Positions 1 to 64,000 of a stretch of DNA of 64,000 bases are shown in pieces (positions within the stretch are counted from its first letter, which is position 1; each line of letters begins with the position of its first letter). Source of the DNA: Mustelus asterias (Eukaryota); the NCBI RefSeq assembly GCF_964213995.1, contig NC_135808.1:63674001-63738000 (forward strand), in the 5' to 3' direction. The notes beneath the pieces were generated by a model. It did no database searches, was not told the origin of the DNA, and saw only the letters and a list, made by a program, of their open reading frames with translations. Position numbers and translations under genes: made by a program.

Positions 1-581
1 TTAGGAGTCGTAGCGTTATGTTGCAACTGTACACAACTCTGGTGCGGCCGCACTTGGAGTACTGTGTGCAGTTCTGGTCCCCACATTACAGGAAGGATGT
101 GGAGGCTTTGGAGAGGGTGCAGAGGAGGTTTACCAGGATGTTGCCTGGTATGGAGGGGAGATCCTATGAGGAGAGGCTGAGGGATTTGGGATTGTTTTCG
201 CTGGAAAGGCGGCGGCTAAGAGGGGATCTTATTGAAACATATAAGATGATTAGAGGTTTAGATAGGGTGGATAGTGATAGCCTTTTTCCTCTGATGGAGA
301 AATCCAGCACGAGGGGGCATGGCTTTAAATTGAGGGGGGGTAGTTATAGAACCGATGTCAGGGGTAGGTTCTTTACCCAGAGGGTGGTGAGGGATTGGAA
401 TGCCCTGCCAGCATCAGTAGTAAATGCGCCTAGTTTGGGGGCGTTTAAGAGATCCGTAGATAGGTTCATGGACGAAAAGAAATTGGTTTAGGTTGGAGGG
501 TCACAGTTTTTTTTTTAACTGGTCGGTGCAACATCGTGGGCCGAAGGGCCTGTTCTGCGCTGTAATGTTCTATGTTCTATG
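1..581 (+). mobile_element. CR1/HER1-type LINE 3' end (ORF2 C-terminus plus 3' UTR)
   Basis: ORF 18..491 reads LYTTLVRPHLEYCVQFWSP...LERRRLRGDLIETYK...FFTQRVVRDWNALP; tail gggccgaagggcctgttct...(gttctat)n. Confidence 0.95.
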
Positions 582-936
582 AAACATTCCAAAATGTTTC
601 ATAGGTGTAAGGGTGGATACAAGAGAGACTGCAAAGCCCGTGCCTGCTGCATTAGCTACTGTCCACTAAAGCAACGACAAGAGTACTAGAATTCATCTTG
701 GTGTCACTGGATTAGGGAGCAGGGTGCTGTCACGGAAAACTATTCATGTTGCAGTCCAAAAATCCCTGCTGACTTCCCCTGTCAAATGTCACCTGGGCAT
801 CTTGGCTGATAATGGAGACTTGACCCTGTGAAAATAAAGAGAGGAAAAGTAGCTCTTCAATGTTTCAAGTAAATAGATTCCCTCACTGACAAATCTCAAT
901 CAGACACCTGATTTTCAATCTCTTTTTCCTTTTCAG

Positions 937-1011
937 AACCAAGTACAGAATGTGAGAGTTATGTGTGCTAAAATCACCAGACGTTTCAAACAAATGCCAG
1001 AGCCACCGAAG
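937..1011 (+). pseudogene. candidate exon, NQVQNVRVMCAKITRRFKQMPEPPK (phase 0-0)
   Basis: Strong acceptor tctttttccttttcag, 75 nt open in only one frame, donor AAG|gtattt. Confidence 0.55.
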
Positions 1012-1348
1012 GTATTTCGTTGCACTGTTGTAAAGCTTTCTGATTTACCAATCCAATGTCGTTAACGACAAGGAAACAGTCATGTGGCAATGTTACTGGA
1101 TTAGTAATCCAGAGGCCTGAATTGATGCACCAGAGACAAATCCCAGCATGGCAGCAGGAAGAATTTAAATGTAATTAATGTCAATGTAATGGTGACTCTG
1201 AAACTACTTGCTTAATGTAAAAATTCCACCTTTTCCATAATTGGAGGAAATCTGCCATCCTTACCAGTCTGGCCTACATGCACCTACAGATCCACAGTAA
1301 TGTGATTAACTCTTAACTGCCCTCTAGCCTGAAGTACCTGCTGTACCT

Positions 1349-1627
1349 GCGGCACGGTGGCACAGTGGTTAGCACTGCTGCCTCACAGCGCCAAGATCCG
1401 GGTTCGATTCCCAGCTTGGGTCACTGTCTGTGTGGAGTCTGCACGTTCTCCCCGTGTCTGTGTGGGTTTCCTCCGGGTGCTCCGGTTTCCTCCCACAGTT
1501 CGAAAGACATGTTGGTTAGGTGCATTGACTTGAACAGTGTGGCAACTAGGTCATTTTCACAGTAACTTCATTGCAATGTTAATGTAAGCCTTACTTGTGA
1601 CTAATAAATAAACTTTAAAATAAACTT
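1349..1627 (+). mobile_element. alternative-tail SINE
   Basis: Same family as 9164-9432. Confidence 0.88.
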
Positions 1628-2094
1628 TAGTTGTATCAAATTGCAACAGAAATGTCAATTAAGAATAAAACTGGACACACCACCCATCAACCTAGGAAAA
1701 AGATTTGACAAAAGCAGACCTTGTCCAGTTGCCATTGCAAGGTCTGCCTCATTAACATCCAGACACTTGTGTCAAAATTGGGAGAGCCAATCAAACAACC
1801 TTACTCATGCTCATTTACAGACTCCAGACTCCCCCATCATCATCCTGATTATGCTCTGTCCCACTGGCATGACAGATACACCGGACTTTGGATGGGATTT
1901 TCTGGCCATGCTTGTCCCAAAACCAAAAAATTCTGCCCAAGGTCAATGAACCTTTGCATGGTCCCCCTCCACCCTTGCCTCCCCAACCCCATCCCACAGC
2001 CTTGATTCTCGTGGCAGGTAGGATGGGAAAATTCCCCCCTCTTTGTTTGACCGGATTCCATGGGACTTCATGGAAGTCGATGTTGAGGACTCTC

Positions 2095-2300
2095 AGAGCC
2101 ACTCACTCCCGACCATATAACACTGTGCCATCTCTGGTGGGTCTGTGCTGCTGGTGGGATAGGACATAGCCAGGGATGGTGATGAAGGATCCTGCGGCAT
2201 TGTCTGTAAAGTATGATTCAGTGGTTATGAGTATATCGGACTGTTGCTTGACTAGTCTGTGGTACAGCTGTCTAAATTTTGGCACATGGTAAGGAGGGCC
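2095..2300 (-). mobile_element. LINE apurinic-endonuclease fragment
   Basis: LVKQQSDILITTESYFTD...ITIPGYVLSHQQHRPTRDGTVLY. Confidence 0.7.
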
Positions 2301-4484
2301 AATTGAGCAGGTTGTTGTTTCCGCTTCTCAATTTGAGTTCATTCTTACTTGACTGTTGTGATACAACTGAGTGGTTTGCTAGGACATTTCAGAGGGTAGC
2401 CTAAGAGTCAGCCCTATTGCCATGGGCCTGGAGTCAAATATAGGCCAGACAAGGTTAAAACAAAAGATTTCATCCCCTTAAGGGAATTTGTGAACAGGAT
2501 GGATTTCCACAATAAAATGCTAGCTTCATGATCATCATTACTGACTAGAATTTTATTCCAAATTTATGCATTAATTTATTTTAAATTCCCTCAGCTACTG
2601 TGATTTGAACACATGACTCCAGAACATAGCCGAAATTTTATCAGCACACCCACCCTGGGACCTTACGAGCCTCGAGGCGGTATAATTCCAGCACATTAGT
2701 CTGGGCCTCTGGATGACTAGTCCAGTGACATTGCCATCATGTTACTAACCTCCAATTTCAGTAATGGTGTAACATGAATAATTTCTGATGGTGCCTGAGA
2801 GAATAGCCAATTGCATTTTGTTTTCAATTTGATTACATTTAGAAATCAATTTTTTGAGCTGCGTAATGCAAGTGTGACATATTGATGACAGGAGCGGTGA
2901 AATGTGGTGAGAATTTTACACAAGTGTAATGGCTTCAATAGACAGAGTAACGTTTGTCAAATGACTAACCTAGAGCTGCATATATTGAGTGCAAATATCT
3001 GTTGCATGGACTCGGCATGCAATTCCTTTTCAATTTCACTTTTCTTTCCTTATTGTGTTTGCCCTTTATATGTAAATTAGATGTCACATAATACAAAGGT
3101 ACACATTTCTCCTTTTTAGGGGAATGTTTTAGACACATACTTCTTGGGGAAGGGCATTAATTTTTAATTCTGGCAAAGATTATGCGAAAGTGTCGATGCT
3201 TATTATACACTATAATCTGTTTATGTAATAAAAATTAATGACCTTTGACGTTTGTGCACAGACAAATTGTTCATCTTGAGGTAATTCATTGTATCCTATT
3301 ATAAGCATTCATTTCCTCAAGCATCCTTTGTGATTTATATTTTGTTTATAGACTGCAATCCGGTAATTTTTCTCATGGTAGCAAATCCACTCCTGTTGGA
3401 GCTCCTCACTGTGCTACCAAAGAGTTGGTGCCACCTAACTTTGTTAGCTCCACATTAACATCATCGTGCATAGAGAGCAGTGTCACCGGGAGGTCTGGCA
3501 TGCTGATTAACACATCGACTGCAACCCACCCTTCCCTACCCCTCACCTTTTTCCACTTCCTTCTCTAGGAAGCTGGGGTCAACAAGACTGTTCCAGTGTA
3601 ACATGTACAGATACCCAATCTGTAGGAAGTCGTAATGAAATGATAATATCCCGATGTTGGAAGAAAACTTCAGAGGAAAGCAGAAACATGTACTGCAGTC
3701 AGGGGCCCACATTTTGAGTTTAAAATTGCTCCAACTTTACTCCATTAGCTTTTAAGACTCTGCGATCGTTTGCTCTTTTTAAAATTTTAATTCTGCCCAG
3801 GTTCTGCTTTTAACTGGGCCAAAATGGTGCAGAAAGTCCAGGCAATTGTACACTACAAAGAATGAAACAGTGTGTTCTCTGATTTGGTATGAGTATTTGC
3901 ATGGGCAATCAGTTTCCGTATGCAGAGGAATAAAACCTTGCTTTTAAATTAGTCCTCAAGATACCGCCAATTTGAACTGATTTGTGAAATAGTAATTTCA
4001 CTCATAATAGCGTGGACCGATGGTGATTCAGAAACTTTTCATTTATTGTGTTGCACACAACATAACATTGTTTTTGATGTGATTTCTTCCCAAAAGAAGA
4101 ACAGGGATGTGGCTGCCTGGTTTCAATAAGCTTGTTGGCTTTGTCTTGAGAGCAAAAGGCTGTATTGAAGTTTACTATTATTACCAGGGGTGAATCATCT
4201 CCAGCCCAATCGAATTTGCTTGGTCTGTGTTTTTTTTCCCTGGGAAATGCCGTGCACAGAGTTACTTGTTTGGGGATCTGACTGCATTCGTGCCAATTGC
4301 TCGAACAAAGGTTGGTGGTGGGCAGCAGTTGGCTTTTTCCACCAGTCATTCTGAAGGTTCGCACAGAGAATCAGCATGAGACCCCTGCCATGTGACCATT
4401 TGCTGGGCAGCTAAAGAACCCTCATTGTTGTGGTTGGTGAATAGATTTGCGTGATGGCAATAAAATGCAGGTTGCCAGTTTGTT

Positions 4485-4590
4485 GTGGCAGTGGGGCGAG
4501 GAGGGGGGGGGGGGGGGGAGCGGTGTGGGGGGTGGGGGGGTGGTGGTGGGGGAGTGTTGGTGGGGGGGGTGGGTGGTGGGGTGGGGGGGA
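4485..4590 (+). repeat. G-rich low-complexity tract (G-quadruplex potential)
   Basis: Many runs of 4 or more G. Confidence 0.7.
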
Positions 4591-5056
4591 AGGGTTACAA
4601 TGGTGTTACAAACACAGTATTAAGTAATTGGATGATCTGCCGTCCTTTTAAAAATGTAACGAACTCAAGTCACTTTCAGTTATAAACTTGACAAAAGTGA
4701 AAAGGTATAACCCCCATATTTAAGTTGCCTTCACTGTTTGTGCTCCACAAGAAGTGAGGATATTGCCCTAGTTTTGATTTCTCTTTAATGTGGCACGTCA
4801 TCAGTTGCTTTTCCTATGTTTCTGTCCGTCGTTTATTATTCTTCCATGAGCTGGGTTATCATGTATTTGATCTACTTTGTCAGTATAATGTGTTGTAAGA
4901 CTTATTTAGGAACATAGGAGCAGGAGGAGGCCACTCAGCCAGCTCCACCATTCAATGCATTCATCCACTTCATCCATTTTCCCCACATTATCCCCATATC
5001 CCTTTGTGTCATTGCGATTTAGAAATCTGCCAATCTCTGTTGTAAACGTACTCAGT

Positions 5057-5249
5057 GGGTGGGATTTTCTGCCTCTGCCGGTGGTGTGCATGCTGGCAGT
5101 GCGGGTGACGTTGGGATCTTCCAGTTCCGGCGACATCTGTGACATTTTGCCTGGCTTGCAACTTCTGCCACCAGGGAACCCACCGCAGGCTGACGCCATC
5201 AGCAGAAATGGAAGATCCCGCCATTAAGAAGGACTGGAAAATTCCACCC
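5057..5249. mobile_element. Harbinger-type MITE
   Basis: TIRs gggtgggattttc / gaaaattccaccc with 3-bp TSD agt; interrupts a CR1 tail. Related copies near 16525, 27205-27415, 34775-34985 and 47385-47585. Confidence 0.8.
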
Positions 5250-5335
5250 AGTGACTGAGCTTCCACAGCCCTCTGGGGCAGAGAATCCTTAAAACTAGCA
5301 GCCCTCTGAGTAGCTGCTTGAGATGATTATTTTAG

Positions 5336-5457
5336 GATCATTAAATCCACCAAAAGATGCATACGACACTCTGGGCGATTCAGCATTCTATCTGTTGTGT
5401 GCTTCACTTAACACATTGCAAATTATAAAGCTTGAAAAGGAGACTTGAAACCGAGAG
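5336..5457 (+). pseudogene. candidate exon, SLNPPKDAYDTLGDSAFYLLCASLNTLQIIKLEKET*NRE (phase 1-0)
   Basis: ttattttag acceptor, GAG|gtgttt donor, 40 codons with a single TGA; phase matches neighbouring candidates. Confidence 0.45.
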
Positions 5458-5836
5458 GTGTTTGTATCGGTATCCATGTTCAAAGGGACATTGTCTAATC
5501 ACAAGATATAAACTGTGTAAGAGGAAGTATTTAATTTTGTTTGGACTGAAGAAACTGAAATGATCACAAACTTCAGCTCTAAGTTCCAGAAGGGAAAACC
5601 AGCCCAAAGCAGGTAATTCAAATTCATGCCATGCACTTACTGAAACAACGCCTTGGTTGCTCGGAGATTGTGAATGGTTTCCATCCAACATTTTTTAAAA
5701 AATTCATTTCAGAAATGGGTTGGATGCTACACTGGACAGGATGGGTAACTGTCTGACCTTTACTTGCCAAGCTGGGGAGATGGCATCTGTTCAGAGCTTA
5801 TAACAATATGAGGATGACTTTATGAAATTATTTTAT

Positions 5837-6142
5837 GTGGTTAGCACTGTTGCCTCACAGCGCCAGAGACCTGGATTTGATTCCCAGCTTGGGTGACTGT
5901 CTGTGTGGAGCTTGTACATTCTCCTCGTGTCTGCGTGGGTTTCCTCCGAGTGCTCCGGTTTCCTCCCACAGTCCAAAGATGTGCAGGTTAGGTGGATTGG
6001 TCATGCTAAATTGCCCCTTAGTGTCAAGGGGACTAGCTCGGGTAAATGGATGGAGTTATAGGAATAGGGCCTGGGTGGGATTGTGGTTGCTGCAGACTCG
6101 ATGGGCTGAATGGCCTCTTTCTGCACTGTAGGATTTTATGAA
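5837..6142 (+). mobile_element. HE1-type SINE
   Basis: Same body and tail as 15628-15955. Confidence 0.88.
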
Positions 6143-7880
6143 ATGAATGAAAGTCACCCAAGTCCCAGAGGAGCTGACTCAAAAAAGGGAAGAGCTGACT
6201 GGCGGTGATTTAACCTCAGGGTCACCATATCTTAGGCAAGGAGAAAGGCTGAGAAGGCAGGGACTTCATGAATAACTTCAGCTAATACGGGAATTGAACC
6301 CACAATATTGGCATTGCTCCGTATCACGAACCATCTATCAAAGTTAACCAGCCCTTAGCACTGTGTAGTGCCTTCATCTGATCCCGTCCTCAATATTCTG
6401 GAGCATCTTTGGAATGACAAATACTTAGTTAGTTCTACATTAGCTTGCATTCAAAATAAGCATTGTGAACTGAATTTTTATTCCCGGGGTGGATAGCAGG
6501 AGTTGGGAAAATTCTTGGCTTGGCCCATCCGACTCAGGAGGAAGTGCCATGAAGGATGGGATTTTCATTCTTGAGGCCGCAACGTGTGGGCTGTGGTTGC
6601 GCTAGCCAACCAGGAAAAAAGTTCAGAGGCAGCCACAGGGGATGCAGGGTGCAGAGGCAGGCTGTCTAAAAGGCCCACCCTCGGCGCTGTGGGACTTCAT
6701 CCCAGTTAAAATAAAAACAGAAAGTCCCTCCACCTCTCAACTTTCACAGCCCCTCACCCCCGGACAGTCCCATGCCCCATCCATACCAGCGCATGGCCCT
6801 CACCACCAACCCCTATTGCCATTCCCATGCGCTAACTATAACGAATGCCCCCATGGCACCCTCCATGGCCCTTCATTCTCACCCATGCCAAACTGTGGCA
6901 TTTCTATGCCCATTCACCCACTGAACAATCGCATGGTATCAATGATCCCCACAGTAACTATAAGACATGTAAAATATTCCTTCAAAAATATTTCTGGGCT
7001 CTAAGCTGAGCCTCATTATGCATTCATGGCTGCTAACCAACACACTCATTAGTATACAGAAACACCTGATCCCCAGGGAAAACATTGCTTGATTGACAAC
7101 TCTGGCTCTGCAATCTATGCTGTCAATTGCACCTGAAAAAGAGGTTTCAAATGCTTGTAGTTCCGGCTATTGATACTTTAAATCATCTGCATGATTGACA
7201 TTTTTACTGGGCTGCTGTAAAAACGATTTATTTTTTAAAAAGTGGAAACCTATCAATGAATGTTTTTTGAAAGAATTTTTACATCTCCCATTGACACTAT
7301 AGGTTTCATTGATTCTATACCAATGTACAGTCAGTGACTGGGCATGTAAGTGATGAAGCTTGAAATGCAGTTGCATGAGGAGCCATGGGAGTAGGGTGGG
7401 GAGAGTGCATCCCTTGGAATGGTGCCATGAGAGGCCACGGGGGTTGGTTAGGGAGCACACCTTGGTATGAGATCAAGAAAAGCCAAGGGCAGTAGGTGGG
7501 TGGTATCCCTTGGCATGTAGTCATGCAAGGGCATACCTTGACATGGGGAGGGGGGGGGGCTTGATAAGGACCTTCTGAACCTATCTATCAAGAGGTTCTC
7601 TCATGCAGATTCTGCTTCATGGTACCTCTGAGATACCGTGAACAAAGACTCTTTGAAAAGCTGAGCAGATTTTATGAAAATTGTAGAGGACTGGGATATG
7701 ACTATCTCCATAATTGAGCTGGTCAGGTCAGGAATGCAGGATGCAGGCTCATGAACCAGGTCACACCCTTTAAAAGCCCTGGTAAAAACCAGGAACACAG
7801 GAATGGGATTGGGGCGCCCAGAATCGGGTCTCAGCCACCATTTTGAAAGCACATAGCAATTGCTGCTATTTATACTATAT

Positions 7881-8931
7881 GGGGGTGATTTTCAATGTAG
7901 CGGGTTGGGAGACTCAAGTGGAGGCCATGTAGCGGGCTTCCCGCTGGGCGCCACGGCCTCCGCGCATCTCCAGCTGCCCGATTTCCAGTGTCGTCAGCTC
8001 CATGCCAGAAATCAGCGCGGAGCTGAATAAATTGTTATAATGAGGATTTACGTTTGATTAGCGGGCCCAGGACTGAAGTCTCTGGGCCCGCTAGCCTCTT
8101 CCCCCACTGCCAGGAGTATTTCACTCCAGCGGGGTTTACAACAGCTCTCCACTAACGGGAAGCTGGGGCCTGACCCTACTGGAGTGAAGAGGGACATGAG
8201 GCCCCTAGAGGGTCGGGGGTAAGGGGGGAAGATGCCCCTTGAGCATTGCCAGCTTGACAATGCCAGCCTGGCCCCCCGGAACCGCCCAAGAGGCAAAGTG
8301 GCAATGCTCAGGGACACCTTGGCACTGCCCACTGAGCATCGGGCAGGGCCAAGAAGGCATCGGGAAGGGATGGGCCACTGGGCAGAGGGGGGGTGGGGGG
8401 GGGGGGACATCGGTAGGGGTAGGGGTCCTGCTGCCACTCTGCAATCAGGCTTGGTGACAGAAGGAGAGAGGCCAGCAATTGGTGCTGGCCATTTGGGTGA
8501 GGGGCTCGGGGGGTGCAGACAGCCTGCCGGGGGTGTTGGGGCTGGGGTGGGGGGGACGTCGGGGGGGATCGGGAAGTCGGAACTTTCGAAAGGGTGGAAG
8601 GGAATCAAGGCGGGGTGGAGGGAGGGGAGAGGGGGAGAGGCTGGCCCAGACACATCCGGGAGGCCAGCGATCAGGGTGTGAGGGGTCACATGGCCAGTGA
8701 TGTGGGGTCACGGGGCTGGTCAGCGATCAAGCTGGCCAGCAATTGGGAGGCCGACAGTGCAGGGCTGCTGCATATGCGCCAATCTCAGCACTGACAGATT
8801 CACGCTGGGGCACTCTGTGATGCACGGAGTGTGGGAGATTCATTTTGAAAATCCTGCTGAAAAAACAGCAGGATTCACTCCAGTTCTTCCGCAAATTCAG
8901 CACTTAGAATTTTTTTGGGAGAATCTCACCC
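7881..8931. mobile_element. GC-rich non-autonomous DNA transposon (Harbinger-like)
   Basis: Ends gggtgattttc / gagaatctcaccc flanked by tat. The G-rich interior explains the Gly/Pro-rich ORFs. Similar elements near 6480-7850, 10340-11600, 57560-58450 and 61900-62680. Confidence 0.6.
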
Positions 8932-9163
8932 TATATGTTTTGGAGTTAAGTGAGATGGGGTAAGTGTACTGCATTAGCACAATGCATAATTTGACAAAAG
9001 AGAAATAGCGAGCCTGGTGTCTCTCTCTCTGTCTCTGTCTCACTATTAATGGATGGGAGCGACAAAGTCACGATGCTCAACAGCAGACTCAGTGGATCAT
9101 GTGATCTTTACCTGTCACTCAGGTTTTTAATCTCAGATGTAATTATTAATTCACATGCTGCAG

Positions 9164-9432
9164 GCAGCACGGCGGCACAGTGGTTAGCACTGCTGCCTCA
9201 CACTGTCAGCGTGGAGTCTGCACGTTCTCCCCGTGTCTGCGTGGGTTTCCTCCGGGTGCTCCGGTTTCCTCCCACAGTCCAAAAGACGTGCTGGTTAGGT
9301 TGATTGGCCACGCTAAATTCTCCCTCAGTGTACCCGAACAGGCGCCGGAGTGTGGGGATTTTCACAGCAACTTCATTGCAGTGTTAATGTAAGCCTACTT
9401 GTGACACTAATAAATAAACTTAAACTTTACTT
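9164..9432 (+). mobile_element. HE1-related SINE with an alternative 3' tail
   Basis: HE1-like head and core followed by ctaaattctccctcagtgtacccgaacaggcgccggag...cttgtgacactaataaataaactt. Confidence 0.88.
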
Positions 9433-10460
9433 GAACAGCCGGTAGGTAGATCATGGTTTCCTGCAGCAACTGACTAGACAATTTTTTTACATCTTATTTC
9501 AAGTTTTTTTTTAACATTTACTGAACGCAAGCCAAACATTAGACTCAGACAAGATTTTCATCTCCACTTTTCGATTATCATACATGCACATATCAAATGC
9601 TTTTTGGCAGCACATTGGAAACAATGGCAGAATGTTTACTTAGCTGGATTTCCATGTGATTCATGGGAAGATGTGATGCCAACAGGAAATTAGGGACTTA
9701 GTTTGATGCTCCGTGGAATGTAAACACAAATTATTACAACCAGAAAGGAATAGATGATAAAATTCAGGCAAAAAGTGTAAATGCACCATGCCCAATAGAT
9801 TGCATCTTCAATATAATTTAGCAGTTCCGTCTGGCCCATAATTATCTTCATCACCTTGCCAAATTGGCCCTTAGCCTGTCTGCTGATGGAAGTGTTATCC
9901 ATGCCTGTCACCCCCTCCAGTCTCTGCCATTGCAGCGTTCTCCTGGGGGTCTTGCATCCTTCACCCTCCTTAATCTTCAACGCAACAAATCTCTTTCTTC
10001 CTGCTTGTACAGTGAAGATTCTCTGGGCTGAGGGGGTTGACCTATGATGAGAGGCAGAGTAAATTGGGCTTATACTCGCTGGAGTTTAGAAGAATGAGAG
10101 ACAATCTCTTTGAAGCCTACCCAATTCTGAAGGGTTTGATAGGGTAGACACTGAGAGATTGTTTCCTTTGGTCAGGATATCAAAAACACGCAGGCAGAAT
10201 TTGATTGAGAGATTTTTATGGCTAACACGAAGAGTTGCATATCCTAATTGTACATATCCCTCTTTGGAGCTTGGGGAGAATTCAATAGTTCCGACACAGA
10301 TAGGACATTATTTTTGATGCTAAGCTATTGATACTATAGCGGGGAATTTTCCATTCTCACCACGGAGTGCTGACTAAAGTGATTAAACTGGTGTGTAGTT
10401 CACCAGCTGCACAACCGGCTTTTCTTGCCACATTGTGCAGCTCTCTGTGCAAAAGAAAAT

Positions 10461-11234
10461 CAGTAAGAAGTTTAACAACACCAGGTTAAAGTCCAACAGG
10501 TTTATTTGGTAGCAAAAGCCACACAAGCTTTCGGAGCTCTTAGCCCCTTCTTCAGGTGAGTGGGAATTCTGTTCACAAACAGAGCTTATAAAGACACAGA
10601 CTCAATTTACATGAATAATGGTTGGAATGCAAATACTTACAACTAATCAAGTCTTTAAGAGACGAAACAATGTGAGTGGAGAGAGCATCAAGACAGGCTA
10701 AAAAGATGTGTATTGTCTCCAGACAAGACAGCCAGTGAAACTCTGCAGGTCCACGCAACTGTGGGAGTTACAAATAGTGTGACATGAACCCAATATCCCG
10801 GTTGAGGCCGTCCTCGTGTGTGCGGAACTTGGCTATCAGTTTCTGCTCAGCGACTCTGCGCTGTCGTGTGTCGCGAAGGCCGCCTTGGAGAACGCTTACC
10901 TGAATATCAGAGGCCGAATGCCCGTGACCGTGTATTGTCTGGAGACAATACACATCTTTTTAGCCTGTCTTGATGCTCTCTCCACTCACATTGTTTCGTC
11001 TCTTAAAGACTGGATTAGTTGTAAGTATTTGCATTCCAACCATTATTCATGTAAATTGAGTCTGTGTCTTTATAAGCTCTGTTTGTGAACAGAATTCCCA
11101 CTCACCTGAAGAAGGGGCTAAGAGCTCCGAAAGCTTTTGTGGCTTTTGCTACCAAATAAACCTGTTGGACTTTAACCTGGTGTTGTTAAACTTCTTACTG
11201 TGTTTACCCCAGTCCAACGCCGGCATCTCCACAT
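10461..11234. mobile_element. Penelope-like retroelement fragment with ~270-bp inverted arms, GIY-YIG C-terminal spacer and one-sided tail
   Basis: Arms 10461-10730 and 10931-11200 are near-identical inverted repeats. The spacer encodes, on the minus strand, VSVLQGGLRDTRQRRVAEQKLIAKFRTHEDGLNRDIGFMSHYL*. Tail at 11201-11234. Target duplication caaaagaaaat at 10450-10460 and 11235-11245. Confidence 0.88.
10522..10558 (-). ncRNA. minimal hammerhead ribozyme motif; mirror copy on the + strand at 11103-11139
   Basis: CAC-CTGAAGA-a-GGGGC-taaga-GCTCC-GAAA-GCT-T-GTG on the minus strand. The plus-strand mirror has a G>T change in stem I. Confidence 0.72.
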
Positions 11235-11739
11235 CAAAAGAAAATCTGCAGGCGTGGCTCACACCATCACGCTGGTAGGGCAGTGCCGGAGAAAGCTAGT
11301 CATCCCAATCTCTCTGATCGAAAATACAGGAATTCCATGCCACACACACACACACACATATCACAAGGGGACTCACCACCCCTACCCCCCTCCACCCCCA
11401 CCATGCCACCCCCCCCCCCGCCCCGCCCCCAGAACATGGGGGAGTTCTCACCACCATGGCCATGGGGAATACCTCCCCACCCACAGAGAAGGGGAACCCC
11501 CCCCTCCTCATTTATATGGGGTTCCCCAGTGGGGCCCCCTTGGCACTGCCCCCTGGCATTGTCCCCTGGCACTCAATGGTGTGATTCTCATTTTCTGACT
11601 CCCACGCTATTTTGCACCCATGCCACCATTTGTGCATGCAGCAGACGCAGGCACACAATCGCAACAACAGTGTGTATGGGATGTAGGATAAAACTGAGAG
11701 AGTGGAAATGTTAGATATTGCACTAAGTTAGTATTACAG

Positions 11740-12067
11740 GATATGGGATGGGTGTTGTGAATGGAAGTGTCGATATGAGAACCAATTTTCCAGTTGATTG
11801 ATAATGTGAACCAAGAGTTTCTCCGGTTTGTCCTCTTTTGAAGCAGCTTTTGCTGATTTAAGGTAGAAGTGTAGCTAATCCACATGGAGCTATCACCTCA
11901 CAGGTTTCCTCCTTGTTTGTCTCTGAAGAAGACTTCAGTGATAAGTTTGACCCATTTCTCTTTCATTCTAGTTCAGTAAAATCACCCAGCAGATGGGGAG
12001 AAGCCAGCATTACTCATTTGTGCAGACAATACAGGAGCGTCTGTCCTGTACTTCATGTTCTTTCACG
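11740..12067 (+). pseudogene. candidate exon pair 11740-11862 (DMGWVL*MEVSI*EPIFQLIDNVNQEFLRFVLF*SSFC*FK) and 11972-12067 (FSKITQQMGRSQHYSFVQTIQERLSCTSCSFT)
   Basis: Both lengths are multiples of 3 with AG/GT ends. The 109-bp intron has a polypyrimidine tract. All four stops in the first exon are TGA. Confidence 0.45.
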
Positions 12068-12514
12068 GTACTTTGCTTGTAAACATTTCTTGGAGTTCAA
12101 AGGATTCTTAATCCTTTTTGTCTCCCTGTGCTTCGTTGGTGGAGTGGAAAACATACATGTAACAATTTAGAATTGAGAAGAACCTTTTAATTTAAATTTA
12201 ATACTGAAGCATTGATTCAACACTAAAATGATTTGCCCATTAGTGCATGCGTTACATTATATTTGATTTTCCATATTATGATTTTTTTGGGAAAGGATAA
12301 TATCATACTGACTGGAATTAACTGCAGGATTTTCCAGTACTTTGCCTCCAGTCACCGCTGACACTAGAGTTTCATAGGAATCCTGCGCTGCTTTTGTATT
12401 TAGGGGACTACTGCTATTGTAATAATATACGCAGAATTTAATGGCAACTATTTCCTTCACATTTCTGACTTTCAGTTGTGTCAAACTGGCCAAGTGGATG
12501 TGCCTATATATTTT

Positions 12515-12870
12515 TTTATCCATTCATGGGACATGGACATCACTAGCTAACCAGCATTTGTTGCCCATCCCTAGTTGCCCGAAAGCAGTTGAGAGACAAA
12601 CACATTGCTGTGGCTCTGGATCCACATGTAGGTCAGACCAGGTAAGGATGGCAGATTTCCTTCCCTAAAGGACATCTGTGAACCAGATGGGTTTTTCCAA
12701 CAATCAACAATGGTTTCATGGTCACCAGTAAATTCTTAATTCCAAATTTTTTTTATTGCATTCAAATTCCACCATCTGCGGTGGCGGGATTTGAACCTGG
12801 GTCCCCAGAGCATTAGCTGAGTTTTTAGATTAATAGTCAGATGATAATACCACTAGGCCATCACCTCCCC
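12515..12870 (-). mobile_element. DeuSINE (SacSINE1)-like older SINE
   Basis: ttcatgggacatgg...gcccatccctag...gagtcaaccacattgctgtgg-type core...gggatttgaacc...ataccactaggccatcacctccc. Related copies near 1070-1325, 2365-2750, 15300-15610, 17090-17445, 20615-20760, 30090-30280 and 40680-41500. Family name from recall. Confidence 0.65.
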
Positions 12871-13094
12871 ATTTTCATCATCTTTTACTCTATTTTATTT
12901 ACCGTACACCATCCTTTCCAAATTTCAAATCAATGCCAAGTGAAATTTGGGTATGTTGCCTTTGAGGAATACACAGTAAATCATTAGCCATGGTGAAGTT
13001 TTTTCCTTATTTCTTCCTCTGTTTAAGTTACTGGTCCACTGGAGCATTTGTGCATTGGTTATACGAGCTTCACCTATTATGGCCAATTTTATTC

Positions 13095-13680
13095 ATAGAA
13101 AGTCATAGAAAGTCATAGAAATCCTACTGTACAGAAAGAGGCCATTCGGCCCATCGGGTCTGCACCGACCACAATCCCACCCAGGCCCTACCCCCATATC
13201 CCTACATATTTACCCACTAATCCCTCTAATCTACGCATCCCAGGACACTAAGGGGCAATTTTAGCATGGCCGATCAACCTAACCCGCACATCTTTGGACA
13301 TTCCATCTATGTTGACATGAACACTCGCTGCTTCTGCTCTTTAACACAATATCATAGAATCATAGAATCTTACAGCACAGAAGGAGGCCATTCGGCCAAT
13401 CGAGTCTGTATCGACCACAATCCCACCCAGGCCCTATTCCTGTAACCGCACACATTTACCCCTGCTAATCCCCCTGACACTAGGTTCAATTTAGCATGGC
13501 CAATCAACCTAACCCGCATGTCATTGGACTGTGGGAGGAAACTGGTACACCCAGAGGAAACCCATGCTGACAAGGGGAGAAAGTACAAACTCCACACAGA
13601 CAGTCAGCCAAGCCGGGAATCAAACCCGGGTCCCTAGCGCTGTGAGGCAGCAGTGTTAACCACTGTGCCACCGTGCCACC
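13095..13680 (-). mobile_element. two adjacent HE1-type SINEs (3' fragment 13095-13300; full copy 13352-13680)
   Basis: Reverse-complement matches to HE1 tail and head. Confidence 0.88.
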
Positions 13681-14192
13681 CAAGCAACAATTTTCATTGG
13701 GGATGGAAGGGAAGTATTGATGATAATTTTAACAGTCTAGAGTTCCCTGCTTGACAAACTGTTAATGACTGACGTCGTTGTTGAACAAGAGTGACGCAGG
13801 AGTTGTTAATTTTATGACCAGCTTGCATCAAAAACAGCTGACCTGTAAAGCTGAAAGGAAATAATTGTTGCATTACATTTAGCAGGACTAGAAGTCCAAC
13901 ATTTCTGACTTAATCCACTGTCTAGAAGATTGGTTTGAGCGTAGTGCTAACTAGATGCCCAAAGTAAGCAACCAGAGAAAGGAAGATAGAAATGCTGTGG
14001 GTAAATTATTAAAGTGTTGGATTTCAGTTGCCTTTAGGGTAGAATCTTGTGAAATAGCTGGTCAGCTGTTTTTCCAGATGTTTTAAAAAAATATATCTTC
14101 GTCGTCATGTTGCTATTCTACGAATAAGTGACCATCCCAACAACTAGGCAACAGAGAAGGAGAATGGTGTGCTCCCATTGACGAAGGTTACA

Positions 14193-14507
14193 AGTTTATT
14201 TATTGATGTCACAAGTCAGCTTACATTAACACTGCAATGAAGTTACTGTGAAAATCCCCTAGTCACCACAGTCCAGGGCCTGTTCGGGTACATTGAGGGA
14301 GAATTAATCATGGCCGATGCACCTAACCAACACATATTTTGGACTGTGGGAAGAAAGCAGAGTACCCCGGAGGAAATCCACACAGACACGGGCAGAACAT
14401 GCAGACTCCACACAGATTCCACACGGACAGTAACCCAAGCCGGGGATTGAACACCGTGTGTCCCTAGCACTGTGAGGCAGCAGTACTAACTGTGCCATCG
14501 CGCTGCC
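14193..14507 (-). mobile_element. alternative-tail SINE
   Basis: Reverse complement of the 9164-9432 family. Confidence 0.85.
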
Positions 14508-14744
14508 TCATATTGTAACGTGACTGAGAAGGGATAGACAATAGACCACAGTTGAAGTCATAAAGGATGTTGTTTGTGACCCATTATTAAGGTGGTTTCA
14601 GTGTCATGCCTGGGTTAGAATTCTAATTGTGGAGCTTCGTGGTGTTGTGGGAAAGATGGGCATGGAAATTTAAAAGACGTTTTCCTTTGGAGAAGAAACC
14701 TTGAAATGTTGGCAGTTTTCACTTCCGAGTAAAATCATTTTCAG

Positions 14745-15052
14745 ACTAGCTGAGAACTGTTTCCACGAACCATCAAAAGTATTCTCAATCCTACAAACTG
14801 CAAACATTTAGGGCAGGATTTCCTTTTGACACTAGGAAGTGTTGAATAAATACGTTATTGTCAAAAACAGGAGGCGTTGATGAAAAACATGAGCAGCAGC
14901 GAATGAAGCTAAATTTATCTGGGACAGTGTGCTTTCGAATGCTTTCCTCTCTCTCTCTCTATCTCCTCCTCCTTTGGAACCCAACCTCTGTACTAAACAG
15001 GCAATCAGGATTTGGGAGGTGGATGGTGATGGGGAGGACTGGAGTAGGGCAA
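14745..15052 (+). pseudogene. candidate exon trio reading TS*ELFPRTIKRGVDEKHEQQRMKLNLSGTAIRIWEVDGDGEDWSRA
   Basis: Exons 14745-14778, 14871-14926 and 15001-15052 join in phase across 92-bp and 74-bp introns; the last donor is gtgagt. Confidence 0.4.
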
Positions 15053-15627
15053 GTGAGTTTACATGATTTACTAAGGAAAGAAAGCTGACCTATTGACCCA
15101 TCCGTTGCAAAACAATGGGTAGCTTTTTTTAGTTTTGATTTATGAAAGACTAAAGATACGTAACCAAACCATAAAATCAGACTACATCTTGGCTGCGCTT
15201 TCATTGCAAGGTGGTCACATTACATTTTTGTTTATCCTCAAACATGAAACCTGAACAGGTAAAATAACTTACTTGGATTTGTTTTGCTGTGTTCATTATG
15301 TGGAGCTGGGTGTTCCTGGCATTTATTGCCCATCCCTAATTGTCCTTGGAAGTAATAAGACAACTAAGCAACTTGTTCAGCTTCTTAACTAAGAGGGCAG
15401 TTCAGAATCAACCACAATGTCAAAGGCCAGATCAGGCAATGACAACAGACTTCCTTCCCTGAAGAACACCAGTGAAGCATTGTGTTGTTACGACCTTCTG
15501 GCAGGTTTATGACACACTGATGCCAGCTTTTTAAGATTGAAATCAAATTTTTAAACGATTATTAGTCCAGGCCTCAGGATCGCTAATTCAGTTGCTTAAT
15601 CACTGCACTACTACACCCACTCACATG

Positions 15628-15955
15628 GGTGGCATGGTGTCACAGTGGTTAGCATTGCTGCCTCACAGTGCCAGGGACCCGGGTTCAATTCCAGCCTCAG
15701 GTCACTGTCTGTGTGGAGTTTGCACATTCTCCCCGTGTCTGTGTGGGTTTCCTCCGGATGCTCTGGTTTCCTCCCACAATCCAAATATGTGCGGGTTAGG
15801 TTGATTGGCCATGCTAAATTGACCCTAGTGTCAGGGGGATTAGCAGGGTAAATATATGGGGTGACAGGAATAGGGCCTGGATGGGATTGTGGTTGGTGCA
15901 GACTTGATGGGCCGAATGGCCTCCTTCTGCATTGTAAGGAATCTATGATTCTATG
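15628..15955 (+). mobile_element. HE1-type tRNA-derived V-SINE, full length
   Basis: A/B-box head, central gggtttcctccgg..tccggtttcctcccaca domain, CR1-like tail gggccgaatggcctccttctgca...(attctatg)n. Confidence 0.9.
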
Positions 15956-16724
15956 AAATGTGTACTGTCTTGTCCTATCCCCAGGACAGCTCAACATACT
16001 TCACAGTGAGCTACTTTGGTTGAAGTGCGATCATTGTTGTTCCGTACACAATGTGACGACAAATTTGCTTGTAGGAAGATCTCACATACAGTAATCGCGA
16101 TGAATGACTACTTAATGTGTCTCCTTTTAAAATTTTTATTGGGTTTGGTTGAGGGATGAATGTTGGCCTGGCGAGTGAGAGAGTCCCTTGTGTTTCTCTG
16201 AACAGTTTCATTGAATCCTATGCTCATTTGAGCAAGGCAGATGGATCTAAGCTTAAATTCTTGTCCAATTTCATCAGTTTTTGCAGTTGTGCTGGGCTTG
16301 GAAATAACTGGGTTGGATGGGAACAGAATGCCGGTTGGAGAGTGATGTTGGAGATGTAATGGTGGGTACCAATTCAGAGCAATCAAAAGTGGAATGCCAA
16401 ATTTAGCCCCTGATTTTTTACAACGATTTGGTCTCAAGCTTCTGAAGTGAAATATTAACTCAGAAGAACATGCAAGTTGGAAAGCAGCTCACCTGTAATC
16501 TTGTAACGAATTTTTCCATTTATGGCCGGAAATCCTCAACCTCGCCCGCGGCTGGGATTCTCCGGTTCTGCTGCAGTGGCTGGAGTTTTGACTGAGCGCC
16601 AAATTCTCCGTTCTCGCTGGCAGTGGTAGCAGGGTGCATGAAACTGGACAATATCTGACTGCTTCATATTTAGTCTTGGCTTGCTTCTTCTCATTTCTTA
16701 TGCATGTTGCAGTGAATTATGTAC

Positions 16725-17045
16725 ATAGACCATAAGCTGTAGGAACAGAAGTAGGCCATTCGGCCCATTGAGTCTGCTCCAGCTTTCAATAAAATCATGA
16801 CTGATCTGATATGATAATTCTCAACTTCATTCTCCTGTCTTACCCCATAAACCTTGATTCCCTTTCCAGTTAAAAATCTGTCTATCTCAGCATTGAACAT
16901 ACTCAATGACCCAGCCTCTTCAGCTCTCTGCAGTAAAGAATTCCATAGATTCACTACCCTCAGAAAGAAGAAATTTCTCCTCATATCTGTCTTAAATGGG
17001 CAACCACTCACTCTCAGATAATGCCCTCTGGTCCTGAGTTTCCAT
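16725..17045 (-). mobile_element. CR1 LINE 3' fragment
   Basis: Translation LRTRGHYLRV...RRNFFFLRVVNLWNSL...EIDRFL. Confidence 0.85.
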
Positions 17046-20000
17046 ATGGAGAAGATGTTTAATCTGATGGGTGATACTGAGCTGAGTTCTTTATTCTGTC
17101 CTGGGATGTGGGCATCACTGGCAGGGCCAGCATTTTTTGCCCATTCCATTGCCCTTGAACTAAATGGCTTGTTAGGCCATTTCAGTGTGAACTGCATTGC
17201 TGTGGGCCTGGGGTGACATGTAGGCTGGACCAGCGGTAAGGATGGCAAATTTCCTTAGTGAACTAGATGGGGTTTTATAACAATCGATGGTCATGGTCAC
17301 CATTATTGATTTTTCATTCTAGATTTATTAATCGAATTAAAATTCCAACAGTTGCCATGATGGGATTTGAACCCATGTCTCCAGAGCATTAGCTTGGGCC
17401 TCTGGATAAATAGTCCAGTGATATTAGCACTACACTGCCTTCTTTCCCTGCGTGCAGTATAGCCTGGTGATAAACATCAAGGCCAGAATTTTACCACCCT
17501 CCCACCAGCTTCCATTTCTGCCGTAATCAACAAGTTTTGAACAGCTTGTCACATTTTACTGCCCTTGCTGCAACAGGACCATAAAATCCCACCCCAACAT
17601 TTCCTGCTTCTTGTGGAGAGTTAAGGTAATAGTGACAATTGGATTATAATGCTGTATTCTTTAAGGTGTTGATCCCTTCTCCGGGCATGGTTCCATGGAC
17701 TGAGTTGTCCTCCTTTAGCCATTATTAATGGATGCAGTGAGTATTATCTGAATGTGGCAAATTGTCTCAGAGCTGAGCCTAATCCTGACGTAGCCTCATT
17801 TCCAGTGGTGTACCCTTCCAACAAAGGTCATCAAGTCATTGGTGGTGTGGGAGAGGAGACTGAGCTCAGCAGGGGGTCAGCCAGGGGACCAGGAAAACTA
17901 ACACATCAACAGCAGCACCCTCACTGCAGACTGGCTGTCTCTGCATATACATGAAATAGACAGCGCAGATAAAGGTGGGTGTTTCACTATATCTATCAAC
18001 AGAACACAGCTGAATGTCCTTGCTAACAACACTAAAACTGTAATAAAGACATGATTCAGTGACCGTTGTCTGAACGGACATTCCATCCATCTACCAATGA
18101 AGATTATGACATTACTGATGGGACGCGATTAAACAGCTATTGTCTTGGGCCTACCCCTTTGTATCATGTGTAAATAATTTACCAGTGTGCATGGCTGGAA
18201 ACAATTATCTTTCGTAGAAGTTGTAAGAAATGCCCTATAATAAAGGCTAACTACATAATCGAGCAGAGCAGACTAAAGAAGCCTCAGGAATTCTCCAGTT
18301 CCCCTCTCCTTATCGATAAGAAGGCAATAAAGGATCAATCATTCGCGAACGCTGTGTCCGAATATCTTTCGAGCACCGGCAGTGGAAGAGCCCCTGAGTT
18401 CTTTTCCCCACTGCTCCAACTGCAGTCAGGATCCTGGATGCTTTTTTCCTACTTTCCATCGCCTGTGTGGAAGTGTGCAGTGATTAAACTCGGCATTGAT
18501 TGGTGATGAAAGCAAGAACCACATTTGTTTATACAACTCAAAACAGTTTACTTCTGAGCTGTGGCTCAGTGGGTGGCTCAGTAGCTTTGCAGGTTCAGGT
18601 TCCACTCTAGGCGCTTCAATGTAAAATCTAGGCTGACAATCGAGTGCAGTCTCTGCGCTGTTGGAGGTGCCATCCTTTGGATGAAATTTTGAACCAAGAT
18701 CCAGTCTGCCCCTCAGGTACAAAGATCCCATGGTCATATTTCAAAGCATGGGAGTCCTGGTCACTTCACCCACATCACTTTTTTATTAAGAAAAGATGAT
18801 TATCACATTATGACAGGTCATCGTCACACCGCTGTACACTGCAACAGTCCCTATGTATTATAGGCTGTAAAATGCTTTGGGATTTCCTGAGCTTGTAAAA
18901 GTGCTATGTAAATGCAAGTTTGAGTCAACAGCATCTGAAGTGTTCCATTTCTAGGGTTAATGGACCTTATTTTGAATTAAACAGAATGGTCTGTCATTTT
19001 AACATGTGACTGGTCTCTGCGCCTCCCAGTCCTCCCCCCGCTATATTTTGATAACATTTTTTTTCTTTCCAAAACAGCACTGGTTAAAATGGTGCAACAG
19101 TCAGCTCTATTTTCACTCCCTACAACACAGACCAGGCTCTGAAGCTCTGCCAAGAACAACACAGACAGTGGGGAATGTTGTTTTTTGAGACACCAGTCAG
19201 TCACACAGCATTGTCTCTCGCTCTTCGCGAGCCGTGCCAGTGCTGAAAGCGGATTTAAGCACTGAAGTAAAAACAAATGGAATCGGGTAACAGCTTCTTA
19301 AGCCGGCTCGATGCCTCCAGTAATTATCCCCCGTGATAACTGCGTCAGTCTTTATTCCACAGTAAAACTGTATTAACTCAAATAAAAGTGACTGTGACTG
19401 GAAAAGCTTTTCAGTGTAACTTCTGAGTCATTCTATGATTTGTTAGATGAGTTCCTTTTCTCTCCCATTCTCCCCGAATTTCCAGCCCCTTGCTGCAGGG
19501 CTACTTTCTGCATTAAGAAGTGCTTATCTCGCCCAAAAGTAGTGTAGAAAGGATAGAGTCCTTGGGCGCTGTAGTGTCTTGGGAACTCGTGACTGCTTTT
19601 CTTTTTCACAAGCTTCTTAATGTGCACGTTGCCACAATCTGATCCTTCAGTCCACAAAGTCTAATATCAAATTGTTTGCAAGTCGGCTTGAAACCCCTTG
19701 TCTTGCAGTCAAAAGCATACATTTCTCTTTTTAAAATAGTACCGTTAACGTTCTTGCCTGCTCTCTCTCAGTCCGCCTTTTAGATCAATTATCCAAGGGC
19801 ATGATGTTGTTTTGTATTTAAGGTTTTTGTCGTTCTTTGCCAAGCTTCCTCTGCTGTCCAGGAAAGTAGTGCAGTGCTGGCGAAAGGCCAAGAAGAATTC
19901 AGCTTTCAATCATTTCCTCAACTTCATTCAAATGGGGGCGATTGGGATAAAGCCAGAGGGGAGAAGGATGAGAGAGGGGGGGGGGAAACGAGACGGAGCT

Positions 20001-22034
20001 GGGTTCAGCGGCAGGGCAGGGAGGCCTAAAGAGAGGTTTGACTTGATGGGCAGGAGGGGGAGTAGCTGGAAGGATATGAACTGTAAGACTCTCAAGCTTT
20101 GAAGACTGTTTTATGTCGGTAACAGCACATTAACGTCAGTTTTGTTTGTTCACCGTAGCCCGCTGGTAGATGTGATTTCGGTAGAAAAGATTCAACTCAG
20201 ACATGATAATCAAGTCTTTTAAGTTTATACATTAAAAGCAAAATGCTTTTTGTTCTGCCTTAAGATCAACCTTTAATCTATGACCTTATCTACTCCGTAA
20301 CCGCATGGCTGCAGATCTTCAGATGCTCTCTATAGATAGAGTACAATCATTCCCAAATATCTTCTGTTGGTAGAATTTGTAATTCTTGACCGTCCCACTT
20401 GAGTCCACACAATGACTGATTGAAATGGAAAAATATCTCTTTGCAGAAATGGAACCGAGATGCATGGTGCAAGATAAAGATAGCTTTAGTTTGTACTGGT
20501 CTTAGCTCAAACTGAAAGAGATAGTCTTGAATCTTGCTTCATTGAGGAAGGCCATTCAGCCCATCGTGTTTGGGATGTGTAACGTCATAAAATATATATA
20601 TATATATAGTCTTTTTGTTATTCATTCGTGGGACATGGGCATTGCGGGCCGGCCAGCATTTATCTGCCGTGGCGGGATTCAAACCCGGGTCCCCAGAACC
20701 TTTAGCTGAGTTTCTGGATAAAATGTCTAGCGATAATACCACTAGGTCATCGCCTTCCCTTAATATATATAAGGCCTGGATGGCCAACGCTGTGAAACAG
20801 TAATTTGAGAGAAGCCTTGAAAAGAAATTTGTCTGTGAGACGAAAGCGTGCGCGTACGGAGAAAGGAACAGGTAACAACTTCTGGTAACAGACATAACAA
20901 AGTGAGAATTCTCAGTGTCACCTCTAGTTTTCATAACTTTGCTAAAAGCTTATTGTTTTGTCACTTATCAATTCTCTCTCTCAATTATTGTCAGCAGATC
21001 TGTTGAATTGTCTATAGCTGAATAAGATTGGAACAGAAATAAGTGTAGAGTGAAGCTTGCATTAAATAAGTCTGAAAAATGGATTCTGCCGGCACAAATT
21101 GATTGCGCTGGAACATTGAATCAGTGCCTGTAGCAAGTCTGGTGAATTAATCAGTCTGTACTCGTCTTCCACTATCTATGCCCTGAATAAATGACTGCAG
21201 TATTTCGACAGAGAGAAATAAAAGCTGGCAGCTTGAGTGTTTGCTGACTTTATGAAAAGATTAAGGTTAGACTTGGCAAGAGACCAAGTTAAAGCTACTA
21301 TCTGGAGGAGTAGACAATTGGGCTGCATTTGTTTTTGAAAAAAAAGTTTGAACGTTTATCAGCAGTTGCCATGTTGATCTAATTGCATTTTCCTGTGTTT
21401 TAAATAACATTTATAATGGAGTCTTCAATTGACATCCCAGTCAAAGCTGTGAACTGTTAGCTATTTTTTATTGGATTCTGGTAAAGGAATCTTGAAGGTC
21501 AGAATTATATCCGTAGCTTCCAGTTGACTTTACGTGTCCGTTTAAGGTGGGAGATGTCTTGATGAAAAGAGAAGCCTAAATCTGCTTTGGGCAGTTAGTG
21601 TTGTCGAACATTGTTAGATCATTTTGACCACGCAGAAAAAACTACCTCAAAAGAGTAGCCACTGCTGCCAGTGGTGGGCAACCAGGGTTCTAAGTGCGGC
21701 CTACATGACGTTTTTGTCAAGAGACTGAAAGCAGAGTTTGCGAGAGAGCGGAGGCGGGAAGTAAAAAAAAGCGTTGGGATGAGCGAGAGTGGAGGATTGA
21801 TTGGTGAATATTTGTCTTGCTTCCCTCATTAGCCATTCAAATACTAGTGCAATTTCATAGTAACTGTAAGGTTTTATTCAAAATAAAGTTTTTATAATAG
21901 CTGTAGTAAAGATTATTGGGAGCAGTAAGGTTTACTAATTAAAACAAGCAAATAAATAAATGCTTAAAACACATACCTGTGTAACTAAGAAACGTAGAAC
22001 CTTTAGTTTTAGGTGGTACTAGTGTTTTTAATGC

Positions 22035-22326
22035 TTATTTATTAGTGTCACAAGTAGGTTTACATAAACACTGCAATTAAGTTACTGTGAAAATCCTCTA
22101 GTCGCCACACTCAGGCACTTGTTTGGGTACACTGAGGGAGAATTTAGCATAGCCAATCCACCTAACCTGTACATCTTCGGACTGTAGGAGGAAACTGGAG
22201 CACCCGGAGGAAACCCACGTAGACACAAGGAGAATATGCAAACTCTGCATAGACAGTCACCCAAGGCCAGAATTGAACCCAGGTCCCTGACACTGTGAGA
22301 CTGAAGTGCACACCACTGTGCCACCC
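22035..22326 (-). mobile_element. alternative-tail SINE
   Basis: Reverse complement of the 9164-9432 family. Confidence 0.85.
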
Positions 22327-22329
22327 ATC

Positions 22330-24920
22330 CCCACTAGGTGCCTATCATTGTTTAGACTTCCTCACCATCCCACTACGTCCATGTATATCCCCAGGATCCA
22401 CAGCTGAGGTTGAGGCAGCCTCAAATCTTGTTGCGTAAGATGATATTGGTGGGTGTCCCCAGGAGGGCTGGGACCTTGAGTGTCAGTGCATGCTTTTGAG
22501 GAGCACAGATGATTACACAGGCTGCTGTTTTACTTCCAGTAATCTGTGTAGAGAACAGTGCTGCCTTCCCGGGTGGTGGGGCTGGAGATGTGTCGCTTAG
22601 AGCAAGATGGGTTGGATACATCCTGGGTCTCCTGTGAGGAAGGCCCTAGGATGTAGCACAGTGGCACGGTAGCACAGTGGTTAGCACTGCTGCTTCACAG
22701 CTCCAGGGACCTGGGTTTGATTCCCGGCTTGGGTCACTGTCTGTGTGGAGTTTGCACATTCTCCTCGTGTCTGCGTGGGTTTCCTCCGGGTGCTCCGGTT
22801 TCCTCCCACAGTCCAAAGATGTGCGGGTTAGGTTGATTGGCCATGCTAAAATTGCCCCTTAGTATCCTGAGATGCATAGGTTAGGGGGATTAGTGGGTAA
22901 AATATGTAAGGATATGGGGGTAGGGCCTGGGTGGGATTGTGGTCAGTGCAGACTTGATGGGCCGAATGGCCGCTTTCTGTACTGTAGGGTTTCTATGATT
23001 CTATGTGCTCCCACCGATCCTCTTCCTTCGAGTGCCTGAAGCCCCTAGTCTCCTCCATGGATTGAGAGAGTGAGATCCAGAACCCCATCATCCTCTAGTG
23101 TTGACATTCGTGGATTCCCACTAGTGGCTGCACCATGCAATTGAAGCCTTGCACCATGGAGATCATGCCTTCAGCCATAGAGATCATGTCTAAACCATGA
23201 ACCGAATATCCCCTTCCATAGAGTGCATGTCCTGTACCAAAATCTCCACTGCAGATACCACCCTTGAAGTGTTGGCCTCATTGCATCAGAGTGACAGCCA
23301 CATCTCCTTGGACAAAAGGCATTGGGACTCCAGCCTCCAGTCCAAAGAGAGATGCTGTGCGTAATGTCCTAACTATGTTTGGGGTTGTGGGTTTAAAAAA
23401 AAAGAAAAGATGAAGTTGGCACACGTAGATTCAAAGTAACACACAACAGGTTTATTCAAAAAGATGTTCTCTCACAGATTGCAAACTGAAAGTAAAGCAA
23501 CATCCTATGTAACACCCCAAATGACATCATTATCAAAGCATCTGACCAGCTCTTAAAGCAATAATGCAACAAGTAAAATATATAACACTGACATTCCCTT
23601 CCTGATGTTCACGACTCTGCCTTTATAGATCTAGCAGCTCTGGGATGACCGGATCCAGGGGCATGTCATCAGCCTCGGACTCAGCAGAGTCCTGGGCCCT
23701 GGCATCCTTCTGAGTATTGGATTCCTGGGATGTTCCTGCCTCCACCTGCTGTGTGGATCTTCAGATGTGAGGTACTCACCACTGAGTGATCCAGAAGCCT
23801 GCCTACTTAGCGAACCCACCAAGCGACTATCTGTGCTGATGGGAAGGGTGTGGGTAACAGCTGTGATGCCTCATCAGTGCTGGTCTCTGAGATGTCTCCC
23901 TCAGAGCTGCCCAGTTCTGTGGTGACTAGAGGGTATGAGGAGGGTCTAGGCTGGTCTGCTGATTGACCTGCAATGGATGGGAGATGGCATTAGTGCGGGA
24001 CAGGGGAACACAGATTGGAGAAAGGTCACCAACGTGAGACTTGCGCCATGGCTGGATGTGTTGATGGTCCTTACTTGTGTCATTAGCCCCTACCTCGCCA
24101 TTTGCAGAGGTGCGGTCCTGCTCCCCTCTGGAGGGCTCGTTCCTCGAATGGGGTGAGGCTTTCCAGCTTGGGCATCAGTCTGACTGGCTGTGCCTGCTCA
24201 CACTTCGAGTTTGTCCTGTACTGAGACAGATGGGGAGAGTGTAAGCAGGAGTTGTGCCAGGTTAGATGGTAGTATTGTGTGGCATGTGTGGGGAGTGAGA
24301 GGGAGCAAGGATGTGAGGAGCAAAGGAGATACTGGGGGCATAATGGGGTGAAGGATGTGGGGGTTGGCATGGCAAGTGCTCTGGCCCTGCAAGGTGGGTG
24401 GGAATGAGATGTCTGTGGAGGGGTATGTCAGAGGGTGACATGAGGGAGACATGAGAAGGCAGACTTACCTTGACTGCAGGAAGAAGGTCATTCATCTTCA
24501 TTTGGCACTGTAGTCCCATCCCCTTTTGGAGTGAGTTGGCATTCTCAACCATGGCTACAGCTACTCAGGAGGGCTTGGTGACTTTGCTAGCTGGATGTCT
24601 TCCTAAATGAGGGTAGAGGGCCTTCTGCCACTAGACCCCATCCCTCGGCGAAGCCCGGTCCAGTCTTCCTGACAGCCACCCCCACCCCTGACTGGGTTTG
24701 GGAAAAAGGCTGGGGAGGCGTTTAAGTGATGAGCCCCACTGATTGCAGCCATTAAGCTGTGACAGGGTGTGCGAATCGAAGGCAGGCCACCTTGGGCACG
24801 GTGTAAAACACATGGAAAAAAATTGTTTCAAGAGGCTGAATAGACAGTGACTTTCCCCACCGACAGCGCTGGTTTTCTCATCGGGGCCAATACTTTGAAA
24901 AGATATTCGAAAATTCCCCT
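22330..24920 (-). mobile_element. PIF/Harbinger transposon remnant (Myb/SANT-like accessory gene)
   Basis: Degenerate spliced ORF QCQMKMNDLLPAVK|gtaagt followed by DKL...KLESLTPFEERAL; terminal gaaaattcccc near 24915. Confidence 0.55.
22662..23005 (+). mobile_element. HE1-type SINE
   Basis: Full head, core and tail. Confidence 0.9.
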
Positions 24921-25425
24921 TGCGATGACGACTGTTCTATTAATATATGAATGATTACCAGAGGATTGTTATAACTCATTTTGAAATGTTGTTAAATGTA
25001 TTTAATCTCATTCATGGTGTCATGGTCGGTGCATGTGACCGATTTTAATCTTGCGGCCCACTGAGATGAAGGAGGGCCCGCTCATGCGGCCCACTCACTA
25101 ACCTAGGCTGCCCCCCATTGCACTACTGCATTTCTGAGCCTTTTACTGTGAGCAATTTTTTTTAAAGAAGCCCTTGTTCACAACTAAATTTTGTACAGGA
25201 GATAAAGCTTGAGCTTCAATTGTGATATCAATAACCTAAATTTCCTTGGTGTCTATTTTCATGCATTTTTTATTATTAATATCTCCTTTTTTACTTTTGC
25301 TTCTCCATCACCCTCTTGCATTACCTCTTAAACCCATCTGTCCTTACCAGCCAGTTCCCTATTCATGCTTTCTTTCATTTCTCCAGGCCCCCAAATCCCA
25401 ACCGCCAACCCTTCCGATGACCATG

Positions 25426-25710
25426 TGGTGCAGTGGCACAATGATTAGCACTGTTGCCTCACAGCACCAGAGACCTGGGTTCCTGACTTGGGTCACTGTC
25501 TGTGCGTGTGCGGAGTCTGCACTTCCTCCCCATGTCTGTGTGGGTTTCCTCCGGTTTCCTCCCACAGTCCAAAAGATGTGCTGGTTAGGTACATTGGCCA
25601 TGCTAAATTCTCCCTCAGTGGAGTGTGGCGACTAGGGGATTTTCACAGTATCTTCATTGCAGTGTTAATGTAAGCCTACTTGTGACACTAATAAATAAAC
25701 TTAAACTTTA
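25426..25710 (+). mobile_element. alternative-tail SINE; a second 3' half follows at 25941-26070
   Basis: Same family as 9164-9432. Confidence 0.85.
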
Positions 25711-25938
25711 ACTATATCGAAAGTCCTGCTTTCTACCTCAACTTTGTGTCATGGGTAGGAAATTGATTATCACCAATGCCACAGGTTTCAGTTTTAACTA
25801 GCAATCCATTATGTGGAACCATAACAAATCAGCGTTGAACATCAATGCACATGACATCCATTTATCTTCTGCCCAATGCCACAATGACTGTTGAAGATCT
25901 CTATTAGGTTAGCTAGACAAAACCTTCACAAAACCATC
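25710..25938. repeat. inverted duplicate of 30863-31092
   Basis: Reverse-complement alignment, roughly 85-90% identical, including the same SINE-tail junction aactatatcga. Confidence 0.9.
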
Positions 25939-26669
25939 ACTGGTTAGCTGCATTGACCATGCTAAATTCTCCCTGAGTGTACCCGAAAAGGCGCTGGAGT
26001 GTGACGACCAGGGGATTTTCATTGCAGTGCAGTAAATCAACATGTGACACTAATAAATAAACTTTAAACTTCATTATTTCTCTACCTCCAACACGCCTGC
26101 TTGTCAAGGCTGGTTTCCCTCAGTCTCTCGACATTCTGTCTCCAGCCACTTCCAATCACACTTTCAAACTAGTAACCGTCAACTAAACGACTCGTAATTT
26201 TCTGTGATTTCAGCTCACTGAATTTCTATCGAGTGAACAAAAACACTACAAGGTTAGCTCTGTAGCACAAATCAAGTCCATTTGCTGGGGCCTCTTGGCT
26301 GCATAACATTATAATATTTACACTTGGTGAATCTGCTGTGTTAGAGCTGTAAACTGACAATAAGTGTACGGTACAAATAAAACACAACGGCTCCAGAAAT
26401 CAAAGGGAAGGCCAAATAGGCTGAAAACACTGGCTCATTTGTTTTACAAAGATAAACAGAAATAAAGGGTTTTTACTGTAAAGGATCATCCTGTAATCAT
26501 GTGTTGCAGTTTACATTTGTTGAAACTGGGTCTTGAAGTGACATTTTTATCGTCAAATACATGCACTATGATGTTTTGCTAGCATTCTGCAAGGAGTTTC
26601 CACCAATACCAATGTTATTGTCAATGATGTTGACTTTGCAAACAAAGCTAGTAATTAGACTGTGCCATA

Positions 26670-27935
26670 TCAGTTCCCCCACTTCCCCCATCCCCGCCGT
26701 GGAAAGGTTTGTTCAGAAAAACACCTTTGACCACAAGTCCGTCAGGCAGTGGTCTACACGCAACCTCCTCGAGGCCCTGAGGGAAAAGGAGATGGTGGAT
26801 CCTGTCAGATGGTTCCCTGAGCAGACTCTTAGAATCATTTAACAGAATGCCTTATCACCAGGCAAGCACCAAGACCGAACTTGGCTGGTGATGAGAAGGG
26901 TCCCTCCCTTTCAGATCTTTCATGCACACTGGAAGTCTCTAGGCCACAGCACAGTGGAGGGTTGGGGGGGTGGGGGAGGGGTGTGCGGTAGTCGGGTCTT
27001 CGGAAAGAAAGTCTGGAGAGACATGCAGTGGTTTTTGTAGAGGTTCACCCCAAGCAGTTCTGTGACGCAGAATTCTACTCTGCGGACTGCTCCTAGGGAC
27101 ACACACTGAGATAAACATCAACTGCTGCTGAATAATCATCAACTCAGTGACCGACATTCTTTGGTGTGCCCGAAACCTGTTGGTTTTCCTGTACAAAAGA
27201 TCGAGGGCCGTTATTTCCAGCCCCCTTGTGCTGTGATTTCCAGTGGTGAAGGTGACTCACGGTTGGCTATCATCAAAATCTTCCAGTCCTGCCAATGTCT
27301 ATGGCATTTGGCAAGGCTTGCCCATCCTGCTGCCTGGAAACCTGCCATGGGGACGGGGTCAACCTCGGCAGGACTGGAAGATCCTGCTGGCGAGATGGAC
27401 TGGAAAATCCCACCCTGAGTGGCACATTCCAAGGTCAAGGACTATGTGCTGAGGGAGGATGCACTCAAACTTGGGGCAGCCTTACAACCAATGTGTACAG
27501 AGTGGCTGGTAACCATGTCGAACCCCTTGGACAATTCTGTATATAGAATCCCTACAGTGCAGAAGGAGGCCATTCGGCCCATCAAGTCTGTACCAACTCT
27601 CTGACAGAGTATCTCTGACAGGCCCTCTGCCTTGCCCTAGCCCAGTAATGTTGTGAATTTACTATGGCAAATCCATCTAACCGACACAGACACGGGGAGA
27701 ACGTGCAAACTCCACACAGCAGTCACCCAAGCCAGAATTGAACCCAGGTGTCTGGTGCTGTGCTAACCACTCTGCCACCGTGTAAATGCAACTGTATTGA
27801 AGAAACTTAGGGTGCAATATGATCTATGTAGATAATTTGAATATCCTTACACTTTTCTGTTGTGACAATTTGAAATGTTTCGTAATGTTTTCTTTAGATG
27901 TTTTACAAATAAAGTATATTTCTGAAATAAAAAAC
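26670..27935 (+). mobile_element. Tx1/L1-clade LINE 3' remnant interrupted by a MITE and a SINE
   Basis: VERFVQKNTFDHKSVRQWSTRNLLEALREKEMVDPVRWFPEQ and AHSKVKDYVLREDALKLGAA; ends aataaagtatattt...aaaaa. Confidence 0.75.
27501..27682. repeat. inverted duplicate of 31633-31814
   Basis: Reverse-complement alignment. The ORF track shows WLVTMSNPLDNSV.RIPTVQKEAIR.IKSV.TL at both sites. Confidence 0.9.
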
Positions 27936-30669
27936 ACAAAGCAAGTTATATATAAAGAATACGAACACCCACAGATTTGAAATCTATAAATTAATCTTTT
28001 TATGGCTTGTATCAACTTCTACCACATCTCCTCATGCTCCTGATTCCCTGCTTGGGCACAGCTTGTGCATCGCTCTAGGCAACATTTATTGACATGTGAG
28101 CCTCAAGATTTAGCACCAGCACTTTCATCCATAAATCAAATGTACTGCACCTTGAAACTTGTTTACGTGAAAATACTTGGATCTGGAAACCAAAATGCAT
28201 ACACGATGCATGAATTTGCTTATAACCAGATGGGCTATCAAATTAATCCACAGTATAGCAGTTAAATAATCAGCAAAGTCTGATCATCAGTCATTGGATT
28301 AATATGCACTCCAAAAGCTGAGCGGGGCTAGGTAGATTGGCCATGTTAAATTGCCCCTGAGTGTGAGAAGGGTTAGCAGGGTAAATATGTGGGGATAGGG
28401 GCCTGGGTTGGATTTTTGTCAGTGCAGGCTTGATGGGTGAATGGCCTCCTTCTGCACTGTAGGGATTCTATGATTCTATGAATTGTTGATGTGAAGGATG
28501 CTCTTGATATTATGTAAATACAACCGAAGTTGACATCAAACCTGACTCCAGAATAAAGCCAAACAGCCTGGCATTGAAACACATAAGGGGAATGAGGTTT
28601 CTGTACATGTGTGATGTCCACTCAAATCACCAGAGAATGTTACTTTGTGCATTCCAGTGTACATACATATTTTAATTACTGCCGATCGACATTTTCGGCA
28701 CTGAAAATTAACTTTCACCAATATGGAATCTCATTCCTTCAGATTATGATTACTAGAGAGTTAAAAATAAATTTAGATACTTTATAACTTGCTATCTCTG
28801 CTGTCTTGGTCTCCCCATCCCATCTTCCCTCTCTTTATTTAGCTTTTTTTTCTACCTTGGTGTTGAATTAAATATTCCATTGGCAACAGTTTTTTATTTG
28901 ATTGGTTAAGGAGCTACGGTCAGGATTTCCTGGCTGCACGCACCCGAAGATCTGGAAATTCCTGTTCGAGCTCAACAGACCTTTACATGGTCACTGAATT
29001 TTCTGTTTCGCCCGCTATAATTCTCACGATGGGCGAGACGGGAGATTTTCGGCCACAGTTACTTGCCCCACGAGTCCCAGATTCCTCGTAGAGGGCATTG
29101 TACCAAAATGGCTTTCACTTCACTGCCAGTTCCAGTGCAAAAGCCGATAGTCAGTGGCCAAATGTCATTGTAATGAACGGCAAGTGCCATCGTTCACAAC
29201 TGACCGTGAATTCTGGCTCTTTGTGACATTTAATTGCAGTATTCCACATCCAGTCAGGAATGCTTTGGTTTAGTTTGTAAATTGTGTTTTTATGACCTCA
29301 CTCTGACTGTCGCCAATTGCTTTCCATATAAACAGGCAAACCCAACAGAGCTGTGTCAAATGATGTTGAGTAATTGTGTTGCATTTTACCCCAGTAATTC
29401 AAATGACTGTACGTAATTGACCATTGATGATCTGGGTACTTTGATAGAGCTTGTTCTTAGGTTGATGGATGACTGCAATTGTTGATGTGTAAGTTTAGCT
29501 ATTATCTTTTAATGTTTAGACATCCTTTTGACTTTTAGATAACAGTCTGAAGATGTGTTATAGTCTGAGCTAGCAGACATGTAGAGCAAATCTTTTTCAA
29601 TAGAGCTGTAGTTCACTTATTTTGCATACTTTATTGTTTTTACCCCCTCTTCTCTTATCTCGTATCTGTATCAGGAATCTGCATTTCATTATACTCCCGC
29701 TCTATCTAAAGTAAACACTGCAGCATTGGTTAGCGTCTTTCTTTATTTTTACATTCCCACATGATTTATTTTTAATACTGCCTGTATTCCTCTCAACTTG
29801 AAAACTTAAGTTACAAAATTCAACTGCATTTGTTGCAATGAAGAAAGATTAACTTTTGATTTCGAGATTGATACGTGAAGCTTGCTAAATTGAACATTTT
29901 CACAATCTAAGTCCAATCTGATTGACAGAGGAATTGCCAGTATTAACTAAAACATGCTTGAGTCAGGAGCAAAACTCTTGAAATTGGTTGGGTGGTAATT
30001 TGTTCAATCCTGTTTGAAATTGTGGTGCGCTATCCTCAATTTAAACTTTGAGGAAACAAGTTTTGATAAGTGGAGATTTTAGAACAGTTTCATTTATTCT
30101 TTCATGGGATGTGGGCATCACGGACACTGACAAGGGCAGCATTTGTTGTCCATCCCTAATTGCCCTTGAACTGAGTGCCTGCTAACCAGCTGCCATGGTG
30201 GGTTTCAAACCAATGTCCCTCAGAAGCTCGGGCCTCTGGATTACTAGTCCAGTGACATTACCCTTGCGCCACCATCTCTTATGAACTTCACCTTGAGAAG
30301 CTATGAAATCTTGTCTTACCCAAGGTGGGCCTTAACTTTCATTGTTTTATTTGCACTAAATGACAAATCCCTAAAATCATCAGGTTTCAATAGTTGTCGC
30401 TACCGTTATATATAGCCTTTTGGATCTTCATTGTCAATGTTAACCATAGATTGACAAGTTGCCAGGTATTACACTGTAGAGAATCTGAATTATTATTAAT
30501 GCAGTTGATTAATGACTCAGACACAATAATGGTTTTCCCAATTCGACCCCTTCCCTTATGCTGTTGACTCTTCCCTGAGCAATTAGTACTTACATTAGTT
30601 TTTGCAGAATATATTTTATCCTGAATTGCAACTTAAAAAGCAAAGTATTTGGCAATGAGTCTTCCAAAG

Positions 30670-31035
30670 ATTATTGGATTTGTGGATAAGACCAGAGGAT
30701 TGGAAGATGCTACAATTTAAAACTATTAATCAAGTGGCGGAAGAGACAACTCAATTCTTATAGGCTGGTGAGTTTTGTCAGTTATGGAGAAATTGCTGCA
30801 ATCCATCATCAGAGAGACGAATTAAAGAGTTGAAAAGGTTTGGACTGATTAGAGAGAGGTGGGATGGTTTTATGAAGGTTTTGTCTAGCTAACCTAATAG
30901 AGATCTTCAACAATCATTGAGGCGTTGGACGGAAGACGAATGGATGTCATGTACATGGATGTTCAAAGCTGATTTGTTATGGTTCCACATAATGGATTGC
31001 TAGCTAAAACTGAAACCTGTGGCATTGGTGATAAC
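30670..31035 (+). mobile_element. old CR1 reverse-transcriptase fragment
   Basis: Degenerate PEDWKM, YRLVS, MEKLLQSIIR, MDVMYMD and VPHNGLLAK motifs. Confidence 0.7.
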
Positions 31036-31091
31036 CAATTTCGTACCCATGACACAAAGCTGAGATAGAAAGCAAGACTTTTCGATATAGT

Positions 31092-31380
31092 TTAACTTTA
31101 TTTATTATTGTCACAAATAGGCTTACATTAACACTGCAATGAAGTTACTGTGAAAATCCCCCAGTCGCCACACTCCGTCGCCTGTTCGGGTACACTGAGA
31201 GAGAGATTAGCATGGCCAATGCATATAACCAGTACGTCTTTTGGACTGTGGGAGGAAGCCGGAACACCCGGAGGAAACCCACGCAGAAAAGGGGAGAACG
31301 TACACGCTAAGCACAAACAGCGACCCAAGCTGGGAATTGAACCCAGGATCCAGGCGCTGTGAGGCAGCAGTGCTAACCAC
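31092..31380 (-). mobile_element. alternative-tail SINE with slightly truncated head
   Basis: Reverse complement of the family; ends at gctaaccac. Confidence 0.85.
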
Positions 31381-31571
31381 TAACGAACGCAAGAGATTCT
31401 TCCTGAAAGGTATACGATATCCCTCAAAGGTCATGCTCATGATAATTGACTACTGGCTGTAACGAATTGTGAAAGGAGATTGAAAATTGCAGAAGAACAA
31501 TGAACAGTTAAACACAATGTACACAATGGTGGTAGAGGCAGTTTAGCATAGTGTAAGGTGCTACACAATAT

Positions 31572-31877
31572 GGGTGGGATTTTCCAGCCACATTCACCTC
31601 AAAACCAGAAAGTCCCACCCGAGGTCTACGTAGGTTAGATGGATTTGCTATAGTAAATTCACAACATTACGTTGCTAGGGCAAGGCAGAGGGCCTCGGTA
31701 AGATACTCTGTCAGAGAGTTAGTACAGACTTGATGGACCGAATGGCCTCCTTCTGCACTGTAGGGATTCTCATTACAGAATTGTCCAATGGGTTCGACAT
31801 GGTTACCAGCCACTTTGCATGGTCCGTGTCCTGCCTGCTACGATTCCTATGGCAACTGGGACAGGAAAATTCCACCC
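31572..31877. mobile_element. Harbinger-type MITE carrying a 182-bp captured insert
   Basis: TIRs gggtgggattttcc / ggaaaattccaccc, TSD tat. An uninterrupted relative lies at about 52523-52641. Confidence 0.8.
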
Positions 31878-32327
31878 TATATGTGAGAATGACAGATGAG
31901 GGAGTGCTGAGTTGGCAGATTAAGTGCACAATTCATCAAAAAGACAAATGAGATTGACTCCAACACAAATATAGAATGTAAAAGTAAGAAGGCATTACTG
32001 CAATTTTACACAGCAATTGAGTGACCTGGAATATTGCATTTAATTTTGGGTGCTTCAGCTCAGGAAAATGATACTGGCTTGTAACAATTCACCAGCATAC
32101 AATACCGATGAATTTATGATAAGTTTGGGATGTTTTTCCTAGAGGTTAAGTAGCAATTTTAGTGCGAGAATCCCGAATAAGTGCCGAGGCTCTTGGAATT
32201 CAAGCAAAGTTCATCAAAAGTGGCCCCAGGAAAAGCTTCCATGTTTGGGATTTCAGAATGTGGAATGCACCTGCAGCTTCAGGAGACCACAGACACAAAT
32301 TGAATTGAGCTGCTTTGGAGACCCAAG

Positions 32328-32635
32328 GTGGCACGGTGGCACAGTGGTTAGCACTGCTGCCTCACAGCGCCAGGGACCGGCGTTCAATTCCTGGTATGGG
32401 TCACTGTCTATGTGGAGTCTGCCACATTCTCCCTGTGTCTGTGTGGGTTTCCTCCGTGCGCTCCGGTTTCCTCCCACAGTCTGAAAGACGTGCTGGTTTG
32501 GTACATCGGTCATGCTAAATTCTCCCTCAGTGTACCTGAACAGGTGCCAGGGTGTGGTGACTAGGGGATTTTCACAGTAATTTCATTGCAGTGTTACTGT
32601 TAGCCGACTTGTAACACTAATAACTAAACTTACAC
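32328..32635 (+). mobile_element. alternative-tail SINE
   Basis: Same family as 9164-9432. Confidence 0.85.
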
Positions 32636-32859
32636 TTGAGAAATGAGAGTATTATAAATGGGGAGAAATAGGAAGAAACTGGGATTTAAAAATGGAAACT
32701 AACAACAATGGTTCAATAGGGCTGACGAATTTGATGGCATATTCCATAGTACCTCCTGTGCAAAGTTTCTGAAAAAGCAGTGTGTGGAATTTTTTTGAGC
32801 CAAGTAATAGGGAATAGGGCCTGGGTGGGATTGTGGTCGGTGCAGATTGGATGGGCCGA

Positions 32860-33350
32860 ATGGAGACACTGGAAAAAGTGCAAAGGAGATTTACCAGGAT
32901 GCTGCCTGGTTTGGAGGGTAGGTCTTATGAGGAAAGGTTGAGGGAACTTGGCCTTTTCTCTTTGGAGCGGAGGAGGTTGAGAGGAGACTTGATAGAGGTT
33001 TATAAGATGATGAGGGGGATAGATAGAGTGAACATTCAAAGACTATTTCCTCGGGTGAATGGAGCGGTAACTAGGGGGCATAACTATAGGGTTCATGGTG
33101 GGAGATACAGGAAGGATGTCCGAGGTAGGTTTTTTACTCAGAGAGTGGTTGGGGTGTGGAATGGACTGCCTGCAGGGATAGTGGAGTCAGAAACTTTAGG
33201 AACATTTAAGAAGCTATTGGATAGGCACATGGAGTACTTCGGGATGATAGGGAGGAAATAGCTTGATCTGGGTTTCAGACAAAGCTCGGCACAACATCGT
33301 GGGCCGAAGGGCCTGTTCTGTGCTGTACTGTTCTATGTTCGATGTTCTAT
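32860..33350 (+). mobile_element. 5'-truncated CR1/HER1 LINE nested in an HE1 SINE tail (32807-33377)
   Basis: ORF reads LEKVQRRFTRMLPG...FFTQRVVGVWNGLP with the CR1 tail; SINE tail sequence resumes at ctgcattatagggattctatg. Confidence 0.92.
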
Positions 33351-33451
33351 CTGCATTATAGGGATTCTATGATTCTAGTTAGTTTTCCTTCGTGCTATCT
33401 GAAAGGGATCTAGTTTTGATTCTGCTAGTTTGAAACAGCTGATTTTGTCAG

Positions 33452-34573
33452 CTAATTCCTTCTCTTGGATTTTTCCCTTTTTCCTGTCTCCCTCTGTTGC
33501 CTTGAATTGTTTGCTTTTCCTCTTCTCTTCACCGGAGCTTCTAAAATTTCGACGGTTTCAGTTAATTGAATGTTGTGTGGTAATGGGGTTGCTGGTGGTT
33601 TCCAATTGGATGTGTTGGGCATGTTCAGATGTCTCACCACATTCTTCGGTTTCATGTTCTGTTGTTGAAGTGGGTGCATGTACAAAGGCAAAGCCAACTT
33701 GTTTGGAAGATCGATGTAAGGTTGGTACGGTTGGGGTGGAGCTATTAACGCCATTCTATTCACAATTGGCAGTGGTGCTTGCGAAATAGGATACAAGTCC
33801 ACATCCCTTGGCTTAAGGTATCGCTTTTGATGTTTCTTTGCTCGGGGTGCGACATCTATGTAAGAAGGGTTAACTCCAGTGATGGCAGCTATCTGATGGG
33901 CATTGCTCAGGTCTGCAAAAGCTCGCTCAGGCAGAACTGGGTTGTAAAGCGTTGTCCGAGGCACACCGTTCACAAACTTATGAAGGATTGTCAGCCATGT
34001 CTCACTGCTGATGGGATTGAGGGTAACCCTTGGCCAAAGTGAAGCCAAGCTGTGGAGAGCTTCTCTATTCCATCCAGATTCAGAAAAATGATCATCAGTA
34101 TGATAGAGCGCAGAGAAATAAATGTCCAACCTCGTGCTGGGATAGTTTACCAAGAAATCACACATTTTGTTTATACAGTAGTGGGGTCTTTCATTGCACG
34201 GGGTGTAATTGGAATAGATGGTTATGTAAGCAATATTTTCATAGGAGTACAAAAGTGTCTCTAGATAGCCATCTATATCAAAGAAGATAGCTTCTGGATG
34301 AAGATGATATGAAGTACAGTTAGTTACTTGTCCTTTCTGCACTAAGGTACCAGATGATAACTTGAGCTCATAGAAGACCAGATGCCTGCCACTCTGTAGT
34401 TGAGCATAGGGAAACCCAAAGCTTTCATAAAATTCAATGTAGGAAACACGTGCTTCTTCCCCTGTCTTGATGTGATAAGGACATTTTGGACAGCTTTCAG
34501 TGAAATACAGCCAGTAGTAAGGTTTCACCAGTGTGCCCTGAGGAGCAATATATTCTTCATAAACGGCAGTCAT
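33452..34573 (-). CDS. APOBEC4: APOBEC4 (AID/APOBEC family cytidine deaminase-like protein), complete 373-aa CDS in one exon
   Basis: Uninterrupted ORF. It has the N-terminal VKPYYW/CPKCPYHIKTGEEARV block, zinc-binding H92-P-E94 and P-C126-x6-C133 (six-residue Cys spacing is typical of APOBEC4), and C-terminal PKNVVRHLNMP. An in-frame TGA upstream fixes the ATG (gccatcATG). Splice acceptor ttctctttcag lies 75 nt upstream, so the exon starts at 34648. Confidence 0.96.
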   Translation of the reverse strand: MTAVYEEYIAPQGTLVKPYYWLYFTESCPKCPYHIKTGEEARVSYIEFYESFGFPYAQLQSGRHLVFYELKLSSGTLVQKGQVTNCTSYHLHPEAIFFDIDGYLETLLYSYENIAYITIYSNYTPCNERPHYCINKMCDFLVNYPSTRLDIYFSALYHTDDHFSESGWNREALHSLASLWPRVTLNPISSETWLTILHKFVNGVPRTTLYNPVLPERAFADLSNAHQIAAITGVNPSYIDVAPRAKKHQKRYLKPRDVDLYPISQAPLPIVNRMALIAPPQPYQPYIDLPNKLALPLYMHPLQQQNMKPKNVVRHLNMPNTSNWKPPATPLPHNIQLTETVEILEAPVKRRGKANNSRQQRETGKREKSKRRN

Positions 34574-34648
34574 GATGGCTGGTTCATCTCCACATTTGGA
34601 GAGTATAATTTCATTGCACCATCATAATCCTTTAAGGATAATGTATTC
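34574..34648 (-). promoter_or_regulatory. 5' UTR part of the APOBEC4 coding exon, with short upstream ORFs
   Basis: Lies between the polypyrimidine/AG acceptor (AG at 34650-34649) and the main ATG; contains five upstream ATGs. Confidence 0.65.
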
Positions 34649-36250
34649 CTGAAAGAGAAGTTAAAATGGGTGCTGATTATTTACAGAAAGGTGGTTTTAC
34701 AGGGACCATGTAAGAAGGAAAAACAGTCAATGTTCCAAATTTAGAATAAAAGTAGACAATGGAAACTCAAACCTTCGGCAGGATTCTCCGGCCTCCCAAC
34801 CACGTGTTTCCCGCCCAGCAGGAGGTGGTGCGTTGTTTGCTAGTGGCAGGATTCTCTGGTCCTGCCGCTATCAGTGGAAATTCCCCTTGACACCACCCCC
34901 ACGCCGGTGGGAAACCACGGGCAGGAGTGCGCTGCCGGCAGGACCGGAGAATCCTGCCGGCATGAACGGCAAGAGGATTCTGGCCCTTCTGTCAGAATGC
35001 CTTCTTTTAAAATTATTTCAGGTTTTGAATCTTTCTGTTTCAGATTTCCAGCATTTGCAATATTTCTTTTTGTATTGGCCATAAATAACAGATAGTTATT
35101 AATAATTTCAATAGGGAAATTAGAAATTTCTTTACTTAGTGATTATAATGTGGGACTTACTTCCACAGGAAGTGGTTTATGCAAAGAGCTTGGATGCTTT
35201 CACAATGGAGCAAGAAGAGAGGAAAAGAATACAAAGATATATTAGATGGAATTGGAGGAGATTATTAATAGTACAAAAAATTAGTTGGGCTGAATGGCCT
35301 GTTTCTGTGCTGTAATAGGGAGCCCGGGACAGAACCTGTCCAGAGATGAGACTATTATTGTAGCAAATTTATTAAGTACTAACAACACCAAATGAAAATA
35401 ACATCATGTGCATTCACACATGATGACATTGGGATAAAATGTCTCCATGATTTTTCAATCTACCTATTTCGGTGAGTTGGAATTTTATTTTTTGAATGGA
35501 CATTTTTCCCTTCCTCTCTGCCGTTTGAATATTTTAGCCCCTTTCACTAGGTTTAGCTTGTATGAGTGCCAGTTACACTCGGTATGTTGCCCAAGTGACC
35601 TTTGTATTCATTCACCTGTGAGGCTTCACGTTAAACGTCAGGAGATAATTAACCCATTTTTAGATGTCCTAACTTAGTCTGATTTCTCCTCTTCTCTCCA
35701 AGGCACAAAGGGCACTGAAGGGGATGAGAAGCTGTTTGACTGGGTGTGATGATTGGAGGTAGTGTGGTGAAACCTTCAGGAATACTTGCAATCAGAGTTG
35801 GCAACCTTTAGGTTCACCTCTGTTGAGAGAAATTTAATGAGCGATCGATGGCCATGTTATTTTTAAATGGAGACTTGCATCCACAAATGTGAGCTGTAGC
35901 AAGAAGAATTAGTTTCATCAACCGGAGTTTCTAATGCCATGTTCCAGCAGCGAAATGCAAAATGAGAAAAACAAATTGGTAGCAAAACTAATGCAAACAT
36001 ATGTTTTATTGCTGGAGTAAAATCTAGCTAGGCTTCTAGCTAGAAATAAATCATTTCAGCTGTGCTGCATAAATATCACTCAATGTGTTGAATCTCAAGT
36101 GCAGCACTAAAGCCTAGAGTCATTATAAATAAATTCCTGTGAATCTATCATGATCTGAATATGAAGCTGTCGAATACAGAGTTAGAATGATAGGCTTAGG
36201 CCTGAAGGTGGAAATGTAAATTATCCAGCGTGTATGTTTTAAGTGTTTAC

Positions 36251-36450
36251 CTGTAACCTGGAGACCCAGCTAAGCTTCATTAACCTGTTTTCCTGGCACT
36301 TGTTGTCTTTTCGATTTATCTGAAATATGAAGTGTATTCCAAATGTTGGACTTCTCTTGGTGTAACCCTACAGTAGATCTTGCGAACGTGTTTTTCTTTC
36401 ACCTCTGCTTCTGTCCATTTGCCGGGGAAGTTGTTTTGTTAGTGAGTTGT
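36251..36450 (-). other. candidate non-coding first exon of APOBEC4 (5' boundary unknown)
   Basis: Minus-strand donor CAG|gtaaac at 36251/36250 in repeat-free sequence 1.6 kb upstream of the acceptor. Human APOBEC4 has a two-exon layout. No transcript evidence. Confidence 0.3.
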
Positions 36451-37290
36451 TAGCGAGGGTGGGGCAGCTTTTGTTTATGAGCGAAGGGAATGGATAATGA
36501 ACTCCATGGCAATGAGACTTTGTGCTAGGTTACAGTTCCTCGCGTAGAGGGTTTGTACATTTCTGGCAGGTTTCCTTAACCTAATTAAGTCATCATCATA
36601 AGACCACAGTGTTGCCACTGCTTGCATCATTGAGTATTTCAAAACTGTAATGATAAGACAAAATGCCACATTGTACGCGACAAGGTTCACTGAATGATAT
36701 GTGTGTATTTAAATGTTATGGATGGCTGGCTGACTGCCAGTTACGAAGGATTGCGCAAATTAAGGGATTGTGAGAAATAATGAGAACAAAGGTTTGAGTG
36801 GGTTTCATCTTGAGCTTGAAGATTTCAATTCCTCCATTGTTTCCCTGCTGGGTCATTCGGTTTTGCTATTCAAATACGGCAACCGATCTGCTGTCGCTCA
36901 GGGTGAGTCAGAGGATTTGTTAAAGTGTGACAGCAAGTGGTGTGCTTCCAAGAGACTTGTGCCATGTACAAGAATTTTATTACTGATAAATCATTACTAA
37001 AGCTAGTTTTAAATTGGTTAGTGGTGCTGGCTGTATGTAGCTTTTTGGTGCTATTGCTCAATCACTTGGAAGTGTAATTAGTAAAGTAATGAGCAGTGTT
37101 GGACTTGGTGATGCACATTATCAGGCAAAGTGGATTCTGGTAATTCTGCATGGAAGTTACAGACTACAGAGTGATTTTATGTACGCATATTCAGATTTAT
37201 TTCCACATATAATCCAGGTGGGATCCTTACAACCACAGAAAAAAAGTACAGGAAAAGACAACCTGGTCCATCAAGTCTGCCCTACACCAT

Positions 37291-37825
37291 GATTTGATTT
37301 GATTTATTATTGTCACATGAATTGAGATACAGTGAAAAATGTTGTTTTTTGCGAGCTCTACAGCCAAAACATACTATTCATAAAGTACATAGGGGAGAAG
37401 GAAAGGAGGGGGTACAGAATATAGTGTTGCTGTTCCCAATAGGGTGAGGAGAAAGATCAACTTAATATATCATAGGGCCATTCAAAAGTCTGATGGCAGC
37501 AGGGAAGAAGCTGTTTTTGAGTCTGTTGGTACATGTTTTCAGACTTTTGCAACTTTTTCCTGATGGAAGAAGGTGGAAGAAAGTATGCCTGGGGTGCGTG
37601 TGGTTCTTGATTATGCTGGCTGCTTTCCTGAGGCAGCGGGAAGTGTAGACAGAATCAGTGGATGGGTGGCTCGTTTTCGTGATTGACTCAGTTACATTCA
37701 CAACTCTTTGTAGTTTTTCGTGGTCTTGGTCAGAGCAGGAGCCATATCAAGCTGTGATACATCTGGAAAGGATGCTTTCTATGGTACATCTGTAAAAATT
37801 AGTGAGAGTCTTAGTGGCTATGCCA
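37291..37825 (-). mobile_element. Rex1/Babar-like LINE 3' end
   Basis: KAASIIKNHTHPRHTFFHLLPSGKSCKSLKTCTNRLKNSFFPAAIRLLN; tail tgtgacaataataaatcaaatcaaatc. Confidence 0.78.
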
Positions 37826-38099
37826 TAGCCTCCATGATGGCTGGAACATCATGACTATACATTTCCTCCTTTACCTACCACCTTTTATGGGCATGTAATT
37901 TACAAGAGGAGTCAAAAGAAAACATGGCCAGTAGGGAAACAAAATAATCTGGAAAATTCTTCCCTGACCCGCAGTTGATCAAAACCAGTCCATGAAACCA
38001 CACGGGCCAAGTACCAGCTATCAAAAACACATGTCTTCTTGGTTATGTGATCTCCGTCCTAGTCAATAACTAGTCTAGAAACCTCCTGAAGGCAAGCAG

Positions 38100-38510
38100 A
38101 GAGTCAGCACCCACTACTACATCACCGGCAATATATTTTAAATGTTCACTGGGGGAAAAGTACATCCAGTTTATTCCTGCTCTTATGCAGCTTAAACACA
38201 CATCCCTGTTCCTTCCCAGTCCAATAAACTGAAATAATCTACCGATAGGAATGCTATTTAACCCTTCAATTATTTTGTATCTCCCGATCAGGCCACTTCT
38301 ATGTGTAAGCTGCTACATAGTAAATAGGGTCCAGAATTTTGGTCTGTCTGAGTAGCTGAGGTTCATTAACCTAAGGACCATCCTTACAGTTCTCCTCGGG
38401 ACCTTTTCCACAGCCACTACATCACCTGCCATGTGATAATACACCAGGTGCAGTCTGACCTGTGACCTGTAGAATATCAAAATTGTATACTTTTGATTTA
38501 TACATCTCAA
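38100..38510 (-). mobile_element. old CR1 LINE fragment
   Basis: FYRSQVRLHLVY...VEKVPRRTVRMVLRLMNLSYSDR. Confidence 0.65.
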
Positions 38511-39017
38511 TTCTTCTATTAGTGAAATAGTAGAATGTCTATTTATGACCTGACTGACATGTGGAAGTGAAATTAATCATTTGTTTGTTTCTAGTCATAC
38601 AATACTTATTCCAAAATTGATTACAACACAAGAAGAGCCTGTATTCAGTCTAAATCTATGCTGGTTCTCTGTCCAAGCAATCAAAATAATTCCACTGCTT
38701 TGCCTAAAGCTCTCTGTTTCAAATATTTAAATTTCCTTTAAAAGATGCAATAGTGTGTGCTTCAACCTTTCCCTGTGGGAAGGTATGTTAGGCTCCAGCA
38801 GTTCAAAGAAAATTTGCCTAATCCCTTTCCTGGCTTTTTTAATTGTTTACATTTTTCCTTTCCTCAGTGACTCCACAACCAAAGGACATGTTCTTTTCCC
38901 ATTCGTTCTTATGGAAGCCCCTCATAGTTTTAAATTTCTTTATCAACTCTCCTCTTCGTTTTCTCTTCTTCAGGGTTCATGGTCCCAGTATCCCCAGTCT
39001 TCCTCTTGTAAATATTC

Positions 39018-39960
39018 ACACATGTAGATTTGCCAAGAAAATACCAAGCTGTGGGTTGTGAGTTCCTGTGCGCTGATGCTGGCATGACGTACTTGGCAGC
39101 AGCTTGTAGATCAGTTCTCCTAGGCCTGCAAGGAGTCTGCACTGACAAGCAGTCTTAGAATGACCAAAGGGCCCGAATGTAGAGACTCCATCTTTTATCA
39201 ACCCTAACAACCTCACTGTGGAGGTCTTTGAGAGCTTCACATACCTTAGATCAACAATTACCAGCAATCTATCCCTTGTTGCTGAAATCAGCACCAGGAC
39301 TGACAAGGTCAGAGCTGTCAAGTCAAAGTTAAGAAGCCAAGTGTGGACCAACAGCAAACAAACCGAAAATGTAAAGCTCCGTGTGCACCAAGTTTGTGCT
39401 CTTAGCATTTTCCCTTCAGAAAGGGAGGCGTGGACAACTTATGCAAGCCAAGAAAAGCTTCTACCTCCGCTGCCTCAAATGAACATTGGACATGTCCTGG
39501 CATGGCAAGAGTGCCAAGAATGGAAGTACACCAGTGCAGGGATCCCCAGCATGTTTGTCTCTTGACCCAGTGGCAAATCCATTGGCTGAGTCATGTGAGC
39601 TGGATGGATGTTGGCCACATCCTCAAAGACATGTTCAATGGTGAGCTCACTATTGACACAAGATCAACAGGTTGCCCACATTTGTGATGCAAGGATTTCT
39701 GCATTCGAGACTTCAAGTTAACTGAGATCAGACATGATATAATGGGGAGACCTCTCTTCTGACCCCAGTGCCGAGAGACAAGCAGGAAGGGTATGAAAGT
39801 AGCAGAGGTCAAAATAGATGACCAGATGGTGGAAAAGAAAGAGCCCGCTGGAAAGACAAAACATTAGTTGAGTTCAGCCAACACCATTCAGCTGTGCCAG
39901 TTGTAGAAGGGAGTGCCAGTCACAAAAAAGTCTCTATAGCCACAAGACAGTATTCAATCC
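39018..39960 (+). mobile_element. RTE-clade LINE remnant
   Basis: EVFESFTYLRSTITSNLSLVAEISTR...VWTNSKQTENVKLRVHQVC...EAWTTY; QIHWLSHVSWMD. Confidence 0.78.
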
Positions 39961-40907
39961 AGAAATGACATACACTATTAAGCACAGTCCATTGTCTCTC
40001 TCAAAGGACTGTTGCCAATAATGATAAATATTCTCCATGGTTGTAATGTACTTATAAAACAGCTGAAACTACAAACAATACTCTTAAGTCAATATTTGCC
40101 TATAACCTAGTCAATATTTTTTACAAGTTTATCAAAGTATTTACAAATGGGGCATAGAGTACAAAATCCTACAAGCTTTATGACAGATTATTTTTCTACT
40201 CTGATTCGCACTTTCAGGGGGATTCTGAAATTGAACCCCTCAGTATCAATCACTATTCATTCATCCCCTTCAGCATCTTTCGCACTCACCCCATTAAATT
40301 GCACTTTATTTCTATTCATTTTGGTGAAGCCCAGCGTTTATCATCCATCCCTAATTGCCCTTGAGAATCACTGCAGTCCATGTGGTGTAGGGACATCCAC
40401 AGTGCTGTTAGATAGGGAGCTCCAGGACTTTGACCCAGCAACAATGAAAGAACACCATATATTTTGAAGTCATGATTATGGGTGACTTGGAGAAGAACTT
40501 TCCCTTCCATCTGCTGCCCCTGTTCTTCTAAGTAATAGTAGAGGTTGTGGATTTGGAAGGTGCTATCTTCCTGTCACCATTGTTTAAATGAAAGTGCAAA
40601 AATATTTAATATCTCTTGCCATACCTTCATCCCTCCATCATCCCCTCCATTAGCGAGTGATTCTGCCTTCTCTAATGTTTTTTAATTCATTAATAGGAAT
40701 GTACCAGCGTGGTTAAAGCCAGTATTTATTGTGCAATTCCATTTAATCTTGAGAAGTTGGTGATGAACCTTCTCCTTGGGTACAAATGAGTGGCTGGTTA
40801 GGCCATTTCAGAGGGCAGTTAAGAATCAACCACATTGCTGTTGGCCTAGATTCATATGTAGGCCAGAACAAGTGAGGATGGCAGATTTTCTTCCCAAAAG
40901 GACATCA

Positions 40908-41088
40908 TGATTTGGAGATGCCGGCATTGGACTAGGGTGGGCACAGTAAGAAGTCTCACAACACCAGGTTAAAGTCCAACAGGTTTATTTGGACTCACCT
41001 GATGAAGGAGAAGCGCTCCAAAAGCTCGTGATTCCAAATAAACCTGTTGGACTCTAACCTTGTGTTGTGAGACTTCTTACTGTGCCCA
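40908..41088. mobile_element. short Penelope-derived hairpin insertion inside a DeuSINE-like repeat
   Basis: Same terminal sequence (cagtaagaagt...ccaaataaacctgttggact) inverted around a hammerhead-like core. Tail on the left. Imperfect duplication aaggacatca/aaggatatca. Confidence 0.8.
40995..41031 (+). ncRNA. degenerate hammerhead ribozyme motif (GAAA>AAAA)
   Basis: TCAC-CTGATGA-a-GGAG-aagcg-CTCC-AAAA-GCT-C-GTGA. Confidence 0.6.
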
Positions 41089-42574
41089 GAAGGATATCAG
41101 CGAACTAGATCTGTGTAGAGTCTGCATGTTCTCCTCATGTCGGCATGGGTTTCCTCCGTGTGCTCCGGCTTCCTCCCACAGTCTGAAAGATATGCTGGTT
41201 AGGTGCATTGGCCATGCTAAATTCTCCCTCAGTGAACCTGAACAGGCAACGGACTGTGGCAACTCGGGGATTTTCACAATAACTTGATCGCAGTGTTAAC
41301 GTAAACCTACTTATGACACTAATAAATAAGAATAGATGAATTTTTCACAATCCAGTAGGCTCATGATCATCTTGCTAAGACTAGTTATTTTTAAATTCCA
41401 GATTTATTTAATTTCTCAATTGCGATGATGCATTTTGTCTCTAAATTATATGTCCCGGCCTCTGGATTACTAGTCTAGTAACATAACCACAATGTTATCA
41501 CTATCCTTTACTTTTAATATCTTGGTTATTTTCTGTATTGGGAGCCTTCACTTTATCTTCTGTTGATTACCTTTAATCTCTCACTATTCATTCATGGAAC
41601 GCTATTGTTTAATATGCCACTTTTTAACCTTTATAGGAACGTATTTATATCTCCAATTTGAAGATTTCCAACAATTGACCTTTGACTTGTTTTGCTAGCT
41701 AATCTGTCATTTCAGGAACCTGGGCTGTGCCATCTCGCCTCATTTCATGTGTAAGTTTGAGTTTGCTGTGCAATAGTCAGTGATTGACAAAGCCCAGAAT
41801 CATATTTATTCCATGTGCAGCTTGGCATTTATTTGAACACTCCGAACCTAACCACTGGAAAAAGGAAAGCGTGCAGACCTGGCCTTTCTAAAATAGGATG
41901 AGTGGGTGAAGTAAGAAAGATGGATTGTTTTATGAATGTGCCAGGGTGTGATCATTTTGGCTTTAAATAAGTCTCTTTCTCTCAAATATGCAGTTTAAAA
42001 TTATTTCAATCCCAGTCAGGATTAACTAAGCTGTTAAGCATTTCATACGAAATACATTGCAGCCAAAATGCTGGTAGTAGTTAATTTTCTATTTACCATC
42101 TGGCAAACAGACTCCTAATGACGCGGAGCAGCAAACAAAATTCCTCATTAGTCTGTGCTGCCAATGTTATTTGTAACTGATGATGAATGACCTAGATAAT
42201 TGTTCTGCTGATACCTACACATCAATTGGCACTGCTGCAAAGTACTCAATACAAAGCTGCAGAACATTTGTGAGTTCTTTTACAATAATGTACTTGCCAA
42301 AAAACAGTACAAAGACTGTCCAGATTCCTTCACATTTTTGGATAAGATTAATATTGTGCTTTCTGAGTTGTGAAGGAGGGAAGAGGTAACTTAAGAATGA
42401 GCCAGAAATGAAAATCAAAACAAGAAAAAAAAGGAGTCAAGATTTATTGCTTCGATAAACTTTATTGGAAAATGTTGTAATTCCTTTCTCTTTCTCCCCT
42501 TCTTTCAATTGAAGTTCCTAGAACTTGCCCTCTCCTCAAACCTGCACACTGCAAGCTAGAACACATTAGGCCCT

Positions 42575-42801
42575 TGTGGTGTTTGTCCCCTCTATGGAGC
42601 GATCTGCCGAGAGGGCCACAGGACCCAGGTAACCAATCAGGGACCAGGATGGGGGTTCATCCTAGCAAGCGTGGGCTTCTGTATAAATTCAATCCTGGAA
42701 GCTGACTGGCAGCCATGAGGCTGCAAACCTCTGTATTATGGTTATATGTAAATAAACAATGCAGCTTTTATTTGCCTAACTGGGGAACAGGAATTATTAC
42801 A
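42575..42801 (+). repeat. 5' LTR
   Basis: Starts TGT, ends ACA, direct repeat of 46668-46895, followed by the PBS. Confidence 0.9.
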
Positions 42802-45476
42802 TTGGCAATGAGGATAAAATAAAAACAACAGTCCCAAGATCATGGGTATAAAGTTGCACTGAAGTATAGTTCAAGTTGGGAAACAGATGAATATTTGTAA
42901 ATATTCTCCAAGTGAATGGATAAATCCTTTTGATGCCCCTCTGCAGAATTGGACAAAATACTTTGAACATTTGGGCGACTATTTTCAGAATAACAGAATA
43001 GAGGAGGAGGGGAAGAGAAGGGCAATCCCTCTGAGGGTTTGTGGGACCCAGACCTACAATTTAATACGCAGCCTCACATCCCCAAGCACGCCCGACTCCA
43101 ACCCGTTCACCGAGATAGTTGAATTGGTGAAAATACACGACCACCTGAAGCAATCAGTAATATTGTAGCAATTTAAGTTTAAACTCAATCGGGAGAGCTC
43201 CTGGCAAAATTATTGCACCTTATATTACTAAGTTAAGACAAATCTCCGAGCACTGCAACTTTGGAGCCACTCTCAACAATATGTTGCGGGACTGTTTAGT
43301 CTGCGGGTTAAATAATTAATTCATCCAAAGAAACTATTAGCAGAGACAGATATAGATTTTAAGAAGGCACTGGAGATTGCAATGGCGATGGAGAGTGCTG
43401 AGAAGGGTGCACAGGAACTTCAGAGCATTCAAAATGATGTGGTTCACCACTTAGGGTAATTTTAAAATGGAAAGCAAATGTAGCCATGAATAGAGTGAGA
43501 AGAGTTAAAAGAGCCAATCAATCGCCTAGGATTAAAGAAGAGTGTTACCGGTATGGGAGTAATCCCCTGAAACATGCCAATATAAAGAGGTTAAATGTTT
43601 TTTCTGCCACAGGAAAGGTCACTTAAGGCACCAATGTGAAAGTAAGTCAAGTCTACCCAGTAATACATCACAAGTGCATACTATGAAGAGTCCAGTACTA
43701 ATCATTTAAATGTTCACTCATTGTCCAATGTAAAAGCGGGCAAGGTAGCCCCATCACTGTGATGCTTTTGGTAAATGGTAGACCCTTAAGGATGTGAATT
43801 GATACGGAAGTCTCTGCCAAAGTGATAGGAGAACACACATTTAGATATTTACAAGAAGGAATCCAGTCATTGAGTTTGAGGTGTACCACAGCAAAACTAG
43901 CAAATTAGAAGGAGAAACCATCAACATAAATGGTACTACCACAGTACCTGTAAGCTTTCGGCAGCAGTTCCCAGTAATAGTATCAGGCCAAGGACCAAGT
44001 CTTTTGGGCTGTGATTGGCTCAATGTACTCAAGTTAACCTGGAGGAGATCTCCCAAATACGGCTTTCTGACCCAAAACGTTAGCTCTATTCTCTCTCCAC
44101 AGATGCTGTCAGACCTGCTGAGTTTTTCCAGCATTTTCTGTTTTTGCTTGTCAATAGTATATGGGTAAAGAAGTTCCAGCAGTATATGTATGGGAGGCAC
44201 TTTACCATTGTTATGGACCACAAACCACTCTTGGGTCTCTTTAAAGAAGACAAGGCTATTTTGCTAATCATATCAGCGAGAATTTAGCGTTGGGCATTAA
44301 TTCTGTCCGTCCATGAATATATATTCAAGCAGCAGCCTGGAACACACATTGCGAATACGGATGCACTTAGCCACCTGCCCTTACCAAAGAGTGTGGCACT
44401 TCCTCCAGTCTCGCAAGAAATTGTTAATGTCATAGAGCTTCTTGAAAGTGTTGCCAGTTTTGGTGCAGAAAATCAATTATTAGACCAACAGGTATCCACT
44501 TTTGCCCAAAGTCAGGCACAGGACGCTAATAGATTGAGCTAGTGAACCACAGTTTGAAAAAATGAAACCATATTATATTTGGAAGGATGAATTAAGTTGC
44601 GAATATGTCTTCATACTTTGGGAAGCCAGAGCAGTCGTCTGTGTACCAGGAAGGGAGTTGCTCCTAGCCAAATTGCAGTGCCCATCCGGGTATATCTAAG
44701 GCAGGAGAAATGTATGGTGGCCTGGCATCAATGCCGACATTGAGAGCCTAATCAGGCACTGTGAACCGTGCCAGTCGCAACAAAGGTTGCCTGTTACAGT
44801 CCCACTGCACCTTTGGGAATGGCTTGGCCGGCCATGGGTACGGGTTCATGGTGATTATGTGGGACCATTCTTGGGCACAATGTTTTTGCTTTTTGTTAAT
44901 GCCCATTAAAAGTGGACAGAAGTGTTTGAAATGAAGTATACGGCGTCACACTTTACAATTGAGAAATTGCGTCAGTGCTTTTTGATCTTCATAGTGTCGG
45001 ATAATGGAACAGCCTTCACAAGTGCTGAATTTCAAAATTTCACCTCCTTAAATGGTATCAAGCACATCAGTACTGTGCCTTACCAGCATGCAACCAATGG
45101 ATTGGCTGAACGAGCAGTCCAAACCTTCAAGGCGAGCCTTAAGAAGCAGTCAGGGGCAACCCCGGAGACCAGAATCTCACGATTCCTTCTGGGCTACAGA
45201 ACTACTCCATACTCTAAAACGGGAGTGCCACTAGCAGAGTTGTTGATGGGCCAGCATCTTAGGACCAGACTAAGTCTGTTGTTTCTGAATTTGTCGGGGA
45301 GGGTAGTGGCCGGTCATGCAGTCAGAAAAAAAAATCATGGGATGTAACTTGAGGCCCAAAATGCCGAGTTCCACTGATTGAGCGTCGGACATGCGTGTGG
45401 TATGTCATGGAAGTCCCGGCACTTGCGCATGTGCGCTCAGAGCGCGAATTTCTAAAACCCCCAATGCGGGGCCTGA

Positions 45477-45790
45477 TAGAAACCCTGCAGTGCAGAAGGA
45501 GGCCATTCAGCCCATTGAGTCTGCACCAATAACAATCCCAGCTAGGCCCTATCACCGTAACCCCACATATTTACCCTGGTAATCCCTCTAACCTACGCAT
45601 CCTGGAACACTAAGGGGCAAGTTAGCATGGCCAATGCACTTAACCCACACATCTTTTGGAGTGTGGAAGGAAACCCACGCAGACACAGGTAGAATGTGCA
45701 AACTCTTCACAGACAGTGACCCAAGGCGGGAATCAAACCCAGGTCCCTGGAGCTGTGAGGCAGCAGTGCTAACTGCTGTGCCACCGTGCC
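45477..45790 (-). mobile_element. HE1-type SINE inserted in the Gypsy element
   Basis: Reverse-complement HE1 head and tail. Confidence 0.88.
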
Positions 45791-46667
45791 GCTCATATGA
45801 TGGTTCAGCGCTGCACTGAAGCAGCACAATATACTTTAACGAGACAGCGCGAACGTGGTCTGCTTGTCCAGATGTTACATCAGGCGTTACATTAAAAAAT
45901 GTACAAGTTTTTTTTTGATCTAGAATCAATGAGCAGCGAAGCAGAAGGTCTCTCTTGGGGTAGTTTTGAGGTTGGTATGTTTGAAAACATTCTAATTCAA
46001 GTGCTGTAGTTTATGTTAATCCTTACATGCCTCAATAGTGAATTAGGAAAAGTAATTTATTTTAGGTTCTGTTGTGTGACCTTATAAGCCTCAATAACGA
46101 AATACATAAATAATTTAATAAGGTAGTTTATGTATCAGGGAAATCAACAAGGCTGTTTTCAGTGGAGGGAGTTGTGTATGCCAGAAATTTTGGAAACAGC
46201 TCGTGTTGGGTCACAGGAAAGGTTGTATCAAAAACAGGACCTTTGTCATATGAAGTGGACGTACAAGGAAGCATCGTCCGGAAGCATATGGACAATTTAT
46301 GAGGACAAGAGTTGTCTCAGCATCCAGTGCTGCCATCTGAAACCATGTTGCCAGCAGGAAATATTGTTGACTATCCCAGCCATGAAGTACCAAGTCAGCC
46401 TGTGACAGGTGAGTCTGTCATTCCCATGGAAATGGATGAAGCTGCGTTACGAGTAAATGAGGAGATGCATGGTGTAGTGGTTTCTGCAGAAAACACCCCA
46501 GTGGAAGCAGCCCAAACAGAGAAATTATACCGCTCCACTAGGAACTGAAAGAGCAGTTCAAGTCTGAAAGACTCAATTTATCATGGACTGAATGCATGTG
46601 TTAATGTTATTAGAAACTGAGTAACTTAATTCTTATCGATGTTTTAAAAAACCTAGAGGGGGAGGGA

Positions 46668-46895
46668 TGTGATGTTTGTCCCCATCATGGAGCAATCTAC
46701 CAAGAGGGTCACGTGACCTAGATAATCAGTCAGGGACCAGAATGAGGGATCCCCCCTAGCAAACATGGGCTTCTGTAGCAGTTTGATCCTAGGAGCTGAG
46801 TGGTAGCCATGAGGCTGCAAGCCTCTGCATTACAGTTATATGTAAACCAACGTTGCAGTTGTTATTTACCTAACTAGTGAACAGGCATAATTACA
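46668..46895 (+). repeat. 3' LTR
   Basis: Preceded by a polypurine tract; direct repeat of 42575-42801. Confidence 0.9.
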
Positions 46896-47074
46896 GCCTT
46901 GCACTGCATTGACGATTATGATCTGAGCACCTCAGACTCTGCCATTGTACCTAGAGATGGTTAAACCTTCATCATTAAAACTTGTCCTGTAAGAAGGCTC
47001 AACTGTAAGATCCACCTTCTCAACCAGCTGACTGCTCTGACCTCCCATTCCGTCCTTCTCCTAGACAAAACCCA

Positions 47075-47372
47075 CAAACACTTCCATCTAGAAGGACAAG
47101 GGCAGCAGGTACACGGGAACACCACCACCTGCAAATTCCCCTCCAAGCCATTCACCATCCTGATTTGGAGATATATCGCCATCCCTTCGCAGTCGCTGGG
47201 TCAGAATCCTGGAATTCCCTCCCTTACAGCATTGTGGTTCAACCCACAGCACGTGGACTGCAGCGATTCCAGAAGGCAGCTCACCACCACCTTCTCAAGG
47301 GCAACTAGGGATGGACAATAAATGGTGGTCAGCCAGCGACGCCCATGCCCCACGAATGTATAAACAAAAGAA
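47075..47372 (+). mobile_element. LINE 3' end sharing its tail with the DeuSINE-like repeats
   Basis: accaccacctgcaaattcccctccaag...tcctggaattccctcc...gcagctcaccaccaccttctcaagggcaactaggg...aataaatg; a related minus-strand fragment lies at 40315-40570. Confidence 0.7.
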
Positions 47373-48235
47373 GGAACAATGGCTGGGATTGTCTGGCTAC
47401 CTTGTAGCATGTTTTCCGACGCTGGAGGCGGCTTGCTATTGGCCGCTGGCAGGATTATTCAATCCCACCGAGGATTGCTGTTTTGTATGGCTCGTCCCCT
47501 CAGTGCTGGGAAACCCGTTGTGAGTTTCCCAGCACTTTGCCAGGTCTGGAAGATTCAGTCAGTGGGAAGGACCAGAAAATCCCAACCACTGATTTTTTAA
47601 GCACACTCCTTAAATTTCTCTGTTCCTGACCAAAGCTGCTTCCTATTCCTTAATGGTTTCCTACATTTTCCTCCTGCTCTCAGTTTCAGTAATGCTCTAG
47701 ACACCTCACTATGTGTTTCCTTAATATCTGTTCGACTCAAAATCTTGACTTCTCACAATCCATTTTTATTATGGCATGATCCCTTTCAAAAATGCTATCA
47801 TCACATTTACTCTAACGCCCTCAAGATCATTATTCTAGAACCCTCAATCTTTCACTCCTTTCCAAACTTCTGCAATAGTGCTTCCGAGTTACACTTTGGT
47901 GTCCTATAGGGAAGGAAATCTGCTATCCTTACTTGATCTGGCCTACATCTTCCTCCAGACCTACAGCAGCAATGTGATTCTTAATGTGATGGAGTCATTC
48001 CTTGTCCAAGATCCTCCAGTTCTTTATTTCTACCCTTATCTTTTCAAAAATTCTTTGATAGGAAGTGGCAGTGGCTGGAAGACCAGCATTTGTTGCTCAT
48101 CGCTCATTGCTCTTGAACGAAGTGACTTACTAGGCCGTTTCAAAAGGCAGTTAGGAGTCAATCACATTTAGAATCACATTGCTGCTGTGGGTCTGCAGGG
48201 ATATGTAGGCCAGACCATGTAAGGATGGCAGATTT

Positions 48236-48520
48236 GGTGAGCACTGCTGCCTCAGAGCACCAGGGACCCAGGTTCAATTCCTGGCTGGGTCACGGTTTGT
48301 GCAGAGTCTACACATTCTCCCCGTGTCTGTGTCGGTTTCCTCCAGGTGCTCCTGTTTCCTCCTGTAACCAGCAAGACATGCTGGTTAGGTGCATTGGCCA
48401 TGCTAAATTCTCCCTCAGTGTACCCGAACAGGTGCCGGAATATGGCAACTGGGGGATTTTCACAGTAACTTCATTGCAGTGTTGATGTGAACCTACTTGT
48501 GATACTCATAAATAAACTTT
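48236..48520 (+). mobile_element. alternative-tail SINE
   Basis: Same family; a partial copy also lies at 41110-41330. Confidence 0.85.
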
Positions 48521-51094
48521 ACCAATGGACATTGATTTTGTTTTTAAATACAAACATCATCCTGCGTCTTGGTCCTCCCTTGATATTTGTGGAATATCAC
48601 CTCCAATAGCTTCACCTGCGCCCATTTGTTCATCGACAGTCCAGTGCAAAGCATCATCCTTGTTCTTCTTCTTATAAATCGCTAATTTACACTCATCCAT
48701 TTTCACTATGTCCATGGTATAAAATGGCTGTAAATTCTGGGAGCTTAATTCTGTTGATGTGGAAAAATGGTCAAGTTATATAGTTGTGATCAGATGCATA
48801 ATAATGCTCCCAGCACTCTGATCTTATACATGCCTTAACCTAATGTGGGAATATATGGCTCACATTAGAAATACAACCAAAATTATTTAAAATGGCTATA
48901 ATTATTTGGTATATTCTTTAGAGTTGTCTTGTTGTCCTCATTTCATCATTACTGTAGAAAACACTAAGTATAATGTGGGTGGACACATACTTTGCCCCTT
49001 TGGACTTATTAAAAATGTGTATCTGTCCTGTGGAAAAGGCTTTCTTAGTTTTAGTTTGCAAGTATGAATGGATAATAAAGCAGCATTTTTCTTGGCTTTT
49101 GTGGTTGTTTGCAAATATTTTCTCGGTGGAGCCTTTTGCTAGAACAATGGAAAGTTTTCTTTATGAAAGAGGAAGGGAATAACTAATGTTTAGCCACTAA
49201 GAGATGAGTTCATACTCTGTTGGTCTGAGTGGGAGGTATGTATATTTTGGTATATCTTAGTTGGTTAATGGGTGTATTTACAGCACTCAAGCTTATGTGG
49301 GGAAACATCTGTTCCCTGAAGTTATGAGTAACTAAGTTTTCAAGAGTCGGATGTTTCTAGGCTTTGCTGTCTGAAGCTGGTAGAATAGGCACTCATCAAC
49401 AACCTCTGTGTTGTAAAGTACTTCAATTTGTGCGCTGTTGGAAATTTCATTTGGGGTTACAACAGAGTACAGTATTTCAGCCTGCTGTTTTGCTGACTTA
49501 TAATAACTAAGTATTAATTTTAAATCCCATCGTTGTCTCATCATCAAGGGACGAGTTACATTTACTGCAAAGTAGCTTGTTGTGTAGGGAAGTGCTGGGA
49601 AGTTGAGCAATCGTAGATGTAAAAATCATTTGTTTTCAATTGCAGCTAACCGGAACAGTAAAGTTCGATTTGTTGAATGCCATTGTCAGAGGCATTTGTG
49701 TGTGTCATTCGCATTTCATACTCCAGTTTGCTCATTAAAATAAAAATAAGATCTGTTCATCTGATTCTGGGTCTTACTGGCTCCTAGGGAGCTGGATTGC
49801 CTCAAATGATGTGCTGAACGCATTAGGCAACACATGCACAGGAAGTGCCTCAGCTGGAGCAGCCTCTTGTGATGCGGCAGAGAACTAAGTGTTCCAGCTA
49901 GCACATAATGGCAGAGTCCATTTGGAGCAATAGGAGACAGTTGGGCTGGTGTATGGCTGTGAACAACAGGAGAAAAATACACTTCCGTAATCTTATACTT
50001 CCAGCTATTTCTGATCTGTGGGATTAAGTCACTGAGATTTCTTGGAATTAAAGTTGAGTTGATACACTGGGGGGCGGGGGGGAGGTGCTTGAGTTTTACT
50101 GAGTTCAGCTCTAAATGATACAGCAAAAGCCATGTTTTAGTGCCTGGAGTGTGGCTAACTGCCATTTAGGAAATGAATGTGGATAAGTCATCTAGTGTGT
50201 GTGTGTATTTTTCCCCCAAACTGAAATGCTCAATTTCAACTTTACTGCTGGTTTTCATCTTTTGGCAAATCTAAAGGTGACGGGCAAGATCATACATGGC
50301 CACAAACATTACAAAAATAAAATACTGCGGGTGTTGCAAATTGGACAATAAAGCCGAAAATGCTTAAAATGCTCAGAGCAGGTCTGGCAGCATCTGTGGA
50401 ATGAAAACCTCATCACGATCTGGTGTGTGGCTTTCATCAGTGCAAATCTGGTCTTTCTGCAGTTGTTCCTCTCCCTTCCCCTGCCATCCCTTGTCTTTTC
50501 TTTTTTCACTCACGAGAGTGGTAAAGTTGGGAGCCGCTTGTCTTTCTAAATATTTTGGTTTGTTTTTGTACAAGAACTATAAAGTTTACTTTAAATGCTG
50601 TTTAATTCAGTTGATGTTAGTTTTGTGCTATAAACTGTTATCCACGGTCTTGTGCATTTGTTAATCTAGTTCATTTAAAGTTTTGAAATGTTAACAATTG
50701 ATTTCTACTTAGCGACCAAGGTGGAAGGTCTTTTGACACAGGGGTTAGTGTCACTGCCTCTCAGCTAGAAGTTCTGGGTTCAAGTCCCACCCCAGGACTT
50801 GATGGCCATGGAAGATACGTTCATTATACAACCAAACCATTTGAATGTCAACTTGCAAATCCTTCCAAATGCACCAATGCTGGCAGTAAGAGTGGGACAA
50901 ACTCCTGGTCAGCCATACTTGATATGGAGTGGCCTGCCCAAGTTTTGGTGATGGACTAGCAACCTGTTCCAGGAATAACTAACAAGGGAAACTGACAACA
51001 GTCTGCTTTAGTGTGCGACTTGGTGTGGGAAAAGAATTGACATTCGACCAAATTGGGCAAATGTGAATGAGCAGTAATATTGCTTAAAGTAAAA

Positions 51095-51668
51095 GTCTAA
51101 AGATGTGCAGGTTCGGTTGATTGACCATACTAAATTCATTCTAGTGTCAGGGGATTAGCAGGGTAAATATGTGGGGTTACGGGGTTATGACCTGGTGGGA
51201 TTGTGATCAGTGCAAAGTCGATGGGCCGAATGGCCTCCTTCTGTACTGTAGGGATTCTATGAAAATTTGACTAGACCCTGTATCACCGAGCATTGTTCTG
51301 ATTTAAGAGCCAATTGGTTTTGGGGCATGTCCTATTGTGACATTTCCAGATACTCATAGAATCATAGGATCCCTATAGTGCAGAAGGAGGCCATTCAGCC
51401 CATCGAGACTGCACTGACCACAAACCCACCTAGGCCCTATTCCAGCAACCCCACATATTTACCCTGTTAATCGCCTGACACTAGGATCAATTTATCATGT
51501 CCAATCCACACATCTTTGGACTGTGGGAGGAAACTGGAGCACCTGGAGGAAACACACGCAGACACGGGGAGAATGTGCAAACTCCGCACAGTGACCCGAG
51601 GCCAGAATTGAACCCGGGTCCCTACCACTGTGAGGCAGCAATGCTAACTATTGTGCCACCATGCCACC
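51095..51668. mobile_element. tail-to-tail HE1 SINE pair (51095-51262 +, 51355-51668 -)
   Basis: Both match the HE1 tail in opposite orientations about 90 bp apart. Confidence 0.85.
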
Positions 51669-51824
51669 CATTTTTAAACTCTATTTCCAAATTGAGTAAA
51701 TCCCCAAAATTGGCTCCGGTAGAAATGGCAACACAGTGGCTTTGTATTAAACACTTAAATGTTTGGGACTTTTTGTGACTCAGATCCTAACTGCTTTGGT
51801 GCAGCGTTTGAAGTCAGTGCAAGT

Positions 51825-52170
51825 GAGGTATACTGCATTATGAGGGGCATTAATAGGGTAGATAGGAAGAAACTTTACCTCTTAGTCGAGGGGTCAATAA
51901 CCAGGGGGCATAGATTTCAGGTAAAGGGCAAGAGATTTGGAGGGGATTTGAGGTAAAAAACTTTCACCCAGAGGGTGGTGGGAATCTGGAACTCACTGCC
52001 TGAAAGGGTGACAGAGGCAGAACCCTCACAATATTGATGAAGCATTTAGAAATGCCAAAGTATACAAGGTTTTGGGCCTGATGCTGGAAAATGGGATTAG
52101 AACATATAGGTGCTTAATGGCCGGCACAGACACGATGGGTCAGAGATCTTTCTGTGCTGTAAAACTCTAT
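51825..52170 (+). mobile_element. CR1 LINE 3' fragment
   Basis: EVYCIMRGINRVD...ITRGHRF; ttcacccagagggtggtgggaatctggaac. Confidence 0.8.
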
Positions 52171-52171
52171 A

Positions 52172-52404
52172 CAGTAAGAAGTCTAACAACACCAGGCTAA
52201 AGTCCAACAGGTTTATTTGGTAGCAAACGCTACTAGCGTTCGGAGCGTGCTGCTCCCTCGTCTGATCTCCCACTCCACCTGACGAAGAAGCAGCGCTCCG
52301 AAAGCTAGTGGCGTTTGCTACCAAATAAACCTGTTGGACTTTAACCTGGTGTTGTCAGACTTCTTACTGTGTTTACCCCAGTCCAAGGCCGGCATCTCCA
52401 CATG
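52172..52404. mobile_element. Penelope-derived hairpin insertion
   Basis: Inverted arms of about 95 bp, tail on the right, perfect 11-bp target duplication aaaactctata (52161-52171, 52405-52415). Confidence 0.88.
52275..52311 (+). ncRNA. minimal hammerhead ribozyme motif (one stem II mismatch)
   Basis: CCAC-CTGACGA-a-GAAGC-agc-GCTCC-GAAA-GCT-A-GTGG. Confidence 0.7.
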
Positions 52405-52695
52405 AAAACTCTATAGCCAGAATTTTACCAGCCCACCTGCCACGGGAGTTGGAGTGGGAGAGGGGCGGAGCATGGGAAGGTCTGTTGACCTCGGCGGGAT
52501 TTTAAGGTTTCAGAAAAAGTGAGGCGAGATTTTCCGGGCACGCTTGCCCCAAGGCCGGAAAATCCCATCTGAGGTCAATGGAACTTTACATGGTCCGTGT
52601 CCCTCCCTCCCCATGGCGGGAGGGACAGAAAACCTCCGCCCTATGACTCTATTACCTGGTACTTGATTCTTTTGAATGCATTTTTATGCATTCGG

Positions 52696-52993
52696 GGTGG
52701 CACAGCAGCACAGTGGTTAGTATGGCTGCCTCACAGCGCCAGGGACCTGGGTTTGATTTCCGGTTTGGGTCACTGTCTGTGTGGAGTCTGCACGTTCTCC
52801 ATGTGTCTGCATGGGTTTCCTCCGGGCGCTCCGGTTTCCATCCACAGTCTGAAAGACATGCTGGTTAGGTGCATTGACCATGCTAAATTCTCTCTGTGTA
52901 CCCGAACAGGCGCCGGAGTGTGGCAACTTGGGGATTTTCACAGTAACATCATTGTAGTGTTAATGTAAACCTTGTGACTAATAAATAAACTTT
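52696..52993 (+). mobile_element. alternative-tail SINE
   Basis: Same family as 9164-9432. Confidence 0.85.
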
Positions 52994-54203
52994 ATAAATT
53001 AATTCCTGTTCCTAGCAGAATAAATTAGGGATATCATTTATTTGGTGAAAAGAATGAATGTCAAGCTCAATATCTGTTTTAAATTACAGTGCCTTGGTGG
53101 GACATCACAAATTTTCAGATTGTCAAGCTCCTTTAAGGTTGTTGTATTCTGGCTCTTCTTAAAAGTGTTCGTAGAATCACACCGCACTGAAGTAGGTCAT
53201 GGTTATTGTAGTACCTTCCTAAAAGAACTATCCAAATCGTCCCAATCCTTTGCAACTTCCCCATAACTCTGTTTTTTTTTTCCATTTTCAAGAATATATC
53301 CAATTCCAGTTTAAAAGTGTGTGCTTTATTTGTCATAATATATTCAAATGTTGGCAGACTAGATGTGCAATATTCAAGGAATCCTAGATATGAAGTGGGG
53401 CAGAGCTTTGAATGTTGCTTTCATGGAATGATATCTGTTCAGTGTTTTTGTAGCTTGATCGTAAGCTTGACCTTATTGGTTGTGGGTGGGGTGGAAAAAG
53501 AAAAAAGAATTACTGACATAAACCAGTGCAGTAGCAACTGTGAGGAAAAAGCACATCCATGCAGAGTCCAGGCATGGTTTAGATCCTGCAATGCCTTCAG
53601 ATTGAACAAAATAGTCTGTTTTTAAGTTATTCATTTCATTAGAGAGAGAGTTATTTGGCTGCCTAGGATGTGTGTGTTTATAATTGAGTTATAATTGTTC
53701 ATTTACATTGAGTCTGAATGAGATTTGCCCATTGCCAAAATCTGCAGGTACACTGATTAACCCAACTTTGAAAGAAAGACATTAAAGTCCTCATTATCGA
53801 CTCAACTTTCTCTGGAAGCATAGCAAGTCCCCAAACTTTGTTTTTTACACTTGGGAAATGACAGCAACGCTTAGGAATGTTTTGCTATTTTGAAATTGCC
53901 TCTTTTCTTTTCCAGTGAAGTCTGTGACGAGCTGTTGAGAATTCAATTTTGTTTACAATTGAATAACTTGATAGATATCTTTTTAATCTGTCGAATGTGG
54001 ACTTTTTGGCTTAAGGGTTACTTGGATGTATCAAGACAAAAGCTAGAACAACAAAGAAGTGCTTGTGTCAAATCTGAAAAGGCTGCTGCAAATCTGGAGT
54101 AGTTTCTTGGCACAGCCAAGTTAGCTGCTTTTCTCTCTCTCTCTCCACTGCACCCCCCCCCCCCCCTCCTCCAGAGCAGGAGTCACACAGTCTGTGTGGG
54201 AGC

Positions 54204-54534
54204 ATGATGCAGATTAAACCAGCTCAGCAGCTCACTTCCGTCAATTGTTGCTGAACATCTCCTTCGTTAACATCGGGCAAGGGAATTCATCTTCCCCCTC
54301 ATCCAAGGACGGGCATCGTGCGAGCACTCTGCAATTTGGTCCTAGGTCTGCGCAGATTTCGACCTTCAGCGGGGAGAGTGGAAGGTCTGAACTCGGAGTG
54401 GAGTAACCTGCTGGATCTCAGCTGTGACCTGGAGGATGACTTTCCCAAGAGCCACTGTATCTGCTTCTCACCATGGTTCACCTTGAGGCAAATGCAAAAT
54501 ATGGTCCAGAAGAATGGCTTATTTTCCTTTGTTG
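54204..54534 (+). other. candidate 5' exon of a plus-strand gene, possibly RGL1
   Basis: Repeat-free segment. ATG at 54204 opens a 110-codon frame broken by one TGA (54252) and ending at a G|gttagt donor. Human APOBEC4 lies antisense in an RGL1 intron. No RasGEF exons are visible in the window. Confidence 0.25.
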
Positions 54535-55517
54535 GTTAGTATATGTTGGCTTAAATGGAATGGGAGAGAGGGAAAAGTAGTTGGAGAAGAGTGCGTTCTG
54601 AGTGTTTTTCTAGCAGCTATTTTTATATACAAAACTTGAAATGGACTGTGCATTTTAAAAGTGGAAATATATAATGAGGCTTTGTATAAACAGAACTGCT
54701 GCTTTTTGAGATATTTGAACACATGCATCCGCATTTTTCCTTATTTAAATTGGGAATGTCGCATATAAAGTAAAGCAAAATATTTCGCCCTGCGCGGTTC
54801 CTTCAATGTGTCATCAAGAAGGTACAGGTAATGTTAAAAATCAGCGTTGGGCTGAGGGCTGATTCCCCAGAGGAGGCATGTTTCCGCTGACTTGCACTGG
54901 AGCCAGGTCAGGTTCTGCGTTAGACCCAAACTTGCGAGGTGAAACCACTGGGTGGGTCAGGGGCGCAGATTCCCTGCTTCATCAGGGGACTGGGCATGCT
55001 TTGACTTCTCATTCGGTGGCAAGTGATTAACCTGTTACCCTGTGACCCGCACGGCAAGGTTTTCAATGACTCGTAAAGCAAGTTCACGTCGGTATGGGCT
55101 GGTTGGTGTGTTTTGCAGCAGAGCTCCTGACAGTCGGCTTTTTTTACAGGCTGGTTAGACCAGTGTATTCGCATTCATGCACCGCTCAGGTTGCTGCATA
55201 TCCATGCCACCCAGATGTGTTCTGGGTGTGTAGACAGTCCTCACTGAAATCAGGGAAATCCTGTTGGAGGCAATCCCCTCATTTCATTCACCTGCACAGT
55301 AAATGTTTAACGGGCCACTGTTGAATTACTAACATCTTTTACTAGCAAAGAATCACTGTGACTTGACCTTATATATATATAGCTATGGTCTTTTCCCCAG
55401 GGCAGGGGGGTCCAAAACTAGAGGGCATAGGTTTAAAGTGCGAGAGGAAAGATTTAAAAGGGACCTGAGGGGCAACTTTTTCACATAGAGGGTGGAATGT
55501 ATGTGGAATGAGCTGTC

Positions 55518-55781
55518 CTGACGTGGAGATGCCGGCGTTGGACTGGGGTGAACACAGTAAGAGTTTTAACAACACCAGGTTAAAGTCCAACAGATTTATC
55601 TGGTAGCAAATGCCATTAGCTTTTGGAGCGCTGCTCCTTCTTCAGATGGAGTGGATATCTGCTCACCATGAGCAGATATCCACTCCATCTGAGGAAGGAG
55701 CAGTGCTCCGAAAGCTAATGGCATTTGCTACCAAATAAACCTGTTGGACTTTAACCTGGTGTTGTTAAAACTCTTACTGTG
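55518..55781. mobile_element. Penelope-derived palindromic insertion inside a CR1 fragment
   Basis: 113-bp arms (55553-55665, 55669-55781) around a 3-nt loop. Tail on the left. Duplicated target tgtggaatgagctg. Confidence 0.88.
55685..55721 (+). ncRNA. minimal type I hammerhead ribozyme motif
   Basis: CCAT-CTGAGGA-a-GGAGC-agt-GCTCC-GAAA-GCT-A-ATGG: core boxes, 5-bp stem II, palindromic AGCT stem III and CCAT/ATGG stem I. Confidence 0.78.
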
Positions 55782-55968
55782 GAATGAGCTGCCAGAGGAG
55801 TGGTAGAGACAGGTACAATTACAACATTTAAAACACATTTGGACAGGTACATGGATAAAAAAGTTTTAAAGGGATATGGGCTAAACACAAGCAAATAGGA
55901 CAAGGTCAGTCAGCATGAACGAGTTGATCCAAAGGGCCTGTTTCCATGCTGCATACCTCTCTCTCTCG

Positions 55969-55990
55969 ATATATATATATATATATATAT
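55969..55990. repeat. (AT)n microsatellite
   Basis: About 11 units; another at 20591-20608. Confidence 0.8.
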
Positions 55991-58619
55991 CTAGATTAAC
56001 AAACACAACACACAAAAAATCAGCTGGCAGTATATTTGAACCCACCATTGGGTTCAAATATCTCAAATGGGGGTCGACCTGGAACTAGTATCTGGTATAC
56101 CAAACTGTTATAAATGTTTAAGGCAGAGGTAGATAGATTCTTGTTCGGCAAGGGAATCAAAGGTTACCGAGAGGTAGATGGGAATGTAGAACTGCAAACA
56201 CAAGCAGAGCGGTCATGATCTTGTTGAAAGACCAAGCAGGCTCAAGGGCCGACTTGCCTGCACTTACTCCAGTTTTGCAGCTTCATGGAGGTATTTACTT
56301 CTTTGGTGGCTCCAAGCTTGTGTGTAAATGTGCAGCAATGGACATAACTGTTGGAGACACCCTCCCTCAGGGAGGGGATGATATCGATGATGTGTACATT
56401 TAATATGGGGCATTGTTTAAGAATTTCCACTAATGTTAAGCAATAGTTCTGCATGTATGAGAGGCATGTTGAAAAATGATGGAATAAAATGAACCCAGTA
56501 TTTTATCTACTGTTTTGTTTTGGTTAATCTGACTTTGTTTTAGGCTTGCGGCCATGATGATATCACTATTTATTGGGTTCCTTTCTGGAGGCTGGAGTTG
56601 GAAGGCTTTGTAGGCTTGTTGTCTGTGAACCAGGCGCACAAAGATTTCCTGCCGCACTATCATTCTTCAGACTGCCAAAGAATTGAAGGAGTTTTTAATT
56701 TGGAAAGTACTCTACCAGATGGTTCACGGGGGCAGGGGAGAGAGGATCAACCTGAAATAGTGCACAGTTTGCTATTTCAGGAAATTATGGAAAAGGGCTT
56801 GTGTCTTGTGTGCCGAACCATGACCTGGTTTGTGCTGACTCTGTTGCAGTGCTTCCTGTGAAATGTCTCTTGCAGGTCTTAAATGTAAAAGTTAATCGCG
56901 TACTCCTTTAAAGTACCGAATCAGTCGGATATTTCTGACGGGTGCTTGTGTATAGAATTTCACATTCAGCCTTCTCGTGTGTGAATAAGTCACAAACTGT
57001 TCCAACTTGGCACCATTTCCGAAAGCCATCTAATCAGTGGGGAATAAACTCTTAATAATGCAGCTCTTGAACCCTAGAGGCCGACCTGTGACGCAAAGAA
57101 CTATGCACGCTTCCTAGCATTCCGGCTCCATGTGACAGCAGATTTGTAAACGGCTGATGAGATGCAAATCTGAACTATCCACTCCGTCAGTTTGATTTTG
57201 GATTCTACCTGTGACGGGTAAGGTCTCAAGTTTCAGATTTCGAGTATCTGGGGTTCAGCTGCTTTTAAGCTGATCTTTCATCCTGGAGCCTCAAGTACCA
57301 GTAAACATCTGCGTGTCTGCAAAAAGAGGTTGGGTTGCATCGAGGCTGAGGGAGGGCATGTTTGCAGCAAAATATTTGCAATCCTTACAAGACCTTGTCA
57401 TGTGGAGCAGGAAATACAATGGAGGGCCTTTGATTCAGGTTGTCAACCCTCCAGGATTGGCCTGCAGGCTCCAGGGATTGAAGATCAATCTCCAGTGCAC
57501 TGGCTATGTGAAACTCTGGAGCAAAATCATTAGGACATTAAGAAATATTGTGCCTTAACTGCTGGGCTCCCCAATGTCCGATTTGGGAGCTACCCCCAAG
57601 ATGTGCTGGGAAATTCCTCTTGGTGGTTCCCAGCTAAGGGTTTACCCAGTAATTGAAGCATAATTTCCCTTGGACAATTGCACTGTGCTGGGAACCATCG
57701 GACAAAGTGATTTCAATTATTAGCTCTAGATAGTTCTGCCAGTGTTACACTAATAGTTACACAGAAAAAGTTAGAAGAATTAAAACCACTTCTAACTTCT
57801 GCGTTAATTTTAAAGACCCAGGCTGATCCCCGCCCGGGGCTCACCCACACTCCCGCCTGCACTGGGGACTCACTCCCCCACAACTCCCTGACAAACCACC
57901 CCCACGGTATTCCCCACCCCCAACTCACTACCTGCACAGGATTCCACAACTCCCCCCACCACAACCGTGACACAACCTGACTCCCGACCTGGATAGGTCT
58001 GCCCCAACCTGAACCCCCGACCACCCGACCAATCCGACCCAGCTGGACCCCCCCCACCCTGTGTATCCCAGACCTAACCTACCCCACCCCTTCCCTGACC
58101 TGACCTGAATCTCCACCCTCGATCCAACACAACCCCCACCTGACCCTCTGACCCCCAAGCCCCTGATATCTCACCTCCCACCATGTTCGACCTCCCCCTT
58201 CCAATGTCCAGTTCCCCGCCACCCCTCAAATGTCATCCACTTACCTTAGACATTTACCTTCTCCCTGGCTTGTCATTTTCAATGCTTTATGGCAGTACGA
58301 TAAAAAAAAGAGGCATGTCCTCCTTCACTCCTGCTCTGTTAGATTTCGACGCTGGGTCTCAGTGATCGCTGTACTGTCTGGATCTTGCCCACACTGAGTC
58401 AAGAAGATTGGCCAAGTCAGGCACAGAAGAAATTTGGCTCAGGTAAGTGCATACAGAGTGGCAATCAAATGCTAATTGTATATTTTTGCCATTTTCTTTG
58501 ACCTTTTTAGCAGAAATAAAAGTATCAAAAATGGACTGCAGGAGAGGCTGTCTGACAGTCAAGCATGGGTAATGACTCTATTTTCTTTCCAGTTGGTGTA
58601 GGAAGCTAATAAATCACAA

Positions 58620-59290
58620 GGATAGATATGCAGGCATAGAGGTAATAAGGAATGCAAATGGAATTTTGGCATTTATAGCTAAATGAATGGAGTATAAAAG
58701 TAAGGAAGTATTGCTGCAACTATACAAGGCATTGCTGAGACCGCACTTGAAATACTATGTACAGTTCTAGTCTCCTTACTTGAGGGAAGATGTAGCGGCA
58801 TTAGAGGCAGTTCAGAGGAGGTTCACTCGATTGATTCCAGAGATGAGGGGCTTGTCTTATGAAAAGAGATTGGGCCATTTAGTCCAAAACTCTCTAGAGT
58901 CCAGAAGAATGAGAGGAGATCTAATTGAGGAATATAAGATGATAAACGGTATTGACAAAACAGAAGCAGATGCTTCCTCTTGTGGAACAATCTAGAATAA
59001 GACATCACAGTTTAAGGATAAGGGGTAGCAAATTTGAAACAGAGATGAAGAGAAACTACTTTCTCTGAAAGGGTCATGAATCAGCGGCGGAATTTATTGC
59101 CCCAGAGTGCAGTGGATGCTGGGGCATTGAGTAAATTTAAGGATGAGATGGACAAATTTTTAATTAGTAATGGGTTGGAGGGTTATGGAGAATGGGCAGG
59201 AAAGTGGAGTTGAGGCCGAGATGAGATCAGCCATGATGGCAGAGCAGGCTCGAGGGGCTGAATTGCCCGCTCCTGCTCCTACTTCTTATG
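58620..59290 (+). mobile_element. CR1 LINE 3' fragment
   Basis: LLQLYKALLRPHLKY...LEAVQRRFTRLIPEMRGLSYEKRL...RMRGDLIE. Confidence 0.88.
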
Positions 59291-60517
59291 TTGGCTGGAA
59301 CATGGGGCATGGAGCAAGTGATGTGATGAAACCTCCAGGAATATATTTCATCACAGTTGGCAACCTTTGACTCGTCATAATAATTGGGATAGATTGCTCA
59401 TCGTCACTGGTGTAATGAGTAGATTTAGCATGTTCGCATTCAATGTACATGTAAGGAACTAACTTAAGCATATAAATTCAGCCTGCCAAACGAAACCCCC
59501 CCAAACTGCTTTTGATGAATGTTTAGCAGCTAACGCCTTTTGACTCCTGATTTTAAAATCTGATTACATTTGCTATACTTGTTTCCCGGTAGTTTGTTCA
59601 GCTAAAGACGGAGTTGATTGATTTTCGGGGGTACAAGGTGCAAGAGTTAACAAGAGTTGATGGTATTCAGCGAGATGGGGAGGTGGGAGATGGGATTTAA
59701 TAATGTTTCCCATTCCTCCCTCCACAAGGCTAAGGTTAATGAGTGTCACAGGGCCAGGAAGCACTCAATCCCCAGTCTGTGTTTAGTTACTTTCAGCTGC
59801 TGCTGCACTCGGAGTTCGGTTCCATTGTCCAAAACTAGGAAGGGGAAGTTTTTTTTACTGGGGGGTCCCTGTTACTGTTGGAAATCTGCCTGCAAATGTG
59901 GAACGAGGTTGAGTATTTGGTTGAAGATTGTGTTGACACTCAATTGTAAGGCTGGCACGCAAACACTGTCAACTGCAAAACTGGGTGGACCCAGCAGGAG
60001 TCAGTGGTTCTCAGGGGAGAATATAAAGGAAAATTGTCAAGAAATTGGATGGTTGGGGGTGAGGGGAGTGGGGGAACTGGGCTTTCAGTTCTTCTAGTGA
60101 GTACGTCCACTGACTAAGCACATCATTAATCAAGCTGCAGACATGCAAACATAATCACTGCTAATAGTTCTTCCGACCCCTTGATTAATTTTCTCATTTA
60201 TGAATAACCTTTTTGGAAATAGCTTATAACTGAGGATATCAAATGTTTCAATCTATAAACTATGAAAGGGGAGACTTTCATGCCATAGAGAAGTGGTTTT
60301 AAGTATTTCAACATTTTTATCTATCTTTTATCAACCCGATTATCAAATTGTCTGGTCTAATCTGAGGACTGCTTTAACTGTTGGTGAAAAACGAATTGAT
60401 TCTATACATCCAAACAAATCTGTTTGTTTATTCTATCAGCATTTTGATTGCAATATTTTCTTGCTCAGTGTAAAGGAGTAGATTCCAGCCCTGTAGGCAG
60501 CAGTTTGAAGTATTCAC

Positions 60518-60863
60518 ATGAATCATAGAATCCCCACAGTGGCCCATTGAGTATGCACCAATTCTCTGACAGAGTGTCTTATCCAGGCCCGCACCACCAC
60601 TGTATCCCTATAACCCCGCACATTTACCATGGCTAATCCAACCTACACATCTGGGGACATTAAGGGGCGATTTAGCATGGTCAATCCACCTAAGCTGCAC
60701 ATCTTTGGAGTGTGGGAGGAAACCAGATCACCCACAGCAAACACATGCAAACACCAGGGAGAATGTGCACAATCCACGCAGACAAACACCCAAGGCCGGA
60801 ATTGAACCCAGGGTCCCTCGTGCTGTGCGGCAGCAGTGCTAACCACTGCACCACCATGCCACC
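60518..60863 (-). mobile_element. HE1-type SINE
   Basis: Reverse-complement head, core and tail; variant related to 27543-27782. Confidence 0.85.
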
Positions 60864-62260
60864 CACTATGTTGGAAAGGTTTTTTTTTCCTCCTGTTAAA
60901 GTGGCAGTTGGAGCTAACAGAGCAAGAAGGAGCCTGACGTCTTTTGAAGCTGACCCTAGTATTTGCTAAATAGACAGAATTGGAGGACATACACCAGAGC
61001 ATCAAAATTGCCCGTGGCTTTCTGCCTGACCCCGATACACTTGAAATGAGTGTGGTTCAAATGTGAGCAAATGAAGTTCAAAAGTAAATTTGCCACTGTC
61101 CAACTGAATGGTGGAAAAGCTAAATGGTCTATTCTTGTTATACGTATTCACAATTCCAACTATCTCTTCAGTACGTTAGTGACTCCCTCTGTGTCATCTC
61201 CCTGTCCACACTCTTGAGGGTTCCTCTGCCTTGTTCTTGCTTGCTCTACCATTTGTTCAGCTACTTCACTCTGGCCCTTTGGGACTTCCTGCCATGTAAC
61301 CACCGATCCTACTTTCAGGAATCCCCTGAGAGCCCATGGTTTTGACAATGGCCTCATTTTCTTTATGTCTTTCACTCCCTCCCCTTCTGTCTTTCTCCAT
61401 TACCTTTTCTATTTTCTCTCCTGCTGGGGGTCTCCCTGTTTTACATGAAGTTTCTTGTCCACGAGTGCAATAGAAATGGTGTGGGTTTTGTGAGTCAGTG
61501 AAAATATAGACATAGCATTCATGAACTATGGGTTTACCATGCTCATTAGACCGAACCCTGAATATGGCATTGCTTGTACACTGAGATCTGTGCCATGGTA
61601 ACTGTGAATTGAACCGTTTGGTTAATTATTCCATGAGTCTTCATTGGGCCACAAGTCAGTGCCTTTAAGCAATATGTAAGTTGTTCGCAGACAACTTTGC
61701 CTCGACAGAGAACGTAATTCTTTTTCTAGGCTGCAAGTGGTGCTCTTTCCAAACAATGACAGACCAGCAGGGGAGCTCTGTCTGAATTGACACCCTGTAT
61801 AATTCCTCCCAGAAGAATCTGATGCAATATCATTTGCTTCACGGTTGTGCTTGCAGCTTCTTGTCCAATTTTTAAAAGTGCTTCAGCAAAGTCCTTGATG
61901 TGGATGGAAATCAATGAGGGTGGCAGGGGGCCCCATGCCCACCACCAAAACCAAGCACCTTTACCAACCCGATCTCCAGGCGCCCTGAGGGAATTAAGTC
62001 CATAATTGGCAGTGGGAACCACGCTGTGTGGGGGGTGGTGGGGCAGTTAATTCCAGAACTTCCACCAGTAGGGCAGAACTTCCACCACGAGAGCAGCCCA
62101 TAATCCACAGTGCCACTGGGAGAAATGGCTGCTGACTTGGGCCTTCAGCAGGATTCATTGTTGGACCCCTGGAGAAAGATATGTGATGAAAGGTGCCAGT
62201 GATGGGTGGGGGAGATGTAATGGAGGAAAGGGAGGGGTTGCCTCTCTGCAGGCACACCTA

Positions 62261-62312
62261 CCACCCCCGCCCCCCCCCCCCCCCCCCCCCCCCCCCCACC
62301 ACCCCTCCCCCT
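62261..62312 (+). repeat. poly-C tract
   Basis: Run of about 28 C with flanking C runs. Confidence 0.8.
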
Positions 62313-63214
62313 CCCCACCTGCCCCACATTCCCAATCCCGGGTCCCTTGCCCAGGCACTAAGTGCCTTTGAACAAGGGAAGCTCCTCTCACAACTTGTAT
62401 GCTGCTAGGATTTGCTTGTCAGTCTCCCGCATGGTGGATCTTCCGCCTAGCGCTGGTTGAATACCAGCAGCGACGGGATGAGGCCCTTAAGTGGCCATTA
62501 AGTGCCTCACAAGGGCTTTAATTGATACCAGGATGAGAAGGCCACCTACAAGCCTTTCTCTCCCAGACTTAATCGCTGGGAGGAGGGAAGGCAGTGGGAT
62601 CTTTCCTCTGCACTGTTCCACTTGATCACACAGCGTGTCTCGGAACTCACTTCATGGAGTGGGAGCATTGAATTCTGCCCTATGTTTTTATTGTGTCTCT
62701 TGATATTAATTAAACTGTACTTGATTGCCTTTCCCTCTCTTTCTGTTAGAATTTCCCCTTCCCCTGTCTGGGAAATGCCTTGATAAGCTTTCTGATAATG
62801 CAAAATAAAAAAGGTGACCTGAATTCTGCCTTTAAAAGTGAGTCTTGTTATCAGGAGCCCTTTATCTTTTCGTGAAACATTCCCTAAACGTGCGTACTCC
62901 CCTTTCCACAGTTGAATGCCACATGGCATTTATTACTGATTCAGCTGGCTGATAACTTTCCCAGGCTTCTGCTAACACTGCTGTGAGCACAACAGCAAGA
63001 TGGTGTGTATAAGCAGCTCTGGAATCTCCCTCTCATTCCCCTTTCCTCCGTCAGGGAATGGCTGTAGCCTCTGCTCGGAAATCTAACAGTGATGGGAACT
63101 TAGGAAAAGGAGAGTCATTCCCAGCACCTTGGGAACTTTCAAATAAGATTTCAAAATGCAATGCACAAGAATTTATTCCAGTCGTGCTATTTTGAAATTG
63201 ATCTATTTAAATTA

Positions 63215-63667
63215 ATCTACGAGGACAGGTTGGATAAACTCAGTTTGTTCTTACTGGAACGACGGAGGTCCAGTAAGGGGGGGGGCGATCTGATAGAGGT
63301 TTACAAGATTATGAGTGGCATGGACAGAGTGGATAGTCAGATGTTCTTTCCTAGGGTTGAAAAGTCAAGTACTAGGGTGCATAGGTTTAAGATGTGTGGG
63401 GAAAAGTTCAGAGGAGATGTAGGAGGCAAGGTTTTTACACAAGGGTTGGTGAATGTCTGGAACGTGCTGCCGGGGAGGTGGTGGGAGCAGGTACGATAGA
63501 GGTATTTAAGGGGCATCTAGATGAATACATGAATAGGATGGGAATGGAAGGATATGGACTCTGTAAGTGCACACGGTTTTAGTTTAGGATGGCATCATGA
63601 TCGGCGCAGGCTTGGAGGGCCGAAGGGCCTGTTCCTGTGCTGTACTGTTCTTTGTTCTTTGTTCTAT
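63215..63667 (+). mobile_element. CR1 LINE 3' fragment
   Basis: YEDRLDKLSLFLLERRR...DLIEVYKIM...FTQGLVNVWNVLP plus tail gggccgaagggcctgttcc. Confidence 0.9.
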
Positions 63668-63904
63668 TTTTGACTGTGTGCATGGAAGTTCTAGTATTTC
63701 ACTCTCCAAGTATTTACTTGGAGAACACAGGACACGAGTAGACCAATTAGTCCCTCAAGCCTATTGCAAGCATACAAAACATGAGCAGACAAAGGCCATT
63801 CGAGCATGCTCAACCATTCAGTAAGGTCATGATCTGTTTGTGTTTCAAATTCCACATTCCTATCTACCCCTGATACCCATGAAACCCTTCTCCCTGCCAT
63901 CCAA

Positions 63905-64000
63905 GGGATTCGCATTCTAATCAGTATTCTGTAACTTGAGTTTGTGTCTCTGTGCCTTATTTGTGAGCAGATTTCCACTCCATCTGACGAAGGAGCAGCG
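63905..64000 (+). mobile_element. start of another Penelope-like terminal repeat, truncated by the window end
   Basis: gtaacttgagtttgtgtctctgtgcc...ccactccatctgacgaaggagcagcg aligns with 11050-11120 and 55670-55705. Confidence 0.75.

Follow-up and report, generated by a model that had tools for sequence, protein, structure and literature searches.

A known minimal hammerhead ribozyme in an abundant shark Penelope-like element, and insertion ends that likely record its cleavage in vivo

Minimal type I hammerhead ribozymes (min-HHR) were described in the pLTRs of metazoan Penelope-like elements by Cervera and De la Pena in 2014 (PMC4209133); the passages of that paper on which we draw contain no in vivo evidence of Penelope hammerhead cleavage, and PMC8557442, where it deals with these hammerheads, calls their function 'still unclear'. 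The same text describes a CX2-5CxxC linker as common to Neptune and Nematis elements. For the Poseidon element PAc of Anolis carolinensis, Frangieh et al. 2024 (PMC11167929) report an element protein that cleaves both target strands and extends them, initiates at two internal sites and aids its own hammerhead; in the results given there, no RNA-seq reads ended at the cut and the hammerhead was dispensable for insertion in vitro. Hammerheads are also found in the non-LTR retrozymes of Li, Clavereau and Pollet 2026 (bioRxiv 10.64898/2026.07.22.740005). Here, we describe a shark locus that carries such a motif. Our main reading, to which we assign a probability of about 0.72, is that the known min-HHR, situated in the pLTR of a young and very abundant shark Penelope-like element, likely acts in vivo to cleave a minority of the transcripts made from that element, and that the copy at this locus and most dispersed copies are decaying passengers.

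The stretch of DNA analysed (the window) comprises 64,000 nt of Mustelus asterias (NC_135808.1, 63,674,001-63,738,000), and all coordinates below are window positions. At 55685-55721 on the forward strand, the sequence reads as a complete minimal type I hammerhead layout, as the original prediction had it, with the cut predicted between 55717 and 55718. The features of this locus and of related insertions in the window are as follows.

55685..55721, + strand: intact minimal type I hammerhead motif with the layout of the min-HHR consensus in the supplement of PMC4209133, CCAT-CTGAGGA-A-GGAGC-agt-GCTCC-GAAA-GC-T-A-ATGG, that is, stem I CCAT/ATGG, core CTGAGGA at 55689-55695, extra A, stem II GGAGC/GCTCC, GAAA at 55710-55713, GC, U16.1 and H17 = A at 55717.
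55613..55649, - strand: mirror hammerhead motif with G12A (AAAA), predicted dead.
55669..55781, + strand: short pLTR arm without tail, bearing the 55685 motif (reference positions 2960-3064).
55516..55666, - strand: inverted pLTR arm with a 35-38 nt tail, the tail end being the ORF start codon in full elements.
55502..55515, + strand: left copy of the 14-nt target-site duplication.
55778..55791, + strand: right copy of the 14-nt target-site duplication.
55734..55739, + strand: AATAAA, 16 nt 3' of the predicted cut, conserved across subfamilies.
10461..11236, no single strand: head-to-head insertion from a related subfamily; it contains a 3' fragment of the endonuclease, a 12-nt target duplication and hammerheads at 10522-10558 (-, intact) and 11103-11139 (+, stem I pair broken).
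40906..41088, no single strand: head-to-head insertion with a G12A hammerhead at 40995-41031 (+).
52171..52403, no single strand: head-to-head insertion with an 11-nt target duplication, a hammerhead at 52275-52311 (+) whose core is intact and whose stem II has one mismatch, and a minus-strand mirror with broken core.
63908..64000, + strand: pLTR arm whose intact hammerhead, from 63980, crosses the window edge into the adjoining locus L049.

The 55685 locus is a 266-bp head-to-head insertion between the 14-nt target duplications, and a putatively LINE-like fragment was its target. Read-through RNA is predicted to fold into one 113-bp hairpin with the mirror arm (-215 kcal/mol), and the 55685 motif has no tandem partner nearby on the same strand. 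A strict hammerhead descriptor gave two matches in the window and none in any of 200 first-order Markov resamples; scans with Rfam covariance models returned no hammerhead family among their matches, only chance hairpins. Related motifs occur at every coordinate at which the original prediction had listed a recurrence, but several are damaged. The copy at 40995, given as GAAA, has AAAA (G12A at 41020) plus a stem II mismatch; the one at 11103 has TTG in place of GTG, which breaks the stem I pair beside the cut; the stem II at 52275 has GAAGC with one mismatch, and its mirror at 52221-52273 has a broken core; and the minus-strand mirror at 55613-55649 also carries G12A. The copy at 63980, thought to be truncated, is only crossed by the window edge and continues intact. 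In all, three of the eight window copies are fully intact (10522-, 55685+ and 63980+) and five are damaged.

Two neighbouring observations concern the rest of the window. A short repeat family, which we take to be headed by a tRNA-like sequence, has at least 12 copies on both strands between 1349 and 53003, together with fragments that we likewise assume to be LINE-like. In addition, a 389-codon open frame at 33455-34621(-) has APOBEC4/NAD1 Pfam matches (E 1e-21 to 1e-25) and, judging by these, is likely an APOBEC4 coding exon; human APOBEC4 is nested in an intron of RGL1, which would fit the word 'intronic' in the original prediction.

Genome copies of the 55685 arm are 98-99% alike and run upstream into a GIY-YIG plus RT coding region; RT, GIY-YIG and pLTR architecture were all found with the copies, in agreement with the Penelope origin proposed earlier. 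An RT query of the genome gave 26,551 candidates, and many of the 147 scored lie in frames of more than 800 codons. Among 18 RT loci fetched, four (L035, L038, L039 and L040) contain a complete ORF flanked on either side by repeats 99.6-100% alike, and one (L045) is a tandem element; the hammerhead is present in both pLTRs of the RT-EN element in these four loci and in the tandem L045. A distance of 3,097 nt separates the two predicted cuts of L039, the first being 99 nt upstream of the ORF ATG, and the 893-aa ORF has YIDD, a CHSNLCKTC linker at residue 754 and YIGET at residue 806. Profile matches were obtained for RVT_1 on L007 and L039 and for GIY-YIG on L004 (23 bits at a cutoff of 22.6), and the whole L039 protein gave no GIY-YIG match at E 0.01. 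By its sequence, the linker points to an assignment of the element toward Neptune or Nematis. Among named proteins, the closest come from sharks (84-95% across 50-72% of the query), followed by those of turtles (42-45%).

The arms of the element stop at two fixed 3' points, ~65 and ~100 nt past the cut, with the longer end (the tail) stopping at the ATG, and the element shows partial tandems, inverted arms, a tail at one end and target duplications. In some junctions (L083:5426-5494 and L137), part of the ORF start (reference 1-77) is present in inverted orientation, which suggests that copying at times starts, or switches, at points downstream of the tail. We also observed AATAAA at 7-18 nt past the cut, depending on the subfamily, with a GU-rich stretch after it; in the material of PMC4209133, the turtle motif likewise has AATAAA, and we speculate that cleavage could part the unit RNA from its polyadenylation signal. 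The family makes up 3.7% of 600 kb sampled at 60 evenly spaced genome places. Forty hammerhead-bearing arms in this sample correspond to ~245,000 genome-wide, with a Poisson range of 172,000-325,000 that is too narrow because arms occur in pairs; the prediction of very many copies on both strands thus holds. Most of these genome copies appear, from their sequences, to be decaying.

To examine the fold, we aligned 35 of the 40 sampled copies with six window copies, giving 41 aligned copies and 38 distinct rows. At the stem I pair adjoining the cut, 27 of the 38 rows have C-G and 10 have U-A, one stem II pair is A-U in 29, G-U in 7 and G-C in 1, 95.4% of stem cells are paired, and 12 cells are changed on both sides. 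The covariation score exceeds all 500 shuffles and every slid control; of note, the rows represent a handful of subfamily-level events rather than independent ones, and related rows can beat shuffles without structure. Changes on both sides occur in only three of nine pairs, which 24 of 500 shuffles reach. Subject to the same relatedness, a stem II closed by G10.1-C11.1 and a short stem I with compensatory changes are present, as the prediction of compensatory stem changes between subfamilies required. Its other particulars fared similarly: the stem I variants CAC/GTG, TCAC/GTGA, CCAC/GTGG and CCAT/ATGG all exist, position N7 takes all four bases, and the palindrome expected for stem III, AGCU at 15.2-16.2, is nearly invariant among the 41 aligned copies (its duplex is predicted at -2.5 kcal/mol, with no stable monomer stem III). 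The cleavage base, said never to be G, is A in 15, C in 12, T in 12 and G in 1 of the 40 copies from the evenly spaced genome samples, this G probably having arisen via a one-base deletion. As a separate observation, the stem II forms GGAGC/GCTCC, GGGGC/GCTCC and GGGGC/GCCTC in L039, L045 and window 10522 make up an A-U, G-U and G-C series, and the GGGGC/GCCTC form is carried by copies with near-identical flanking repeats.

The CpG formed by C11.1 and G12 provides a built-in test of maintenance because decay on one strand kills G12 and decay on the other leaves a G-U pair. Exact genome counts for one 28-mer were 41,757 intact, 5,783 G12A and 6,506 C11.1U. The ratio of G12A to C11.1U is 0.89, which differs from 1 (p 7e-11) and is close to what neutral decay would give, suggesting that dispersed copies decay almost neutrally. 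These numbers bear on the proposal that dispersed copies are maintained as ribozymes and cleave host pre-mRNA. The 11% deficit of G12A would fit it, as would the intact core in 35 of the 40 sampled copies, a proportion biased upwards by a search that requires a near-intact core; however, near-symmetric CpG decay fits young neutral copies, a gap of this size can stem from sequence context or from selection in source elements, five of the eight window copies are damaged, and the 55685 read-through RNA is a 113-bp hairpin with no same-strand tandem partner nearby. We give this proposal hardly any credence and see no sign of host-serving intronic ribozymes. Judged from these comparisons, the fold is selected in source elements and lost in dispersed copies. 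The predicted retention of a functional fold by several subfamilies therefore stands for source elements but not for dispersed copies, which are not maintained ribozymes given the near-equal CpG decay, the damage in the window and the sequestration of the 55685 motif in a hairpin. Near-neutral decay and that hairpin also make the 55685 copy a passenger: the motif itself and this copy are ordinary, and the copy is inert at its locus.

What is less ordinary, and was overlooked in the original prediction, is where insertions end. The tail-bearing minus arm of the insertion at 40906..41088 begins at the 3' strand of stem I, which is the predicted cut, within a 4-nt microhomology. Because this junction (40992) and another insertion (L052) both began at the predicted cut, we undertook a count of arm ends in the young GTGTGG-type subfamily, requiring two non-matching bases before the arm. 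In this youngest subfamily, 1,614 of 50,385 arms (3.2%) end at the predicted cut; the cut-end share would thus be at least 3%, or about 6% once chance matches in the flanks are taken into account. As controls, 425 arms end 2 bases upstream of the cut and 163 end 4 bases upstream. Among the matches listed for the former position, 39 of 100 start with TT by eye, which would fit A residues added to cDNA ending at the cut. One base downstream, where a stricter letter rule applies, 371 arms end, as against ~1,390 at the cut under the same rule, this being an estimate from the 86 of 100 matches among those listed that fit the rule by eye; in 4 of 30 inspected cut-site loci one G is shared with the partner arm, and shifting that share downstream leaves a 2.2-fold contrast. 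All 30 inspected cut-site loci (29 insertions) are true ends with no core upstream. The majority have a head-to-head partner arm that stops no more than ~10 nt from the cut; L127/128 and L133 have both arms stopping precisely at it, a reading that L116 and L122 also fit.

From 5,134 short head-to-head junctions, we also profiled the first 50, picked regardless of the cut. Of these, 17 have the end of the longer arm at 0/+1, 6 have it at +2 to +6, 12 further upstream and 12 downstream, and 2 are ambiguous; one spurious row (L207) was dropped, and permissive matching over-extends some rows (L190 and L204). The contrast between 0/+1 and +2 to +6 has p ~1e-5 and comes from subfamilies with 9-nt and 11-nt spacers. 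Microhomology of at least 2 nt is present in 6 of the 17 cut junctions; leaving these out gives a p of 0.002, which becomes 0.02 when three rows that are possibly 2 nt short are dropped as well. In the subfamily of the 55685 copy, single arms extend from the cut to the start site between target duplications (L160, L162, L184 and L185). A search for cut ends in that subfamily, with a pattern blind to A at -1, gave 136 matches, a bare count without denominator or flanking control, and at least 4 of 30 inspected loci from this set are not true ends; enrichment of cut ends is therefore demonstrated for the youngest subfamily and only suggested for the others. The cleavage triplet of the youngest subfamily is CUU, a weak triplet for hammerhead cleavage, which speaks against the cleavage reading. 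Separately, three head-to-tail 111-bp units at G000:C4:98883972-98884218 (L176-L178) each run from the predicted cut through the tail and have no hammerhead core.

Could such a pile-up form without cleavage? Reverse transcriptase might stall on folded RNA, or ends might be joined at the AGCT palindrome or at microhomologies. Symmetric head-to-head arms are indeed common at any position, peaks tied to microhomology exist (AAATGG joints, and AAAAGC joints at +9), and the Anolis hammerhead is unneeded in vitro in the experiments of PMC11167929. However, the counting pattern excludes palindromic fold-backs by forbidding T at -1 and -2, a perfect AGCT fold-back occurs in only one of the 50 junctions (L144), the peak lies at the inner end of stem I rather than at the base of stem I or in stem III and drops on both sides, and single arms with target duplications begin at the cut too. 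We regard stalling or joining as an unlikely source of the pile-up. Alternatively, transcription from the pLTR promoter might start at the predicted cut, so that run-off copies of primary transcripts begin there: pLTRs hold promoters according to the part of PMC6765202 concerned, and any fixed RNA 5' end leaves the same footprint. For this, the start site would have to coincide to the base with the scissile bond, and in subfamilies beginning with G or with A. Moreover, by eye and among the matches listed, there is no excess of G at -1 as a trace of the cap (38 of 100, p 0.19; 27 of 100 in the 55685 copy's own subfamily), an argument that presumes that reverse transcriptase copies caps. A coinciding start site thus appears very improbable. 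With both alternatives weighed, the pile-up of arm ends likely records self-cleavage of template RNA in vivo, as read from genomic sequence. A search of the openly accessible literature found no published report of a shark Penelope hammerhead or of insertion ends at its cut.

We suggest the following working model for cleavage and copying. Two motifs would pair via the palindromic AGCU to form stem III, probably with the help of the element protein, and cleave after H17. Such help must be assumed because the cofold minimum (-35.0 kcal/mol) is much lower than the predicted double hammerhead (-20.1 kcal/mol) and stem I is missing from the monomer minimum; that the active fold is not the minimum agrees with the low in vitro rates given in PMC4209133 and with the need for protein in the assays of PMC11167929. 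The two fixed 3' points would be reverse-transcription starts like those described for the Anolis element in the latter. On cut RNA, reverse transcriptase starting 65 or 100 nt downstream would run off at the new 5' end. Joining of the run-off cDNAs would then produce hairpins of 130-170 bp or single inserts of 65-100 bp, with arms starting at the scissile bond. If the RNA was uncut or religated, the enzyme would pass through the motif, yielding the other 94-97% of arms and all full elements; these copies span the intact motif, from which it follows that their RNA was uncut there or religated.

That insertion ends are in sharp excess at the scissile bond provides genome-only evidence that cut RNA exists and is copied, and existing assemblies suffice to measure this excess in different subfamilies and species. 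We lean towards the wider interpretation that germ-line cleavage by the Penelope hammerhead has left a base-exact fossil record in thousands of shark insertions. If so, cut RNA gives only 65-100-bp dead-end insertions, cleavage separates the element's RNA into a unit for translation and a pool of templates, and the fraction of insertions with cut ends in each subfamily becomes an in vivo read-out of cleavage for each natural ribozyme variant.

How does the shark system compare with those described? By its single ORF with RT and C-terminal GIY-YIG, the element fits the definition of endonuclease-bearing Penelope-like elements, some members of which have an intron in the pLTR, and with which it shares partial tandems, an inverted 5'-truncated copy and a 30-40 bp tail, as these are described in the relevant part of PMC8557442; the CX2-5CxxC linker between RT and EN, a Neptune feature, is present as CHSNLCKTC. 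With PAc, as far as the sections of PMC11167929 used here describe it, the element shares pLTR-ORF-pLTR tandems, two internal reverse-transcription starts that define a tail, cutting and extension of both target strands, and a hammerhead roughly 85-100 nt upstream of these starts. It differs in the Neptune-type Cys linker of its protein and in the position of the cut, which is 26 nt inside the ORF in PAc and 99 nt upstream of the ATG in the shark, so that cut shark RNA would keep the whole ORF. The R2 and L1Tc elements with 5' HDV-like ribozymes, in the account of PMC6765202, are alike in that the 5' end of a retroelement RNA is fixed by self-cleavage. Their cut releases a full template, whereas copying in the shark starts 65-100 nt past the cut, and cut linear RNA would for that reason give a mini-insertion only. 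The non-LTR retrozymes have type I hammerheads derived from the pLTRs of Penelope-like elements and, in the sampling given in the preprint, are present in the sole chondrichthyan included; they are head-to-tail tandems with a hammerhead per unit, whereas the 55685 locus is a head-to-head truncated Penelope-like insertion. The head-to-head pair at this locus thus lacks the head-to-tail units of a non-LTR retrozyme.

The closest relative is the min-HHR class itself. The main-text and supplement motifs of PMC4209133 that we compared include no shark and those sections describe no genomic cleavage footprint, and copy number differs, at ~2.5e5 in the shark as against ~4,000 in coelacanth and 9,000 in Xenopus. 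In the features given in these sections, the shark motif agrees with the class: the CUGANGA core, one extra base before stem II, the G10.1-C11.1 pair, the palindromic 15.2-16.2 without loop III and the short stem I are shared, motifs are mostly single and dispersed with some pairs on opposite strands, and the extra H, GAAA and NUH are likewise found in 55685-type motifs. The Chrysemys picta row even has the same GCU, 5-bp stem II and CCAAAUAAA after stem I. We conclude that, at the level of sequence, the shark motif has every feature of the min-HHR and, as the original prediction recognised in calling the class known, belongs with ribozymes described in 2014.
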